From the IMG/VR virus record IMGVR_UViG_3300018890_000002, positions 17,219 through 81,218 of that record: a DNA stretch of 64,000 bases; one strand, 5' to 3'. The stretch comes from a virus. The notes beneath the pieces were generated by a model that was not told the DNA's origin, searched no databases, and saw only the letters and a list, made by a program, of their open reading frames with translations. Of this stretch, positions 1 through 64,000 are shown piece after piece; the stretch's first letter is position 1, and every line of letters starts with the position of its first letter. The position numbers were made by a program, and so were the translations under genes.

Positions 1-93
1 TAAAGCTTTTCTAATAAGACTTCTAGTAACTTCAAATGCTTCTCTACTTCTTTTCCAAGTATTGAATTTAGAACGATATTTTTTAAGAATCAT
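1..93 (-). CDS. Partial ORF running off the window (MILKKYRSKFNTWKRSREAF...)
   Basis: ATG at 93 overlaps the stop of the 93..383 ORF; frame open to the window edge. Confidence 0.6.
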   Translation of the reverse strand, partial: MILKKYRSKFNTWKRSREAFEVTRSLIRKAL

Positions 94-383
94 TATTTCT
101 TTTTCTTTTGAGTTAAAAGTGAATTACCTAATGCTGCTCCCATTAATGTAGTAGCACCTGTTCCTATACCTCCAACAATGAGTTTTTCACGTAAAGATAA
201 TTTACTTCCTAGCGATCCTAATGCTGCACCTCCTATACCTCCTACTAATCCTGAACCAGCACCTATAGCTGCATTAATAAGCTTCTGTTTTCTTTTTCCC
301 TTATCTTTTCCTCTACCTTTACCGAATCTGTAAGAAACCTTATAGGAAGAATCAATTTGTCCAATGAATGTTATATTTCTCAT
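93..383 (-). CDS. Basic Gly-rich hydrophobic (glycine-zipper) protein, putative virion internal protein
   Basis: GxxxG-rich hydrophobic segments, GRGKDKGKRK motif, N-terminal ITFIG shared with neighbours. Confidence 0.7.
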   Translation of the reverse strand: MRNITFIGQIDSSYKVSYRFGKGRGKDKGKRKQKLINAAIGAGSGLVGGIGGAALGSLGSKLSLREKLIVGGIGTGATTLMGAALGNSLLTQKKKK

Positions 384-384
384 A

Positions 385-876
385 TTAAGAAATTGGTAAT
401 AAATAATTTTTCTTTCTCTTAAGACCTCGAAGTCCTCCTATCCCCCCACCTACCGCAGCTCCTTTATACCCGGCTTTCCAGGCACTTTTAGCTCCTTGAT
501 TGATAGCTCCACCAACTACACTTTTCCACCCACCTTTAAGACCTTTTAAACCACCTCTAATAGCACCAGATACTCCACCTACTCCAGCAGATAGAGTTCC
601 TACAGTTTTAGCATCATTAGATACTTTTCCTGCAAATGAAGTAGGAGCGTATCGCTTAGCTCTAGTGAGTAGAGAGTTATATCCATTTTTACGAACAAAA
701 CTATCAGTAGCACCTCGAAGTCCCCCCATTACTCCACCAGTGATTCCACCAGCATTGTAACCCGCAGCAGCTCCTACTCCAGCTCCAATAGCAGCACTTT
801 TTAATCGAGAAGGTTTCTTAGGTCTATTGAAGAAGTAAGAGGAATTAGTAGAACCAATAAAAGTTATTTTTTTCAT
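385..876 (-). CDS. Basic Gly/Ala-rich glycine-zipper protein
   Basis: MKKITFIG leader, GxxxG repeats, translationally coupled in the structural operon. Confidence 0.7.
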   Translation of the reverse strand: MKKITFIGSTNSSYFFNRPKKPSRLKSAAIGAGVGAAAGYNAGGITGGVMGGLRGATDSFVRKNGYNSLLTRAKRYAPTSFAGKVSNDAKTVGTLSAGVGGVSGAIRGGLKGLKGGWKSVVGGAINQGAKSAWKAGYKGAAVGGGIGGLRGLKRKKNYLLPIS

Positions 877-2120
877 TATTTTTTCTTTTTATTAGGTTGC
901 CTAAATCCTCTAACTAATCCTACTCCACTACCTAGTAAGCCTCCAGAAGCAGTACCCGCCACACCGCTAGTTAAACCAGATGTAACAGCTCCAGCTATTT
1001 TTTGTTTGAGAGAACCAGGAGTAAGTCTTGCACCTGAAACAGCTCCTTGTAAAGCAGACATACCACCAATAGTTTTAGCTCCTATTTTAGCGTCGTTACC
1101 AATTTTACCCGCTCTCGATCTAGCTCCAGTTTTTCGGAATCTATCTTTTTCTTTATCTATTTGTCTATCAATTAAAGCTCCCGAGACACCACTACCAACA
1201 GCACCAGTAACTCCTCCACCAATTAATCCTGTGACTAAACCTGTTTTTAAGCCTACTCTACTTTTTTTCTTTGGTTGACTACTAGGTAAATTAAAAGCAA
1301 ATTCAGTTATATTATCGTAATCGGAATAGCTATAGGTTTTTTTACCTACTTTAATAGTTTTTCTTTTAAGTAGTTTATTAATTCCTGTAGCTCCCGAAGC
1401 TAATAAGGAACCTCCTACTGCACCTAAAGCTCCTTTTATTGCTGCACTTTTAATACTTTTTGAACCTTTTAAGCTAGAAGCTACTCCAGTTAATGCTCCT
1501 ACTCCAGCACCTAATTGAGCGTTACGTTTCAATGTTTTGTTACGATCTATTTGAGGTAATCCAAAAGCAAAATTAGAGACGTTATCAGTAGATTCACTAA
1601 ACTTACCTTTCTTTTTCTTTCCCATTCTATTCTCTTGGACAAATCCTCTACCAGCACCTACTAAAGCACCAGTTCCAGCTCCATTAATAGCTCCAGAGAC
1701 TCCTCCACTGAGAACTCCTAAACCCGCTCCCAGAAGAGTGTTTTTAAGTTTATCTCTAGCTTCTGCTTTTTTATCTCTGCCTAATCCAAGAAATCCTTTT
1801 TTACGATGAGTGGGAAGACTAGAACCTAATGCAGCTCCAGCTAATCCAGCAGTAATAGCACTACCAATACCTACTGATTTAGCTCCTAATTTAGCATCAT
1901 GACCTACTTTACCCAAATGACTTCTTGCACCTTCCTTATCAAATCTATCTCGTTCTTTATTAACTCCTTTAGCAATTAAAGCTCCCGCGATTGTTCCTAC
2001 TGGGCCTCCTGCTACAGTGCCAAGACCTGCTCCTACCAAAGGATTAACTCTACTTTTACGTTTAGTCTTATCCTTCCCTCTACCAAATTGAGATTGAACG
2101 TTACCAATAAAATGAATCAT
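876..2120 (-). CDS. Multi-module Gly-rich glycine-zipper protein (about 3 modules, internal duplication)
   Basis: Repeated KE(R/K)DRFxKxGARSxxGK(V/I)GxDAK(L/I)GAK; modules separated by DNVSNFAF and DNITEFAF linkers. Confidence 0.75.
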   Translation of the reverse strand: MIHFIGNVQSQFGRGKDKTKRKSRVNPLVGAGLGTVAGGPVGTIAGALIAKGVNKERDRFDKEGARSHLGKVGHDAKLGAKSVGIGSAITAGLAGAALGSSLPTHRKKGFLGLGRDKKAEARDKLKNTLLGAGLGVLSGGVSGAINGAGTGALVGAGRGFVQENRMGKKKKGKFSESTDNVSNFAFGLPQIDRNKTLKRNAQLGAGVGALTGVASSLKGSKSIKSAAIKGALGAVGGSLLASGATGINKLLKRKTIKVGKKTYSYSDYDNITEFAFNLPSSQPKKKSRVGLKTGLVTGLIGGGVTGAVGSGVSGALIDRQIDKEKDRFRKTGARSRAGKIGNDAKIGAKTIGGMSALQGAVSGARLTPGSLKQKIAGAVTSGLTSGVAGTASGGLLGSGVGLVRGFRQPNKKKK

Positions 2121-2152
2121 ATATTTATCTCTTAATTATTATCTTTTTTCAA

Positions 2153-2743
2153 CTACCAAAGTCGTTCTTCTACACCAAAAACTCTAGATCTGTCTTGTCT
2201 AAAGTCAAATTCCATATTACTTCTATTATGTTGATACTTACCAATTACAGTATAGTTTCGAGTAATATTATCTCTTCTCTCAGTTAGTTGAGGAGTAAAA
2301 GGAAGAAGTAAAGGATAAGCTTCTCTTATTGCATTATCTTCAGGGGCAAAGATACCGGGGATATAAATACCTGAGCCGATAAAATATCCTTTAAGTAATT
2401 CCTTAGCTTTCTGATAAATAGTAGAACCAAACCCACCATCTCCTCCAAGTGAAGCAATCATTCCTTGATCGTAAAGAGACATCATTAGATCGTTAATAAC
2501 GAATCCTTCTAATATTGGTTCTATTAGTGGAATATCTCTTGGGTCAATAGGTAAGACATAAAGCATTCCAAAATAAGTATCAATAAGAGTTTCATTTCTA
2601 ATGATTAAATCGTGTATTAGTTCAGTATCTAAATTACTAGATAAAACTGATACATTATCACTAGGAATAAGAGAGTTAGTAAAGACATTAGCTCTTCTAC
2701 CTAATCGTCTTTGAATCTTTTCAACAGTTATATACTTATACAT
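2153..2743 (-). CDS. Head-tail adaptor, Mu gp36/DUF1320-like
   Basis: MYKYITVEKIQRRL start and LIDTYFGMLYVLPI motif resemble the gp36 family; start moved to ATG 2743, which overlaps the upstream stop. Confidence 0.6.
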   Translation of the reverse strand: MYKYITVEKIQRRLGRRANVFTNSLIPSDNVSVLSSNLDTELIHDLIIRNETLIDTYFGMLYVLPIDPRDIPLIEPILEGFVINDLMMSLYDQGMIASLGGDGGFGSTIYQKAKELLKGYFIGSGIYIPGIFAPEDNAIREAYPLLLPFTPQLTERRDNITRNYTVIGKYQHNRSNMEFDFRQDRSRVFGVEERLW

Positions 2744-3165
2744 TAGATTCCATTCTTCTTTTTCCAATCATCAAATCGGGTAGCAGCTCTTAAGTTTCTA
2801 GCTACATCTAAACCATGCTTCTTATTCCATCTTTGAGCTTTAACTTTATTCATAAGTCCCCCTGCAATATCTTTTTTAATGTTGAGTCCAGTATTTACTA
2901 CTCCTCTAGCTTGTTGTACACCTGGTAGTATAGTATTTTTAAAGTAGTTTTTCTTACTCTTATCATTCATAAATATCCCAGCAGTTTTCATAGCTGCATA
3001 AGTCTGTCCACCTGTAACTAATCCTCTTTTAATCTTTTGATGGGTAGTAGCTTTTGAATCTCCAGTAGCAGCTAATGCCCCAACCGCTAAGGGAACTAAA
3101 TATGGGCTATTCTTTTCTATAAATCTCTTACGTTTTTTAGCTGGACTATCAAATGGTCGCCACAT
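2743..3165 (-). CDS. Basic protein with a hydrophobic segment, putative virion protein
   Basis: Coupled ORF in the structural operon; YLVPLAVGALAATG hydrophobic stretch. Confidence 0.6.
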   Translation of the reverse strand: MWRPFDSPAKKRKRFIEKNSPYLVPLAVGALAATGDSKATTHQKIKRGLVTGGQTYAAMKTAGIFMNDKSKKNYFKNTILPGVQQARGVVNTGLNIKKDIAGGLMNKVKAQRWNKKHGLDVARNLRAATRFDDWKKKNGI

Positions 3166-4718
3166 TAATCTTTCCCCTCTATTTGTCTCATCTCTTTATT
3201 TATATCATTAATGACAGGTCGAATAAGTCTAGGATATATACTAGGTAAAAGTTGTCCAAAAATAACATAACATACAGCTAGAAAAGCTAATACCCCTTTT
3301 AGGTTTAACTCCTTAAAAAAACTAAGGACATTGACGTTTAATAAATCATCTAATTGGTCTTTTAACTTCTTATTACTTTCTTCTATTCTAGTTAACTTTT
3401 CTCTCATAACATTGTCTTCATTTTTCAGAAAAGCAACGTCATTGAGTAAATTATTATCATTATTATAAAAAATAGTATTATTAAGTCTACTGATTTCTTC
3501 TTCCAATTTACGAATAATTATTTCTGCTTTTATAAGTCCTTCTGGGTTAGAAGTAAGAGGATTATGAATTAACTTAGAAAAAACATCATTAGACATTTTA
3601 GTATTTTCTAAAGTCTTCAATAGTAAATCGGTTCTTCCTTCCATCTCATCTATACGAGTAGTTAAAAGAGCTTCTTGACTTTGATCGATTACAGTAGATA
3701 AAATTCTCGCTTGCCCATCTCTATTAATTAATCTATTAGACCACTTAGTATCAATGAGAGAACCGTCTTTTTTAGCTAACTTAAAATTACTAATTACACT
3801 TTCTACTTCATGAGCAATTAGTCTATAAATCTGACCTTGCATTTTAATCGAATCTTCATCATTAAAAAGATTAAGTTCAGAAATATGTTTCCCTAAAGCT
3901 ACTTCATTACTCCAACCTAACGTTTCACAAGCTTGTTTATTCCATCTACTAACTTTACAATCTTTATCCCACTCTATTTTTATAATTACACTACTGTTAA
4001 AACTATCTTCATCTAGGTTTTTAAGCTCTGTTATTTTTGAAGTCATCTCAACTTCTAAAGTAATATCTCTTAAATAACCAACAATTTTGGATTCACCATC
4101 TTTAGGTATTACACAAGAATGGTCTAATATACTAATAGCTTTTCCTGAACTATGTAGTAGTCTATACTTCTGATAAAAAGAAGATATTTTATTTTTTATA
4201 TTTTTTGCTAACTCTTTAGAGAAGAATTCTTTATCTTCAGGATGTATAAGATCCAAATAAGGTCTAGATAATAATTCTTTTTTTGTATATCCCAATAAAG
4301 AAACTACATTATCAGAAATCTCATCTATCTTCTCTTCTTTATTATTAAGCCAACGAATAAGAAATATATAATCTTCTTTAAATAGTGTCTCTGCTAATAA
4401 AGTATCGGTTTTTTCAGTTCCTACCACTACTATGTAATTCTGATATCTATAACCAGTAAAAATAATTTCTATCTCCCTTTTGTTTTGGACATCGTTGATA
4501 GTAGTAGTTATAGTATTTTCACCTTCATTAAATACTTTATCTAGAAAAGACCTGGTACTATCTGAGTAAGTGTATCCTTTAACAGTTTCAAAATTACTTA
4601 CTGCTTGATTAAGTCTATCTGTCTTATACGAAGGAATATAGTAAGTAATATTATCACTTATATATCTGTAATAATAATTCTCCCCACATTTTTCAATTAA
4701 TATACTAAAAACAACCAT
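3165..4718 (-). CDS. Tandem PAS/PAC domain protein with coiled coil and C-terminal TM helix, no recognisable output domain
   Basis: LLGYTKKELLSRPYLDLIHPED...YRLLHSSGK...IVGYLRDIT (PAS_3-like) and WNKQACETLGWS...KKDGSLIDTKWS (second PAS); TM segment GVLAFLAVCYVIFGQLL. Confidence 0.85.
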   Translation of the reverse strand: MVVFSILIEKCGENYYYRYISDNITYYIPSYKTDRLNQAVSNFETVKGYTYSDSTRSFLDKVFNEGENTITTTINDVQNKREIEIIFTGYRYQNYIVVVGTEKTDTLLAETLFKEDYIFLIRWLNNKEEKIDEISDNVVSLLGYTKKELLSRPYLDLIHPEDKEFFSKELAKNIKNKISSFYQKYRLLHSSGKAISILDHSCVIPKDGESKIVGYLRDITLEVEMTSKITELKNLDEDSFNSSVIIKIEWDKDCKVSRWNKQACETLGWSNEVALGKHISELNLFNDEDSIKMQGQIYRLIAHEVESVISNFKLAKKDGSLIDTKWSNRLINRDGQARILSTVIDQSQEALLTTRIDEMEGRTDLLLKTLENTKMSNDVFSKLIHNPLTSNPEGLIKAEIIIRKLEEEISRLNNTIFYNNDNNLLNDVAFLKNEDNVMREKLTRIEESNKKLKDQLDDLLNVNVLSFFKELNLKGVLAFLAVCYVIFGQLLPSIYPRLIRPVINDINKEMRQIEGKD

Positions 4719-4723
4719 TTCAT

Positions 4724-5002
4724 TTATTCTTTCGTTTTGGTAGGGGCAAGCTTAGTAGTTAACAAGCCCACTGGAATACCTGACTCTGCACTTTCTCTGA
4801 TATCATTATTCACTCTCATACGACCTTGACTTACTCCTAAGAAACTAAATGTTCCAATGAGCAATTGAGTAAAATCTTCTTTAGTCATTTCTTTCTCATA
4901 TAGGTAATTTACTATTGGTGAGTAGACTACTGAAAGATAAAGTAAGAAAGAAAAGAAAAAAGTCTTAGTGAAGTAAAGAGAACGTTTCATTTTACTTTTC
5001 AT
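4724..5002 (-). CDS. Putative holin (2 TM) with possible dual start (Met-Lys-Ser-Lys-Met)
   Basis: Small, two hydrophobic helices, charged C-tail, immediately downstream of the endolysin; ATGs at 5002 and 4990. Confidence 0.6.
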   Translation of the reverse strand: MKSKMKRSLYFTKTFFFSFLLYLSVVYSPIVNYLYEKEMTKEDFTQLLIGTFSFLGVSQGRMRVNNDIRESAESGIPVGLLTTKLAPTKTKE

Positions 5003-5007
5003 ATTTT

Positions 5008-5784
5008 TTAATTTGCTATATGCACCCAATAATTTCCATCACCTTCAGGAGCGCCTACTTGTTTAATTAATGGGAAAGAATATAACGTTTCTTTACCCGC
5101 AGTAGGACTATGAATATATCCATTATGAGTAAACTCTCCATAAGGATCGTTAACTATAAATGCACCAACTCCATCATAAGCGTCATAATCAGAACCAACT
5201 AAGAGAATAATATGAGTACCTTCAGTCAAGAATGTTCCTAAAATAACAGGAGCTTTTTTAACAGCATCTTTTATCTCTTGGAATGTCCCAGTAGTAATAG
5301 GAGTATATTTAACTCCATAACTATTCATAATAGCGGATATGTCTTGGTGAGAAAATCTATCATATCCTAAATCTAAGCATTTATTATATAAAGCATCAGG
5401 AGTTACCTTAATCTTATAAAAAGACAAGAGCATTGCTACACAACTTAAGAAACAAGAAGTATAAGGTTGATAGTTATTATATAGTTGATAATAGTAATCA
5501 GTTTTAAGTGAAGTTTTACTATTAGAGCTAGTAACAGGATTTTTAGATTCTTCCGTTATATCAACGTGTTCTTTATAGATGTACCAAACTCTAACACCTA
5601 CAGGTAAATCTTTTAAATTAGATGTAAGTAGTTTAACCTCTAAGTGATTATCTTTTTCTCTTAAAATATCTACTACTATTTCAGTGTTAATCTCCAACCA
5701 ATAAAAGTATTTAGAGTCAAGTTCAATGAATGGAATTGGTCTACTCTTAAGAGGAGTTTTATTTATGATTTTTAATTTAGACAT
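5008..5784 (-). CDS. Putative endolysin, C39-like cysteine peptidase with N-terminal SH3-like region
   Basis: YYYQLYN...SCFLSCVAMLL (Cys), GTHIILLVG (His), FIVNDPYG (Asp). Confidence 0.75.
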   Translation of the reverse strand: MSKLKIINKTPLKSRPIPFIELDSKYFYWLEINTEIVVDILREKDNHLEVKLLTSNLKDLPVGVRVWYIYKEHVDITEESKNPVTSSNSKTSLKTDYYYQLYNNYQPYTSCFLSCVAMLLSFYKIKVTPDALYNKCLDLGYDRFSHQDISAIMNSYGVKYTPITTGTFQEIKDAVKKAPVILGTFLTEGTHIILLVGSDYDAYDGVGAFIVNDPYGEFTHNGYIHSPTAGKETLYSFPLIKQVGAPEGDGNYWVHIAN

Positions 5785-5789
5785 ATTAT

Positions 5790-6191
5790 TTAAATAAGGG
5801 TAACTTTAGAAGTGAAATAGCCTTCGTCAATAGTAATTTCTGCGGTATCCGGGAACACGGCTTTAGTAACAAAATAAACTGAAGAATCTAATTTTGGGTC
5901 TAATCGAGTCTGAAGTACTTCCTTTTCTACTAGACCTTTAAAAATAATCTTAGAAGGTTCAGTAACAATAGGAGATAATCCACTAAGAGTCCCGTAGTTT
6001 CCTACAGCAAAACCAGTAGTAGAAGTATTAGTGAACACAGTAAAATTAACTGATACTCCAACACCTAATAGTGAGGGGTTATCTAAGGACTCTAAACTAA
6101 CACCTAGTGGCAAATCATCCCCTCTAGGAATAACTGAACCAGATAGCTTATTATCTTTCCACTCACGATACGTAACAGTTTTAATAGACAT
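5790..6191 (-). CDS. Hypothetical structural-operon protein
   Basis: Coupled ORF, beta-rich composition. Confidence 0.6.
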   Translation of the reverse strand: MSIKTVTYREWKDNKLSGSVIPRGDDLPLGVSLESLDNPSLLGVGVSVNFTVFTNTSTTGFAVGNYGTLSGLSPIVTEPSKIIFKGLVEKEVLQTRLDPKLDSSVYFVTKAVFPDTAEITIDEGYFTSKVTLI

Positions 6192-6606
6192 AGAATTCTC
6201 CGTTATCAGTAAATTTAGAAATATTTTGAGTAGTCTTAGCTGAAATCATCATTTCGTAATTAAGCTTATGAATTCGGTTAGGAAATTCTAAAGACTTACT
6301 CTCATAGAAAGTAGGAATATCACTTCCGTTTACGTATAAGATAGCCTGAATCTTTTCCACTTGTACTAAGGGAAATACAAAACTATCAGTATCGTATTGT
6401 TTAAGTAAGATTCCAGTTAGTTGGTGATATATCTTAAATGTCAATCCAATATTATTGATAGTAATTGGTAAAGAAGAAGTAATATCTACTATTACTGGGA
6501 TAGTGTCTGTAATAGAATGACTAGAGTGTTTAAGATATACTTGAGGTCTCTCTTTATAGTTATCTCTAACTACTTGGAGAGTTGTAACTTTATGTTGTAT
6601 GAGCAT
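6181..6606 (-). CDS. Hypothetical structural-operon protein
   Basis: Overlaps the downstream gene by 11 nt. Confidence 0.6.
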   Translation of the reverse strand: MLIQHKVTTLQVVRDNYKERPQVYLKHSSHSITDTIPVIVDITSSLPITINNIGLTFKIYHQLTGILLKQYDTDSFVFPLVQVEKIQAILYVNGSDIPTFYESKSLEFPNRIHKLNYEMMISAKTTQNISKFTDNGEFYVY

Positions 6607-6666
6607 CGTTAAAAAAATAAGTATAGCTATTAAACCATACTTACATCATATCTGTTTATTAGCTTT

Positions 6667-7101
6667 TTATTGAAAAGAAAAGTTAAATTCTTCCCAGCTT
6701 TTACCCATAGGAGGTTTTACTTTAGTAGTCAAATCAGTTAAATCTGTGTAAGGCTTATTAGTTACTAATTGAGTAGCAATCTTTTCACCAATACCTTTAA
6801 GTTCTTTAATTTGCTCTAGAGTCATTCTATTAACATCTAGCTTAGATACAATTTCTACCTTACTAGGGTCGTAAAACTTAGGAGTTAGAGTAGTTACTTG
6901 AGGTTCAGTTAAGTGATAAGTTTCATCTGTAATAGAAGTCTCTTTATAAACAGCTACTTGAGTATCATCCTCTATAGTCACAACATTCATAGGGGTTAGG
7001 TATTCTTTAGGAATTTCTCCTTCCATATAAGCAGTCTTCCTAGCGAACAGCATATTACCCTCTTTAGTAAGAATGTTTTTTAGCAGAATATATTTTTTCA
7101 T
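6667..7101 (-). CDS. Helix-hairpin-helix (ComEA-like) domain protein
   Basis: LDVNRMTLEQIKELKGIGEKIATQLV...PYTDLTDL motif; directly after the capsid gene. Confidence 0.8.
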   Translation of the reverse strand: MKKYILLKNILTKEGNMLFARKTAYMEGEIPKEYLTPMNVVTIEDDTQVAVYKETSITDETYHLTEPQVTTLTPKFYDPSKVEIVSKLDVNRMTLEQIKELKGIGEKIATQLVTNKPYTDLTDLTTKVKPPMGKSWEEFNFSFQ

Positions 7102-7107
7102 TGTTTA

Positions 7108-8274
7108 TTATTTTACTTGTTGAGAGTATAGCTGCTTAGGATTCATTGCAATAGGTAGAAAAGTAGCAGTTGCCATTGATACGTCTTGCTTAGGATGTTT
7201 ATTTTGTTCATAAGTAGTTACATAGATACCTGATTTAGGCTCAATAGGAACATCTCCACTACCAACAATTGCAGGAACAGATTCAAGAGTAGGGCCAATA
7301 GCACTAATTCCCATATCTTCTTTAAGAAATACGAATCGATTGTTATTCAAAAAGTTAACATCGACAATTGAACCGTCAGGAAGTTGTTCTTGATACTTTT
7401 CTTCAAATACTTCTACTTCTGGTAAATCTCTCATTGATAAGAGTTTTCTACCCATATCAGGAGATACTAGACCTAATTCAGTAGTAGTCAGCTGGCGAGC
7501 AGCATCTCTGGTACTCTTTTGCTGTAAAAAATCCTTCCATAACTTACGACTCATTACAATTTTATCTGGCATATAACCATTAGTATCGTAGTAAGTATCA
7601 CACGCATCAGATAGATTTTGCAGAGCTTGAGCATTTGCATAATCATTCCACTTATTCAAAGTAGGAGTTACTGTATTTCCGGTATCAGTAAGAGGAGCAG
7701 GAAAATGATTGTAATTAACTCCAGCTTTTTTAAAATCTAGTGATAGAGGAATGCCTGTTCGTGGGTCAGTCATATCAACTGCACCAGTTTGAACTACTTG
7801 CCATTTCAAGTGATCCATCCGGTCAGTAATACCTCTCAATAAGTCATTCATTTGACCAAAGAGAATAGTAGCTAAGTCAGGACTTGAACCAGGAGTTACA
7901 GTACCATTAGGATTATAAACCTTTTGAACTTTAATACCTTTAGTAATAGCTAGATTCTGAGCTTCCATCATTTTCCACTGAGTTTCTTCATCATAAAGAC
8001 GTGAAGTACCTAGTTTGAATAATGTAGCAGCCATCCTTTCAACTCCACCAAAGCTTACCAATGGAATTTCAGCTCCATAAGCAACTATTGATGCAGCAGG
8101 TGCTACTCGTTTAGTAAGTAAACCAACAAAATCTCTCCCATCAAACATTTGAGTAGGGAAGTATTTATCAATTAGCTTTCCTCTTTTGAGTAGCATATTT
8201 TCAGTTTCATCTACCATAGCCATTACTTGCTTGGCGACAAACCTTTCAGAAAAAAAACTTGCAACGTATGCCAT
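7108..8274 (-). CDS. Major capsid protein (HK97 fold, lambda gpE-like family)
   Basis: 388 aa; PAASIVAYGAEIP and GYMPDKIVMSRKLW motifs; protease-scaffold-decoration-capsid synteny. Confidence 0.85.
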   Translation of the reverse strand: MAYVASFFSERFVAKQVMAMVDETENMLLKRGKLIDKYFPTQMFDGRDFVGLLTKRVAPAASIVAYGAEIPLVSFGGVERMAATLFKLGTSRLYDEETQWKMMEAQNLAITKGIKVQKVYNPNGTVTPGSSPDLATILFGQMNDLLRGITDRMDHLKWQVVQTGAVDMTDPRTGIPLSLDFKKAGVNYNHFPAPLTDTGNTVTPTLNKWNDYANAQALQNLSDACDTYYDTNGYMPDKIVMSRKLWKDFLQQKSTRDAARQLTTTELGLVSPDMGRKLLSMRDLPEVEVFEEKYQEQLPDGSIVDVNFLNNNRFVFLKEDMGISAIGPTLESVPAIVGSGDVPIEPKSGIYVTTYEQNKHPKQDVSMATATFLPIAMNPKQLYSQQVK

Positions 8275-8315
8275 ATATTTTTTATTTATTTATCTTTTTA
8301 TTGATTAATTTATTA

Positions 8316-9152
8316 CTAAGACCATACTTCTCTAATGTGAAGTCTAGGACACTCATAAGTAATAGAGTTATCCCAGTGAGGTAAAGCTAATTTATAGATC
8401 TTAGCTTCATCAATTACTCCAATAGTATTTCCAGTAATTCCACCAGAAGTATAATCAACTGAGTGAGGAAAAATACCTAAGACTTCATCTTGAGGAACTC
8501 CAACAACTGAACCAACAGGAAGAGTTCCAGAAGCAGCCCCACCTAGAATAATTTCTTCGGTTTCGTTATCTATTGCTTGAATAGTACCAATCGGAGCAGT
8601 TGTGAGAACAGTAGTAGTAGGAGTAGTACCAAGAGTTCCACTAGGAGTAAACGTCACAGGAGGAATAGCTGAGGGAGAGTAGAAGTAGATATTAGCTCCC
8701 ATAGGTATTAATTCTAATACACTACTAATATCAGGTAGCATATTGAAATACTTAGCAATCATACTAGCTGCTTCTGTAGCATTAGCTGCACCAACAGGAG
8801 TATATTTAAATGTCTTAGTTTCATTAATAGTAAGACCTGCTTCAGCTACTCCACTCACTGCTAAAACTGCCATTGGTTGACTAATTTGAAGCATATCTCC
8901 TTGAACGAACACATAAGGATTTTTTACTTTTAGTCTACTTCCACTAGGAGAAACAGTTACTTTTGAACGTGGAAGAAATCGGTGAACTCCATCTTTCTTA
9001 GAAACAAAGTGACCTTCTTCTAGTGCTTTTCTACCTTCTTTATTAGGTGAAATATGTTTACCAGTCATTGCAACGTGGTAAGGAACTCTAATATTTCTGG
9101 GATAAGCAATAATCGCTTTTTCAGCGGTAGTCGATCCGTATCTTGCAAACAT
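8316..9152 (-). CDS. Head decoration/cement protein
   Basis: Between scaffold and capsid genes; EGRKALEEGHFV N-terminus with beta-rich insertions. Confidence 0.6.
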   Translation of the reverse strand: MFARYGSTTAEKAIIAYPRNIRVPYHVAMTGKHISPNKEGRKALEEGHFVSKKDGVHRFLPRSKVTVSPSGSRLKVKNPYVFVQGDMLQISQPMAVLAVSGVAEAGLTINETKTFKYTPVGAANATEAASMIAKYFNMLPDISSVLELIPMGANIYFYSPSAIPPVTFTPSGTLGTTPTTTVLTTAPIGTIQAIDNETEEIILGGAASGTLPVGSVVGVPQDEVLGIFPHSVDYTSGGITGNTIGVIDEAKIYKLALPHWDNSITYECPRLHIREVWS

Positions 9153-9164
9153 ATAATTTATCTA

Positions 9165-10202
9165 TTAATATTTTTTGAACAGTAAACGATTTTCAATCAT
9201 CTTTTCTACTTGAAGTTTAGCTAACTCTTCCTCTTCACTATTGACAGAGAAATTAGCTTCTTTCACATACGATGAAAAGTTAATTCTTGGATCTCCACAT
9301 TTTTCATCAGCTTCTAATGCAAATTGAACAGCATAAAGATGAGTAGCTAAATCAACGTTATTTGCTTCTGCATTTTGAGAGAAAGCTGCTACTTGGTCAT
9401 CTTCACGATCAAAAGAACCTAAAAGAAGGTCGTATTTAGCTTTAGATAACCAACGCTCTTGAATTCCTTGTAGAGCATAATCTGAAATATCAGAGAGACG
9501 AGTTTTAAGCTCACTACTTAACTCAAAATCCGCCATTTTAGCTTCTAATTCTTGGACACGTGGATCAATATAAGAATATACTGCTTCTGCATCTGTAGCT
9601 TCCTCAGTATCATCTTCTTCTACTTCCTCTTCTTCGTCTTCCCCATCTTCTTCGTCTTCAGATTCGTAATCATAATCATCTTCTTCATCTTCCAAGACTT
9701 CATTAACGTCTTCTGGGTCTAAATCCCCACGATCAAGAGCAGCCAAGACTTGAAAAGCTAAAGCATCTTCATTACTGGAAGAAGTAGCGCTATAAAGGTC
9801 GTTTAGTATATCAACAAATTCAGGTGTAGGAACTAATTCTCCACTAAATAGTCCTTCAAGTTGTTCTTCATCAATACCTGTAACTTGCATAATATCAATC
9901 ATGCCGTCTTCTAGGGTTTCATAATCATTCTCGATCTGTTCTAGTAATGCAGGAACAAAATAAGTTCTCATATTAAAGTTTGCGTAATTATTTGTCATTG
10001 AATTATTACTATATTCTATTAATTCAGTATCTTTTAATTGAGTTAAATCGGCTAATGATTCTTCTAATTCAGCTAAACTTTTAATCTTATATTGACTAAA
10101 CTCAGCTTCATTAATTTCTCGATTGTTATAAGCAGTTTCTAATCCTTCTACAATTTGATTATAGATTTGAAAAGCTTCTTGTCTTTGTTTTGCTGTTTTC
10201 AT
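9165..10202 (-). CDS. Capsid scaffolding protein (acidic)
   Basis: Highly acidic, helical, D/E tract; position between protease and capsid genes. Confidence 0.6.
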   Translation of the reverse strand: MKTAKQRQEAFQIYNQIVEGLETAYNNREINEAEFSQYKIKSLAELEESLADLTQLKDTELIEYSNNSMTNNYANFNMRTYFVPALLEQIENDYETLEDGMIDIMQVTGIDEEQLEGLFSGELVPTPEFVDILNDLYSATSSSNEDALAFQVLAALDRGDLDPEDVNEVLEDEEDDYDYESEDEEDGEDEEEEVEEDDTEEATDAEAVYSYIDPRVQELEAKMADFELSSELKTRLSDISDYALQGIQERWLSKAKYDLLLGSFDREDDQVAAFSQNAEANNVDLATHLYAVQFALEADEKCGDPRINFSSYVKEANFSVNSEEEELAKLQVEKMIENRLLFKKY

Positions 10203-10205
10203 AAG

Positions 10206-10637
10206 TTATTTACGTTTTCGTCCTTTATCAGACCTCATTTTACGAAGTTTGCTACCTAGTTTTTTAACTAATAGATTTGCATTTATTCTATCTTGAACAG
10301 TTTTAGGTTTACGATTTCGTAATGCTCTAGTTGCAGCATAACCTAATCCACCAGCAACAGCTAGACCTAAACCAGTCTTTATAGGATTAAAACGAGCAGT
10401 TCTCGCAACACCTTGTATTGCTTTACTTACTTTAAGTCCTAGTTTATTTTTACCTTTACCAGGAGTTGCTGCATTAGCTCTAGTAGGAGTTCTAGAATTA
10501 GCATTAGAAGTTTTAGGTAGAGATTCAGACTCAGAAGATTTAGGATTAACTACTTTACTCTGATCTTCCTTATTAGGGAAGTAGGATAATTTACCTTTAT
10601 TTGGGTCTATTCTTCGTTCAAAGTTAATAAAATTCAT
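10206..10637 (-). CDS. Basic protein with one Gly-rich hydrophobic helix
   Basis: GLGLAVAGGLGYAA...KPKTVQDR matches the neighbour; C-terminal RSDKGRKRK. Confidence 0.7.
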   Translation of the reverse strand: MNFINFERRIDPNKGKLSYFPNKEDQSKVVNPKSSESESLPKTSNANSRTPTRANAATPGKGKNKLGLKVSKAIQGVARTARFNPIKTGLGLAVAGGLGYAATRALRNRKPKTVQDRINANLLVKKLGSKLRKMRSDKGRKRK

Positions 10638-10642
10638 ATTTA

Positions 10643-10990
10643 TTACCTAAACATTTTAGAAGCTTGACTCAACATAGAATTTTTCTTTGCTGCACCTTTA
10701 AGTCGATCTTGAAGAGATTTAGGCTTCTTCATTGCTTTCATTCCGGCCATTCCTAATCCACCAGCAGCAGCTAATGCACCAAGAGCTAAACCCGCTTTTC
10801 CTTTATTTGCACCAATTGCGCCAACTGCTCTACCTACTCTCGCCCCCGCTTGACGTGCAGCATTTTGGACTTTGTAGTTTTTAGTAACAGCATCTCCAGA
10901 AAGTTTAATTGCTCCACCTGGAACAGCAGCTCCTTTCTTTTGAGCTACCGCGGATACTGAATATTTACCTGTGTTTGTTCGTCTTGCCAT
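10643..10990 (-). CDS. Basic Gly/Ala-rich protein, paralog of 10206..10637
   Basis: GLALGALAAAGGLGMAG...KPKSLQDR; start moved to ATG 10990. Confidence 0.7.
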   Translation of the reverse strand: MARRTNTGKYSVSAVAQKKGAAVPGGAIKLSGDAVTKNYKVQNAARQAGARVGRAVGAIGANKGKAGLALGALAAAGGLGMAGMKAMKKPKSLQDRLKGAAKKNSMLSQASKMFR

Positions 10991-10997
10991 AATTTTT

Positions 10998-11987
10998 TTA
11001 TTTTTTATATTGTGTAAATTGAATTCGCTTAGAAGCGTTGCTAAACGCAATTAATTCTGAAGAAAACCCATAAGTTCTAGTTTTAGGTATTCCTGGTCTT
11101 TGTTGAGCAACTGGAGCTTGAGGAGCCACAGGTTGTTCAGGAGGAGCAAGAAACATTTCTGCTAATCTTGCACTTAAATCATCAATAGCGCTTTGAATCA
11201 CTTCCGAAGCATCTTGGATTCCCATTGAAGCCATTTCTTCTTCATCTATTTCATTAGCACTTTCTACTACTTCTAGAAAAGCAGTAAAGACTTTCATTGC
11301 TTCTTCTCTTTGTTCTTCTATACTTTGAGAGCTGTTAAGAGCTTCTTCTAGTGATAGAGCATAATTACTTTCATTTAATCCTTTAGCAACTAAGAGATTT
11401 TTATTTTTTACTTTTTTCATGTTAGGGATAGATTCGTAAGAACTCCTCTTAGGAGATTTACTTCCATAATAACTAAAAAGTGTAGCATTTGGAATCGCAG
11501 GTAAAGCAACTAAAGATAATTCCTTAATAGAGAAAGAGTCTAAATCTATTCCAGCCGAAACTGTTTTAGCTAATCCTCTCTTCATCCTATCAATAATTTC
11601 AGGAGTTTTAATAACTACATCTTTTACGAATACTCCTACTCTTCCTAATAAGTGTTTTAGTTTAGGATTACCTTTAGTATAAACCTCATCTATTACTCTA
11701 GCTTCAACAGGAGATTCAATAAATCCTACCACATTATTAACATCTTTTTTATGTTCAGTTAATACAGGAATACCAACTTCTGACATATTGAAGTGTTTAT
11801 TAGTATTTTCTACTAATCTATAAATCTTATCAGGTGAGAAATCATGAGATACTTTTCTACTATCTACATGAGGAGAATTCTCTAATGTTGAGTAAAATAT
11901 TAAACCTTCTTTAGTTAACGAATTTGGATCATTATTCTCTACTTCTTTTAATGGAGTAGGAATAGTATTAAAATGGATAATTGTCAT
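10998..11987 (-). CDS. Prohead (capsid maturation) protease
   Basis: IPVLTEH (His), KTVSAGID (Ser), IKELSLVALPAIPNA: herpes/HK97/Mu-I type protease motifs. Confidence 0.8.
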   Translation of the reverse strand: MTIIHFNTIPTPLKEVENNDPNSLTKEGLIFYSTLENSPHVDSRKVSHDFSPDKIYRLVENTNKHFNMSEVGIPVLTEHKKDVNNVVGFIESPVEARVIDEVYTKGNPKLKHLLGRVGVFVKDVVIKTPEIIDRMKRGLAKTVSAGIDLDSFSIKELSLVALPAIPNATLFSYYGSKSPKRSSYESIPNMKKVKNKNLLVAKGLNESNYALSLEEALNSSQSIEEQREEAMKVFTAFLEVVESANEIDEEEMASMGIQDASEVIQSAIDDLSARLAEMFLAPPEQPVAPQAPVAQQRPGIPKTRTYGFSSELIAFSNASKRIQFTQYKK

Positions 11988-12220
11988 TTCTTTTTCTTAA
12001 GTAATCCCATTCCTGCACCTACAAGCAAACCACCAATAGCAGCAGAACGTTGAATAGTAGGAGCTTTCTTTTCTCCTTTCCTAATCTTACCTTTTACTAA
12101 CACTGGTATTTTAGTATCATTTCCACCTAAAGCATATCCAGTACCCCAACCTACTCCTGCGCCTGTGCCTGCTAATTTAGCTCCATTCTTAATTCTGTTA
12201 TATATTTTCCTAGCTAACAT
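11984..12220 (-). CDS. Small Gly-rich two-helix basic protein
   Basis: GAGVGWGTGYALGG and AAIGGLLVGAGMGLL segments, poly-K end. Confidence 0.65.
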   Translation of the reverse strand: MLARKIYNRIKNGAKLAGTGAGVGWGTGYALGGNDTKIPVLVKGKIRKGEKKAPTIQRSAAIGGLLVGAGMGLLKKKK

Positions 12221-12308
12221 TTTATAGTTATTTATCTTATATATTTTTGTTATAGCATTCTTCTTTATGTTACTATTTTTATTATTATAGTAATTCTTTT
12301 AGAGAATA

Positions 12309-12572
12309 ATGTCTCAGGTCAATACCAAATTTGGTAAACAGTTAAAAAGTTACAGGGAAGATAGAAAGTTGAATCAAATAGAGTTTGGTAAAATCTTATC
12401 TTACTCTCAAGCTGAGTTAAGTAAAATAGAAAATGGAAAGATAGATATAACAATGAATCAGTATCTTCAAATTATCAAAACTTTAGAAAGATATACTTAT
12501 TTAAACTATCTATCACTTATAACTAAATTGAAAATAGAATCCCTCTTAGTCTTTAAACATAATATTATGTAA
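12309..12572 (+). CDS. XRE-family HTH transcriptional regulator
   Basis: FGKQLKSYREDRKLNQIEFGKILSYSQAELSKIENGK. Confidence 0.85.
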   Translation: MSQVNTKFGKQLKSYREDRKLNQIEFGKILSYSQAELSKIENGKIDITMNQYLQIIKTLERYTYLNYLSLITKLKIESLLVFKHNIM

Positions 12573-15470
12573 ACTCTTTATTTTTGGAATGTTGCGAATC
12601 TTATCTAGTAATATAGTATTTTTATTTTGCTCATATGAGCTACTAAATTGAATATCACTACTAACAGTTCTTTCAAAATTATTAAGTTTTTCTAACATAT
12701 CATCTAATTCAGAGAGATAAGACTCGTAAGACTTTTTAATTGTTAAAACATTACTAATCTCTTTATAAGTAGAATCTAATTTTTCTATATCGCTTTCACT
12801 CCAAACTCCTTTACTATATTGATAACCCGTTTTAGCTTTATTACTTATTTCTGACCTATATAAGTTACTAAAATTCTCTAAGTTATCTACATTATCAAAC
12901 TTTTGTAATTGTCCTAAGACTTTTTCTTTTTCAGCTAAGACCTGTCTCATATAGGTTTTCTGAGTATCTATAAGAGCTGCTCTATCCGCTAAACTTGAAG
13001 AATCTAACCTTTGCTTGCTAATATTTCGTATATTATCAATATTTAATCGATTATCATTTAATTCTCTTTTAATTTTATTAACACTGCTAACTACAGAATC
13101 TAATGTTTTAGTAGCTTTACTTATAGGTTGAATAGTAGTAGGAGTATTTTTTAATTGCTCAGCTCTAGCTCTAGTATCTCTCCCTTTTAAGTTTTTATCT
13201 ACTAACCTACTTTCTTTAGATTGTCGATTATTTATATTTTGTACTTCTTTACTGAGATTTCGTTCTATATTTTTTAACTGCTTATTACTACTGTTTAATA
13301 CTTGTGTACTTTTAAGATTGTTTAATGCGTCTTCTAAAGTAATATCTTGAGGTAAATCTTTTCTATTACTAAGAATTGCTTGTTTTGCACTTATATTTAA
13401 ATTTGCATTAATATCAGTCACATTTGATTTTTTAGTCTTAGTAGTATCTAAAAACTGTCTAAGCTCTAATTCATATTTTTGTTTTGCTTCTAAATAAGAG
13501 TTATAAAGATTATCTAAATCTAATCCATCCAACTGTCCTTGTATTATTCTATCTCTTATGGTTTGGTAATCTCTCTTAGACTTTAGCACTGTACCTAATT
13601 TACCAATATATTCAGAATTATCTAATATTACATCTTTAATAGTAAAATCTAAAATCTTACCTACAGGAAATTTCTTATTAGCTAACTGGGTATCTATTTT
13701 TTTTATTACTGGGTTTTTAATGTTAGAAGTGTTGATACTACTAGGTAATTCATCTGCAAAGTCCAATATTTCTTGCATAGTATTTTCATCTAAGTTATCT
13801 ACAAAACCTTTTAATAAAGATCTTTGGTTTTCTTCTACTAAATCTGGTAAAGGTGTAAGACCTCTATTCGGGTTATAAGGATTAAGATTAGGATTGTCAG
13901 ATGTCTGTGTTCCTATATCGTTGGGAATTTTAATCTTAGGAGTAGTTTTAGGAATAGTAGGTTGAGCAGTAGGAGTTTGAGGAACTTTAACTCTATTTCT
14001 AGCTAATTTAGAATATGCAACATAAGCAATACCTACACCTAATAATCCTACTCCTCCTATAATTAATTTCTTAATAAAGGGGTCATCATAAAATGTGTCA
14101 TCTTTAACAGGATTAGCTAAACTATTTGCAACTACTTGGTTTTTTAATAGCTCAGAAACTTCACTTAGTAAACTTGGTTCTGTATCTTCTTCCTCTTGCT
14201 CTACTCCTACGAAATAACACCAACACGATACATGAAAAGGTGGAGCAGCAGAATACAACTTACCATCAGATTCAACTTCTCCATATCTAGTAGCGGTATC
14301 CGGTTTATATAGATCAGATATTAGAAATTCTTCACCATTCTTCTCTTTACAGTAAGTACAAAGAATCGGCATATAAGCTTTTTTATCTTTTGACTGATAA
14401 GCTTTCGGGATACTACCAAAAGTGTTGATAGCTATAGTTCTATTGTTCCTATTTTCAGCTTCATTTACTACTCTTACTTTTGTATAACCTAACTCTTCTA
14501 ATTTCTTTAATCTTCCTAAATTGTAAGCAAGGGATATTTCAGTCTCAGCTATTCTTTTCACTCTACCTATATTAATTAATTTATTTTTTGGGGTGGTGTC
14601 TGTTGGGTCTAATGTATCTCTAGTTAAATCTTTGAATAAAATTGATTCTCTAGTATTAGGTCTATTACCTGCAAGATTATTAAAGTATTTTTTTATACTA
14701 TTCACAATAGATTCTTTATGATCTTGAGAATATCTAGCTCCTAAGACTAAAGTTCTTTTTTCCTGGTAAATAGTACCAAACTCACTAGAATTTAATATAT
14801 CAATATCTCCAGGTCTTGATACAGTTGATATATTTCTACTAGCGATCTTAAGTTCCATATTTCTAACAGATTCTTGTAAATCTCTAGCTCTAACTTCTAC
14901 AGACTTAAACTTTTGAGTTCTTTTATCTTTACTTTTATTATCAATTGAACCTAAAAACTGGTTAAGCTGTTCACTAAGAAAATCTAGAGCTTTATCAATA
15001 TTATCTATCTCTTTTGAGTTTTGTTTAGTAGTAGGTTTACTAAGTTGTTTAGCCAACTCTTTTTCTTGTCTAGCTACCTCAATATTAATTCTTTTTAACT
15101 GCGCTCTTTGTGTCTTAGCGTCTGTAATAGCTCTTAAGACATTAGCTTCTTCATTAAAAGTAACTAAATCACGACTAGAATTGAATTTTATTTTCTTTCC
15201 TTCATTTTGAATGACATCTTTCTGACCTAACATCCAGTGATAATTCCATAACTCATCTAAAGCAGATTTAATAATAACTGTTGGAGCTTTTAAATCTTTT
15301 TCAATATCTTTTATGACTGAAGAATCTAAATTATCTAACTTTTTTTTATGAGGTGTTAAAAAACTAATATTGAATTGTTGTAACTTTTTCTCAACAGTAT
15401 TAACAAAGCTTACTAAATATTTACTATCTAGTGAGCTTTTATTCTTCTCTTTCTTCAACTTGCTTGTCAT
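12546..15470 (-). CDS. Head morphogenesis protein (Mu gpF/SPP1 gp7 domain) with TM segment and long coiled-coil extension
   Basis: RVKRIAETEISLAYNLGR...CTYC...NGEEF...PPFHVSCWC; IIGGVGLLGVGIAYVAY. Confidence 0.8.
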   Translation of the reverse strand: MTSKLKKEKNKSSLDSKYLVSFVNTVEKKLQQFNISFLTPHKKKLDNLDSSVIKDIEKDLKAPTVIIKSALDELWNYHWMLGQKDVIQNEGKKIKFNSSRDLVTFNEEANVLRAITDAKTQRAQLKRINIEVARQEKELAKQLSKPTTKQNSKEIDNIDKALDFLSEQLNQFLGSIDNKSKDKRTQKFKSVEVRARDLQESVRNMELKIASRNISTVSRPGDIDILNSSEFGTIYQEKRTLVLGARYSQDHKESIVNSIKKYFNNLAGNRPNTRESILFKDLTRDTLDPTDTTPKNKLINIGRVKRIAETEISLAYNLGRLKKLEELGYTKVRVVNEAENRNNRTIAINTFGSIPKAYQSKDKKAYMPILCTYCKEKNGEEFLISDLYKPDTATRYGEVESDGKLYSAAPPFHVSCWCYFVGVEQEEEDTEPSLLSEVSELLKNQVVANSLANPVKDDTFYDDPFIKKLIIGGVGLLGVGIAYVAYSKLARNRVKVPQTPTAQPTIPKTTPKIKIPNDIGTQTSDNPNLNPYNPNRGLTPLPDLVEENQRSLLKGFVDNLDENTMQEILDFADELPSSINTSNIKNPVIKKIDTQLANKKFPVGKILDFTIKDVILDNSEYIGKLGTVLKSKRDYQTIRDRIIQGQLDGLDLDNLYNSYLEAKQKYELELRQFLDTTKTKKSNVTDINANLNISAKQAILSNRKDLPQDITLEDALNNLKSTQVLNSSNKQLKNIERNLSKEVQNINNRQSKESRLVDKNLKGRDTRARAEQLKNTPTTIQPISKATKTLDSVVSSVNKIKRELNDNRLNIDNIRNISKQRLDSSSLADRAALIDTQKTYMRQVLAEKEKVLGQLQKFDNVDNLENFSNLYRSEISNKAKTGYQYSKGVWSESDIEKLDSTYKEISNVLTIKKSYESYLSELDDMLEKLNNFERTVSSDIQFSSSYEQNKNTILLDKIRNIPKIKSLHNIMFKD

Positions 15471-15526
15471 TTATAAATTCCTGCAATATAATATATCAAT
15501 ACCATAACAAATGTAAAAAAAACTAT

Positions 15527-15898
15527 ATGACCACTCAATTTTCTAAGATCGAAAAAAAAGGTCTAATTGTTCGAGTTCAAGATAAAGTAAAAACAGCAGG
15601 TAAATCACTTATCTCTCAAGCTTTACTCTCAATAATTTTTGATGCAGTATTTGATGTAATTTCAGAAGTATTAGCAGAAGGTAATGAAGTAACTACTAAG
15701 CTAGGAGTATTTAAACTCAAAACTGTAAAAGATGCTAATAGACGAGATATTGGTAATAATACTACTTTACCAGTTAAAGGATATTACCGCCCCCGCCTAG
15801 CCCTTAATAATAGGATTCGTAAAGAGTTTATGTCTAGAGGTTTTTCTTTCTTACCATCAACTATTAAGACTGAGATTGAAGAAACTAATAACGGTTAG
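15527..15898 (+). CDS. HU/IHF-like DNA-binding protein
   Basis: VFDVISEVLAEGNEVTTKLGVFKLK...RRDIGNNTTLPV...RPRL; start moved to ATG 15527. Confidence 0.8.
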   Translation: MTTQFSKIEKKGLIVRVQDKVKTAGKSLISQALLSIIFDAVFDVISEVLAEGNEVTTKLGVFKLKTVKDANRRDIGNNTTLPVKGYYRPRLALNNRIRKEFMSRGFSFLPSTIKTEIEETNNG

Positions 15899-17481
15899 AA
15901 CTTAAATCTACTATTAGTAACTAAACCGAATATTTGAGGAGGAGGACTATCGTTAAAGATATTTCTCCTTTGTTTTATGTAATCAGGAATAGTTACTTGA
16001 CTTTCTTCTGTACTAACTCCTCTTCCATTTCGTTCTAACCACAAGATACCATAACAGAAAGCATCCATGATATCGTCATATCTAGTAAGAGGAAATGTTA
16101 CTATCTGGTCTTTTAGGTTCTCTATTTTTTCGCAAGCTTCTTTAGTAGGAAAATATATCTTACCCGCCATAAAGGAGGGAAGTGTAGCTTTCAATCTATT
16201 TTCTTTCTCGTTACCATAGTCTTTAGGTTCTAACGCAATAATTCCAGGAATCTCTTTAGAAAGTACGTGAATCAAAGCAGCACCCATACTCTTCTTCTCA
16301 ATCAACTTATAAGAGATTGGATATTTAGCTAATAGCTTTTTAACTTCTAATATTTGATCGTCAAACCCTAATCTTTTTTCTACCACGTCCACTACATAAT
16401 ATTTTCCCTCATATGTACCAAACACTACTAACCCAGTAAAGCAAGCAGTATCTTCTACAGACTCAGCTAAGTCTGCTGCTAGTATATATTGGTCATACGG
16501 TGGAGTATTCTGATACTCTTTAAAATACTTACTAGAGATAACATTACCAGAAACACCTCTAACGTTTTGTTGACATTGACGTTCAAATTCAATAGAAGTC
16601 ATTTCGATTTCCATTCTACGAACTTCATCTATAGTTAGGAGTTCTGGAATCAATATCTCACCAGTTGTCTTTCTCCAATCTTTAAAACCCAGCTTAGTAT
16701 TACTATTCGACATTCCCGTATATAACAAAGGTAATTCTAATACGTCAAAACCACCCATCTCTTTTAAATAATTAGAGGTATCATCTTCTCTTAGTCGTTG
16801 TTGAATTAAGATAAAGACTTTCTCTTCACTTGTCTTATCTAAACGGGAAATAAGAGTCTCTCCAATAAATTGATTAGTTCTTGTATTAACTTTTTTACTT
16901 TTTGCCTCAGAAGCTTTAAGAGGGTCATCTAGGATAATTACATCTGCTCCTTTACCAGTAATAGAACCACCAATACCTACAGTAGATCTATCTCCTCTAT
17001 AGCTATTAAGAAGATACTTCTCATTATCCGAAATAATTTTTAATGGGAAATCTATATATTCCTCCATACTGTTTTGTACTAGGTTGTAGTAATCATGTTT
17101 AACCAGATTTCTAAATTTTTCAGAGCAAACTTTAGCAATGTCAAAGGTGTAACTACAATAGATAAATCTAAGATAAGGTTTCTTCAACCACCAATACGCA
17201 GGAAAATAGACTCCAGTTAATAGAGTTTTCATTGTACGAGGACTAATATTAATGATTAATCTCTTAATCTGTCCAGCCATAACAGCTTCTAAATGCTCAC
17301 ACAAAGCTCCTGCTAATCGACTATCTCTGAAATCATGCGTCTCTACATGATCGAATCCAACCTTAAGAAAATCGTATAAGGAGTTAGAAGCACCAATATA
17401 CTTTTGTTGATTCTGAAAAAACTTAATCTCTTCTTCTAGAAATTTAATTTTATCTATTTCTGATCTTTTTCTATTCGCCAT
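15895..17481 (-). CDS. terL: Terminase large subunit
   Basis: LIINISPRTMKT Walker A, ITGKGADVIILDDP Walker B, IQQRLREDD, C-terminal nuclease FPLTRYDDIMDA. Confidence 0.95.
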   Translation of the reverse strand: MANRKRSEIDKIKFLEEEIKFFQNQQKYIGASNSLYDFLKVGFDHVETHDFRDSRLAGALCEHLEAVMAGQIKRLIINISPRTMKTLLTGVYFPAYWWLKKPYLRFIYCSYTFDIAKVCSEKFRNLVKHDYYNLVQNSMEEYIDFPLKIISDNEKYLLNSYRGDRSTVGIGGSITGKGADVIILDDPLKASEAKSKKVNTRTNQFIGETLISRLDKTSEEKVFILIQQRLREDDTSNYLKEMGGFDVLELPLLYTGMSNSNTKLGFKDWRKTTGEILIPELLTIDEVRRMEIEMTSIEFERQCQQNVRGVSGNVISSKYFKEYQNTPPYDQYILAADLAESVEDTACFTGLVVFGTYEGKYYVVDVVEKRLGFDDQILEVKKLLAKYPISYKLIEKKSMGAALIHVLSKEIPGIIALEPKDYGNEKENRLKATLPSFMAGKIYFPTKEACEKIENLKDQIVTFPLTRYDDIMDAFCYGILWLERNGRGVSTEESQVTIPDYIKQRRNIFNDSPPPQIFGLVTNSRFKF

Positions 17482-17529
17482 TGCAATGATATAATAAATA
17501 ATACTCTAACTAAATGATAACTGAAAAAC

Positions 17530-17724
17530 ATGATCACAACTAAAACTATAAATGGAAGAAAGCTAATTACATCTTGTACTTTAGCTAATTGTTGCTTAAC
17601 TTTTGAGGAACTAGAAAATGGGGATGTAAAACTCACTAATGAAAAGAATCAAGAATTAATTTGCTCTAGAGATGAACTAATTGAATTAGCTAATTACATC
17701 AAGAAAGAAGTTCCTGTTCTCTAA
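17530..17724 (+). CDS. Small hypothetical protein (Cys-containing)
   Basis: SCTLANCC; followed by a terminator. Confidence 0.6.
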   Translation: MITTKTINGRKLITSCTLANCCLTFEELENGDVKLTNEKNQELICSRDELIELANYIKKEVPVL

Positions 17725-17748
17725 TTTCACTTGCTACAATGTTGGAAG

Positions 17749-17775
17749 AATCTCTGCTTAGGCGGGGATTTTTAT
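17749..17775 (+). terminator. Intrinsic terminator
   Basis: AATCTCTGC-TTAG-GCGGGGATT followed by a T-tract. Confidence 0.6.
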
Positions 17776-17783
17776 TTTTAGTA

Positions 17784-18194
17784 ATGGAAGAAAATACAAT
17801 GTTTGATTTATCTCCTAACGTCGATTTATTACCAGCTACAAACCATCATAAAGAAAGAGAACAAAGATTATTTGATTATTTAGTAACAGAACTTGACTCA
17901 AATATATTGATTAATATAGCTAGTCATTACTGGATTTCACTAAAAATGAAAGTTTGGGATAATTCTAAACAAATATTAGAAGTCCCTGATTGCTGTCCTA
18001 GTAATGATGATTCTAGAGTTATGTTTACTTGGGATAAAGATGAACACTATTTAGAATGCGAAATAATTATTGATGGTACTAAAGAGTTCTTCTATAGAAA
18101 TCGAATCACTAAAGAAGCTATGGGGGAAGATTACTTTCCTAGTGCTAATATTTCTGAGGATATTTTAAAGAAGTTACAACTATTTGTAGAGTAA
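17784..18194 (+). CDS. Hypothetical protein, paralog of 18198..18566
   Basis: Shared WDK(D/E)xxYLxxE(I/V) and KLxLF; start moved past the terminator. Confidence 0.7.
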   Translation: MEENTMFDLSPNVDLLPATNHHKEREQRLFDYLVTELDSNILINIASHYWISLKMKVWDNSKQILEVPDCCPSNDDSRVMFTWDKDEHYLECEIIIDGTKEFFYRNRITKEAMGEDYFPSANISEDILKKLQLFVE

Positions 18195-18197
18195 TAT

Positions 18198-18566
18198 ATG
18201 TTAGATGAAGTAGTTAATTATTTGGAATCTAATAGAGAGTTAGTAATTAAAATAGATTCTAGTGACTTAGTAGATACAGCTATCAAAGCTTGGAATTTCA
18301 TTAAAGAAGATTTTAGAGAGCAATATAATAAAAAGCTAGTTAGTCCAGAAATTCAGTTTGATACTACTAACTTGGAGTATTTACAAGCAAATCTAGTCTG
18401 GGATAAAGAGTCTTATTACTTAAGAATAGAAGTTGTTGAGAATATGTCTTATTGCTACATTTATTTTGAAGACAACGTTGAGAGAGTAACCTTAGATAAG
18501 TGGTATACTTTAAATACTCCACTACCCGATTGGCTAATTAATAAACTTTCACTATTTATTTACTAA
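18198..18566 (+). CDS. Hypothetical protein, paralog of 17784..18194
   Basis: LVWDKESYYLRIEV...KLSLF. Confidence 0.7.
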   Translation: MLDEVVNYLESNRELVIKIDSSDLVDTAIKAWNFIKEDFREQYNKKLVSPEIQFDTTNLEYLQANLVWDKESYYLRIEVVENMSYCYIYFEDNVERVTLDKWYTLNTPLPDWLINKLSLFIY

Positions 18567-18601
18567 ACCCAAAAGCATCTACTCACGTATTTCTAATTAT
18601 C

Positions 18602-18829
18602 ATGAAAAACTATTCTATTGAAGTTACAGAATCTATTCCAAAACCTAAGATAAGAGAACAAACTCCTAAGACTAATTCTTTCTCTTGGGGTATTTTATTC
18701 TTAGCTATACTCGCTACATTTATCCTCTTTCCTGAATCAGTAGACACAGTTAACGACTATTATAAACAACAGAAAGAACAATATCACTTAAGAGAAAATA
18801 AAAATGATTACTATCTCAGAACCAAATGA
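18602..18829 (+). CDS. Small single-TM protein
   Basis: WGILFLAILATFILFP. Confidence 0.6.
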   Translation: MKNYSIEVTESIPKPKIREQTPKTNSFSWGILFLAILATFILFPESVDTVNDYYKQQKEQYHLRENKNDYYLRTK

Positions 18830-19034
18830 TAAACGTACAGCTAATTTACTCAAAGGACTAAGAACACTTTTTAACGCGAACGATAATAATGTTGTTGACC
18901 CTTTATCTTATCCTGGTACCGTAGAAGTAAAAATAGTGTATAGATTAAATATTCAGGAAGTGATATATCTAGAGTATTTAGGATGGGAACAATTAGAGGA
19001 TAATGTGATTTGGAGATTTAAGTTAAATAGTTGA
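18804..19034 (+). CDS. Hypothetical protein
   Basis: ORF in operon. Confidence 0.55.
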   Translation: MITISEPNDKRTANLLKGLRTLFNANDNNVVDPLSYPGTVEVKIVYRLNIQEVIYLEYLGWEQLEDNVIWRFKLNS

Positions 19035-19059
19035 CAATTTAAAATGAGAAAACTATAAT
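19031..19059 (+). promoter_or_regulatory. Consensus sigma70 promoter upstream of the tRNA
   Basis: TTGACA-17 nt-TATAAT. Confidence 0.8.
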
Positions 19060-19168
19060 TAAAAGTGTTGTTAGAACTTTGTATTTATTATGAATTTCTT
19101 AACATACATTTGGTTCGATAGTTCATAGTACCAACAAAAGGGAGGATGAAATGTCTTCCCTTACTTTC

Positions 19169-19240
19169 AAGTCCATAGTTTAGTAGATAGAATACGGAAC
19201 TTCTAATTCCATGACCTCAGTGCGATTCTGAGTGGACTTA
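19169..19240 (+). tRNA. tRNA-Arg(UCU), no encoded CCA, atypical T-loop
   Basis: Acceptor AAGTCCA/TGGACTT, D-arm GTTT/GAAT, anticodon loop CTTCTAA, T-arm CTCAG-TGCGATT-CTGAG. Confidence 0.85.
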
Positions 19241-19331
19241 TTGATTGTGCAATTTGTTTTTGTAGGAGAAGTGAAATATCTTCTATCTTTTTTATTAATA
19301 GATATAATTAAAGATAAAACATAATAAATAT

Positions 19332-19664
19332 ATGCCACATTTAATTTATACTACTCTCTATCCAATACCAATTACTACTAATAATCAAGCTACTCAAAGA
19401 ATAGCAGAAGACTCTACTTGTTATCTCTTAGAGGTTATTAAATTTCAAGATAAGACTATAAGAGGAGTGACTAAAGATAGGACACTCTGGTTCTTAGCTG
19501 AAGACATACTAAAAACATTATCTAGTCCTTATGAGAAACAAAGACTCTTAGATAATATAAAAGATGAGTATAAGAAATTTATTTATATAGTAGATGATGT
19601 AGGAACTAGAAGACATCTTTTAATGATTAGTATGAAAGGTATAATAGATCGATTAGTTAATTAA
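19332..19664 (+). CDS. Bro-N domain protein
   Basis: FQDKTIRGVTKDRTLWFLAEDILKTL...LLMISMKGI. Confidence 0.7.
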   Translation: MPHLIYTTLYPIPITTNNQATQRIAEDSTCYLLEVIKFQDKTIRGVTKDRTLWFLAEDILKTLSSPYEKQRLLDNIKDEYKKFIYIVDDVGTRRHLLMISMKGIIDRLVN

Positions 19665-19673
19665 TAAAGAAAA

Positions 19674-19889
19674 ATGGTCACTAACTGGACAACACTTTAC
19701 GTTAAATTAAATGGAGAAATGAAGAGAATAGGTAATGTAAATCCTAAGACAGGAGCAGTCTCTTTGTATTCTGAAGGATATAAATACTATGACTCACCAG
19801 ATCTCTATTATGTGAATACACAAGGACTATATAGGAATATTAATTCCTATCTCTTTTTTATTATATCACAGAGGGAAGAAAAAGTGTAG
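19674..19889 (+). CDS. Small hypothetical protein related to the 22.3-24 kb repeat family
   Basis: RIGNVNPKTGAVSLY motif. Confidence 0.55.
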   Translation: MVTNWTTLYVKLNGEMKRIGNVNPKTGAVSLYSEGYKYYDSPDLYYVNTQGLYRNINSYLFFIISQREEKV

Positions 19890-19947
19890 TATTAGAGCTA
19901 TATAAGAATAGAGATACTAAAAAATATTCTCTACTCTCAATACTCTA

Positions 19948-21774
19948 CTAAAAACAATATCCTAAAACTTTCTTGCCTTCTATTTTTCTAGAAGTCTCAG
20001 AACCAGGAATATATTTGAGAACATCTAACCCTTTAGCTTTTTTATCTAACCTTAAGCTGATATAAATTTCGGCTAAGATATTTTTGCAATCGTTCATACT
20101 ATAAAAAGTATTTTTCTCAAAAGTCTTTTCTAATTTATCTTTAATAACGTTTTGAACTTCTTGGCATTGAGCATATATCTCATTATTAATTTTTTTCTTA
20201 ACGTATTTTAAAGACCTAATACGAGAGATACCTAGAATTTCTACTGCTTTCTTGATTGAGTTATCAAGACTATTAATCTCAGCTAAAGTTTCTAAGTCCA
20301 ATTCACTCAATTCTTCTTTAGACATAATTTCAACATACTGCTTGAGCATTGCTTGGTAACTAATGCTAGTAGTATTATATAAGAAATCATCTTCGATCTT
20401 TTCATATTCCTGATTACCCTCAAGAGTAAAACCCGCATCAATATATCCTTGTCTAATACTTAATCCACTACTATAAATGCCGTGAATAACCTCATAGTTA
20501 AATTCTTCGTTTAGCTTTTTAAGTTCGTTGAATTCAATAGTATTGGTTTCTGAATTGTACTGAATATAAAAATCATCTAAATCTAATTGATATAGTTTTT
20601 TATAAGCTTCTTTCTCTAAATCCTCCATTTTATTATTAAACATATTAATGTGAACAAGAGTATCTTTAACTTTATTCTCTACTGTATTTTGGAATTCTTT
20701 TTCATCTAGTTCATATACTCCAGTGTTGTAGATATGGAAGATAGTATCTTTAAATGGATTATTAATGTTTCGTATCCTACCTGCAATTTGAGTAATATCT
20801 GTGGAGATGTCTAGTAGAGTATGTTTTTTACTAACTCCACTTACTACATAGATCACTCCACTATCTGAATAGAAATCAACTCCAAGGAAAGACTTAGATG
20901 TTACGAACGTGAATGGTTTATTTGGATCATGTACCTTGCTAATACCAAAATCTTCTAAGAGATACTTATTTCTATCACTTTCACCACAGATGATTTTTAC
21001 TTCATCAGGAGTTAGATTAGCATTATCTAAGATATCTTTAATAATACGAACAGAGTTAACAAAAAAATAAGCTTCATGACTAATGTGGTTTCCTATTTTT
21101 AGTTGATAGCCATTAGCTTTATATTTAGCGATAATTTTTACTACATTAGCAAAGGGAGTATTAGTCTTCTTTCTATGTAGTTTAATTTGTCTAGTTACCC
21201 ATTTAACTTCTGTGTAATCTAAGTCAGCTAATATCTTAGGAGTAAACTTTGGCTTAATAGGTGTGGCGGATAGATACGTTACATAGTTGAACTTACTAGA
21301 TTCTTCTAATAAAGTATCAATAGCTTTATCTCGGTATGAGTAGTCACTAAGTATTTTATGATACTCATCAACTAAGAGTTTGTATTCAGTATAAGCGTCT
21401 ATCTCTAATGCCTTTAACCAATTAACTGTTTTGTGCAATGAGTTATAAGTGGTAAATATTTTAATATTCGATTGATTTGCTTTAATTTGTTTAGCAAAAG
21501 TTTTATAATCCATATCTCCGTATACCCCAATAATTTGAGTGTTCTGACTCATTTTGTTACTGATAATCTCAATAGTGGGAACAGCTACAATATATGGATC
21601 AAGAGATACGGTAGCTAGAAAAGTACCTCCTACTCCAGTAGCTCCTTTGTTGAATATACCTTGAGGTAACTCCGACATGAACTCACTGAGATAGATGGCG
21701 GGGGCTGGCGCTTCGATTGTGTGAATAGTCATAAATTTTGAGAGGGAATATATTTTAGTTGTGTCTACTATCAT
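19948..21774 (-). CDS. SF2 helicase-like protein, paralog of 40273..42066
   Basis: KGATGVGGT (degenerate Walker A), LLVDEYH, LSATP, QIAGRIR. Confidence 0.8.
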   Translation of the reverse strand: MIVDTTKIYSLSKFMTIHTIEAPAPAIYLSEFMSELPQGIFNKGATGVGGTFLATVSLDPYIVAVPTIEIISNKMSQNTQIIGVYGDMDYKTFAKQIKANQSNIKIFTTYNSLHKTVNWLKALEIDAYTEYKLLVDEYHKILSDYSYRDKAIDTLLEESSKFNYVTYLSATPIKPKFTPKILADLDYTEVKWVTRQIKLHRKKTNTPFANVVKIIAKYKANGYQLKIGNHISHEAYFFVNSVRIIKDILDNANLTPDEVKIICGESDRNKYLLEDFGISKVHDPNKPFTFVTSKSFLGVDFYSDSGVIYVVSGVSKKHTLLDISTDITQIAGRIRNINNPFKDTIFHIYNTGVYELDEKEFQNTVENKVKDTLVHINMFNNKMEDLEKEAYKKLYQLDLDDFYIQYNSETNTIEFNELKKLNEEFNYEVIHGIYSSGLSIRQGYIDAGFTLEGNQEYEKIEDDFLYNTTSISYQAMLKQYVEIMSKEELSELDLETLAEINSLDNSIKKAVEILGISRIRSLKYVKKKINNEIYAQCQEVQNVIKDKLEKTFEKNTFYSMNDCKNILAEIYISLRLDKKAKGLDVLKYIPGSETSRKIEGKKVLGYCF

Positions 21775-22271
21775 TATAGCTCGAATACTACAAAAAATCT
21801 TCTCTCTGATAAATTAGAGAATAAAAAATTCAGTTTAGGAATATAAAAAGCTACTATGTAAACTAAAAATTATTCACTTCGATTATGAAAAATAAGTTGT
21901 GGATTTTTTAAATTATGTATTATTGTTAATGCTCATTTTTGAAAATTAGTCCACAGTTTGAAAATATTTATTTAGTAGAATAATAGGTTAATGTCCAGTA
22001 GGATAATCTGAGAAATTGCAACTATTAATTACGGTAGCATTGTTACTTCTTATCTAGTTGTGATATAATGAGCTAAATAACTTAGGAGATTAGTGTGACT
22101 GAAGAAAAAGAAGTTAAACTTAAATTAGTAAGAATAGAACAAGACAAAAGTGCTAAGATTTTTGTTTATCGTGAAATTAAAGAGAAAAAATAGTATCACT
22201 AGAATCATTCCTAAAAAAGAGTTAAGAGACTTAGTTATGAAGAACGACAAAACATAGAAAATAAAAAGCTT

Positions 22272-22646
22272 ATGACTATTGAAGAGGAGGAATTAACTAT
22301 ATCTTCTAATGTAGGTATAAAAGGAATGCCTGGTTCTACTCGTTGGGTCTACAAGGAAAGCTATGAAACAGGTAGAAAAGTTAAGATAGGGATTCTAGCT
22401 GAAGATAATGTGATTGAGTTATATCCACCTAAAGATACTACTATTTATCAGCCTACCCTATATTCCCTTTCTTGGTATGTTGAGTCTATAGGATATGAAG
22501 GAACTGACCAATATATAAGTATTGAGCCTATGAACTTTATTAATGAGATAGTAGTTAAGAGAAAAGAGTTAGGTCTGGTAGATAAGGTAACTGGTTATAT
22601 AACTGATGAAGGTAAAGCAATCTATTACGATCAATATAGGACTTAA
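22272..22646 (+). CDS. Tandem-paralog family protein (IG-x-x-D/N-G-x-I/V repeats)
   Basis: KIGILAEDNVI; VTGYITDEGKAIYYDQY. Confidence 0.65.
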   Translation: MTIEEEELTISSNVGIKGMPGSTRWVYKESYETGRKVKIGILAEDNVIELYPPKDTTIYQPTLYSLSWYVESIGYEGTDQYISIEPMNFINEIVVKRKELGLVDKVTGYITDEGKAIYYDQYRT

Positions 22647-22647
22647 T

Positions 22648-22871
22648 ATGACTTATATACTAGACTTTGTGAATAACTATAATTCTCCTAAGAGAGATGG
22701 AATTACTGTTTATAAAACTCATAGTAGAATAGAAGTTGGTTTAGTGGTAAATGGTAAGATAGTTTTCAATATAATAGAGAAGTATTTGTAAGAGAAGAGT
22801 TACATACTTGGTCTATTGGTTATTGGGAGAATGATACTTTAGTTCTTTGGAGTCAATATGAATATTCCTGA
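22648..22871 (+). pseudogene. Disrupted member of the tandem-paralog family
   Basis: EVGLVVNGKIVFN ends at TAA 22791; second repeat SIGYWENDTLVLWSQY continues in another frame. Confidence 0.5.
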
Positions 22872-23079
22872 TGATCCTTGGAGTAATCAAGAAGTAGCTA
22901 TTAGTTTTGAAGATAATAATAATTGTCTTGAGGGTTACGTAGATGATAAAGGTAATGTAGCCCTTAAGTGGTCATCTAGTGTAGACCCATTAGATAATTC
23001 TAATATGTGTCTTATTGGGTCTTTGGTAGACGGAAAGTTAAATCTTAAATGGGTGAGAGAATATGAAATTTCTATCTAG
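22858..23079 (+). CDS. Tandem-paralog family protein
   Basis: LEGYVDDKGNVALKW and LIGSLVDGKLNLKW. Confidence 0.65.
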   Translation: MNIPDDPWSNQEVAISFEDNNNCLEGYVDDKGNVALKWSSSVDPLDNSNMCLIGSLVDGKLNLKWVREYEISI

Positions 23080-23524
23080 TTTATTCAGTCGGATGACCCG
23101 TCTTCGGAAGTGGTGGCAAAAAGAAGAGAATAATCGACTACAAGGAGATAAAAAGCAAGATGTAGTTTCTCCTATTACTTTTGTTTCTCAGCATGATTAT
23201 CCACTGTGCTATAAGTATTGTGTTGATACACATAAATATAATGTCATAGGTACTATTGTTGATGAAGAGATTGTGTTTGATAAGATTTATCCATTACGAG
23301 ATAATCACATTCCTAGAGCTTATCAGTATGTTTTCTTTCGCAAAGCGGTGCCAGACGCTATTAAGGAAGATAGGAAAGGTGAGCGAAGTGAGACAAACTT
23401 TAAGACATTTATTCCAAAGAATGTTCCACAACAAGTTAGGATTAATGAAGATACTAGCTATGTTATAGGGTTTTTGAGAAATGGTAAGATTGTGTACTAC
23501 GATCAATGTTTATTAGGAGAGTAA
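23063..23524 (+). CDS. Tandem-paralog family protein
   Basis: VIGTIVDEEIVFD; VIGFLRNGKIVYYDQC. Confidence 0.65.
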   Translation: MKFLSSLFSRMTRLRKWWQKEENNRLQGDKKQDVVSPITFVSQHDYPLCYKYCVDTHKYNVIGTIVDEEIVFDKIYPLRDNHIPRAYQYVFFRKAVPDAIKEDRKGERSETNFKTFIPKNVPQQVRINEDTSYVIGFLRNGKIVYYDQCLLGE

Positions 23525-23525
23525 T

Positions 23526-23759
23526 ATGAATTTGATTACCATAGTAGAGAAGTTAGATACTATTATTAAGCTATTAACTCCTCCATCCGTTACGAGTAGC
23601 AACGAGCATTCTCTTCAAAGTAGAGATATTACAGAAGCTAAGAAAAGAGAGTCGCAACTCCTTCGCTTAGTAGTTGAACGTAACGCTAAAGGTAAGAGAG
23701 TAAGAGATGGCTATTTAAATGAAGATGGTAGTGTTGAGTGGATTAGGAGTTACAAATGA
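23526..23759 (+). CDS. Tandem-paralog family protein
   Basis: RDGYLNEDGSVEW. Confidence 0.6.
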   Translation: MNLITIVEKLDTIIKLLTPPSVTSSNEHSLQSRDITEAKKRESQLLRLVVERNAKGKRVRDGYLNEDGSVEWIRSYK

Positions 23760-23762
23760 ACA

Positions 23763-23987
23763 AAATACATAAGAGACCTACTATTAGTAGGAACCGTAAG
23801 TGATAAGAGTAATATTATCTTTAATGAACCTAATAAAGTTATCCATTAAGTAGATTATGAATATCCAACTTTATATAATTACAGAGAACTTTTAGTAGAT
23901 ATTTATGAAGGGGATTTTTGCTCTATTGGTTACTCTGATAATGGTAAAGTGATTTATTGGGGTCAATACGTTAAAGAGTATATCTGA
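23763..23987 (+). pseudogene. Degenerate member of the tandem-paralog family with in-frame TAA
   Basis: ...LVGTVSDKSNIIFNEPNKVIH*VDYEY...SIGYSDNGKVIYWGQYVKEYI* in one frame, no start codon. Confidence 0.55.
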
Positions 23988-24012
23988 TTTTTTTTAAATA
24001 GAGAAAATACAA

Positions 24013-24050
24013 GACTCCTTATTAATTAGTATTAGGGAGTTTTTTGTTTT
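24013..24050 (+). terminator. Intrinsic terminator
   Basis: GACTCCTTA...TAGGGAGTT followed by a T-tract. Confidence 0.7.
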
Positions 24051-24113
24051 GGGGAATTGTTGTCTGCTTGCAATTATCTAAGTTACAATGTAGATTCATA
24101 ATGAGGAATTAGT

Positions 24114-24443
24114 ATGAGAATTCAGCAACGCTATAAAGAACCAATCGAAGGACTTCATATTGAGACTGGTGGAAGTAGCTCGCTAGAGCCTCACTTTGGG
24201 ATATTAGTATCTCCTCTAGCTAACTCAATTCCTGATACTCATCAACCATCTAATTTTAAGATTCTATTCGTCTTTAGTATTGCTACTTTCATTGGTTTAT
24301 TTATTGGATGGTTCTTGACTAACTCAATAAATAATGAGAAGTTGAAGTCTGCGGAGTTGAATACTAATCTTGCTAAACTCAATCTTGCTAAGAATCAAGA
24401 GCAGATAGATAATTTCTGTAGAGCAAACTCATCCTTAAGATAG
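24114..24443 (+). CDS. Single-TM coiled-coil protein (module gene 1)
   Basis: ILFVFSIATFIGLFIGWFL. Confidence 0.7.
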   Translation: MRIQQRYKEPIEGLHIETGGSSSLEPHFGILVSPLANSIPDTHQPSNFKILFVFSIATFIGLFIGWFLTNSINNEKLKSAELNTNLAKLNLAKNQEQIDNFCRANSSLR

Positions 24444-24531
24444 CCAAGCTCAGCAGTATGAAACGATAAATAAGCAAACTCATCCATTAGGTTCAGGGAG
24501 CATCTAAGTAGACAAAAAATAGGGTAAAGCA

Positions 24532-25140
24532 ATGGTTAAAAAAGCTAAGGACGTAAATCTTGGGTTAAGTAATGTTCCTAAATGGTTGTCAGGAGTTAAG
24601 ATTCCTTCGATTCTGGTAAAAACGTTCGGCATTAATCCAGGACAAATGGGAGGACTAACTTTAGATTCATTATCTCAAGCTAAGGCATTATCTGAAGGGG
24701 CATTACTCCAAGTAGAGATGGCTCATAAGTTCTTTGATTATTTGAAGAATATATGTGAATCTCATGAGGAAATAGAGAGACTCAGAGCTGATGCAGTTAA
24801 GCTAATGTACTCAACTAAGGAAAGAGAAGATAGTTCTATTATGTCTGCTCTTTTAGCTGAGACTAAATATCAGGAGCATTATGAGACTTGGCAGCATAAA
24901 TTAGCTGGTAGTCAAGAACTTATTAAGCAGAAAGGAAAGTTAGATAGAGATTATTTAACTGAGAATTTTAAGAATAAACTCTTAATAGCTATTGAGTTTG
25001 GTAAAAGGAAGAAAGAAAAATCAGATAACTCCGTTAAAGCGTTAAAAGCTAATAATGGAAAAGCAATTAAAGAAGATTTAGAAAGAGAAAAGCAATTGAA
25101 AGAAGCTAGAGCTAAATTTGACCAACTTATTAAGAGGTAA
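24532..25140 (+). CDS. Coiled-coil protein (module gene 2)
   Basis: Helical, charged. Confidence 0.7.
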   Translation: MVKKAKDVNLGLSNVPKWLSGVKIPSILVKTFGINPGQMGGLTLDSLSQAKALSEGALLQVEMAHKFFDYLKNICESHEEIERLRADAVKLMYSTKEREDSSIMSALLAETKYQEHYETWQHKLAGSQELIKQKGKLDRDYLTENFKNKLLIAIEFGKRKKEKSDNSVKALKANNGKAIKEDLEREKQLKEARAKFDQLIKR

Positions 25141-25145
25141 GAGTT

Positions 25146-25658
25146 ATGTATTTATATCCTATGGGGGATGATAATGGAAGTGCTATTGATCCTAAAAATA
25201 TCTATAAGTCTGCTGAGATAATAGATGTTGAATCAGAACAGTATGAGGAAGAAGAACTTTTATCTCAGAATAATCAATATAAAAGAATTACTAAGCAATG
25301 GTTAATCTTACAAGAAGTTTCAAGAGCTATTTTATTCACTTCTGGAACATCTTGGATATTTTTAGTCTTTAGGTCTATTAATTGGTTCCCGTTAGTCATA
25401 GGACTTAATATACTTTTTTTCTTAGCTATAGGAGTTATATTTTCTATGTCTTGGAGTAAGTTGAAGGTAATAGATAGAGTTAGGTTATTTGTGAGTGGAA
25501 TAGCTACAGGCTTTGCTTCTGCTATTAGTGGTTCTGATATTCTTTATTTTTGGTTTATGAATAACCAAATATTAGCTTTATCTATAGTAGTTACTGTATT
25601 AGTGGTTCTTAGTCTTATAGGAATATTAGGCTATAGGACTAAAGTGTTGAGGTATTAA
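25146..25658 (+). CDS. Polytopic membrane protein, about 4 TM (module gene 3)
   Basis: Four hydrophobic segments after an acidic N-terminus. Confidence 0.75.
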   Translation: MYLYPMGDDNGSAIDPKNIYKSAEIIDVESEQYEEEELLSQNNQYKRITKQWLILQEVSRAILFTSGTSWIFLVFRSINWFPLVIGLNILFFLAIGVIFSMSWSKLKVIDRVRLFVSGIATGFASAISGSDILYFWFMNNQILALSIVVTVLVVLSLIGILGYRTKVLRY

Positions 25659-25659
25659 T

Positions 25660-26166
25660 ATGAAAAAGAACTTAAGAGCTATTGGTATTTTCGTAGGATG
25701 TATAAGTGCTTCTTGTGCATTGATGGTACTATCTGCTCTTACTCCTAAACAAAATTTATATCTTATCAATAATCAAATTAATACTTTAACGACTAAGACT
25801 AACGATAAAAAAATACAATCTAACTATACTTTTTTAGCTTTTATATTACTCTCAGGAGCTATTCCATTTGCTGCTATGTCTTTATTAGTTGTGTCTAATA
25901 GATTACCAGAGATAGAGTTAGAAGCTGAGGAGTATAATAAGCAGAAAGAAATAAGAAGAATAAGAAAAAACTCCGAATTAGAAACTGAGAAGGAGTTATG
26001 TAATGCTAATAAAACTGTAACTGTCACTGCTCATGAGAAGAATTTAGAGAGTGCATTTGTTGAGTTAGCTGAAGCTAGTGATTGGCATTATGTATCAGAT
26101 AATGATGAGGAAGAAGTAAAAGATAGTAACTCATTAGTAATAGAAGATCAAAAAAAAAATTCTTGA
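25660..26166 (+). CDS. 2-TM coiled-coil membrane anchor, ends at an A10 slippery run
   Basis: Two hydrophobic helices; GATCAAAAAAAAAATTCTTGA at the 3' end. Confidence 0.75.
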   Translation: MKKNLRAIGIFVGCISASCALMVLSALTPKQNLYLINNQINTLTTKTNDKKIQSNYTFLAFILLSGAIPFAAMSLLVVSNRLPEIELEAEEYNKQKEIRRIRKNSELETEKELCNANKTVTVTAHEKNLESAFVELAEASDWHYVSDNDEEEVKDSNSLVIEDQKKNS

Positions 26167-27344
26167 ACTCTGAGAGATATCACGAAAATAGACTACTAAA
26201 TGATTTAGCTTACTCCGATAAGTCCATTATTATTAGTGGTTCTAACGGTTCAGGTAAGAGTCATACATTAAGTCTATATTTGAGATTGCTATATGAACAA
26301 GCTAGAAATAAGGATCAAGTTGCATCTACCTGGATATTAGCTAGAAAGAATGATAGTTTCTGTGGATTGAGAGAAGCAGATAAATTAGTTATCTTCAATA
26401 CTTTAGACCCTAGTGAAGCTTTTAAGTTAATAGAGAAGACTTATAAAAACTTTCAAGCTCGACTTAAAGTAGTTGAAGAAGTAGATAGAGTTAATCTTCC
26501 ACCTTTGAGATTAATATTAGAAGATTGGTCATCTACTGTAATGATACTTAAGAAAGCTCATAAAACTCTTTGGACTAAGATTGAGTTAATGCTTCTTGAT
26601 ATTATTACTGTTGGTAGAGAATATAATGTTTGCTTAGTAATCTTAACTCATACGATTGGTTTAGAAGCTTTAGGATTAGTGGTAGATTCAAATTTAAGAG
26701 CCAATCTTACTATTGTTGTTCAAGGTCTTATTAGAAATGAGTTAGGAAAGATTAAAGGAGACTATTTATTGATTGAGCTAGCTATTAAGAATCAGTTTAT
26801 TGTTCCCGATAATTCATTGAGATCTGTTTATTTAACTCAAGTGAATGATTTGATACCTGAATCGAGAAAAGAACAAGTTCCTATTTATTTCACTACTTTG
26901 GGAAATGGTGGAGTTGGTCTTCTTCCTTATATTCAAAAGTCTAATATTGATTTTACTGAGAGGGAGATAGATGAGGATTTAGTCTTTAGAAATAATAATG
27001 AGTTTAGGTTATCTGAGAAGTTAGAGGATGATGGGGATGTTAGAGATTCATTAGAGAGGTTATATGAGTTAGAGGAAGTGAAAGAAGAAATAGATGATAT
27101 GATAGAGATGAAATCACAAGAAGATAGCGAGTTAGAAGAAAGTGAAATCATTTATTATACTGCTTTAAGACTTAATAAGAAAAATGCAATTGAGCTAATT
27201 TATAAGTTAAAGGTAGAAATGAAACATACACAGACTCAAATTATATGGATGTTATGGAATGCTAAACCAGGAGTAACTAAAGCTTATAAGAATGCTGTTA
27301 GCGAGTATAAAGAATTAATGAGGGATGAAATAAATGAAGAGTAA
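26163..27344 (+). CDS. FtsK/HerA/TraD-like P-loop ATPase with C-terminal HTH-like tail
   Basis: IIISGSNGSGKS Walker A, LRLILEDW Walker B, GREYNVCLVILTH; TTG start, possibly reached by -1 frameshift. Confidence 0.8.
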   Translation: MNSERYHENRLLNDLAYSDKSIIISGSNGSGKSHTLSLYLRLLYEQARNKDQVASTWILARKNDSFCGLREADKLVIFNTLDPSEAFKLIEKTYKNFQARLKVVEEVDRVNLPPLRLILEDWSSTVMILKKAHKTLWTKIELMLLDIITVGREYNVCLVILTHTIGLEALGLVVDSNLRANLTIVVQGLIRNELGKIKGDYLLIELAIKNQFIVPDNSLRSVYLTQVNDLIPESRKEQVPIYFTTLGNGGVGLLPYIQKSNIDFTEREIDEDLVFRNNNEFRLSEKLEDDGDVRDSLERLYELEEVKEEIDDMIEMKSQEDSELEESEIIYYTALRLNKKNAIELIYKLKVEMKHTQTQIIWMLWNAKPGVTKAYKNAVSEYKELMRDEINEE

Positions 27345-27954
27345 AGTTTCAGGTTACGTTTATATTGTTGGTGCAGTGGGAACTCGATATTTTAAGATTG
27401 GCATTAGTCAAGAGTCAGTAATGAGAAGGTTGTGTAATCTTCAAACAGGTTCTCCTCTTAAATTAAGGTATGTTTATCATGGTTACGTAGCTAATATGTT
27501 TCAAACAGAAAAAGACTTACATAAGATATTTAGTTCTTTTCGTACTATTGGTGAATGGTTTTCTTTAACTACTGAGGGTGTACAAGAATGTATTACTCTA
27601 ATAAGGTTAATGCAGGTAGAGGAACAAAAAGAAGAAGTGAGTAAACCTATACTAATGGAGGAGGAAGATTTAGAAGAAGAACCATTTTGTGATATTGCTT
27701 GGAATGTTAAATTAGTTAAAGAATATTACCCAAATACTTCTCTTGAAGATTTGTTCTTATCAATACGTAACTCAGCTTTATCTGGAAAAACTGCTAGATA
27801 TATTATAAGAACTGTTTTAAAGTTTACTGATGGAAAAAACCATCCTACTAAGAGTTACACGAATCATGGAAAAACATTGTTGAAATGGTTGATAATAAAT
27901 TATGACTTTAATGATGAAGTTTATAATTTACCTGAGATACAAAAGTTATTTTGA
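27334..27954 (+). CDS. GIY-YIG-like (T5orf172/MUG113) domain protein
   Basis: GYVYIV...FKIGIS...RRLCNLQTGSP...EKDLHKIF...GEWF. Confidence 0.85.
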   Translation: MKSKVSGYVYIVGAVGTRYFKIGISQESVMRRLCNLQTGSPLKLRYVYHGYVANMFQTEKDLHKIFSSFRTIGEWFSLTTEGVQECITLIRLMQVEEQKEEVSKPILMEEEDLEEEPFCDIAWNVKLVKEYYPNTSLEDLFLSIRNSALSGKTARYIIRTVLKFTDGKNHPTKSYTNHGKTLLKWLIINYDFNDEVYNLPEIQKLF

Positions 27955-27972
27955 TATTAACTAATACTCAAT

Positions 27973-28012
27973 AAAAAAACTCCTTAACTTAATTGCTAGG
28001 GAGTTTCTTTTT
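27973..28012. terminator. Bidirectional intrinsic terminator
   Basis: A-tract, ACTCCTTA...TAGGGAGT, T-tract, between convergent genes. Confidence 0.75.
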
Positions 28013-28015
28013 ATC

Positions 28016-28699
28016 TTAGTAAGACTCTATCTCTGTTATTGCTTTAGCGTTTATTACATTTATATCTTCTACTGCTCGTTTCTCTTGTTTCATATTTTGT
28101 TCTATTCGCTGTCTTTCCTCTAAGAGTTTTTTGATTTTTTCATCCATTGCTTGAGGGTTTTGTTTTAGTTTAGTTAGTTGTTTAGTTCTTTCTTTTGTTT
28201 GTATTTCTTCTAAGTGTTCTTGTAAGGATTCAGTTCCCATTATTGCTTTAGTTAATGTATGAACTTTTCCTATTACTTCAACTATATCTTTTAAGTCTCT
28301 TGGATTGATTTGAGGCATTTCTTCTAGGTCATATCCTTCTTCGTTTGCACTCTTAAATGCTTGAGGATATTGATTGAAGTATGCGTTAATTAGTTGTGCA
28401 GTCTTTCCTAGTTGAGCAAGAGCTAAAGTATCTGACATATTAGATTCACCTAATATTGATGTTACTTTACCTTCTGTCATCCTCCTTCTTAACTTAGAGT
28501 CTAAGAGGTTTCTTTGATGTGTCCATTTATCTCTATGAGCTTTGTCGGTTAGAGTATTAACTGATATTTCATGTTTTTCAGCTAATCGTTTCATTGTGTA
28601 TGGTCTATGACATTCTATCCCTTCTTTATTGAGATAGATTTCTCCTACCATATAATCTAATCTGATTGAATCCCAATCCCATTTTTTGGGGAACGGCAT
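28016..28699 (-). CDS. terS: Terminase small subunit (HTH)
   Basis: WDWDSIRLDY...TMKRLAEKHEISVNTLTDKAHRDKW is a typical TerS N-terminus; helical C-terminus. Confidence 0.65.
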   Translation of the reverse strand: MPFPKKWDWDSIRLDYMVGEIYLNKEGIECHRPYTMKRLAEKHEISVNTLTDKAHRDKWTHQRNLLDSKLRRRMTEGKVTSILGESNMSDTLALAQLGKTAQLINAYFNQYPQAFKSANEEGYDLEEMPQINPRDLKDIVEVIGKVHTLTKAIMGTESLQEHLEEIQTKERTKQLTKLKQNPQAMDEKIKKLLEERQRIEQNMKQEKRAVEDINVINAKAITEIESY

Positions 28700-28914
28700 A
28701 TATTATTCCTTGAATATCGTATAAATTTTTAGTCTTTCTATTTTATTTTACTTGCTTTTGAATAATTATATTTTGTGTATTGTTTTGGGTTGTTTATGTT
28801 GATTAGTTGTTAAAGGGTTTGGTGTTTAGTAACTCACACTTTCGTTGCATACGCACCTTCCCACATCCCAGCCACCTATTACCTCTCAGCACTCACAGTC
28901 CTATAGCGTATCAC

Positions 28915-28943
28915 TTGACAGCCTGTCCATCATCTGCTATCCT
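28915..28943 (+). promoter_or_regulatory. Early sigma70 promoter P1
   Basis: TTGACA-17-TATCCT with extended -10 TG. Confidence 0.6.
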
Positions 28944-29002
28944 CTATTACTCTTCATAAGCTCTACTTATAACTATAACCCTTACTCATTAGCTATTCTC
29001 AT

Positions 29003-29031
29003 TTGACGTATTCCCTATCATCTGTTACCCT
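29003..29031 (+). promoter_or_regulatory. Early sigma70 promoter P2 (duplicate of P1)
   Basis: TTGACG-17-TACCCT; shares ATCATCTG with P1. Confidence 0.5.
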
Positions 29032-29429
29032 ATGATCCTTATATAAGTAGCTATCCCCGCTGTAAGCCGTTATCTGGTACGGCTTAGCACTACTATCCAC
29101 ACAGAGGCCTCTAACGTCGCATCCTAGCCACCTTATCTCTATATCCTATGTGTTCTATCTTTAGCTATATGACTAAGCTTAGATAACCTACTAACTCTTA
29201 TGACTTATAGTATGGTTGTAATATATAAGTAGTATACTAGGAGTTAGTCTTAAGACTATTAGGAACTCTAATGGCTTACCCCCTTTACAATACCTCTATT
29301 ATCGTGCGAGTATAGATACATCGAATAAGAGAGACGGGCGAGCCAAGCTTAACCTTTACTCATAACTCGATTCAGAATCTTAACCTCTAGGACATAAGCA
29401 AAACTCATAAGACAAAAGCTTAAAAAGAG

Positions 29430-29458
29430 TTGACATCTTAAGAGCAACCCGCTAGAGT
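29430..29458 (+). promoter_or_regulatory. Early sigma70 promoter P3
   Basis: TTGACA-17-TAGAGT with A-rich UP region. Confidence 0.65.
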
Positions 29459-29464
29459 ATAGAG

Positions 29465-29860
29465 AGTTAAGAAACCACAAGCCCGCTGAGTGCTGGCATT
29501 ACATTATCGGAAAGACTCGGATCTGAGTGATCCCTAAGTCAATCCATCCCCTCGGATCTAGGCTGCTTTTAAAGTTGTCTAGCCCGAAAGGGAAAAACTA
29601 CAGTTACATCTTGCGGTCAAACTTTCTCTTATGAGTTAGCTCGATCGTAATAGGTTGGCCTCACAGGCTGAATAACTTCGAGGCTGTTTTCGAGTCAATC
29701 CTTCGGGATAGTCACTCCAATAGCTAGACATAATTTAATAAATAAGAGTTAACGCTTGAAAGTCTGGCGGTTTGCTCATCTTAGAAATTGGTAACTGAGA
29801 TGAACAAAGCTACTTAAAGATTAGAGAGTATTACTCCAACAGAACCTAGACAACCAAATA
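29465..29860 (+). ncRNA. Putative structured ncRNA or leader, family unknown
   Basis: No ORF; helices GATCTGAG/CTCGGATC, TGTCTAGC/GCTAGACA, CCC-GAAA-GGG, ATCC-TTCG-GGAT, TTTGCTCATCTTAG/CTGAGATGAACAAA. Confidence 0.55.
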
Positions 29861-29864
29861 GTTT

Positions 29865-30129
29865 TACCTGCAATGGTAGCTTGACAAGCAATCTCGCTTT
29901 ATACCATTATCTGCGGTAAGTAAGTTTTAACTCTAATTTCTATGGGTTACTAACTACTGAGACAAAGATAATCAAATGATACAAGTACAGTATAAAGCAC
30001 TAAAACATCTATCCCTATTTTCAACTAGCAATTGATTAGGGAGTGCGATAGATGGAGATTAAGCGAAGTAATAGGCGATCGAAAGTACAAAAGTATAGAC
30101 GATCTATGGTTCGATTCCCCTAGCAGGTA
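29865..30129 (+). ncRNA. Large tRNA-like RNA (acceptor stem and T-arm enclosing a multibranched insert of about 230 nt)
   Basis: TACCTGC/GCAGGTA, T-loop TTCGATT, internal helices AATCTC/GAGATT, GCTTTATAC/GTATAAAGC, ATTATCT/AGATAAT, CATCTATC/GATAGATG, GATCG/CGATC. Confidence 0.65.
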
Positions 30130-30165
30130 TTACCGGTAAACTATCCCCGGTGACAAGTGAGAAAA

Positions 30166-30561
30166 ATGACTACTCAAAAAGAACAAATCGATCTATCTCG
30201 TTTTTTTCCCTCTCAATGGTTGCAAGATGATTACACACTTAAAGCAAGCGAGACAGACCCGGAGGAAGAAGTTAAAATTCAGAAAGTCGAGATAGTGGAA
30301 ACACTCCCCACAGTACGCAACACTGTCAAAGGGCGACTACCTGAGTATTTAAAGCTCCTTTTCATCCTTTCCTCTATGAGCTATAAGACAGAGGATAACA
30401 AAGCTAGTTATCGAATCCTTATCTGTAACAAATCACCCAACACCTCAACCGCTTATGATTCTTTTTACTTAGTTCTAGACACTAAGAACAACTACCGAGG
30501 TTTTGCAGACAGTGAGTTAAAAGCTTGTGAGTTAGCTGAACTGATTATCAAGAAACCTTAA
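30166..30561 (+). CDS. First early gene, hypothetical
   Basis: ORF after the leader; ATG 30166. Confidence 0.65.
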   Translation: MTTQKEQIDLSRFFPSQWLQDDYTLKASETDPEEEVKIQKVEIVETLPTVRNTVKGRLPEYLKLLFILSSMSYKTEDNKASYRILICNKSPNTSTAYDSFYLVLDTKNNYRGFADSELKACELAELIIKKP

Positions 30562-30574
30562 CTCTAATCTAATC

Positions 30575-30605
30575 ACTGCTGTATAGTTCGTTGCTATGCA
30601 GTGGT
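30575..30605 (+). ncRNA. 12-bp minihelix with 7-nt T-like loop
   Basis: ACTGCTGTATAG-TTCGTTG-CTATGCAGTGGT. Confidence 0.5.
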
Positions 30606-30663
30606 ATTTCTCCCCTATACCGTTAAAACTGGGGAGATGTTAACCAAACACAAAGGATCTAAA

Positions 30664-31110
30664 ATGTCTAACACTATCCCAGTAATTGATTCTACATCTA
30701 ATCTCTGCCAGCATCAATTCGAGAATCGCTACTCTATCTACTGTCATGATCCCTTTGAAAACCAACCTATCAGCAATGAATTAATCGAGCAATTAGCTAC
30801 TCAGTTAAGTGCAATTAGCCCTGTAATAGTTACTACCAAAATGGCTAGCGGTAGAATTGGTAAGTTTTTAACGGCGGATAGTTTCGATGTCTTACAGAAC
30901 CAAGTCAATCAGAAGGAGGAGAATAAAGACTTTTTAGCAGAAGGGTTTAGGGGTTACTTACTAGACATCACTCACTCAGCGTTTTATAAAGGTTATCCCA
31001 AACTATTCTGGATTAATTTTGATATTGACAGAGTAGACTTAGAACTTTTTGAATATGGCGAAATAGGTTATTATCAACTGATTAACAGGTTTGCAGTTCC
31101 TAGAATTTAA
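30664..31110 (+). CDS. Hypothetical early protein
   Basis: Start moved to ATG 30664 after AAAGGA. Confidence 0.65.
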   Translation: MSNTIPVIDSTSNLCQHQFENRYSIYCHDPFENQPISNELIEQLATQLSAISPVIVTTKMASGRIGKFLTADSFDVLQNQVNQKEENKDFLAEGFRGYLLDITHSAFYKGYPKLFWINFDIDRVDLELFEYGEIGYYQLINRFAVPRI

Positions 31111-31211
31111 CCCTTCACTACTCCTATAGTCTGTCGTTAGCTATAGGGGCATTGATACCTAACACCGATAAAACTAGGTATTTTATCCACCAATACTTAG
31201 GAAGAAAGACA

Positions 31212-31571
31212 ATGACTGATATAGAAAAGTTAGAAGCAATTCTTGAGATGAGAGGGAGAACGCTGCCGACAATTCAAAGAGTAGGGGAAGTAGTTAAAAG
31301 TGAAAGATGTAAAATGTGGCATCATCTAGCAATTGTTAACATTACATCATACGGTATAGGTTATATTCTAACAGTTGACAAAACCCATCCGACTCTTAAG
31401 TATCACTACATCGCTGTTACTGCGGATTATGAACCAATAGGGATCTACAAATATATAGAAGATGCTCAACATTTTCTAGTAGGGGATCTAAAATACGCAG
31501 CAGTTCTCGGAGGTAAAAGTCAGGAAGCCAAACCTAGACCTTATGATGCTGTGTTAGGTGGCAAGAGATAG
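31212..31571 (+). CDS. Hypothetical early protein
   Basis: Start moved to ATG 31212; duplicated AVLGGK C-terminus. Confidence 0.65.
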   Translation: MTDIEKLEAILEMRGRTLPTIQRVGEVVKSERCKMWHHLAIVNITSYGIGYILTVDKTHPTLKYHYIAVTADYEPIGIYKYIEDAQHFLVGDLKYAAVLGGKSQEAKPRPYDAVLGGKR

Positions 31572-31578
31572 TTAATTT

Positions 31579-31641
31579 TCTCAGACTCAATGGTGAGAGA
31601 TAGTGCAATCATTATCTACTAGGTTCGATCCCTAGCTGAGA
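31579..31641 (+). ncRNA. tRNA-like element
   Basis: TCTCAG/CTGAGA, CTCA-ATGG-TGAG, AGATAGTG-CAAT-CATTATCT, CTAGG-TTCGATC-CCTAG. Confidence 0.7.
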
Positions 31642-31683
31642 TCTTCCCTATATGGGAGTTCACTTAAGACAAAGGAGAATATC

Positions 31684-31980
31684 ATGTCTACTGCAATCAA
31701 CAAACAAGTCAAGCAAATAATGTCTAATTTCCCTTACTACTTGGGAGAATATTTGATAGTAAAGGAGACTAAGATTACTACACATTTAGGTAGTGAATTT
31801 GCAATCTATCGAATAGAAATAATAGTGGGGGATGTTGTAAGATATTTAGATTTAATCACTACTGTCTTTCAATGTTTTAAAGGGGTTGGCGGTTTCTATG
31901 GAGATATCCGCTCAAGTCATCGGATAGCAGAGATAATGTGTGACTCATTAGCCGTTCTAGATTACCTTGAAGAGAGATAA
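31684..31980 (+). CDS. Hypothetical early protein
   Basis: AAAGGAG RBS. Confidence 0.7.
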   Translation: MSTAINKQVKQIMSNFPYYLGEYLIVKETKITTHLGSEFAIYRIEIIVGDVVRYLDLITTVFQCFKGVGGFYGDIRSSHRIAEIMCDSLAVLDYLEER

Positions 31981-31989
31981 ACATTCATC

Positions 31990-32044
31990 AATCTACAGCC
32001 AATAGGTGGCTACTAAGTAATTAGGTTCGATCCCTAAGTAGATT
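31990..32044 (+). ncRNA. tRNA-like element (no anticodon arm)
   Basis: AATCTAC/GTAGATT, AGCCA-ATAGG-TGGCT, TTAGG-TTCGATC-CCTAA. Confidence 0.7.
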
Positions 32045-32084
32045 ATTCCCAATATGAGTTATTGGGGTTTATTAGGAGGATCAA

Positions 32085-35000
32085 ATGTTTAAAAAGTCTG
32101 AGCTAAAAACTATTGCTAACTGTCAGCAAGCTCTCAGAAGTTTAATTGATGTCGAGTTCTTTTGCTACGATGTCAAGACTATTTCTTTCTATTTCGGTAC
32201 AACAAAGATCATCCTTAACAATGCTGACTCTAAAGCAATTGTGGATAAGGGGCCGAAGTTAGCCGATCTACAATTAGCCTGCATGAACTTCTCAGCAACT
32301 TATAATTATAATGTTGTCTGCAAAGTGAACAATGAAGGATTGCTAGAAAGCACTACTGCTATTTATCAGTGGGATTCTACTACTGAGAGGATGGTATTAC
32401 TCCCTCTTGATGAAAATTTCCAAGCATTTGAATGTCCTCCACTTCCTGATGATGAGACAGTAGCAAATCTTGTCGATCGTCCGATTGTTCCGTTTGATTC
32501 AGAGACTAACACAGAAGTTAAGACCGAAAAAATTGAAGTAAAACCACAATCTGAGAAAGTCAAAATCGAGAAAACTCAAGCGAGCGAACCTATTACGCCA
32601 GAACTTGTAGAGGATATTACACCGATCAAGCTTCCCTCAGAAATTGGTGTTTATATCGTTCTTTCTGATAAAGAGAATCAATCAGTCAAGAAGCGTCTCC
32701 CCATCTCATTAGAATCAATCAGACCGCATTTAATGGCTTGGTTGTCTGGTACGGATCAACATTATCAAGGGCAGTTAGCAAAGTTTAAAGAAGCAATCAA
32801 GAGTAGCAAACATAATGCACTAACTCTCTACCTCTACCGTCCTTATACGTGGCAGGTGATGGACGTAGCAGGAGATAAACAACTGAGAAAAGTTGAGGTA
32901 ACATCTGCTAAAACTCCTGAGATTAGAACCCAAAAGAAAGGAAGTATTACGCAAAACTCAAGGGATGCGATCCCGGAGTTGGGGTCAATGTACACTATCT
33001 CACCCGTTAAAATTTTGGAGTCTGGTAACATCTACTTAGCTCAGACTTACATAGAGTTAAGTGTGGATAATGATTACCTGCTACGATCCCGTAAGATAGC
33101 GATCTTTGAAAATGGCACTCTGAAATATCATTCAGAATTGATTGAAACTGAAAGGGATAAGCATGATATTCACCCGTTAGTTGAGGCGGATGGTAAAAGG
33201 ATATTTCCGCAGATGTCTATTGCTCATATTGAGTTACAAACGTTAGAACCTAACCCTAATAACCCGGAGTATTATCTCAACGTCAAAAAACCCCACTACG
33301 AACCTGTAATAGGTGGCAAGCTAGTATTAAAATCTAGTATCACTCCCGATACAGATATGAGTCAATTTGTGAAGGTAGGGAATGATTATTTAGAATATAA
33401 TACCTATCTCAACACTCCAATAAAATTTGAGGGATTCAAACACCCTAATATCTCACCTAAAGCACCAAAAAAACATGAGATAACTCAGAGGCAGAACGTA
33501 AAACCCGTCAAGATTCACAATGAGAAAGTAGTCAGCGGACAGATAGAATTTACTGATGTAGTCTCTACCGTGCCAATGTTACTCAGACTTACTCCTTCTC
33601 AAACAGGGTATGCTCTAGTTGGTTTACCTCTCAAATTACCTGATGACTTTACCTACGATCTAGCGCGATATATTGCATCTAATTTAGGACAAAACTCGAT
33701 TGGTTATCTTAACTCCGAGATACAACGGGTTAAAAGCTCCCCTAGCTTGATGATCGGTAGGTTTGACAAATATCAGCTATTATCAGCATTGGAAAAATTA
33801 GCAAAAGGAGTGTTAGCAGAGGAAAAACTAGACCCCAAAGGAGTGTTAGAGAGTAAAAATAAGCTCAAAGCATATATGGGCAAGCAGGATTTCTACTCAT
33901 CATCAGTTGACCCTTACTTCTCTTTCTACCCTTTAGCTAGTGTCAAGATAGTGCAAGAGACAGAAAGCCTAAAGTATAGCTACCGTCTGACTAATTTCGG
34001 AGACAGTCGAGGGTTAATCAAGAATAATCTCTCATCAGTACAGACCTGGATTCAACGGATCAGTTACAATCTCAAGAATTACTTTGGAGTCAAAAAACCT
34101 GACTTTAACGAGGTAAAAAACTACCTGAAGGATAACTTTAAATTCAAAAACTGTAATCTAAAGGTCTACTATTCTACTGGGATCTTTTTTGAAGTCTGGC
34201 ATCTAGATCAAATGGTAGCTAAGCAATTAATTAGCATAATTGATCCGGCTAATACAGAGAAAGTCTGGAACATCTCAGTTGTTAATATCGCCAGAAATAT
34301 CCAGTTTGGTGATAATCGGATCTTTGAAAAAGTCTTAAAGTGTAACAACTTAATAGACTCTGATCTAATACAGTTCGCCAAGTCTCAACTCTCAAAAGTA
34401 GTAGACAAATTTATCACTGCTAACGAGAAAAAATTAGTAGGTGAGGGAAAAATAAAGCAGACTACAGCAGTTAAGGAAGTAGTAGGATTTGATAAGACTA
34501 GCCACGGGTTTAGTAACATTAAGTCTACCTTCTTAAGGTTTATTACTCCTTTCTCTATTGAATCAGAAGTAGATAAAGGTAAGCTATTCAACCTTAGAAC
34601 GGGTAAGATATTAGACCGTCATTCTGCTAATGACCTATTCGAGACAATGGTTAAGAATTGGAAACAATGGGGTAGAGATAAAGATTCTACAATTCATTTA
34701 GGAGGATATGAGTTTAAAAAACCTAATCCTGGTAAGTTGATGCTTGAGATACATCACAAGGTATCGGATAATCCTGAGTTAGACAAAATTATCTGGCCCG
34801 AAGTGATCGAGATATGGTGGCAACTGACAAACGAGCCAATAGGCTTTAGAACATCATCGGGAGTAGTCTTAACACCTTGGTCTATTCACTCTAATAGAGT
34901 TGATATCTGGGAGTATAGGATCAAAATGCAAAAGATCGACATTTTACGGGATCAGAAAACTAATGAAAGTAAACCCGATAGAATCAAGTCACATTTACAG

Positions 35001-35138
35001 TTGTCTATAGAGAGATTGACTGAGATACTGGATAAAACTTATCCCATCTGGTATCAACAAATATCAGAGGATGTAAGGAAACATTTAGACGCTTTAGAGG
35101 AAGCTTTAGAACTAGCTAAAGAGTCAGATAACGTCTAA
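32085..35138 (+). CDS. Large hypothetical early protein (1017 aa)
   Basis: AGGAGG RBS, long ORF, no motif recognised. Confidence 0.8.
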   Translation: MFKKSELKTIANCQQALRSLIDVEFFCYDVKTISFYFGTTKIILNNADSKAIVDKGPKLADLQLACMNFSATYNYNVVCKVNNEGLLESTTAIYQWDSTTERMVLLPLDENFQAFECPPLPDDETVANLVDRPIVPFDSETNTEVKTEKIEVKPQSEKVKIEKTQASEPITPELVEDITPIKLPSEIGVYIVLSDKENQSVKKRLPISLESIRPHLMAWLSGTDQHYQGQLAKFKEAIKSSKHNALTLYLYRPYTWQVMDVAGDKQLRKVEVTSAKTPEIRTQKKGSITQNSRDAIPELGSMYTISPVKILESGNIYLAQTYIELSVDNDYLLRSRKIAIFENGTLKYHSELIETERDKHDIHPLVEADGKRIFPQMSIAHIELQTLEPNPNNPEYYLNVKKPHYEPVIGGKLVLKSSITPDTDMSQFVKVGNDYLEYNTYLNTPIKFEGFKHPNISPKAPKKHEITQRQNVKPVKIHNEKVVSGQIEFTDVVSTVPMLLRLTPSQTGYALVGLPLKLPDDFTYDLARYIASNLGQNSIGYLNSEIQRVKSSPSLMIGRFDKYQLLSALEKLAKGVLAEEKLDPKGVLESKNKLKAYMGKQDFYSSSVDPYFSFYPLASVKIVQETESLKYSYRLTNFGDSRGLIKNNLSSVQTWIQRISYNLKNYFGVKKPDFNEVKNYLKDNFKFKNCNLKVYYSTGIFFEVWHLDQMVAKQLISIIDPANTEKVWNISVVNIARNIQFGDNRIFEKVLKCNNLIDSDLIQFAKSQLSKVVDKFITANEKKLVGEGKIKQTTAVKEVVGFDKTSHGFSNIKSTFLRFITPFSIESEVDKGKLFNLRTGKILDRHSANDLFETMVKNWKQWGRDKDSTIHLGGYEFKKPNPGKLMLEIHHKVSDNPELDKIIWPEVIEIWWQLTNEPIGFRTSSGVVLTPWSIHSNRVDIWEYRIKMQKIDILRDQKTNESKPDRIKSHLQLSIERLTEILDKTYPIWYQQISEDVRKHLDALEEALELAKESDNV

Positions 35139-35269
35139 CCAAGCTAGCTAGGGTATATCTGGTAAATTATCCTAGCTTTAGCTACTAACTTAGATAACGT
35201 GCATAATCTGCATACCCAACTATCTATTATTAGTAGTGAACTGTAAACACTCAACATAGGACAGAAACA

Positions 35270-36163
35270 ATGCTTAACATTAACGACGCGATCGCTTCTT
35301 TTGGTAACATGACTCTAGCAACCGTGGCAGAAGAGTCAATGATTCTCGAATACAAGCAAGCAGTTGAACGGAAAAATAAGTTAGGACAAGTTACATCTTA
35401 CGCGGTTAAAGGTGATGCAACACTTGAGTCAATCTCGATTAATTGGTGTCAAGATAACGACGGTTCACAGTGTCTTCATCTTAAGAAAAAAACTGAATTG
35501 CTCGCTTCTTTCAATCTCCGATCTAATGGCACGATTGAATGGCTTCCTAATACTACATTCAACGTTCGATCGACATTAATTGCAAAACCAATTGATCCAG
35601 AACAAGACACAATAGTTTCTTTTTCGCTTTATAACTTCTTTGATCAGTGGATTAAGTCTAAGCCTTTCTCTGTTGGTCTTAATCAACTAGCACAGGAGAT
35701 GATCTACCCTCCTGCTGTTGTTAAGCTTCTATTGCTGTTTATTTCTTACATGACAGAGCGCACCCGCCAAGCTGAATTAACAGGTAAACTCTCTCAAGAA
35801 GCTAACCTGACAATTGACATGGATCGAGTATCTGTGATGTATCACGATCTGTTACGTCGCCTAGTTGGTGATAAAAAGCGGATGCAAAGGTTATATGCAG
35901 GTGCAAGTGACTTCATCGCTCTGCCAGCTAACAGGGATGAGATTTTAGCTTTAGTAGCAGAAGAAGTCGATCAACCCGAACCAATAGCAGAAGAAAAAAC
36001 CATCGATCCTGACAACACAGAAGACGATCAGGATATTATGTCTCTACCTTCAGAACCCCCCGACGATAAGAAATTTGAAGCAGATTTTAAGGAATTAGTA
36101 GAAAGTTCTGAACCGATCGAGGTAACAGTTAACCCTGATACTGAGGAAACACAACCAGAATAG
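35270..36163 (+). CDS. Hypothetical protein with acidic C-terminal tail
   Basis: Long ORF with D/E/P-rich tail; contains the only perfect GCGATCGC (HIP1) noticed, at 35288. Confidence 0.75.
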   Translation: MLNINDAIASFGNMTLATVAEESMILEYKQAVERKNKLGQVTSYAVKGDATLESISINWCQDNDGSQCLHLKKKTELLASFNLRSNGTIEWLPNTTFNVRSTLIAKPIDPEQDTIVSFSLYNFFDQWIKSKPFSVGLNQLAQEMIYPPAVVKLLLLFISYMTERTRQAELTGKLSQEANLTIDMDRVSVMYHDLLRRLVGDKKRMQRLYAGASDFIALPANRDEILALVAEEVDQPEPIAEEKTIDPDNTEDDQDIMSLPSEPPDDKKFEADFKELVESSEPIEVTVNPDTEETQPE

Positions 36164-36186
36164 TCTAACCCTCAAATAGTCAATCT

Positions 36187-36221
36187 AGCCTCTATCCTTT
36201 AATTAGGGTAGGGGCTTTTTT
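36187..36221 (+). terminator. Intrinsic terminator ending the first early block
   Basis: AGCCTCTATCCT/AGGGTAGGGGCT followed by a T-tract. Confidence 0.8.
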
Positions 36222-36248
36222 GTGTCTTTCAATAGTTGATTTTCTTTT

Positions 36249-36941
36249 TTAGATATTACAAGAGATAACTTTTAGCTTTGTTATAGTGCGTCCATCAATT
36301 TTTTTATTGTGATCTTTTATCGTGTACCAATAAGCTAGATCACTTGCTTTTGCAACTTTTTTAATATTTAATATCCTGTAAATTTCTTGTAATTTTTTCT
36401 TAATTACTGACTTATCAAGTAATTGTTCTGGCTCTAAATTAAGCATATTCATAATTTCGCTACCTAAGTTAATTAAACCTTCATCTATTCCTATTTGATT
36501 TTTAATAAGTTTTTCAGAAAACTGCAAAGCTCTCATTTTATCAAAACCTAATTTTTCATGAGCTTCCTTAATTAAAGGATGTATTTTAGAGATAGAAATT
36601 CTATTTTCTGGATTATTTACATACTCTGCACAACATTTTTTAAAACTACTATTAATTTTGACATCGTTGACTTTATTTTTATTATTTGTAATGGTTACAT
36701 CTGCCTTTAATACTTTTTCTTTTTTAGGTAAATCTATTTGGATTGTAGGTTTAATATCTCTAAAAACACGGTCTTTATTATAAATAGGTTTATGAAGATT
36801 TATACAGTAAAGTTCAATAATATCTCTATCTACTTCATTTTTAATAATCATATATTCAACATAGTAAATGTACTCTTTCCATTCTTGTGCTTCCGATAAA
36901 TGCTGATAGAGACGATTTTTTAGGTTGTAGGTTTTTCCTAT
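36249..36941 (-). pseudogene. 5'-truncated GIY-YIG nuclease fused to the helicase-family C-terminal domain
   Basis: In frame upstream of the ORF start: IGKTYNLKNRLYQH...ELYCINLHKPIYNK, with the GIY half missing; C-terminus LQEIYRILNIKKVAKASDL matches both helicases. Confidence 0.6.
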
Positions 36942-37036
36942 ATTAGGTTTTTCTATCTTTTTTAAATTTTTACCTACTAGAATTTTGGGGAGGATACTAA
37001 CCTATGTCAGAAAACACAAACTAATAGGGGAGAGTT

Positions 37037-37324
37037 ATGGAAACTATAACTGCTGAAATAGTTAATTTTCGTAGAGGTAATGAAAAACAAGGAGTTAGAC
37101 TTTGTGTAAGATTAGATATCAGGGGAGAAAAAGTCTACCACTACACTAATCTTTTAACTCGTAATGAAGAAAACTTCTGGATTGATTGGACAGAAAATAA
37201 CTTTCATAATCAACCAAAACTTAAGGTTAAACCCGGTGATAAGGTTTCTTTTGTTGGTGAGATTGAGGATAATCGTTCAAGCTGGGGAGGATACAAAATA
37301 TTAAAAGGAGAAGTTATTAAGTAG
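37037..37324 (+). CDS. Hypothetical protein (OB-fold-like)
   Basis: VKPGDKVSFVGEIE; GGAG RBS. Confidence 0.6.
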   Translation: METITAEIVNFRRGNEKQGVRLCVRLDIRGEKVYHYTNLLTRNEENFWIDWTENNFHNQPKLKVKPGDKVSFVGEIEDNRSSWGGYKILKGEVIK

Positions 37325-37675
37325 ATTGTATTCTTCGTCAACCTTATAATTTTCTCGTCAATATTGTAACTTCTCTCGATTTTTTTGTAAATTTTGAGAG
37401 AGGATTTTTTGCTGCTAATCGCATCTTTTTGTGATTTTGCCCACCTTAGATTTTTTTGGAGAATTCCCTTGCCTAGAATATTTTTCGATAATGCTGAAGA
37501 TGCAGAGAAAGTATCCGAAAATATTGAGGAACCAGTAGAAGACAACCTTTCTATCAATGTAGATGCTGAAGAGTTAAATTTAGCATTGAAGCAAGTAAAA
37601 ATTTCCCCAACAGCTTATTCAATTGCTGAAGTTACAGAACCATTACCACAATAACCCTAGAACCAGGAAAAAATT

Positions 37676-37882
37676 ATGACTACTTGGCAAAATGTATCTG
37701 ATGAAGTTTTTCTTCAAGCTCATATCAATCATGTAATCCGAGTTTGGGGTCATTGTCCTGATATTCCAGAAGATAAAGTTTCCTTAGTAATAGAAAGAGC
37801 TAAGAGACATTATGAGATGTTCCCAGACCAAGTAGAAGCTTTAGAAAAGGAGATTGCTAAGTTAATAATGGAAACTAAGTAA
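37676..37882 (+). CDS. Hypothetical protein
   Basis: AGGA RBS. Confidence 0.6.
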   Translation: MTTWQNVSDEVFLQAHINHVIRVWGHCPDIPEDKVSLVIERAKRHYEMFPDQVEALEKEIAKLIMETK

Positions 37883-38149
37883 TTTTCTATCGCTCAAATT
37901 GGAGCTTTGAAGATACAGCGAAAAAAGCACCTTACTGCATCTACCAACAATTATGGTACGGAGAATTTCCCTACGGAACTTGGTCTTGAGCGATTCGTAA
38001 ATGTTTAGTAACTCAAGAAGTCAAAATATCAATGATTTGTACTGACATTAATCCATGAGGTTTAAGTGATTCTGATTATTGGGTAGAAAAGTGTAAGAGT
38101 TACGTTCCTGAGAGTATATCTGCTGATTTAGTAGCTACTAATATTTTCC

Positions 38150-38225
38150 ACACTCTAAAACTAGCTAACTCTTAGAGGAAATATTTAACTTCTGAGAGTT
38201 ACTAGGTGCAATCCCTAGAGAGTGT
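38150..38225 (+). ncRNA. tRNA-like element (UGCAA T-loop)
   Basis: ACACTCT/AGAGTGT, TAGC linker, long central hairpin, CTAGG-TGCAATC-CCTAG. Confidence 0.7.
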
Positions 38226-38291
38226 TTAGTCTAGGATACTTCCTTTACTTACAAGTAAGGTTTTCAACTACCCCTATGACTTCTTACGAAC

Positions 38292-38795
38292 GTGAAAGCT
38301 CAAACTAGCTCCTTAATTACTCCCATTCACTTCCTTCTATCTAGTGCTATTTATGATTTAGTAGCACATTCCGACTCAAAGTTCTATTATCTAAGAGCTT
38401 TATTCATATCCCCTCAGTGCTGTAGTGTGGAGAAATTTGAGCAGGTGATAGAAGATTATTCCTTAGATATTGAGGAAGAAATTGAATCTGCTACTGAGAA
38501 AGTTATTGATTTAGTAGTAGGACTCAATAACCTATGGAAAACTCTGCCTATTACTTTTGAGGATTTACTAGAGACTTCTGAGGTAGATGCTGCTTTTGAA
38601 CTTTTAGGAGCTACTGGAGATAGTACAAGGTTCTGGGATAATTATGAGTTACAAGATTTTGGATTAACTCAATTACCTCCTTTAGTTACAATTGAGTCTT
38701 TATATGAGGAAGCATATCTCATATTAGAGAAAGTCCGAGTAGCTAAGAGGAAAGTAATGCTTGCAAAGTTTTCAGATATGAGGAAAGCTGCTTAG
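38292..38795 (+). CDS. Hypothetical acidic protein
   Basis: ORF; start uncertain. Confidence 0.6.
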   Translation: MKAQTSSLITPIHFLLSSAIYDLVAHSDSKFYYLRALFISPQCCSVEKFEQVIEDYSLDIEEEIESATEKVIDLVVGLNNLWKTLPITFEDLLETSEVDAAFELLGATGDSTRFWDNYELQDFGLTQLPPLVTIESLYEEAYLILEKVRVAKRKVMLAKFSDMRKAA

Positions 38796-38849
38796 TACAT
38801 TCAATGCTAGGGAAGTGACTAACCTAGTTATCATCATAAGGAGAAATAA

Positions 38850-39029
38850 ATGACAAATCAATCTATCGAAACAGCACAGAAATTAGTCGAGTTCTATCAA
38901 TCTCAATTAGAGTTAACTCCTCAGTTCAAACTCTTAGAAACTGCTAAAAAAAATCTAGCAGAACTAAAAGATAAGGAGAGAGAAGACTATTGGAAAGGTA
39001 AAACTATCAGCATTGTGACGGGAGATTAA
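38850..39029 (+). CDS. 59-aa coiled-coil protein missing from the ORF track; paralog of the 45530 N-terminus
   Basis: AAGGAG RBS; AQKLVEFYQSQLELTPQFKLLETAKKNLAELK versus AEELVDFHRLELENSIDYERLEKSKKLLSDLK. Confidence 0.65.
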   Translation: MTNQSIETAQKLVEFYQSQLELTPQFKLLETAKKNLAELKDKEREDYWKGKTISIVTGD

Positions 39030-39175
39030 TCGTCTTTCAAGGCACTCTATCCCTAAGAATGAACTCCACATCATTTATCTAAGTAAAGTGTCCTCAATGA
39101 GCAATGAGAGCCATCTGAGAGGATATTAAGCTTAGGAAGATACTAACTAAGTTCTCAATAATTACAGGAGAAGCC

Positions 39176-39895
39176 ATGAATTCTAGTACCTTATTTTTCT
39201 ACTTCAATAAAACTCAAGAATGTTTTGCAGTAGAAAGTAGAAGCTCAGGTTACTCAAAAGATAAAAGTAAAAAGTTCTATCATTTAAAACCTAATGATGA
39301 AGCAGCTAGAAAATTGATGGAGTACGTAAAATTTAAAAACTGGACTGAGTATATCTCTGAAAAGAATACTCCTAAAATTATACTAATAGGAGATCCTAAC
39401 TCTAGCCATTTTTTTAGATTAGAGTACGAAGGCTATCAAGTAGATTTTACACCTGACAAATTTGCTGAAGAACCAAATAAGGAGAACACAATGAATTACA
39501 CTGCTGAACATAAAGGTTTTACTCTCAACATCAATGAAGTATTAGACGCTCAACAAAATCCTATTTACTTTGAAGGAGAATGTAAAGAAATCAATTTTAG
39601 TGTTAAAGGATTTCATAAGGAATACCAACACTCAATGCAAGGTTTCTTCAAGTTAGTTTATAAGTTTAAAGATGAGGTAGATAAACTGACAGAAGAAAAA
39701 CAAGAAGATAAAGTTCTCAACCAACTCCATAAACAACTAGACAGATTAAGAGAAAGAGATAAAGAGATTAATTATCCGCCCTTTGAATTAAGAGGAGAGT
39801 TAATCAGTATTCATCATCTTTTTAGCGGTATTACAGAGCTAACTTTGGAAGATGTAAAGAGAATTTATTTTGAACGTGCAGAGAGTAACCAGTAA
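39176..39895 (+). CDS. Hypothetical protein, possibly two fused genes
   Basis: AGGAG RBS plus internal AAGGAG with in-frame ATG near 39491. Confidence 0.6.
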   Translation: MNSSTLFFYFNKTQECFAVESRSSGYSKDKSKKFYHLKPNDEAARKLMEYVKFKNWTEYISEKNTPKIILIGDPNSSHFFRLEYEGYQVDFTPDKFAEEPNKENTMNYTAEHKGFTLNINEVLDAQQNPIYFEGECKEINFSVKGFHKEYQHSMQGFFKLVYKFKDEVDKLTEEKQEDKVLNQLHKQLDRLRERDKEINYPPFELRGELISIHHLFSGITELTLEDVKRIYFERAESNQ

Positions 39896-40153
39896 TTGAT
39901 TAAAGGGAGAAAAATCATGAGTGTAAATAGTTCTGAATTCTACAAACTTCAAACGAGATTAGAAGATATAAAAAATAATCTCAAACGTTATAAATCTACT
40001 GATCTATCTTTTGCCTACAATGTTCAAGAGTTAGAAGAAACAGCAGATGAAATTTTAAAGTCTTTAGCTACTGAATGGTTAACTTGTAAAGAGTATAGAG
40101 AAGAATATGGAGAAGACGTGGATTATAACAATGATGATGAATTATTAGATTGA
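39896..40153 (+). CDS. Hypothetical protein
   Basis: ORF; likely start at the internal ATG after AAGGGAG. Confidence 0.6.
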   Translation: MIKGRKIMSVNSSEFYKLQTRLEDIKNNLKRYKSTDLSFAYNVQELEETADEILKSLATEWLTCKEYREEYGEDVDYNNDDELLD

Positions 40154-40272
40154 CCTAAAAGTTGAAATCTAAGAGTAAAATGAATATACAGAGCTAATAA
40201 AATATGTCAAAAATCTTGTGTCAGTGACCTATTTTCTAAAATAAGTGCTATAATACATTTATAGTTTAAAAT

Positions 40273-42066
40273 GTGTCAACCATGAAATATCAGATTCAAG
40301 CTCCAAGTAATGCTCTTTATGTTAGTGATTTCCTAAGTGAAATTCCTAAAGGGATAATTGACAAAGCAGCGACGGGGGTAGGTATGAGTTCTATTGCTTT
40401 AGAAGATAAATATCCTACTATTATTGCTGTTCCTACTATTGAAGTGATTAGAAACAAAACTGCACAATATCCTAATGACAGACGTTCTGAATCTGTTTTC
40501 GGGTACTATGCAGGAGTAAAAGATAAAAGCGTAATTGAGTATCTTAATTCTACTGCAATTCCTAAGATTTTAGTAACTTATGATAGTTTTTATAAGGTGG
40601 CTAAACTAATAGACAAGACTATTTATCGAGTAGTTGTAGATGAATTCAGTGATTTACTAGATGCTTACAGCTACAGAGATAAAGCTATTGAACATTTACT
40701 ATCAGCAGTCCAAGATTTTGAGTATGTATCTTACATCTCTGCTACTCCATTAAAAGAAGAGTATTATCCTGAAGCTCTTAAAGGTTTAGATGAGTATGAA
40801 ATAGTTTGGCAAGGTTCAGTAAAGATTAAAGTTGAGAGAAAAAAGACAAATAAGCCTTATAAATTAGCTTGTAACATCATTGAAGCCTATAAAGCAGGAG
40901 GAAAAGAGGGGTTATTAATGCCTAATGGTCACTATTCTAAGTCTGCTTACTTTTTTGTTAACTCGGTTAACTCAATTGCAAGTATTTTAGAAGCTTCAGA
41001 ATTAGAACCTAGTGAAGTGAGAGTAATTTGTGCTAATAACGAGGTAAACCAGAAAAAATTAGAAAATTATCCCATTGAAACTGCTTTAGCTCCTGAGAAA
41101 AAGTTTAATTTTATTACCAGTACAGCTTTTAAAGGTTGTGATTTCTACTCTGAAAGTGGGGTTACTTACATTATTAGTAACACTTCTAACAGCAATACCT
41201 TAATTAGTATTGATACTGATGTTAAACAAATTGCAGGAAGGATTCGTAACTCTAATAACCCTTTCAATAACCACATTTACCACATCTATAATACTGATAA
41301 TTCACTTTTATCGGCTGAAGAGTTTGAGAAATTAGTTAAAAAGAAAACAAAAGCTACAGAATCCACTATTTCTCTATTTTATAAAGGTAATGAAGAAGAA
41401 AGAGAAACTTATTTAGCTAATTACTATTTAAGAGCTAAGTGTAAATTTAGAGATGACGACTATACTTACCTCACTGATGAGAATAATATTATCTTTAACC
41501 ACTATGCGGTATTAAATGATAAGCGTAGATGGGAAGTTAGTAGTAATGTATATAGAGATGGAGTTTCTATTCGAGAAGCTTATCTTAAAGCAGGATGTTT
41601 TGATATTTCTACTTATCAAGATTTTGAGAAAATAGAGGATAATGGCTTTTTAAATAAGCTTACTAATGGCAGCTTTAAGGAGTATTGTCTAAAATATATC
41701 AACAACACTGAAGAAAGAAGCTATATAGGTGATAGATTTCCAGTAATTAAAGAAGCATTTAGTCGACTAGGTGCTGATAGAATGAAAGCTTTAAGTTATA
41801 ATCCTTCAAGATTTCTATCTGAGATGCAGGTTAATTCAGATTCTACTCAAAACTACATAATTAGAGATTTAGAAAACACACTTGTAGTAGGACAAGAATA
41901 CCTTTCAGCAGAAATAAAGGCTATGTTCAATAATATTTATTATGCAGTGGGGATAAAAAAGAAAGCTAAAGCTACTGATATTGAGGCTTATTGTGACATT
42001 GAGAAAAAACAAAGAAGATTTAAAGGTGTTCTTAAAAATGTAATTGAGATTAAAGCTTGGAAATAA
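40273..42066 (+). CDS. SF2 helicase-like protein, paralog of 19948..21774
   Basis: KAATGVGMS, VVVDEFS, ISATP, QIAGRIR; YSYRDKAI and YFFVNSV shared with the paralog. Confidence 0.8.
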   Translation: MSTMKYQIQAPSNALYVSDFLSEIPKGIIDKAATGVGMSSIALEDKYPTIIAVPTIEVIRNKTAQYPNDRRSESVFGYYAGVKDKSVIEYLNSTAIPKILVTYDSFYKVAKLIDKTIYRVVVDEFSDLLDAYSYRDKAIEHLLSAVQDFEYVSYISATPLKEEYYPEALKGLDEYEIVWQGSVKIKVERKKTNKPYKLACNIIEAYKAGGKEGLLMPNGHYSKSAYFFVNSVNSIASILEASELEPSEVRVICANNEVNQKKLENYPIETALAPEKKFNFITSTAFKGCDFYSESGVTYIISNTSNSNTLISIDTDVKQIAGRIRNSNNPFNNHIYHIYNTDNSLLSAEEFEKLVKKKTKATESTISLFYKGNEEERETYLANYYLRAKCKFRDDDYTYLTDENNIIFNHYAVLNDKRRWEVSSNVYRDGVSIREAYLKAGCFDISTYQDFEKIEDNGFLNKLTNGSFKEYCLKYINNTEERSYIGDRFPVIKEAFSRLGADRMKALSYNPSRFLSEMQVNSDSTQNYIIRDLENTLVVGQEYLSAEIKAMFNNIYYAVGIKKKAKATDIEAYCDIEKKQRRFKGVLKNVIEIKAWK

Positions 42067-42203
42067 AAATAGTATTGACATATTTTATCTAGTCTCTGTA
42101 GCTATATTAGACTTAGATTTTATAATTTATGTCAATTTCCTTACATTTTAATGACTTGAAACTTATCTTAAGGTCATACTATTAAATAATGTAAGAACTT
42201 TTT

Positions 42204-42232
42204 ATCCTACTATTAATTTAGTGGGATTTTTT
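42204..42232 (+). terminator. Intrinsic terminator
   Basis: ATCCTACTA...TAGTGGGAT followed by a T-tract. Confidence 0.6.
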
Positions 42233-42279
42233 GTGTACTAGAAGACAATAAACTATCACTTAACTTTAAGGAGTCCATT

Positions 42280-42501
42280 ATGCAGACTAAAAGATTAAAT
42301 TGGCAAACCCAACAGATAAAAGATTGGCTTGATTACAGTGACATTTCCACTTCTTGTAAAACTTCTGCTCAATTAGAATGGGAAGTAGTAGATAGATTTT
42401 TAGTTAGAGATTGTCCGACTCCATTAGATAGAGTAAAAAATGCTGCTATGCAAGAATTATTTGCAGAAGTTGAATGGAGTGAATTAGTGTTTAAATTCTA
42501 G
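42280..42501 (+). CDS. Hypothetical protein
   Basis: AAGGGAG RBS. Confidence 0.6.
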   Translation: MQTKRLNWQTQQIKDWLDYSDISTSCKTSAQLEWEVVDRFLVRDCPTPLDRVKNAAMQELFAEVEWSELVFKF

Positions 42502-42543
42502 TCCGCAATGACATTAAACTAATACTTAGCTAAGGAGAATCAA

Positions 42544-42876
42544 ATGGCTGCTAAATACAACGAAACAATTACTCTTTGTCATCCTGAATATGGTACTTGT
42601 TGTCTAACTCGTAAAGAATTTCAGGAACAATACGGGTTAACCAAGCAAGATATCTCAAATTTAGCTAATCATAGGGGTAAAATTCGACAAGGATGGAGTC
42701 TCCCAAAGCAAGATAGTTGGAAGAGTTTTTATCTTAGTGTCTCACAAGAGGTTTGGAATATTGCAGAAAAGATAGCCTATGAAAAAGGAGTGACGGTAGA
42801 AGCTGTTATATGTGATGCTGCTGAGAAACAGTTGAAGTATCAGGTAAATGAGATGTTGTCAGAAAATATTGAATGA
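42544..42876 (+). CDS. DNA-binding protein: homing-endonuclease-type (NUMOD-like) domain plus RHH-like domain
   Basis: N-half aligns with the C-terminal repeats of 57350; C-half SFYLSVSQEVWNIAEKIAYEKGVTVEAVI is RHH-like. Confidence 0.6.
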   Translation: MAAKYNETITLCHPEYGTCCLTRKEFQEQYGLTKQDISNLANHRGKIRQGWSLPKQDSWKSFYLSVSQEVWNIAEKIAYEKGVTVEAVICDAAEKQLKYQVNEMLSENIE

Positions 42877-43033
42877 TTCAAAACGTTAGAGGTAAGTAAG
42901 GGCTTCCAATCAAGTAACTAAAGGAGTTGTCATGTCTATATTCAAATCAACACAAATCGAAAAGAAAAAGACTGCTCAAATATCCCAATGAACAGAAAAT
43001 GGTTACGACTACAAAGGAGTAGTTGAATATGGA

Positions 43034-43540
43034 ATGGTTTACTTGAAAGGTAATTCTCAGCCATATTTCTCTATTACTGCTTTTACTTGGTGTAAGAGTA
43101 GTAAAGGAGGTAGATGGAGAGAAGATAGTGGCGGTTGTCTTCATGAGTTAATAGTCAAGAAAAAGAAGTCATTAGCCCCATTAATTCAATTTCATTTAGC
43201 CGGACAAGATGGACTGCCAATTCTCTATCTAGAGAACGGATATTATTGGTACAAGGAGAACTTAGAAATCTTTAAAAGCTATGTTCAATTATCTGAGGAT
43301 GAAGAAATTCCAGAAGTTTCAAAGATTGAGCTACCTGTGGTCTTAAGTGAGACTGGAAAAGAACTTGATTTACCAGAGAAAGAACAAGAGAAAATCAGAG
43401 AAAAATTCCGTAAACAATTTATTTGTCAATGGCTCAAAACCCGAGAAGATAGATTGAGAGAGGAGTTTAATGAAGTAATGAAGATTTTTGGTGTTGAATA
43501 TATCACTGAAGAGGAAATCAATCAACTCAAGACTAAGTAA
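43034..43540 (+). CDS. Hypothetical protein; N-terminus from ATG 42932 appears frameshifted
   Basis: PYFSIT...GGCLHELI; the RBS-led upstream fragment stops early. Confidence 0.6.
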   Translation: MVYLKGNSQPYFSITAFTWCKSSKGGRWREDSGGCLHELIVKKKKSLAPLIQFHLAGQDGLPILYLENGYYWYKENLEIFKSYVQLSEDEEIPEVSKIELPVVLSETGKELDLPEKEQEKIREKFRKQFICQWLKTREDRLREEFNEVMKIFGVEYITEEEINQLKTK

Positions 43541-43597
43541 TTTAATAAGTAGAGGGAAGTGACTAACCTTTACTATCAATTCACTAAGGAGTTTAAG

Positions 43598-43849
43598 ATG
43601 GTAGCTAGAATATCAGTAAGGACTTTCACTGTTCCAGAGTATTTCCTGTCGTTTCTAATTAACGATCAATGTAGTGGTTTGACTCAAGACGATTTTAACC
43701 AATTTAAAGACTTCATTGAAAGAGAAGAAATTGATGAGAGTTTGGGTCATTGGTCTTATGATGACGTTGAACCTTATTATTCTGAGAGTAATAATATAAC
43801 AAGTCAAAGTGGAACTGTGGTAGATGTTGAATGGGTAGAAATTAATTAA
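43598..43849 (+). CDS. Hypothetical acidic protein
   Basis: AAGGAG RBS before ATG 43598. Confidence 0.65.
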   Translation: MVARISVRTFTVPEYFLSFLINDQCSGLTQDDFNQFKDFIEREEIDESLGHWSYDDVEPYYSESNNITSQSGTVVDVEWVEIN

Positions 43850-43957
43850 GTCTTAAGAGTTACTAAGGAAACTAAGACAATGTGGAAGAGGAAATGTTTG
43901 CAATAGTAATTAGAGAGGACAAAGGAGCTAAAGTAGTATCCTATAAGAGTAAGGAGA

Positions 43958-44278
43958 TTGATAGCTCAGAAAATATGTCAATCTGTGGAGTTGAGAATTA
44001 CGAGCAAGGGAAAAGATTATCCTAATTGGGTTAGAGGGTTCAAAGTTATAGGAGATGATTTTTTACACTTAAGTGATAAAGATAAAGATAGCTTTTGTCT
44101 TATGCTTAAGAATATCGAGTATGTGAAAAGAAATAATATTAGTAGGTCTATTACTCTAGAAGATTTACCTATTAAGGAACCTACTAAAGATGAGATACGT
44201 GATATCTACTATGAAGAAATAAAAGTTTACCCTCAGTTAAATGAGATAGTTAAACGATACATAGAAAATAATCACTAG
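43958..44278 (+). CDS. Hypothetical protein
   Basis: ORF. Confidence 0.5.
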   Translation: MIAQKICQSVELRITSKGKDYPNWVRGFKVIGDDFLHLSDKDKDSFCLMLKNIEYVKRNNISRSITLEDLPIKEPTKDEIRDIYYEEIKVYPQLNEIVKRYIENNH

Positions 44279-44287
44279 GAGAAAATC

Positions 44288-44611
44288 ATGAATTACAGAG
44301 TACCAGCTTACTATCCAGAAGTTCCTGAAGAAGTTAAGAACTATTTACGGATTGTTGATGAAGTCATAGTTCCTCAGTGTATTAAGGGTAATTAAGTGTC
44401 AGTTGTAACCCCAAAAATAGGAGGTTCTGCTTTACTACCTTCTTATGCAATGATTGGAGATATACTATTCACTTTCTATTCCTCTATTCAAGATATGTGG
44501 GAAGATGCTTATTACGACGCTTGGTATGGTTCAGAAGATAAGAATGATGTAACTCTTCTGACTGACCTAGCTATCAACTGCGTTAAGTCATTAGAATGGT
44601 GGAGTCGTTAA
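44288..44611 (+). pseudogene. Paralog of 50958..51251 interrupted by in-frame TAA at 44393
   Basis: YYPEVPEEVKNYLRIVDEVIVPQCIKGN*...FYSSIQDMWEDAYYDAW versus IYPLVPQKVKSLLRQIQGVTIPHFIKGE...IYPTIEDAWVDVVYDCW. Confidence 0.65.
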
Positions 44612-44833
44612 CATGGATAATGAAGAAATGATTAGTATTGAGAATTGCGAAAGAAGGTTATGGTATTTCTGAAGATGAAATTGAGTTCATTGAGTAATCT
44701 TTAACTCATCGTTTAAGGCATCTTATATCTAGTAATGTACTATTTATCGTTTTTAGGTATAAGGTGTGTCTATGAAGCAAATAAAGCCATCTGAGAGGAT
44801 ACTAACTCTTAGACTAAAACATAAGGAGAAATC

Positions 44834-45280
44834 ATGACTACTTTATCCCCAATTGAAAAAGCTGAGTTAGAAGCACAAGAAGCTAGAAGTCAATTTAACT
44901 ATCTTCAAAATATAATGATGAAGACTCCTGAGTTTTTAGCAGTTCAAAAGCAAAGAGAAGTAATGAATAAAGCAGATGAAAAAGTAAACTTATTAAAAAG
45001 AGAGGCAGCTAAACCCAAGGTAGACGCGACAATTTCTAGTTTAAAAGAGAAAGGTTATGAATGTAGAGCTGTTTACTCACATGGTTATATTTCTGAGTAT
45101 GTAATCTGTGATAAAGAAATATCTGAGATAGGAAGTTTATTTTCTACGGATAGAGGGATTGAAGCTATTTCAAGCGATCACAGTGATCATTTTTATGAAG
45201 GAAGTGATTTGTTAGGTTGTGGGGATAGTGAAGAAGAAGCTTGGAGAGATGCTGTAAGAAATCAGAATTGTAAAATCTAA
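44834..45280 (+). CDS. Coiled-coil family hypothetical protein
   Basis: LKEKGYE and LLGCGDSEEEAWRDAV shared with 45530. Confidence 0.7.
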   Translation: MTTLSPIEKAELEAQEARSQFNYLQNIMMKTPEFLAVQKQREVMNKADEKVNLLKREAAKPKVDATISSLKEKGYECRAVYSHGYISEYVICDKEISEIGSLFSTDRGIEAISSDHSDHFYEGSDLLGCGDSEEEAWRDAVRNQNCKI

Positions 45281-45529
45281 TCTCAATTATTCTCAGATTT
45301 TCGTTTGTGTCCGCAACGACATTAAACTATTAATTAATTTAGGAGGGTATTATGACGACATCTGATGGTATTGCCTTTGTTATTATAGGCTATTTGATTC
45401 CTCAGCTACTATACGTTTGTTACATGGTTGGAATGTCTAAAGGCTATGACATAGCAGTAGAAGATTACAAAAGAATTAATAGATGTCCATAAAGTTTAAT
45501 GCTAAAGCTCAGTAACTAGGAGAAAAGTA

Positions 45530-46015
45530 ATGTCCATTACTAATATCAATGCAAAAGTTTCAGCAGCAGAAGAGTTGGTAGATTTCCATAGACTAGAATT
45601 AGAAAATTCGATTGACTACGAGAGACTGGAAAAAAGCAAAAAGCTACTTTCTGATTTAAAGAAATTGCAAGAAGAAGAGTACCAGAAAAAGCAAATTCAA
45701 CTACACATAGAAAGGTTAAAGAAGGAAGGGTACGAGTTGCGAACTGGTCACTTGACTAGCTCTACTAGAACAGATGAGTGGCAATCAGAAGACGGAGAGT
45801 CATATACTTTCCTAGTTGTTCATAAGGACACTCCAAAAATCAGAGAGATGCTAGAGTGCAGCTTTGAAGCAATCCCGTTAATAGGTGATCCTGGTAGCGG
45901 AAAAGTATTAGAACCAGAAACAATTCTTGGATCTGGAAAGACAGAAGACTTAGCTTGGAAATCTGCGGTAACAGGGGACTATATTAACAACTTACCTACA
46001 GAAGAGTGTAGATAG
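45530..46015 (+). CDS. Coiled-coil family hypothetical protein
   Basis: LKKEGYE and ILGSGKTEDLAWKSAV. Confidence 0.7.
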   Translation: MSITNINAKVSAAEELVDFHRLELENSIDYERLEKSKKLLSDLKKLQEEEYQKKQIQLHIERLKKEGYELRTGHLTSSTRTDEWQSEDGESYTFLVVHKDTPKIREMLECSFEAIPLIGDPGSGKVLEPETILGSGKTEDLAWKSAVTGDYINNLPTEECR

Positions 46016-46145
46016 TTAGTCTCTTCCCCAGTAATTGACTAACTCAGTAATATAGTAAGGACAAAGCATGAACGTTGAAGAAATTGTAGAACAAGTCAAA
46101 AGTTTATGATATTAGAATGTTCTTAACTAAAAGGAGAGTCACATA

Positions 46146-46436
46146 ATGTTTAACCCTCTGAGTGAAATTTTAACTCTAGATCTAGATTGGTTGAAATCTA
46201 ATGGATGGACGTTAAGAGGAATCTTAGCATACCGTCATATTCTGTACGAATACAATCATTCGGGAACTCCTTCTCAAAGCAGAATTACTGAGATTATTAA
46301 ACAGTATGACGCAGAAGGACAGGCTCACAAGATAATTGAAGCTTTACAGGATTTGCTTTTGCTCAAGCAGTTATTTTCAAATCCTGTAGAAATATCAGAT
46401 ACAGCTTGGGAAAAAATTATCTCAGCTTATCGTTAA
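46146..46436 (+). CDS. Hypothetical protein
   Basis: AAGGAG RBS. Confidence 0.65.
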   Translation: MFNPLSEILTLDLDWLKSNGWTLRGILAYRHILYEYNHSGTPSQSRITEIIKQYDAEGQAHKIIEALQDLLLLKQLFSNPVEISDTAWEKIISAYR

Positions 46437-46567
46437 CTCCTAGCTAGATGTAGGGTGCAATTCCCTACAAAACATCAGCTCTAACTTCCTCCAAAGAAGA
46501 TGTCTTATTGACTCTGGAGCTTTTAGAAGGAGAATATTATGCAGTTGTTCTCATAAGAGAGAATTAA

Positions 46568-46632
46568 AAGTCGAAACATTTTAGCTCCTTAGCTAAGATG
46601 TCGGTAGATTATGTCTGCCCTGATGAGGACTT
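46568..46632 (+). ncRNA. Type II hammerhead ribozyme
   Basis: AAGTC-GAAA-stem III (CATTTTAGCT/AGCTAAGATG)-TC^-stem I (GGTAGA/TCTGCC)-CTGATGAG-GACTT. Confidence 0.8.
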
Positions 46633-46667
46633 CTCATTGGAACAACAATTATTGGAGTAAAGGTCAA

Positions 46668-47444
46668 ATGACTAATATTATATTTTCTCCCCTTCAACAG
46701 AGAGATGTGGAAATCCGGTTTATTTGTCATGAGGGATTCACCATAACTACGACCAATGAAAAGTACCAGTTTGTGAGAAATATTCTAACCGTTCTTCAAG
46801 AGCAAGAGGGTCTTCCGTTAGAATATGCTAGTGAGAACGAAGGAATGAAGATTGCGGGTATCTCCAAGATAGTGTTTGGTTTTGTTCCCGATTTTATTAT
46901 AGATGAAAAAGATGGACTACCCCCACGCTTAGAAAATCACTTCGTCATACCTGGCTACCGAAAAGTCGGGTCTAATGTAGTCAAAATGAAAGCACTGGCC
47001 GAACAAGTAGCAGAGAAGTTACGAACGTTCCAATTAAAGGTGGAGGTAAACAGCGAAAGTTCTATTCATCCCAAAATGGATGAAGAGACAGAATTTGTTT
47101 ATACAGTAATGATCACATCCGTTGCCTTGGAGGTGGCTAAGGTGAATAAAAACCATCCGATCTGGAGTGGTATTCCTGCATTAAACCGAATCACTTTGAT
47201 GAGTGGAGAGTTCGAGGCAATGCGAGCAATGATAGCTGAAACTCCACCAGTTCTTCAAGCTGTATGTACTCTATTTGAATCTTATACTGAAGAGGTTAAA
47301 AACGCGATCGATACTTGCGAGAATTTCAAAGAGGAGTACGACTCTAATGAACCTGTACCACATATCAGCAAATTACAACTTAGACGACCAACGAAAGAAG
47401 TTATGGAAATGTTGAAACTTCTTCAAAGTCATCACAAATCGTAG
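46668..47444 (+). CDS. Hypothetical protein
   Basis: Start moved to ATG 46668 because the track start lies inside the ribozyme. Confidence 0.7.
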   Translation: MTNIIFSPLQQRDVEIRFICHEGFTITTTNEKYQFVRNILTVLQEQEGLPLEYASENEGMKIAGISKIVFGFVPDFIIDEKDGLPPRLENHFVIPGYRKVGSNVVKMKALAEQVAEKLRTFQLKVEVNSESSIHPKMDEETEFVYTVMITSVALEVAKVNKNHPIWSGIPALNRITLMSGEFEAMRAMIAETPPVLQAVCTLFESYTEEVKNAIDTCENFKEEYDSNEPVPHISKLQLRRPTKEVMEMLKLLQSHHKS

Positions 47445-47513
47445 TTGGTTAGTAGTCCTGGAAGTCCTTACTTCTGGGACTAGCTCGCTTCGAGACATTT
47501 TATCAGGAGAATC

Positions 47514-47876
47514 ATGAATCAAGTACCAGAATATTCTCAAATCCAAGAGTTTCAAAATTTAGTAGAAAAAGCTAAGAAAAGATATCTCAAGTATCTAATC
47601 TCTTTAGGTTACGTGTTTGAGCAGCAGGGAAGTTACGAAGATACTAGATACTTAGCTATTCATCCTAGCTATTATTTGACTTCACATGAATTGTTGGAAA
47701 AAGAATGTCAAGAAAATCGCTACATCTCAGATGGAAAATATAGCCCTGAAGATTATCCTTTAGGTGCTTTCATCAGTATTAACTCTTTGTGTGTGGAGGA
47801 TGGTAGGTTTTCTGTTCTCTCATCAGAATTTTTAGAGGATGATAGATGCTCATTAGATTACTTAGATGAATGCTAG
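47514..47876 (+). CDS. Hypothetical protein
   Basis: AGGAG RBS; preceded by a long hairpin at about 47453-47482. Confidence 0.65.
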   Translation: MNQVPEYSQIQEFQNLVEKAKKRYLKYLISLGYVFEQQGSYEDTRYLAIHPSYYLTSHELLEKECQENRYISDGKYSPEDYPLGAFISINSLCVEDGRFSVLSSEFLEDDRCSLDYLDEC

Positions 47877-48166
47877 ATAAGACAATGTGGAAAAATCAAG
47901 TGGAAGTAATTTCTCCCAAATTACAAGAATGGAAAACACAATCACAAGTAGTAATAGTCACAGAGGATAATGGAGTTTTAAAAGCTAAAACAATTCAGAA
48001 TACCAATGAATTAGAACTAAAGAACCTAATATCAATTTTAGCTGTAGATAGCTATAAAGAAGGGATTAGAATATCTCAGCTCTATAACAATATGGTAGCG
48101 AAAAAGATCAGAGTACAATCACTCAATAAAATAGTTGAAGCAATCAATATCTTAGGAAGTAACTAA
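47870..48166 (+). CDS. Hypothetical protein
   Basis: Coupled ORF. Confidence 0.6.
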   Translation: MLDKTMWKNQVEVISPKLQEWKTQSQVVIVTEDNGVLKAKTIQNTNELELKNLISILAVDSYKEGIRISQLYNNMVAKKIRVQSLNKIVEAINILGSN

Positions 48167-48368
48167 CTAGGGTCATTAAACTTAGGAGAAAACATAGTAA
48201 TCCAGACTGGCTTTTGAAGGTACTAGAAGAAATAGACTCAGATATTGAATAGTCTTCCACCTCTATTATGATTGGTTGTTGTGATAGAGGTTTTGCTTTA
48301 CCTCTAAGACTAGCCATAAAAGTCTTAAATAAAGTAGTCCGCTCAATAAATATAGAAGGATCATCCAA

Positions 48369-49472
48369 ATGTCTCTAATTCTCCCTGAAATCAAAACGGC
48401 ACTTGCTGGGTTCGTTAAGTGTGACTTAGTAGCTGAGGTTATATCTCTTGGCTTACAACTAAGAAAACCCGTGCTACTCTATGGTCGAGGAGGTCATGGA
48501 AAATCAGAAATAGTGAGAGCAGTCTTTAAAGCGCTGGCAAAGAGTGACGACGAATGGTTCATCCAATCTTGCGGGGAAGGGATGACAGAAGCTATGCTCT
48601 ACGGAGGGTTAGATCTGGATGCTCTTTCCCGTCCAGAAGGAAAAACAATGCAGTATTACCCTGAGCGGTCATTTTTAAATTACAAATACTCTCTTCTTGA
48701 AGAGTTTAATGATGCACCACCAGCAGTTCTTCTGTCGTTGAAAAATACAATCACAGCCGGACAGCTAGACAATGGTTATCAGACTTTCGAGATGAAAACG
48801 CTCTTATTGATTGGGGCTACCAACAAAAATCCAATGGAGATTTGCGAGATGGGGCCTACCTACGAAGCGTTAATGGAGAGGTTTCCTCTACAAGCTCGTG
48901 TAGAGTGGTCAAGTTACAGAAGAGAAGATTTTCTGGAATTGTTTAACACAGTGGAAAAAGAAGATACTGTTCCTTCTCAAATGCGTTCATTATTGGCGCA
49001 GTTAATTTCGGATGCCCACGATAAAGGGCAATGGATCAGTCCTAGAACTGCCATTGTTTGTCTAAATCTATTGAAAGCATCAGCAGTCCTTCACAAACGT
49101 AAACAGGTAACTGAAGATGACTTTTTTGCAATAAAGCACATCCCTGGTACAGAGCAAATCTTAGAAGATCTCAGTACGAATCTAGATTGTATTAAGAGAG
49201 TTGCTATAGCTCAATTACAATTAGCTGAGCATGATGAACACTTAACTGAGGTTTTGTCTAAAATGACTCAGTACGAACAGAATAAAGCAATCAAAAATAG
49301 AGAGAAAGCAATCTTGTTCTTACAACTTTCTACCGTTTTAGAGAATTTAGACCAAAAATTACAAAACCTTAGCCTCCCTGACAATCTAGTTAGACATAGA
49401 GATCAACTTAGGGAGAAAATTAAGGAAGGTCATGAAAGAGCTATTAAATTAGCTAGACAATTCTCTGCTTAA
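48369..49472 (+). CDS. MoxR/RavA-like AAA+ ATPase
   Basis: VLLYGRGGHGKS, LLEEFNDAP, IGATN, ALMERF, ISPR. Confidence 0.85.
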   Translation: MSLILPEIKTALAGFVKCDLVAEVISLGLQLRKPVLLYGRGGHGKSEIVRAVFKALAKSDDEWFIQSCGEGMTEAMLYGGLDLDALSRPEGKTMQYYPERSFLNYKYSLLEEFNDAPPAVLLSLKNTITAGQLDNGYQTFEMKTLLLIGATNKNPMEICEMGPTYEALMERFPLQARVEWSSYRREDFLELFNTVEKEDTVPSQMRSLLAQLISDAHDKGQWISPRTAIVCLNLLKASAVLHKRKQVTEDDFFAIKHIPGTEQILEDLSTNLDCIKRVAIAQLQLAEHDEHLTEVLSKMTQYEQNKAIKNREKAILFLQLSTVLENLDQKLQNLSLPDNLVRHRDQLREKIKEGHERAIKLARQFSA

Positions 49473-49530
49473 TCTCATTGTTTCGGCCCACCTCTGGGCC
49501 ACTAACCTACAAATTTATAAAGAGAAAATT

Positions 49531-50907
49531 ATGACTACTATTAGAACTACTGCACCACAAACCTATATCCCCCCCTCTCCTTCGGATATTAGGGCAATGG
49601 CTAGAGAAGTAGGTGTCTCTAGATACGATACTTCTTTAGTACAAGATTTGTGTAATATTCAAGCTGGGGGAGAATTCACTTCCACTATACAAATAGAGAA
49701 AGAATTAACTAAAAATATTACTAAAATCAATAGGGAACTAAAAAAGGATAGCGATGGTGATTACGAGTTTCGTGGTAAGTGGTTAAAGAGTGAAAGTGGA
49801 AATTATGTATCAAATATAGATGATGCTCAAGCTATTGTTGCTAAACAACAAGTTAAGTATCATAAAAGTATTCAAGACTTCATTAGAACGTTAGACTTTT
49901 CCAATATTCCCGGATATACACCACTTGAGCGGTCATTAGGACTATTGAAATTACTTTCTTCTCAAGAAGGGGGTTCTCCAGAAGATAGTCAAGATGATGA
50001 GTGTGGGGATGTTTTACCAATTTTTAGCGAAAATAATGAAGACAGGAAAGATCCCAAAGAATTAGCTAATCAAATTAATGAGGTACTAGAAAATATCTCA
50101 AACATGGACGAACACGAAAAGATCCTGTGTAATATTACAGGGGATGGCAATAACATTCCACTAGATCTTGCCTCCGACATGATGAACGGTAAAGATGTAA
50201 TGTTGAAAATAAAAAGAGAGCTTGATAAAGTTTGTGCTTTGCAGACTACTAAACATTGTGTAATGAAACCTGACTCTAATGGAGCAGAGGTACGATATAG
50301 GTCTATTCAGGATATTTCCGAGTTTCCAAAATTGCATCCAACCGAATTTATCTATCCAGATGCTTACAAGAATTATAGATTAGTCAATGGAATTGCTCAA
50401 ATAAGAGAGCGATGTTCCAAAATAGACAAGAAAATGCTGTTGTATATAATTTGTGATTGCTCAGGTAGCATGAGCAACGAACGTTTTTTGAAAGCGGGAG
50501 GAGTAGTGATGAACCGTCTCAAAGCGGTTCTAAGAGGTGAAGCTGATCTTTGGTTAGCCTTTTTCCACAATCGGTTAGGAGAAGAGTTTAGAGCTTCTTC
50601 GGAAAATATCTCTGAAGTGAAAAAACTGATGAGTCATATTAAGGCTTCCAATTTTGATCAAGGAGGCACAAACATTGCACGTTGTACTAAAGAAGCAATT
50701 TTAAGGATTGAGAAAAAAAGAAAGCAAGACCCTAAGTTAATAGCTCCAGAACTATTGGTAATTACTGACGGTAGAGACAATACATCTTCTCTGACTGTAG
50801 GACATTTACGTGGTGTACGACTTAATACAGTAATAGTAGGTGGGCATAATCAACATTTAATTAACGTATCTCGACAAAGTGGGGGCGTGGGTATATCTCG
50901 TATTTAG
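49531..50907 (+). CDS. VWA (MIDAS) domain protein, ViaA/CoxE-like partner
   Basis: ICDCSGSM, GGTNI, LLVITDG. Confidence 0.85.
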   Translation: MTTIRTTAPQTYIPPSPSDIRAMAREVGVSRYDTSLVQDLCNIQAGGEFTSTIQIEKELTKNITKINRELKKDSDGDYEFRGKWLKSESGNYVSNIDDAQAIVAKQQVKYHKSIQDFIRTLDFSNIPGYTPLERSLGLLKLLSSQEGGSPEDSQDDECGDVLPIFSENNEDRKDPKELANQINEVLENISNMDEHEKILCNITGDGNNIPLDLASDMMNGKDVMLKIKRELDKVCALQTTKHCVMKPDSNGAEVRYRSIQDISEFPKLHPTEFIYPDAYKNYRLVNGIAQIRERCSKIDKKMLLYIICDCSGSMSNERFLKAGGVVMNRLKAVLRGEADLWLAFFHNRLGEEFRASSENISEVKKLMSHIKASNFDQGGTNIARCTKEAILRIEKKRKQDPKLIAPELLVITDGRDNTSSLTVGHLRGVRLNTVIVGGHNQHLINVSRQSGGVGISRI

Positions 50908-50957
50908 TTTCTAATAGTAGGGAGTTACTAACTACTGTTTTTACTTAGGAGATTACT

Positions 50958-51251
50958 ATGTTTCAACAACCTAACATCTACCCTTTAGTACCACAGAAGG
51001 TAAAAAGTCTTTTGAGACAAATCCAAGGAGTTACAATCCCTCATTTTATTAAGGGAGAAAACATCGAAGTCTTAGCTGATATCCAAGTAGTTCAAGTTGA
51101 TGATGTAGTAATTCCTATCTATCCTACAATAGAGGATGCTTGGGTGGATGTAGTATATGATTGCTGGATTGAAGTGGGAAAAATTGATTCCCCACAGATT
51201 GAACAATTAGCTACTGATAAAATTTTGACCCCAACTTGGTGGACTCATTAA
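50958..51251 (+). CDS. Hypothetical protein, intact paralog of the 44288 pseudogene
   Basis: AGGAG RBS. Confidence 0.7.
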   Translation: MFQQPNIYPLVPQKVKSLLRQIQGVTIPHFIKGENIEVLADIQVVQVDDVVIPIYPTIEDAWVDVVYDCWIEVGKIDSPQIEQLATDKILTPTWWTH

Positions 51252-51275
51252 TAAAAGAGAGTAGATAATTGCTCT

Positions 51276-51338
51276 CCTCAGAAGTTTAGCTATTAAAAGT
51301 TTCGTAGCTTTTAATCCTAGTGCAATTCTAGGCTGAGG
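51276..51338 (+). ncRNA. tRNA-like element (UGCAA T-loop)
   Basis: CCTCAG/CTGAGG, TAGC linker, ATTAAAAGT/GCTTTTAAT hairpin, CCTAG-TGCAATT-CTAGG. Confidence 0.7.
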
Positions 51339-51382
51339 TTTTCTTATGGTGAAAATTGTATTCCCATAAGATATATTAGAAA

Positions 51383-51727
51383 ATGATCAAACCCGTTAAT
51401 TCCGCAGTCATTCATATATTGAGTGAATACTACATCAAAGTTGATTTAGGAGTTCGTTTATCCCAAGATAATTGGGACGAACTTTTTAAACTTCCTAAGT
51501 CATGTGCAGGTGTTTCGCTACAACATCCCAACAAAGCTCTTAAACAGACATGGTTTGGATTCGAGGTAAGATTCAACGCTTGCTGGAGTTACAAAGTAAT
51601 TTCCATGTTTCTATTTGACACTTTGAAAATGATCAAAGAGATTGAAACTATCCGTATCAATAACAAAGTTGAAAATAATGACGCAATTCATGATTGTCGC
51701 TCATTTCGCTCACCAATCGCTCTATAG
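51383..51727 (+). CDS. Hypothetical protein
   Basis: ORF. Confidence 0.55.
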   Translation: MIKPVNSAVIHILSEYYIKVDLGVRLSQDNWDELFKLPKSCAGVSLQHPNKALKQTWFGFEVRFNACWSYKVISMFLFDTLKMIKEIETIRINNKVENNDAIHDCRSFRSPIAL

Positions 51728-51763
51728 TCGAATCCACTTCATTATTAATCGTAGGAGAACATC

Positions 51764-51946
51764 ATGGAACCAATTATCAAATACTTGTCTAGCTTGTTTG
51801 ATAACGAACGAGAAGCGGCAACACTCTACATCCAAGAATTTGGTAAATTACCATCGAGAGCAGTCTTTCAAAAGATTACAAAACCCTTTGGTGAGAAATT
51901 TTTAGCTCTCTTTGAGTTAGAACAAGCGTTAAATAGTCCTCTATAG
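51764..51946 (+). CDS. Small hypothetical protein
   Basis: AGGAG RBS. Confidence 0.6.
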   Translation: MEPIIKYLSSLFDNEREAATLYIQEFGKLPSRAVFQKITKPFGEKFLALFELEQALNSPL

Positions 51947-52170
51947 GGTGATGAAGAGTTAGAAAAAATGGGAGACATGATGATGCGAAGGATAATACAT
52001 CAAATGTCTCTCAGATTAGCTCTAATTGAGCGTTTAAGACACTTAAGAGTTATAGGTAGACAATATATAGGTATTTCGGATTACTGGGACGCTGTGGACG
52101 AAGGTAGAGCTTCTATGATAGTATCAGCAGATCACAGAAACGACACTTTATTTTTAGGTATAAGGTGTCT

Positions 52171-52524
52171 ATGAAGCAAATAACCATATCTCAGGAGGAA
52201 TATATGTCTAGGATCGTAATTTGTCTAGGAAAGGAAACTTTTATTCCTAAAGTCCAAGCTATAAGCAAAAACGAAGAAGGCAAATGGAGATATTGGAGTT
52301 ACTGGATAGATACTAAATGTCCTGATACCATTAGATTAATTAGAGAATTAGGGTTCTATAGATTTGAGTCTGTACCTTTTAGAGAAATAGAACTAAAAAT
52401 AACTGAAGAGGACACTATAAACTTTTTTGGCAGACCCACAACAATCACTAACTATTACTTTAAGTGTGGTTATTACGAAAAAAATCTTCATCCTAAAGTG
52501 TTTTACTTAGAGGAATCAACCTGA
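52171..52524 (+). CDS. Hypothetical protein
   Basis: TAAGGTG RBS before ATG 52171. Confidence 0.6.
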   Translation: MKQITISQEEYMSRIVICLGKETFIPKVQAISKNEEGKWRYWSYWIDTKCPDTIRLIRELGFYRFESVPFREIELKITEEDTINFFGRPTTITNYYFKCGYYEKNLHPKVFYLEEST

Positions 52525-52640
52525 CTATACTAGACTGGGCTATTTGGTTGGAGCAAAAATACGCAGACCCTTATTATGATATAAAGGTCAGTTAAAGACG
52601 ACCGACTTCCAATCCACAAATTAAGGAGTATTTTGATAAG

Positions 52641-53285
52641 ATGGAACCTGAATTAGAGATAGCAAAAAAACCCTTTATGCTTAGAACTAAACTTGGATTA
52701 ACTCAACAACAATTAGCTAGATTAGATACTCTTCAACAGATTGCCGGGGCTGTGGGATATAATTTTGAAGTCAAATTCGTACCTCAAACTACCATGAATG
52801 AAGATAAAAGAGCTACATTAGAAACCGCCGGCTGGAAAGTAAGAACTACTAAAGAGTTTCTTGATTTATCTTTAGAAGAAACAGAGATTGTAGAAACTAG
52901 GTTGCAAGTTATGAAAGATTATTTAGTTTCTGAAACTGAAAGAAAAGAAGTATGTACCAAACTAGCAGAATTGGAGGTAAAACAGCATTATTTAGTGAAA
53001 TATAAATCTAGTTGGGCAGATGAGATGGATATCTACGGATTACATCTTCTAACTGATTTAGATAAAAAATGGTTTGAAAGTCTTACTCCTACAGATAATA
53101 AACCTTTTGTTCATCATGTAGGTACAAACGAAGATATCGAGTATACAAACTCAAAGACGTTTTTGGAAGCTTACACTTGGATTCCTATCACAATTGAAGA
53201 ACACGAGGTACTTAAAAAACTAATTGGTACAGACTATGGACATTTCTTTTACCCTGAGCTAATTGAAGAAGATGAGGAATGGTAA
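52641..53285 (+). CDS. Chimeric ORF containing fragments of XRE-type antitoxins
   Basis: LRTKLGLTQQQLA..TLQQIAGAVGYNFEVKFVP (HTH remnant) and MNEDKRATLETAGWKVRTTKEFLDLS (antitoxin N-terminus). Confidence 0.5.
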   Translation: MEPELEIAKKPFMLRTKLGLTQQQLARLDTLQQIAGAVGYNFEVKFVPQTTMNEDKRATLETAGWKVRTTKEFLDLSLEETEIVETRLQVMKDYLVSETERKEVCTKLAELEVKQHYLVKYKSSWADEMDIYGLHLLTDLDKKWFESLTPTDNKPFVHHVGTNEDIEYTNSKTFLEAYTWIPITIEEHEVLKKLIGTDYGHFFYPELIEEDEEW

Positions 53286-53451
53286 ATGAGTCCTATTGAA
53301 CAAAAGTAGTATATTTTCACAGATACTAAAGACGCTAGGGATTTTAACTTTGACCAAGAAGAGGATTGTGCTAGATTCATTATTCAGCTATGTAATATGG
53401 TTAGAGTAGTAAGTTACACTCCTCTTTATCTACATAAATGGAAAAAAGACA

Positions 53452-53898
53452 ATGAATAAATTGATGAAGTGGGTACGAACTAACGGAAATCTCCATCTAG
53501 AAGTATTGGTTAATGGAGGTTGGAAACACTACAAAAACTGTCCGTATGTAGTTGCTGATGCAGAAACTTCATCTAACAACGGTTTTGCAACTGCTCAGAG
53601 CTGTTTAAGAAACGGATACAAGTATATCCGAGTAATTGAAGTAGCTGACTTTTTGAAACATAATAAAACTCTAGACCTTCTCAATGAGATATACAAGAAT
53701 CTTTCAGAGGATTTACCTGTTGAGTTAAATCTAGAACAAATAGACAGTTCACATATAAATAGTTTATTAGCGGTGGGAAATTGGTTAAAGATAGAGTTTA
53801 AAACTGCCACTCTCCGACAATCTTTGTTTATGTCTGGCGGGTTAGAAATTTATCGACGTGTTCTAGAGGATAAAATATATGGAAGTCAGAGTAACTGA
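53452..53898 (+). CDS. Hypothetical protein
   Basis: ORF. Confidence 0.6.
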   Translation: MNKLMKWVRTNGNLHLEVLVNGGWKHYKNCPYVVADAETSSNNGFATAQSCLRNGYKYIRVIEVADFLKHNKTLDLLNEIYKNLSEDLPVELNLEQIDSSHINSLLAVGNWLKIEFKTATLRQSLFMSGGLEIYRRVLEDKIYGSQSN

Positions 53899-54148
53899 GA
53901 AAGTAGTTAAAGAAGTAGAAGTCACTAAGGATTTTTATGATGAATGTGATAAGTGTAAAACCAGAATTAAAACTGGTAACTTTGATTCTTTTGAGTGTAG
54001 TTTCAAGTATCAAGAAGGCACTGTTTATCCCGAAAGTGGTTCTATAGATCAAACTACTATGGAATTATGTCAGAAATGTGGGCAAGAATTAGTAGAACTA
54101 TTAAAATCTTTGGGGTATAGGCTAAATACTAAGGAGTTGGATATTTAA
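53879..54148 (+). CDS. Small Zn-binding protein
   Basis: CDKC...LCQKC. Confidence 0.65.
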   Translation: MEVRVTEKVVKEVEVTKDFYDECDKCKTRIKTGNFDSFECSFKYQEGTVYPESGSIDQTTMELCQKCGQELVELLKSLGYRLNTKELDI

Positions 54149-54221
54149 TGCTACCTAAAAACACTGAATTAGGATCTGCAGTGAAGAAAGTGACAAATTA
54201 TTTAAAGAATTAATATAAAAT

Positions 54222-54776
54222 ATGAACGAGCTATTAGAATATTTCAAGAATTTAGAAAATATAGAAGACCCAGAACTTCAACTAACTCTTAGGACTCTAT
54301 ATCAAAGGTCAGGAGCTACTATCCCAGAAGATGCTGCTTGGTACTGGGAAAATCAAACTAAAATAAATCTTCAAAGTACTAAGTTGACTAATATTTACTC
54401 TTTAAAATTTCTTCCTAGATTAGAGATCGTAGTTTTAGATGGAAACTATATTAGTGATTTTTCTTCTATATTAGATTTGCCCAATGTTACTCACTTAAAT
54501 CTTATTGATAATAGATTAAAGAATATTAGTGGAATTGAAAATTTAACTAATATGCTAGAACTGTTTTTAGGAGTAAATCTCATAGAGGATATTTCTTCTC
54601 TTAAGAGTATGACTAATTTGAGAATGTTAGGGCTTAAGAGTAACAGAATTACTAATATTGAACCTCTAAAGTCTCTAACTAAGCTAGTTCAACTCAATAT
54701 CTCAGGGAATTTAGTTACTAACTCTCAAGTAGATAATTTAAAAGGAGCTTTACCTGGATGTAAGATTATTTTTTAG
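54222..54776 (+). CDS. Leucine-rich repeat (internalin-like) protein
   Basis: Repeated LxxLxLxxNxIxDI units; LKGALPGCKI cap. Confidence 0.9.
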   Translation: MNELLEYFKNLENIEDPELQLTLRTLYQRSGATIPEDAAWYWENQTKINLQSTKLTNIYSLKFLPRLEIVVLDGNYISDFSSILDLPNVTHLNLIDNRLKNISGIENLTNMLELFLGVNLIEDISSLKSMTNLRMLGLKSNRITNIEPLKSLTKLVQLNISGNLVTNSQVDNLKGALPGCKIIF

Positions 54777-54973
54777 TATTAATTGTATTAACCTTTATTA
54801 GATAGAAATATCTCTTAGAGGTTATTTTTTTGTAAATATTAGGAGATTCTCATGAAGATTACAGTTACTTTCAATATGTTTCGTGACATGATGGAAGAAG
54901 AATATCTAGAGAGAAACACTTGTATTCTCGGATTTACTGATGAAGTTACCGTAATTTATCAGGATTTTTAATC

Positions 54974-55330
54974 ATGAGTAATCAATTGGTAGTAGAGTTT
55001 ATTGAGACTCATCGAAAAGTTAAGTATTGTTTAGACATTATTTCTTTCTTTCCTTTAGAAGTAGCAGGAGTTCTTAGAGAAAACACTTATACTTTAAAAG
55101 TTAATGATCTACTATATAACTTCTGGAGATATTTGAGAAGAAATAAAGACAAAAAAGAACTAAAACCTATAATAGCTATAGAAGAAGCAGTTATTAAACA
55201 AACGAGTAGAGGAGAAAGCAATAAAAATCTTCCTTGGATACATACTTTAACTGTGAAAGACGGAGAGTTTATTGAAGTTTTAGAATTTTTCCCTTATGAA
55301 TGTTCTTTACTAGGAGAAGAGAATGAGTAG
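54974..55330 (+). CDS. Hypothetical protein
   Basis: ORF. Confidence 0.6.
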   Translation: MSNQLVVEFIETHRKVKYCLDIISFFPLEVAGVLRENTYTLKVNDLLYNFWRYLRRNKDKKELKPIIAIEEAVIKQTSRGESNKNLPWIHTLTVKDGEFIEVLEFFPYECSLLGEENE

Positions 55331-55646
55331 AAACCTTTGTCAATCAACTTGTTGTGAAAATACGGTAAGACTATCAGATTTACGGGGAAAACCTATCGAA
55401 TTTAGGAGATATCATAATTCTCCTCCAGTTATTGGTACTCGTTGGGATTGTCCTACTTGTAAAACAGCTTATTTTGCATGGTGGAGAGATGCTCAATGGT
55501 ATATGGAAACTAAAGAATTCTCAAACTTTGTCATAGATTTGTCTTATTATGAGTCGTTCAGTGATGAACCGGGATGTCCGGAAGAGAGGGAAGACCCAAG
55601 GTATTTGTGTAAAGATAATGCAGAGGATGTACAAGATGTTTGGTAA
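55323..55646 (+). CDS. Cys-rich hypothetical protein
   Basis: CQSTCC, CPTC. Confidence 0.65.
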   Translation: MSRNLCQSTCCENTVRLSDLRGKPIEFRRYHNSPPVIGTRWDCPTCKTAYFAWWRDAQWYMETKEFSNFVIDLSYYESFSDEPGCPEEREDPRYLCKDNAEDVQDVW

Positions 55647-55815
55647 AAAATTGACGGTAGGAAATAAATATGAAGAACGAGGAAGTGGAAGATGACTAGA
55701 AGAGAGTTTCTAAAACTCATTGTTAATTGTTTGAAAAGTAAATAAAAAGCAATTTAGAGAGGTATTTATCTCTCTTTTATGTTATAATACACTTAACTAC
55801 AAGTTGGTGAATAAA

Positions 55816-56637
55816 ATGACAATTCAGATGGTACAGAAAGAAGTCGATGGGATTGAGTTTTATGTTTCTATTGATGGAATTCAAAGCGGAATGAGTGAAA
55901 GTGGGTTAGCGAGGTTATGCGGAGTAAATAGGTATGCAATTCAAAATTTAATAAAAAGAATTAATGACCCTGCCAACAAAGAGCTACCTAAAACCTTAGA
56001 ACCGTTTACTGGTAAAGCTTTGGAGATGCAGGAGACTGCCAATAAAGATCAAGCTAAAGTAATATCTTCAGATTTATGTGCTGCGATAGTTGAGTATTAT
56101 GCTTTTGAAAGTAAGGCTGCTAATGATACTGCAAAGTTCTCATTTAGAAAATTTGCTAGTAAGGGAATGGATTTATGGATAAAAGAAGTTACTGGTTATC
56201 AAATAAATCAAATTCCAGATTCTAAGGAAATAGTGTCGTTATTGCAGCAGCTACTAATTAAAGTGGATGGGTTAGAAAAAGACTCTAAAGAATATAAAAA
56301 TTTGAGAGGTAGAAGTGTTCAAGTTTTTCCTGCTTTAGATAAAACTTTAGAAGAATTTGTAGTGGAAGGTGAGTCTTTATCTGAAGTAGATCCTCAAAAT
56401 TACACTTTGACAGAGTGGATTAATAAAACTAAGAGAGGAGTAGTATTAGATAATTCTGCTAAACATAGGTTTGCATTACTGGTATCTGAAACATATAAGA
56501 GTGTTACAGGTAAGGAACCTAAAAAAGAACACCGACAACATAAAGAAACTAAGAAGAGAACTAATAGTGTTTCAGTTTATAGCTATACTGAACTTCCTAT
56601 TCTTCAATTAGCTTGGAATAAATTGTTTAATTTGTAA
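55816..56637 (+). CDS. Antirepressor-like DNA-binding protein, paralog of 61882
   Basis: SGMSESGLARLCGV, IVEYYAF, YKSVTGKEPKK. Confidence 0.65.
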   Translation: MTIQMVQKEVDGIEFYVSIDGIQSGMSESGLARLCGVNRYAIQNLIKRINDPANKELPKTLEPFTGKALEMQETANKDQAKVISSDLCAAIVEYYAFESKAANDTAKFSFRKFASKGMDLWIKEVTGYQINQIPDSKEIVSLLQQLLIKVDGLEKDSKEYKNLRGRSVQVFPALDKTLEEFVVEGESLSEVDPQNYTLTEWINKTKRGVVLDNSAKHRFALLVSETYKSVTGKEPKKEHRQHKETKKRTNSVSVYSYTELPILQLAWNKLFNL

Positions 56638-56720
56638 CTCTTGTTTTGAGGATAATTAGTAGTTGTTTTAACACTCTTAGGCTTTGTGCTTAGGAGTGTT
56701 TTATCTTAGGAGTTTTAATT

Positions 56721-57329
56721 ATGAAAGAAGTGAAAATTATTGGAATTTCTGGATACATTGGGTCTGGAAAAGATGAAGTTGCAAAGCTAGCAGTTAAACA
56801 ATTTGGTTATAAGCATTTTATGTTATCGGGATTAGCTAAATCAGTATTATCTCAAGTACACGGAATAAGTTTAGAACAACTAGAGGATAGAAAATACAAA
56901 GAACAATACCGTCCTTTAGTGATTCAGTACGCAGAGAAACTAAAAGAAGTGGATCTATATGTTCACTGTAAATATGTGTATGAGTTAATTAAAACAGATT
57001 TAGATAATTGTGGTAGTGAAAAGTATGTAGTGAGTGGACTAAGATTTCCTTACGAGAGTTCTTTTTTTAGGACTATTAGTAGGTGTAGCAAAACTAAATG
57101 TGAAGTGAGTCATAGGGAACTTCCAGGTTATGATGTTACTTTTAAATCTATTTATATAGAGAGTGATTTAGCAGATAAAAGTAGTAAAGATCCTTCGGAG
57201 TCTTATTATGAATCTTATTTTTCTAAGAATAATGATGGAATAATCTTCAATGGAACTCAAGAAAGATACGAAAGTAGAAAAGATAAAGTAAATTTTCGTT
57301 TAGTTAATCAGCTAATTAAGTTCTTGTAG
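56721..57329 (+). CDS. Deoxynucleoside monophosphate kinase
   Basis: IIGISGYIGSGKDEVA, KEQYRPLVIQY, VVSGLRFPYE. Confidence 0.8.
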   Translation: MKEVKIIGISGYIGSGKDEVAKLAVKQFGYKHFMLSGLAKSVLSQVHGISLEQLEDRKYKEQYRPLVIQYAEKLKEVDLYVHCKYVYELIKTDLDNCGSEKYVVSGLRFPYESSFFRTISRCSKTKCEVSHRELPGYDVTFKSIYIESDLADKSSKDPSESYYESYFSKNNDGIIFNGTQERYESRKDKVNFRLVNQLIKFL

Positions 57330-57349
57330 TATTTAAGAAGTAAACTACC

Positions 57350-58051
57350 ATGTCTCTTATCACTAATAAACCAAAAGCTATTATCTATTGTGCAGAAAAT
57401 AATATTAGTGGTAAGAAATATATAGGTAGAACATTTAGATCACTTGAGATAAGAAAGAAAGAACATTTTAGTAAAACTGTTAAGTATTCTCACAGATTCG
57501 CTACTGCTCTTAAAGCTTACCCAAAAGATTCTTGGAACTTCTATATACTAAAAGAAGTTGAATATGATCAAGCGGATTACTATGAAGAGTTTTTTATTAA
57601 TGATTTAGATACTTGTAACTCTGAAAAAGGTTATAACACTTTAAAAGAGCCTTATTTAGGGAAAGGTAAATCTAATATTAATTACAATCCTAAAATATAT
57701 TTTCTCTATCATTTTGAATATGGAGAAGTTTCTGGTACTAAACTAGAGTTAACGTCTAAATACCCCGAGTTGATAAGTGTATCTCAATTAGTTAGTGGTC
57801 ATAAAAAGCAAATAAATGGTTTTGTACTACTTTCTAACAAAGATAAGTATGAAGAGATTACACAAGGTAAAACTAAAATAGGGAGACTTTGCAAATATAT
57901 TACTCTTAGTCATGCTGTCTATGGAACTCATACTCTAAGACAAAAAGATTTTCAACAGCAATTTAATTTAACTAGCTGTGGAATAGCAGCTCTCAAATCA
58001 GGGAAACAAAAAACTTATCATGGATGGACATTAATTAAGGAAGAAAACTAA
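57350..58051 (+). CDS. GIY-YIG homing endonuclease with two C-terminal DNA-binding repeats
   Basis: IIYCAENNISGKKYIGRT...RKKEHF...E...GYN. Confidence 0.85.
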   Translation: MSLITNKPKAIIYCAENNISGKKYIGRTFRSLEIRKKEHFSKTVKYSHRFATALKAYPKDSWNFYILKEVEYDQADYYEEFFINDLDTCNSEKGYNTLKEPYLGKGKSNINYNPKIYFLYHFEYGEVSGTKLELTSKYPELISVSQLVSGHKKQINGFVLLSNKDKYEEITQGKTKIGRLCKYITLSHAVYGTHTLRQKDFQQQFNLTSCGIAALKSGKQKTYHGWTLIKEEN

Positions 58052-58917
58052 TGGCTTCTGTTCTAGAATCAATTACTAAAAAGATTGAAGAGTTAGGAGT
58101 TGGTCAAGTTACTGAATATCAATTAGGTAATGAGACTACTGATTATAGTGTAGTGGAACTATTAGACCCTAGAGACTACAAAGAGTATCTTCGATTAGAT
58201 GATTTAGGAATAGCTAAAAGTATTAAGTCTTGTGTAATAGAAGTAAAAGATAGTGAGTGTAAGATTTATTACTTATTAGATTCTTCACTTATTTCTATTA
58301 CTCTTAGTTGTAAGTGGCAACCTCTAGAAGTAATTAAGGAGTTACCTATTGCAGCTATAGCTTATTTTAGAATCTTAAGTGCTAAGAAAGCTTCTATAGA
58401 ATTGAATATCTATGAAGATAAAATACATATAATCTTTGAAGATACTATACCTAAAACTACTAAGGAAATAGTAGAGTCAGTATTAGAAACTATAGAGGAT
58501 ATTGAAAAACCTAAGAAAAGGCAAAAGAAAGAGAAACCAGTAGCTAAAAAGTATAGTTTAGAAATTCCCTTAAGTGATACAAGAGAACTAGATAAAAACG
58601 TATTAGATTTTGTAAATGTTTTAGATATAGACAGTAATTATGAATTTGTAGAGGCTTTTGAATTACCTATAAGTGTTAAAGATTATGATTCACAATATAA
58701 TGTTTATACTGTTACTTCTACTACTTACGGAGATTTTAAAAGTGTAAATGTAAACTGTAATTCTGGCTTAGTCATAGGAGTTATTGAATGTCCTGTTTTA
58801 ATAAGTAAGAATTTCTTAGAAGAAGAGATTATAGTTAAAGATGATATTAGTGAAGAGACATTAGAATTTGATGATGACCTTTTATTAGTAGAAGAAGATG
58901 AACAAAATAATGATTGA
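58051..58917 (+). CDS. Hypothetical acidic protein
   Basis: Coupled ORF. Confidence 0.65.
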   Translation: MASVLESITKKIEELGVGQVTEYQLGNETTDYSVVELLDPRDYKEYLRLDDLGIAKSIKSCVIEVKDSECKIYYLLDSSLISITLSCKWQPLEVIKELPIAAIAYFRILSAKKASIELNIYEDKIHIIFEDTIPKTTKEIVESVLETIEDIEKPKKRQKKEKPVAKKYSLEIPLSDTRELDKNVLDFVNVLDIDSNYEFVEAFELPISVKDYDSQYNVYTVTSTTYGDFKSVNVNCNSGLVIGVIECPVLISKNFLEEEIIVKDDISEETLEFDDDLLLVEEDEQNND

Positions 58918-59209
58918 TACTTCACCGATTGTTCTTAATCAAATAAGTAATAAGCTATTTTGTAAGTCACCGCTACAAATAGAAATAACTGTAGATAAAG
59001 ACGCTTATATCTTAGAGGAAAAGACTTTACCCATAGATGATGTGTATCTAATAGAGTTAATAAATAGTAGAGAACAACTCATAGAGGAAGTTAGTGGTTA
59101 TATTTTATGGTTATGGCAAGAGTTTATAGAAGTTGATGAAGAAAAACTTAGTCCTGGTAGTAAAAGACTAAGACAAAGACTAACCAATAAATTTGAGGTA
59201 CTCGCATGA
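58898..59209 (+). CDS. Hypothetical protein
   Basis: WLWQEFIEVDEEKLSPGSKRLRQRL. Confidence 0.6.
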   Translation: MNKIMIDTSPIVLNQISNKLFCKSPLQIEITVDKDAYILEEKTLPIDDVYLIELINSREQLIEEVSGYILWLWQEFIEVDEEKLSPGSKRLRQRLTNKFEVLA

Positions 59210-59481
59210 TGACTATAAGAGAATTAATTGATATAGGTATATATGAGGTCGATCTTGAAGAACCCACCCCACTAGAAAAGAAAGCAGAGTTAGTAGATGG
59301 AGTAAAGATTAAGTTCTATGAGGATTGTTTATTTAGAGATTATCACTTAGAAACTATTAATCTAGCTTGGTCTTTAGCAGAGGATGTGAATGGAGAAGAT
59401 GAAGCACTGAATCCTATTTTTCTACATAGTGTATTAAAGTATATTGATATTTTGGAAGAGTTTATAAAGGTTAGAAACTAA
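59206..59481 (+). CDS. Hypothetical protein
   Basis: Coupled ORF. Confidence 0.6.
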   Translation: MMTIRELIDIGIYEVDLEEPTPLEKKAELVDGVKIKFYEDCLFRDYHLETINLAWSLAEDVNGEDEALNPIFLHSVLKYIDILEEFIKVRN

Positions 59482-59809
59482 TGAAGTGTAAATGCGGAGG
59501 GAATTTTATAAGTGAAAAGAGAAGAATTAAAATACTCATAAGAGATAAGATATTTTATCCGTTTAGCTACAAATGTGATAAATGTCAGTCTAGTGCTTTT
59601 GTTCCTTGGATTCATATACCTATTAAAGGAGGTTCGTTAAGAGGAAAAATTAATGACTAACTCCGTTGAAATTGTAATTATTACTAATAAATTACCCCTT
59701 TTCAAAAAAGGAACGGGAGAACCAGCTGCACTTCCAAAAGACTTAGAAGTAATCATTTTGAACTAGGCTCAATTTTAAGTCATGTTATGATAAAGGAAAA
59801 GGTTATAGC

Positions 59810-60262
59810 ATGACTAATAAATTACTACTAGATATTGGTTTTACGAAACTAGGTTACGCAATTTCAATCAACAATGAGTTAGTGAAATACGGAACTTTCC
59901 ATACTTCGCCTAAACAATGTAATGGGGAGAGGTTACATTCTATTAGGACTTTTTTAGCTAATCTTCTTTTCAAGTATAAGATAAATGATTGTCTTATTGA
60001 GTTACCTGTACTAGCTGGACTTAATGGTGCAAATCTTTCTAAAGTAGTTGGATTAGTAGAACTTGAATGTTGGACTAAGCAAATTACTTATAGAACAATT
60101 TCACCTAAGTCTATGAAGCTAAAGCTTACCGGTAGTGGAAATGCTAGTAAAGGTGAGGTAAGATTCTGGGTTGCAAAAGAAATAGATATATCTAAGATTC
60201 CAAATAAAGAACTAGATACAATCGACGCAATTGCTCTTTACATAGTTGATAGAGAACAATGA
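59810..60262 (+). CDS. ruvC: Holliday junction resolvase RuvC
   Basis: LLDIGFTKLGYAI, LIELP, KLTGSGNASKGEV, DTIDAIAL. Confidence 0.85.
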   Translation: MTNKLLLDIGFTKLGYAISINNELVKYGTFHTSPKQCNGERLHSIRTFLANLLFKYKINDCLIELPVLAGLNGANLSKVVGLVELECWTKQITYRTISPKSMKLKLTGSGNASKGEVRFWVAKEIDISKIPNKELDTIDAIALYIVDREQ

Positions 60263-60546
60263 ACAACAACACAGTAGAAATTGAAATAGATTCTGCGGAT
60301 AGTGAAATAAGTGTAAATATTAGTAAATGCTTTCTTACTAATAAGGAGATAACTGCTTTGGTTACTTTACTATGGGAACATCGGGGGAATGTTGAAGGAG
60401 ATTTTGAAGCTACAAATAATAAAAACCAACACTACTTTATTTTTAGTCTTCACTATACTCCAATAGTACCTCTAGAGACTGTAGCAGAAGAACTACGAGA
60501 GAAAGTTCAACAATTATTTCCTGATAAGTTTGTTAACATTGTATGA
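60259..60546 (+). CDS. Hypothetical protein
   Basis: Coupled ORF. Confidence 0.6.
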   Translation: MNNNTVEIEIDSADSEISVNISKCFLTNKEITALVTLLWEHRGNVEGDFEATNNKNQHYFIFSLHYTPIVPLETVAEELREKVQQLFPDKFVNIV

Positions 60547-60872
60547 GTAAACAAATGTCATATTGGTTAGTTATTCTTTCTTTAATTTTTGGTATTAGTG
60601 ATAGGACTGTTAACTCTATCATCAATAACTACTCAATAGAGAGTCTGTCTCAAATACTAATAGGAGCTATTTTACTCTTATTAGTTAATCAGTTGTACCC
60701 TTACAATCACTAGAGGAAAATAAAATGAAAACACTGTATTTGTTTTTTGCACTAGGAGTTATGGCTACTTTAGTTCAACCAGTAACATTTACAAATTGTC
60801 CTGAAACTAATAAACCTCCTGTAAGAGGAGAATGTAGAAGATAGTTAATTCATACTATTTAGGAGAAAAGCA

Positions 60873-61154
60873 ATGAGACATAGCGTACCTGAAAAAACAA
60901 TTAATCGAATTTCTAATACAATCAAAAGTCTTAAGAGAAAAAGACCTTTAGAGGGAAAAGATACAGGTAAAAATCTAAGTCTTGATATGTTATATAAAAA
61001 TGGAACTACAGGACTAAATAACAGATTATTTAAGAATCCTCCTAGTAGATTTATAAGTAAGGACAAGAAAAGAGGGACTTACTTACCTGATAATAAAGTT
61101 TATAATCTAGTTACTGAAGAACTCTTAGAGGAATATTACAGTGATCATTTATAA
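60873..61154 (+). CDS. Basic hypothetical protein
   Basis: AGGAG RBS. Confidence 0.6.
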   Translation: MRHSVPEKTINRISNTIKSLKRKRPLEGKDTGKNLSLDMLYKNGTTGLNNRLFKNPPSRFISKDKKRGTYLPDNKVYNLVTEELLEEYYSDHL

Positions 61155-61653
61155 ACCAGGACAAGATATTTTTACTTCAACAGCTCATGTTCTAATTAAT
61201 CCCGTCAACACGAAAGGTGTTATGGGAAAAGGATTAGCACTTGAGTTTAAAAAGAGGTTTAAAGAGAATTTTAAATTTTACCATGAGTATTGCTCTGTAT
61301 CTTCTCCTAAAGGGGGAGATTTAATTTGGTATAGTGCTAAAGACTTAAATGACAGGAACATAGTTAACTTCTGTACTAAAGAAGACTGGAAGAAACCTTC
61401 TAAACTAGAATGGGTTGAAAAAGGAATGACTAGGTTAGTAGAACAGTTCAATGTGTTTTACCCTAATGGACAATATCCTTGTCCTATGCTAGCTCTACCT
61501 ATGTTAGGGTGTGGAGAAGGTGGATTAGAGGAAGGTGAAGTTTTAAGAGTTATTACACAATCATTAGTGGAGTGTAAATTCGATGTTGAGATATACACAA
61601 GTAAGTTACCTGCTACTTCTGCACCAGTTCAAGAAATTAATGAACCAAAATAG
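61141..61653 (+). CDS. Macrodomain ADP-ribosylhydrolase (DarG-like)
   Basis: DIFTS..VLINPVNTKGVMGKGLALEFKKRF, IVNFCTKEDW, LALPMLGCGEGGL. Confidence 0.9.
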   Translation: MIIYKPGQDIFTSTAHVLINPVNTKGVMGKGLALEFKKRFKENFKFYHEYCSVSSPKGGDLIWYSAKDLNDRNIVNFCTKEDWKKPSKLEWVEKGMTRLVEQFNVFYPNGQYPCPMLALPMLGCGEGGLEEGEVLRVITQSLVECKFDVEIYTSKLPATSAPVQEINEPK

Positions 61654-61825
61654 TGTACCTCTAACTTACTGTACTAGATGTAATAGAAATACGGACGGTA
61701 CTAATTGTGGTAGAGATAACTGTGATTTTTGAGTTAATAGCTATGTTCAGCGTTAATGTAAAAAGAAGTCCAAAAGTATACCTACTATAGCTTTAAGAGT
61801 GTACAGCTAAATTACTCTATAGTAG

Positions 61826-61854
61826 TTGACAATATTTCTAAGTTAGTATAGAAT
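61826..61854 (+). promoter_or_regulatory. sigma70 promoter
   Basis: TTGACA-17-TAGAAT. Confidence 0.7.
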
Positions 61855-61881
61855 AGAAAAAAGTCTAAAAAAAATAAATCT

Positions 61882-62643
61882 ATGACAAATCTAAATTCTC
61901 AACTAACAGAAGTTCTTAAAGGTATTCGTTCCGAAATTAAAGTAGATACTGAAGGAAAGGCAAGTATAACAAAATATGGTCTGACAAAACTTATAGGAAT
62001 ATCTAAGGATAATCTAATAGGCGATCGAATAGCTAAAAAACTAGCTGAAATGCTTGCAGAGCTTGGGTTTGAACTAGGCGATCGAGTATTTGAAAATGGG
62101 GTTCCAGATATTGCAGTAGCTTGTATAATTAAATACTATGCTTTGTATGCTCAACGAACTACTGAAAATGCTAAGATTCTGCTAGATGCTTTTTCTGCTG
62201 TAGGTATTAGGACTTGGTTTCAAGAAATGGTGGGGTTTGAGAAACCTAAACCAATCTCAAAACTAGAAGGGTACAAAGAAGCTCAAAGAGCAATGACAGA
62301 ATTAATTACTCTTATGGAATATGCGTCTAACAAACCAGGATTAGAAAACATTCATAATTTTGCATTAGAGACAGATGCTACTATATTGCCAGGACTTATT
62401 ACCGTAGATAATATTATGGATCAAAAAGAAGATAGTAATTTTTCTCATAGGGAACGTTCCATTATCGGGATGTATGTCTCAACAGCTTACAGAAATCTTA
62501 CAGGTAAAGTTCCTGAAAAAGTTAAAAAACGTACTATAGATAAAAGTGGAAAACCCCAAACTACTTGGGTTCCTGCATACCCGTTAGATTTTGCTCCAAT
62601 TATTGAAAATGCTATTGAATTAGGATTTGGTTCTAGTTCTTAG
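61882..62643 (+). CDS. Antirepressor-like DNA-binding protein, paralog of 55816
   Basis: ASITKYGLTKLIGIS, IIKYYAL, YRNLTGKVPEKV. Confidence 0.65.
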   Translation: MTNLNSQLTEVLKGIRSEIKVDTEGKASITKYGLTKLIGISKDNLIGDRIAKKLAEMLAELGFELGDRVFENGVPDIAVACIIKYYALYAQRTTENAKILLDAFSAVGIRTWFQEMVGFEKPKPISKLEGYKEAQRAMTELITLMEYASNKPGLENIHNFALETDATILPGLITVDNIMDQKEDSNFSHRERSIIGMYVSTAYRNLTGKVPEKVKKRTIDKSGKPQTTWVPAYPLDFAPIIENAIELGFGSSS

Positions 62644-62715
62644 TAAATTCTCTAAAAATTAAATAATAATTGCTCATACTACTAAAGGTGTGAGCTTTTC
62701 TTTTAGGAGGTAACT

Positions 62716-62964
62716 ATGTCTACTCGCAAAAAATCTAGATGGAACTGTTTTCACTGCAAGAATAACACTCAATATGAACACTTCTTTCTTTCTAATGAGA
62801 TATGGTCTAAGATTCATAATTCTCATAAGGTAATGATTTGTGTCTTATGCTGTGAGAAAAAGCTAGGAAGAAAACTAACTAAGAAAGATTTTACGGAAGC
62901 ATTCATTAATAATCCTAAGTATGGAAAGAAAAGTCTAGTATTATTAGAAAGGTTAAGAGGTTGA
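62716..62964 (+). CDS. Small Zn-binding phage protein
   Basis: CFHC...ICVLCCEKKLGRKLTKKDF. Confidence 0.7.
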   Translation: MSTRKKSRWNCFHCKNNTQYEHFFLSNEIWSKIHNSHKVMICVLCCEKKLGRKLTKKDFTEAFINNPKYGKKSLVLLERLRG

Positions 62965-62965
62965 T

Positions 62966-63385
62966 ATGTCTACTGTAAGTGATGTTGAACAAGCACTAAT
63001 TAATGCTCGAGTATTAGAAGAATATTGGATGTCTAATGGTTGGGAATCTTTAGTTTTGGAGAAAGAACAAATGACTAATGAAATACTAGATATTTATCCT
63101 ATAGTAGAAGTAGATGTTAGTGTACAAATTACAATCAAACTTCCTAATAAGACTTACTCAGTTCCTTTGGAGGATGTATCTTCGTTAAGTGTAAATGATT
63201 GTTTAGTTATAGAGATTAGTGACTTATACCTAAATTGGGAAGAAAGGGTACAGAGTAAGATAAAAGAAAGTAAAGTTATCCATCATCTTTTGACTTTTCC
63301 AGAAGAAGGTAAAGCAGAAATTCATACTCGTAAATTTTTGGGGGTAGACCATCAGATTAGAGTAATAAGAGAAACTTTTTATTAA
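62966..63385 (+). CDS. Hypothetical protein
   Basis: Coupled ORF. Confidence 0.6.
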   Translation: MSTVSDVEQALINARVLEEYWMSNGWESLVLEKEQMTNEILDIYPIVEVDVSVQITIKLPNKTYSVPLEDVSSLSVNDCLVIEISDLYLNWEERVQSKIKESKVIHHLLTFPEEGKAEIHTRKFLGVDHQIRVIRETFY

Positions 63386-63412
63386 TTCTTGCCACTAACT
63401 TAGGAGGTTCCT

Positions 63413-63778
63413 ATGGATACTTTTGGTTATAGATTCTTACGATTAAATTCTGAGACACTAGCTTTAGTAGAGATTTACCCCCCTGTATATTTACCAGAAC
63501 CATGTCAAGAAATTTATCCAGAAATTCCATACATAGATGGAGTTAAACTACCACCTGTAACTAACTTTACTCAATTAGAAGAATGGAAAGAAGACTGTAG
63601 ATTTGGGTTCAATGTAGCTGTTAAAGTAGCTAAGTTTTACCCAATAATCGATTATACCGAGCAACTGAATACCGAAGAACGAGAAACAATATTGTGGAAA
63701 ATATTAGATCCGTTAGTTTATTGGGATGAGTTTATTCCATTATTCGATAATAACTTTAACTTAATTTTGAGGGATTAA
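63413..63778 (+). CDS. Hypothetical protein
   Basis: AGGAGG RBS. Confidence 0.65.
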   Translation: MDTFGYRFLRLNSETLALVEIYPPVYLPEPCQEIYPEIPYIDGVKLPPVTNFTQLEEWKEDCRFGFNVAVKVAKFYPIIDYTEQLNTEERETILWKILDPLVYWDEFIPLFDNNFNLILRD

Positions 63779-64000
63779 TTATGAAAGAGAACTTAGCTAG
63801 AGACTTTCAACGAATGTTAGCTAGAAGAGAGATAGAGAATGTCACTCCTGCTCAATTCGAGAAACTAAAGCAAATAGCGTTAGAAATATTCGATCAAAAC
63901 TGTGCATTACAGGAAATAGCAGAAAACACAATGAAACAAAGTCTAGTTGGTAAAGAGTAATTTCATAGGTCAAACAACACTACTGAGTTAACCTTTACCA

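What the first reader, a model, noticed from the sequence alone, without database searches (positions are those of the whole stretch)
3165..5784. Lysis cassette containing a membrane-anchored PAS-PAS protein with no signalling output
Seen: endolysin, holin and a 517-aa protein with two PAS/PAC domains, a coiled coil and a C-terminal TM helix, closely spaced in one operon. There is no kinase, GGDEF or HTH domain. Established: PAS domains sense light, redox, oxygen or small ligands, and antiholins set lysis timing through membrane interactions. Inference: a sensor-controlled lysis regulator (sensory antiholin or holin partner) that times lysis to host metabolic or light state. A PAS decoy for host kinases is the alternative.
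Basis: partly seen in the sequence, partly recalled or inferred. Interest (0 to 1): 0.72.

Follow-up and report, generated by a model that had tools for sequence, protein, structure and literature searches.

The report
Membrane-tethered PAS protein beside phage lysis genes
An uncultured soil-crust phage encodes, in a row, a likely cell-wall-cutting enzyme, a small holin-like membrane protein and a sensor-type (PAS) protein anchored in the membrane by its tail, which may tie the moment of host bursting to the state of the cell, although only gene order supports that so far.

Summary
Three tightly packed minus-strand genes lie at 3165-5784.

- **258-aa peptidase:** Peptidase_C39_2.
- **Small membrane protein:** two hydrophobic segments. 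It is really 92 aa from ATG 5002, not 101 aa.
- **517-aa PAS protein:** two Pfam PAS domains, a third PAS-like N-terminal domain seen only in the model, a near-invariant helical segment, a heptad helix and one C-terminal membrane helix. It has no kinase, GGDEF, EAL or HTH.

The "endolysin" label is reasonably supported. C39_2 was the only one of ten cell-wall-hydrolase families tested that I found in two terminal-repeat-bounded ~150-kb relatives. In other cyanophages it is fused to glucosaminidase or GH19.

The "holin" label rests on position, size and topology, plus one protein-language-model lead.

The lysis-regulator reading of the PAS protein rests on gene order alone. That order is kept in 11 of 11 related loci, but the whole block is syntenic and sits between the head and the neck/tail genes. 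The complex prediction gave no verdict, and a co-evolution signal did not replicate.

This scan has followed up the same trio in three related phage genomes with the same outcome.

I class it as a new variant of known membrane-tethered or cytoplasmic lysis regulators, unproven. Interest is 0.5.

The parts
5008..5784 (-). 258-aa protein with a beta-rich N-terminal domain (about residues 1-80) and a papain-like Peptidase_C39_2 domain (residues 94-215). It has no signal or membrane segment. Likely endolysin.
   Evidence: Pfam PF13529 E 1.8e-13, 51.7 bits against cut-off 24. phrog_10051 'endolysin' E 4.1e-16. C111 and H191 are invariant in 14 relatives. The AF2 model has pLDDT 61 and its top PDB match is the pseudomurein endoisopeptidase PeiR, E 9e-4. 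It is the only cell-wall-hydrolase family found in G000, G001 and G002.
4724..5002 (-). 92-aa membrane protein (second ATG at 4990 gives 88 aa). It has a basic N-terminus, a hydrophobic segment at about 8-35, a short second hydrophobic segment at about 43-60 and a charged C-terminal tail. Holin candidate.
   Evidence: 33 relatives of 84-105 aa, all metagenomic, with no Pfam, PHROG, NCBIfam or PADLOC family. The nearest ESM Atlas clusters carry Phage_holin_1 (score 0.91, 179 shared features); this is a lead only.
4404..4718 (-). PAS517 residues 1-105: PAS-like alpha/beta domain, seen in the model only.
   Evidence: AF2 secondary structure E4-11, E14-20, H55-65, E67-76, E81-92, E95-102, pLDDT 60-80. 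The Foldseek top hit is the triple-PAS protein PpsR 4hh2, 378 columns, E 3.5e-16. No Pfam match.
4059..4364 (-). PAS517 residues 119-220: PAS1 (PAS_3 type). It carries DH[ST]C in a beta strand in 33 of 33 relatives and ends in YLRDI(T/S).
   Evidence: (PER/ARNT PAS-B, about E 4e-6).
3684..3998 (-). PAS517 residues 241-345: PAS2.
   Evidence: Pfam PAS 248-322. TIGR00229 best stretch 240-345. Model pLDDT 81-90.
3444..3683 (-). PAS517 residues 346-425: helical segment, the most conserved part of the protein (39 of 67 columns invariant in 358-424; EGLIKAEIIIRK present in 32 of 33).
   Evidence: dN/dS 0.02-0.21, among the lowest of the regions in most pairs. No relative outside the family among 1.84 billion representatives.
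3309..3443 (-). PAS517 residues 426-470: long helix with a heptad pattern (putative coiled coil).
   Evidence: H424-460, low pLDDT. Sub-threshold coiled-coil Pfam hits: CorA stalk, SKA2, Uso1. The heptads were read by eye.
3165..3302 (-). PAS517 residues 473-517 plus the stop codon: a single C-terminal membrane helix (about 473-495) and a 22-residue tail.
   Evidence: KD19 2.15 at 476-494. A single C-terminal hydrophobic segment in 33 of 33 relatives.
2743..3165 (-). 140-aa basic Gly-zipper protein whose start overlaps the PAS517 stop (TAATG). It is a variable neighbour, present in 6 of 11 related loci.

Best explanation
**Shown.**
- The 517-aa protein is a real gene under purifying selection.
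- It is kept as a single-copy family of 513-520 aa in a clade of uncultured ~150-kb phages from soil crusts and other metagenomes.
- It has three PAS-type domains, a near-invariant helical segment, a long helix and one C-terminal membrane helix. It has no catalytic or DNA-binding domain.
- It is always encoded directly after a C39_2 peptidase and a small two-segment membrane protein, inside the late head-to-tail gene block.

**Inferred.**
- The peptidase is the phage's cytoplasmic endolysin and the small protein is its holin.
- The PAS protein is tail-anchored in the inner membrane with its PAS domains in the cytoplasm.
- Its PAS domains bind a cytoplasmic ligand or sense redox or energy state.
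- The change passes through the DIT-type PAS exit and the conserved helices to the membrane helix.
- There it holds back or promotes assembly of the holin into holes, or otherwise controls release of the endolysin. Lysis time then depends on host state.

The signal and the direction of the effect are unknown.
For: **Anatomy.** Pfam and NCBIfam PAS matches. The AF2 model is matched by triple-PAS PpsR, FixL and DosP. A single C-terminal hydrophobic segment is present in 33 of 33 relatives. No other domain appears at E<=10 in 19 of 19.

**Constraint.** dN/dS is 0.05-0.27 over 12 pairs, with the helical segment among the lowest regions. 39 of 67 columns are invariant in 358-424.

**Context.** The order p133-C39-small TM-PAS-(p140)-p204 is kept in 11 of 11 viral loci, including a clade whose major capsid protein is only 54% identical. 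The intergenic gaps are 5 nt, 5 nt and -1 nt.

**Endolysin label.**
- C39_2 is listed among endolysin catalytic domains (PMC5017753, passage). The LysA N5 domain is C39-like (PMC3314691, table passage).
- It is fused to Glucosaminidase in PSS2 gp098 and to GH19 in A-HIS1 ORF088.
- A-HIS1 ORF088 is not flagged as a virion protein although its neighbours are.
- Of the ten families searched in G000, G001 (terminal repeats, 151 kb) and G002, eight are absent: Phage_lysozyme, Amidase_2, GH19, M23, Glucosaminidase, Amidase_3, NLPC_P60 and M15_4. SLT gives one sub-threshold hit of 12.5 bits. C39_2 is present once in each record.

**Holin label.** Size, two hydrophobic segments, a basic N-terminus and a charged tail. 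A 106-aa two-TM protein also follows the C39_2 gene in Microcoleus phage My-WqHQDG. The Atlas lead points to Phage_holin_1 clusters.

**Precedent.** Mu gp25 is a membrane-tethered cytoplasmic 'releasin' (PMC9239132, abstract). phiKZ gp143 is a cytoplasmic regulator reported to bind the holin's cytoplasmic domain (PMC12894885, abstract).

**No two-component partner.** HATPase_c, Response_reg and GGDEF are absent from 6 of 6 related records, two of them with terminal repeats.
Against: - Adjacency is the only link to lysis. It carries little weight because all neighbouring genes are equally syntenic in every relative.
- The trio lies between the major head protein (phrog_29) and a head protein, Neck1 and the tape measure. 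That is an unusual place for a lysis cassette.
- C39_2 genes of other cyanophages also sit among structural genes: TR020 between capsid and tail tubular protein, and Lbo402 after a Phage_base_V gene. The peptidase could therefore be an entry lysin.
- No holin family matches the small protein. Its similarity to the Microcoleus phage protein is weak (hhalign probability 24%).
- In locus L015 a Gly-zipper gene separates C39 from the small gene.
- The related pair in My-WqHQDG lacks a PAS gene.
- No spanin candidate lies nearby.
- No cofactor motif was found.
- The host is unknown. There is no psbA or hli in 6 records.
Confidence: 0.3

Rival explanations
1. **Host-signalling interference.** The protein is a membrane-tethered PAS decoy. 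It heterodimerises with host PAS-containing sensor kinases or regulators, or sequesters their partners, during late infection. Its place beside lysis genes is incidental.
For: - PAS_3-type domains like those of PER/ARNT/HIF are classic protein-protein dimerisation modules.
- There is no output domain, and no phage kinase, receiver or GGDEF in 6 of 6 records.
- The domains form a mosaic among relatives: the nearest relative differs per domain, for example P0001 against P0002 is N-terminal 0.90, PAS1 0.59, PAS2 0.56, helical segment 0.96. That fits sensor modules tracking different hosts.
- Most viral PAS proteins in BFVD are kinase-type signalling proteins.
- Biocrusts hold both cyanobacteria and blooming Bacillales (PMC5844995, title and abstract start only).
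Against: - The gene lies in the late structural block, not among early host-takeover genes.
- The most constrained part is not a PAS domain. It is the helical segment leading to the membrane helix.
- The membrane anchor is kept in 33 of 33.
- No close host homologue exists. The best cellular PAS proteins are 23-28% identical and generic, and there are none in 185,579 species genomes.
Confidence: 0.2
2. **Morphogenesis or entry role.** The peptidase is a virion-associated cell-wall lysin. The small membrane protein and the PAS protein act in membrane-associated assembly, or are packaged and ejected, together with the many basic Gly-zipper proteins of the same block.
For: - The trio is embedded between head genes and neck/tail genes.
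- Gly-zipper basic genes are inserted on both sides of the trio, and even inside it in L015.
- C39_2 genes sit in structural modules of TR020 and Lbo402.
- The neighbours p133 and p204 are highly conserved at 72-92% identity.
Against: - A-HIS1 ORF088 (C39_2 + GH19) is not flagged as a virion protein while adjacent ORFs are.
- If the peptidase is only an entry lysin, the phage is left with no recognisable endolysin among the ten families searched.
- No PHROG structural family matches any of the three proteins.
- The PAS N-terminus is predicted as a strand of the first domain, not a cleavable leader.
- PAS sensors have no known virion role (my recollection; I made no search for this).
Confidence: 0.15
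3. **Releasin-like or endolysin-directed control.** The PAS protein acts on the peptidase, by tethering, inhibiting or releasing it at the membrane, rather than on the small membrane protein.
For: - Mu gp25 is a membrane-tethered cytoplasmic protein that controls endolysin release (PMC9239132, abstract).
- The three genes are co-linear and tightly coupled.
Against: - The peptidase has no SAR or signal segment on which a releasin could act.
- There is no DUF2730 or any other match.
- gp25 has an N-terminal membrane helix; this protein's is C-terminal.
Confidence: 0.08

Closest known systems
Phage Mu releasin gp25 (DUF2730; Chamblee et al. 2022, PMC9239132, abstract read)
   Same: A membrane-tethered, mostly cytoplasmic protein encoded with lysis genes. 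It controls when the cell-wall enzyme acts and has no enzymatic domain.
   Different: - gp25 has an N-terminal membrane helix and no PAS domains, and it acts on a SAR endolysin in a holin-less phage.
- Here the helix is C-terminal, the peptidase has no SAR segment and a holin candidate is present.
- There is no sequence similarity (no Pfam DUF2730 hit).
phiKZ gp143 lysis regulator (PMC12894885, abstract read). T4 RIII is a similar cytoplasmic antiholin, recalled and not read here.
   Same: An extra gene in a lysis cluster. Its cytoplasmic product is reported to bind the holin's cytoplasmic domain and shift lysis timing.
   Different: Those proteins are soluble and carry no sensor domain. No homology was detected (PHROGs). 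Binding here is untested.
VqmA of vibriophage VP882 (PMC8284805, search listing and abstract start)
   Same: A phage-encoded PAS-domain receptor through which a phage reads a chemical cue that bears on host killing.
   Different: VqmAPhage is a soluble transcription factor with a DNA-binding domain, and it governs the lysogeny-lysis switch. The protein here has no DNA-binding domain, is membrane-anchored and lies in a late block of a phage in which no integrase was looked for.
Multi-domain cyanophage lysins with Peptidase_C39_2 (A-HIS1 ORF088, PSS2 gp098), for the 258-aa neighbour
   Same: They share the C39_2 papain-like domain. Pfam E-values are 7e-17 and 2e-8. tblastn identities to the window protein are 31% and 30%.
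   Different: Those carry a second glycosidase domain (GH19, Glucosaminidase). The window protein instead has a beta-rich N-terminal domain, shared with Microcoleus phage My-WqHQDG (36% identity over 73% of the query).
PpsR/CrtJ-type triple-PAS regulators and PAS sensor kinases (FixL, DosP)
   Same: The tandem PAS fold and the helical exit from the last PAS domain (Foldseek E 3.5e-16 to 6e-14).
   Different: - No HTH, kinase, GGDEF or EAL output.
- The output region has no relative outside the family.
- The short (D/N)PLT(S/G) motif recalls both the H-box and the start of GGDEF domains. Profile comparisons give probabilities of 2.7% and 0.4%, no better than a reversed control.

Membership tests
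PAS domain superfamily | Profile match above the curated cut-off | tested here: met
   PAS_3 68.2 bits against 25.6; PAS 56.8 against 22.6; PAS_9 48.3 against 27. TIGR00229 82.4 against 22.9. 19 of 19 relatives match PAS_3, PAS and PAS_9.
PAS domain superfamily | Five-stranded antiparallel sheet flanked by helices | tested here: met
   AF2 model: PAS1 and PAS2 at pLDDT 73-90. Foldseek hits to PpsR, FixL, DosP and ARNT at E 1e-16 to 1e-11. The N-terminal domain is PAS-like in the model only.
Sensor histidine kinase | HisKA/DHp domain with a phospho-accepting His (H-box) | tested here: not met
   No HisKA at E<=10 in 19 of 19. H-box regex in 0 of 33. hhalign of residues 340-430 against the DHp of 10 kinases gives probability 2.7% over 8 residues.
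Sensor histidine kinase | HATPase_c catalytic domain | tested here: not met
   Absent from the protein and from 6 of 6 related phage records in six frames.
Diguanylate cyclase / phosphodiesterase (GGDEF/EAL) | GGDEF or EAL domain | tested here: not met
   PF00990 gives no match at E<=10 in 6 phage records, against 16 over the cut-off in a control bacterial genome. GG[DE]EF motif in 0 of 33. hhalign against 4 GGDEF domains gives probability 0.2-0.4%, with the reversed control at 0.5%.
LOV blue-light sensor | Flavin-adduct Cys in the NC[RK]F motif | tested here: not met
   0 of 33. The motif itself is recalled from memory.
Holin (small protein, 4724-5002) | Small size, at least one membrane helix, charged C-terminal tail, gene next to the endolysin (criteria as quoted in PMC9096620, Introduction passage) | tested here: met
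   92 aa; hydrophobic segments at about 8-35 and about 43-60; a charged tail; 5 nt after the C39_2 gene.
Holin (small protein, 4724-5002) | Membership of a described holin family | tested here: not met
   No Pfam, PHROG, NCBIfam or PADLOC match. The Atlas feature search points to Phage_holin_1 clusters at 0.90-0.91, a lead only.
Holin (small protein, 4724-5002) | Timed lethal hole formation that releases the endolysin | not testable with these tools
   Needs expression in a host.
Antiholin / holin regulator (PAS517) | Binds the holin and shifts the time of triggering | not testable with these tools
   Needs genetics or biochemistry. See Tried and rejected for the structure-prediction attempt.
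Antiholin / holin regulator (PAS517) | Homology to a known antiholin or regulator (RI, RIII, LydB, gp143, DUF2730) | tested here: not met
   No PHROG family at E<=0.01. No Pfam family other than PAS. The C-terminal 172 residues have no relative outside the family.
Endolysin with a Peptidase_C39_2 catalytic domain (258-aa protein) | C39_2 domain with conserved Cys and His | tested here: met
   PF13529 51.7 bits against 24. C111 and H191 are invariant in 14 relatives. That these two residues are the catalytic pair is inferred.
Endolysin with a Peptidase_C39_2 catalytic domain (258-aa protein) | Cleaves host peptidoglycan from within at the end of infection | not testable with these tools
   Indirect support only: fusions to glycosidases in PSS2 and A-HIS1, and it is the sole hydrolase family found in the records.
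Spanin | Lipobox outer-membrane subunit or embedded gene pair next to the cassette | tested here: not met
   The only lipobox-like ORF in the window plus L006 is at 25660-26166, about 20 kb away.

The most novel reading that the evidence does not exclude
The PAS protein is a sensory antiholin (or pro-holin). It is an inside-out signalling device in which cytoplasmic PAS domains read the host's redox, energy or metabolite state and move a single membrane helix. That helix gates assembly of the holin. A lytic phage of a pulsed, desiccation-prone habitat would then postpone or trigger lysis according to whether its host is metabolically active. The domain-wise mosaic among relatives would reflect swapping of sensor modules on a fixed output module.
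Probability: 0.25. Interest if true: 0.8.

Novelty: new variant of a known kind. Interest (0 to 1): 0.5.

Why it matters
Lysis timing sets phage fitness. The known controls are holin-intrinsic clocks, dual-start antiholins, the T4 superinfection-sensing RI/RIII system and a few accessory regulators such as Mu gp25 and phiKZ gp143.

A lysis regulator that carries bona fide ligand- or redox-sensing domains would be the first case of a strictly late, post-translational link between host physiology and the lysis clock. It would also give a simple membrane-helix output for PAS signalling.

The family is compact: three genes, no cofactor machinery and 33 natural variants with swapped domains. The idea can therefore be tested by co-expressing the three genes. 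If the lysis reading is wrong, the protein is still an output-less, membrane-tethered triple-PAS protein unique to one phage clade, and its target is unknown.

Tried and rejected
1. **Complex prediction** of PAS517 residues 346-517 (alignment A1) with the small membrane protein (alignment A2). The tool returned no verdict (score 0.00 in both runs, mark 0.32, controls not run). This counts neither for nor against binding.

2. **The look-up of sequencing runs**. No RNA holder was listed. The two DNA holders come from one biocrust study, and one of them may be the source sample.

3. **Degenerate histidine-kinase DHp domain in the conserved helical segment.** Rejected. hhalign probability is 2.7% (an 8-residue match around HNPLTS) and the reversed control gives 0.5%. 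There is no HisKA in 19 of 19.

Rejected. hhalign probability is 0.2-0.4% against 0.5% for the reversed control. No PF00990 match at E<=10 in 6 records.

5. **CorA-like hits** in 8 of 19 relatives. They are sub-threshold (13-20 bits against a cut-off of 27) and fall on the coiled-coil stalk part of the profile alongside SKA2 and Uso1. I treat them as compositional.

6. **Capsid-targeting or propeptide leader at the PAS N-terminus** (prompted by note e1-6118722). Not supported. Residues 4-11 are a predicted strand of the first domain. I did not test cleavage motifs formally.

7. **Co-evolution of the small protein with the PAS membrane helix/tail.** Mantel r = 0.64, the highest of six regions, in 18 genomes. 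Twelve of those pairs were matched only by equal contig length, and L016 and L018 were dropped because a regex failed. In 11 securely paired loci r was 0.50 overall and 0.32 within clades, not the highest. I judge it not established.

8. **Diversifying selection.** Rejected. dN/dS is 0.05-0.27 in all regions, with dS near saturation in many pairs.

9. **Relatives elsewhere.**
   - tblastn of the whole protein against 50,697 phage records: no match at 1e-5.
   - The PAS core at E<=1: one weak hit.
   - Genome contigs: no family member, only a generic PAS protein in a Roseobacter.
   - A third viral-contig scan with a C39 alignment returned only the same clade.

10. **Neighbours.** PDB sequence searches for p204, p133 and the C39 family found nothing. 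No PADLOC defence family matched apart from a chance Cas6b hit at E 0.004.

11. **Literature.** 'antiholin' + 'PAS domain' gave 4 papers, of which the 3 listed are not about phage PAS regulators. 'PAS domain' / 'jumbo phage' / 'holin' gave no paper holding 'PAS domain' among the 15 listed. 'phage-encoded' + 'PAS domain' + 'lysis' gave 11 papers, the relevant ones on VqmAPhage. I therefore found no description of a PAS-type lysis regulator.

12. **Host.** No psbA-type or hli-type gene in 6 records. The cyanobacterial hint rests on 13 of 13 tblastn hits of the peptidase being to cyanophages.

Full report
**What is there.**

The window is bases 17219-81218 of an 81,218-base IMG/VR virus record. 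The DNA comes from a biocrust metagenome.

On the minus strand, 5008-5784, 4724-5029 and 3165-4718 are open frames of 258, 101 and 517 codons. They are packed tightly:
- The 258-aa gene's stop is followed after 5 nt by ATG 5002, with a second ATG at 4990.
- The small gene's stop is followed after 5 nt by the 517-aa gene's ATG.
- The 517-aa gene's stop overlaps the next start (TAATG).

Gene callers start the small gene at one of the two ATGs, giving 92 or 88 aa. The TTG start at 5029 lies inside the upstream gene and is probably not used.

Promoter-like and terminator-like sites are no more frequent than in shuffled sequence. The three genes are therefore part of a long late transcript, not a separate unit.

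**The 517-aa protein.**

- **PAS domains.** Pfam finds PAS_3 (residues 133-214) and PAS (248-322) well above their cut-offs. NCBIfam's sensory-box model scores 82 bits.
- **Model.** An AlphaFold2 model built on 19 relatives has mean pLDDT 65. The two PAS domains score 73-90. Residues 1-105 form a further PAS-like alpha/beta domain at 60-80. Residues 346-517 are helices of low confidence.
- **Structural matches.** Foldseek's best solved match is the triple-PAS protein PpsR (378 columns, E 3.5e-16), followed by FixL, DosP and ARNT/HIF. By sequence the nearest solved PAS domains are PER and ARNT PAS-B.
- **Membrane anchor.** One strongly hydrophobic stretch lies at 473-495. There is no other, in 33 of 33 family members. 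With no signal sequence, the protein should be tail-anchored with its PAS domains in the cytoplasm. This is an inference.
- **No output domain.** None appears at E<=10 in 19 of 19 members. Motif counts are GGDEF 0 of 33, H-box 0 of 33, LOV 0 of 33 and CxxCH 0 of 33.

**The family.**

A word-indexed search of 5.8 billion proteins found 33 full-length relatives (50-100% identical, 513-520 aa). All come from metagenomic or viral contigs. Below them there is a gap down to generic PAS proteins at 23-28% identity.

The C-terminal 172 residues have no relative outside the family among 1.84 billion representatives. No member occurs in 185,579 species genomes or in 50,697 phage records.

The gene is under purifying selection. 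dN/dS is 0.05-0.27 in 12 pairs, and the helical segment 346-425 is among the lowest regions. That segment is the most conserved part: 39 of 67 columns are invariant in 358-424, and EGLIKAEIIIRK is present in 32 of 33. PAS1 keeps DH[ST]C in 33 of 33, and in many members this is the only cysteine.

The family is a domain-wise mosaic. The closest relative of the window protein is 90% identical in the N-terminal domain and 93-96% in the C-terminal parts, but only 56-59% in the two PAS domains. For many members the nearest relative differs from domain to domain.

**The neighbours.**

- **The 258-aa protein.** It has a Peptidase_C39_2 domain (51.7 bits, cut-off 24) and matches the C-terminal half of a PHROG annotated as endolysin. 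Cys111 and His191 are invariant. A mediocre model (pLDDT 61) is best matched by the pseudomurein endoisopeptidase PeiR and other papain-like proteases.
- **Relatives of the peptidase.** All 13 of its tblastn hits in the phage collection are cyanophages. Among them, PSS2 gp098 is Glucosaminidase + C39_2 and A-HIS1 ORF088 is C39_2 + GH19. That ties the domain to cell-wall degradation. C39_2 is also listed among endolysin domains (PMC5017753, passage), and the mycobacteriophage LysA N5 domain is C39-like (PMC3314691, passage).
- **Other wall hydrolases.** Two relatives' records (151,199 and 146,537 bases) have direct terminal repeats and are probably complete. In the window's record, the 151-kb one and a third record, six-frame searches found no Phage_lysozyme, Amidase_2, GH19, M23, Glucosaminidase, Amidase_3, NLPC_P60 or M15_4. 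They found only a sub-threshold SLT hit, and one C39_2 gene in each record. The GH19 control rang in no control genome, so that blank is weak. The peptidase is therefore the only recognisable wall hydrolase.
- **The small protein.** It has a basic N-terminus, a strong hydrophobic segment, a shorter second one and a charged tail. It matches no described family. Its nearest clusters in the ESM Atlas carry Phage_holin_1, at a score that shuffled proteins reach 4-10% of the time.
- **A distant parallel.** In Microcoleus phage My-WqHQDG the homologous peptidase, which has the same N-terminal domain, is likewise followed by a 106-aa two-TM protein. Its similarity to the small protein is weak (hhalign probability 24%). 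No PAS gene follows it.

**Context.**

The gene order is p133, C39, small TM, PAS, (p140), p204. It is kept in 11 of 11 viral loci, including a sub-clade whose capsid protein is only 54% identical.

Everything around the trio is equally syntenic. The trio lies between the major head protein (phrog_29) on one side and, on the other, a head protein (phrog_240), a Neck1/tail-completion protein and a tape-measure-like protein.

Basic Gly-zipper genes come and go on both sides of the trio. In one locus such a gene sits between the peptidase and the small gene. C39_2 genes of two other cyanophages also sit in structural modules. An entry-lysin role therefore cannot be excluded.

No lipobox protein lies nearby.

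**Mechanism.**

The best-supported reading is that PAS517 is a membrane-tethered, cytoplasm-facing regulator of the holin or of endolysin release. Three observations fit signalling from the PAS domains to the membrane helix:
- The PAS exit motif YLRDI(T/S).
- The near-invariant helices that lead to the membrane helix.
- The absence of any enzymatic output, and of any phage kinase, receiver or GGDEF protein in six records.

There are precedents for accessory, non-enzymatic lysis regulators: Mu gp25 and phiKZ gp143 (abstracts). A phage PAS receptor is known in VP882. Other viral PAS proteins are mostly kinases.

Direct support is lacking. The co-evolution signal did not replicate. No cofactor or signal can be named, and the host is unknown.

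I put the lysis-regulator reading at about 0.3, a host-signalling decoy at 0.2, a morphogenesis or entry role at 0.15 and an endolysin-directed role at 0.08. The rest is something not yet thought of.

**Comparison and novelty.**

The protein is a member of the PAS superfamily. It is not a member of any kinase, cyclase, LOV, antiholin or releasin family that I tested. What it may work like is a membrane-tethered lysis regulator, and a sensor-bearing one has not been described in the papers I could search.

This scan has already followed up the orthologous trio in three related phage genomes, with the same verdict.
- the family-wide motif, selection and mosaic analyses;
- the wider hydrolase and signalling-domain searches on terminal-repeat-bounded relatives;
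- the negative tests of the H-box and GGDEF-remnant ideas;
- the non-replicating co-evolution test.

Noticed in passing
G001 (record of L005, 151,199 bases) and G004 (record of L016, 146,537 bases): Both relatives have direct terminal repeats, yet CheckV rates them 48-49% complete and the window's record 26%. The clade's genome is probably about 150 kb, not about 300 kb.
   Followed up: partly
L014 4526-4942; L017 4538-4948; L005 8455-8937; L015 5308-5721; window 2743-3165: Genes of the basic Gly-zipper family are inserted at different places around the trio in different relatives. In L015 one sits between the peptidase and the small membrane gene. p140 is present in only 6 of 11 loci.
   Followed up: partly
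window 3165-4718 and its 32 relatives: The PAS protein is a domain-wise mosaic, with the nearest relative differing between the N-terminal domain, PAS1, PAS2 and the C-terminal parts. This suggests recombination at domain borders. I ran no formal recombination test.
   Followed up: partly
window about 4113-4124 (PAS517 residues 199-202): DH[ST]C in a PAS1 beta strand is kept in 33 of 33 relatives, and in many it is the only cysteine. It could be a redox or ligand-binding site.
   Followed up: no
L031 about 1400-1950 (Leptolyngbya phage Lbo402-yong5, OR994056.1): An unannotated open frame encodes a C39_2-like protein directly after a gene annotated 'tail-associated lysozyme', which matches only Phage_base_V.
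   Followed up: partly
window 25660-26166 (+): This is the only lipobox-like N-terminus among ORFs of the window and L006. It lies in the membrane-protein/ATPase operon, far from the trio.
   Followed up: no
window 3549-3575 (PAS517 residues 382-390): A short (D/N)PLT(S/G) motif, kept as PLT in 33 of 33, recalls both the kinase H-box and the start of GGDEF domains. It is not supported as homology by profile comparison.
   Followed up: yes
window 19169-19240 (+): A single tRNA-Arg(TCT) gene.
   Followed up: no
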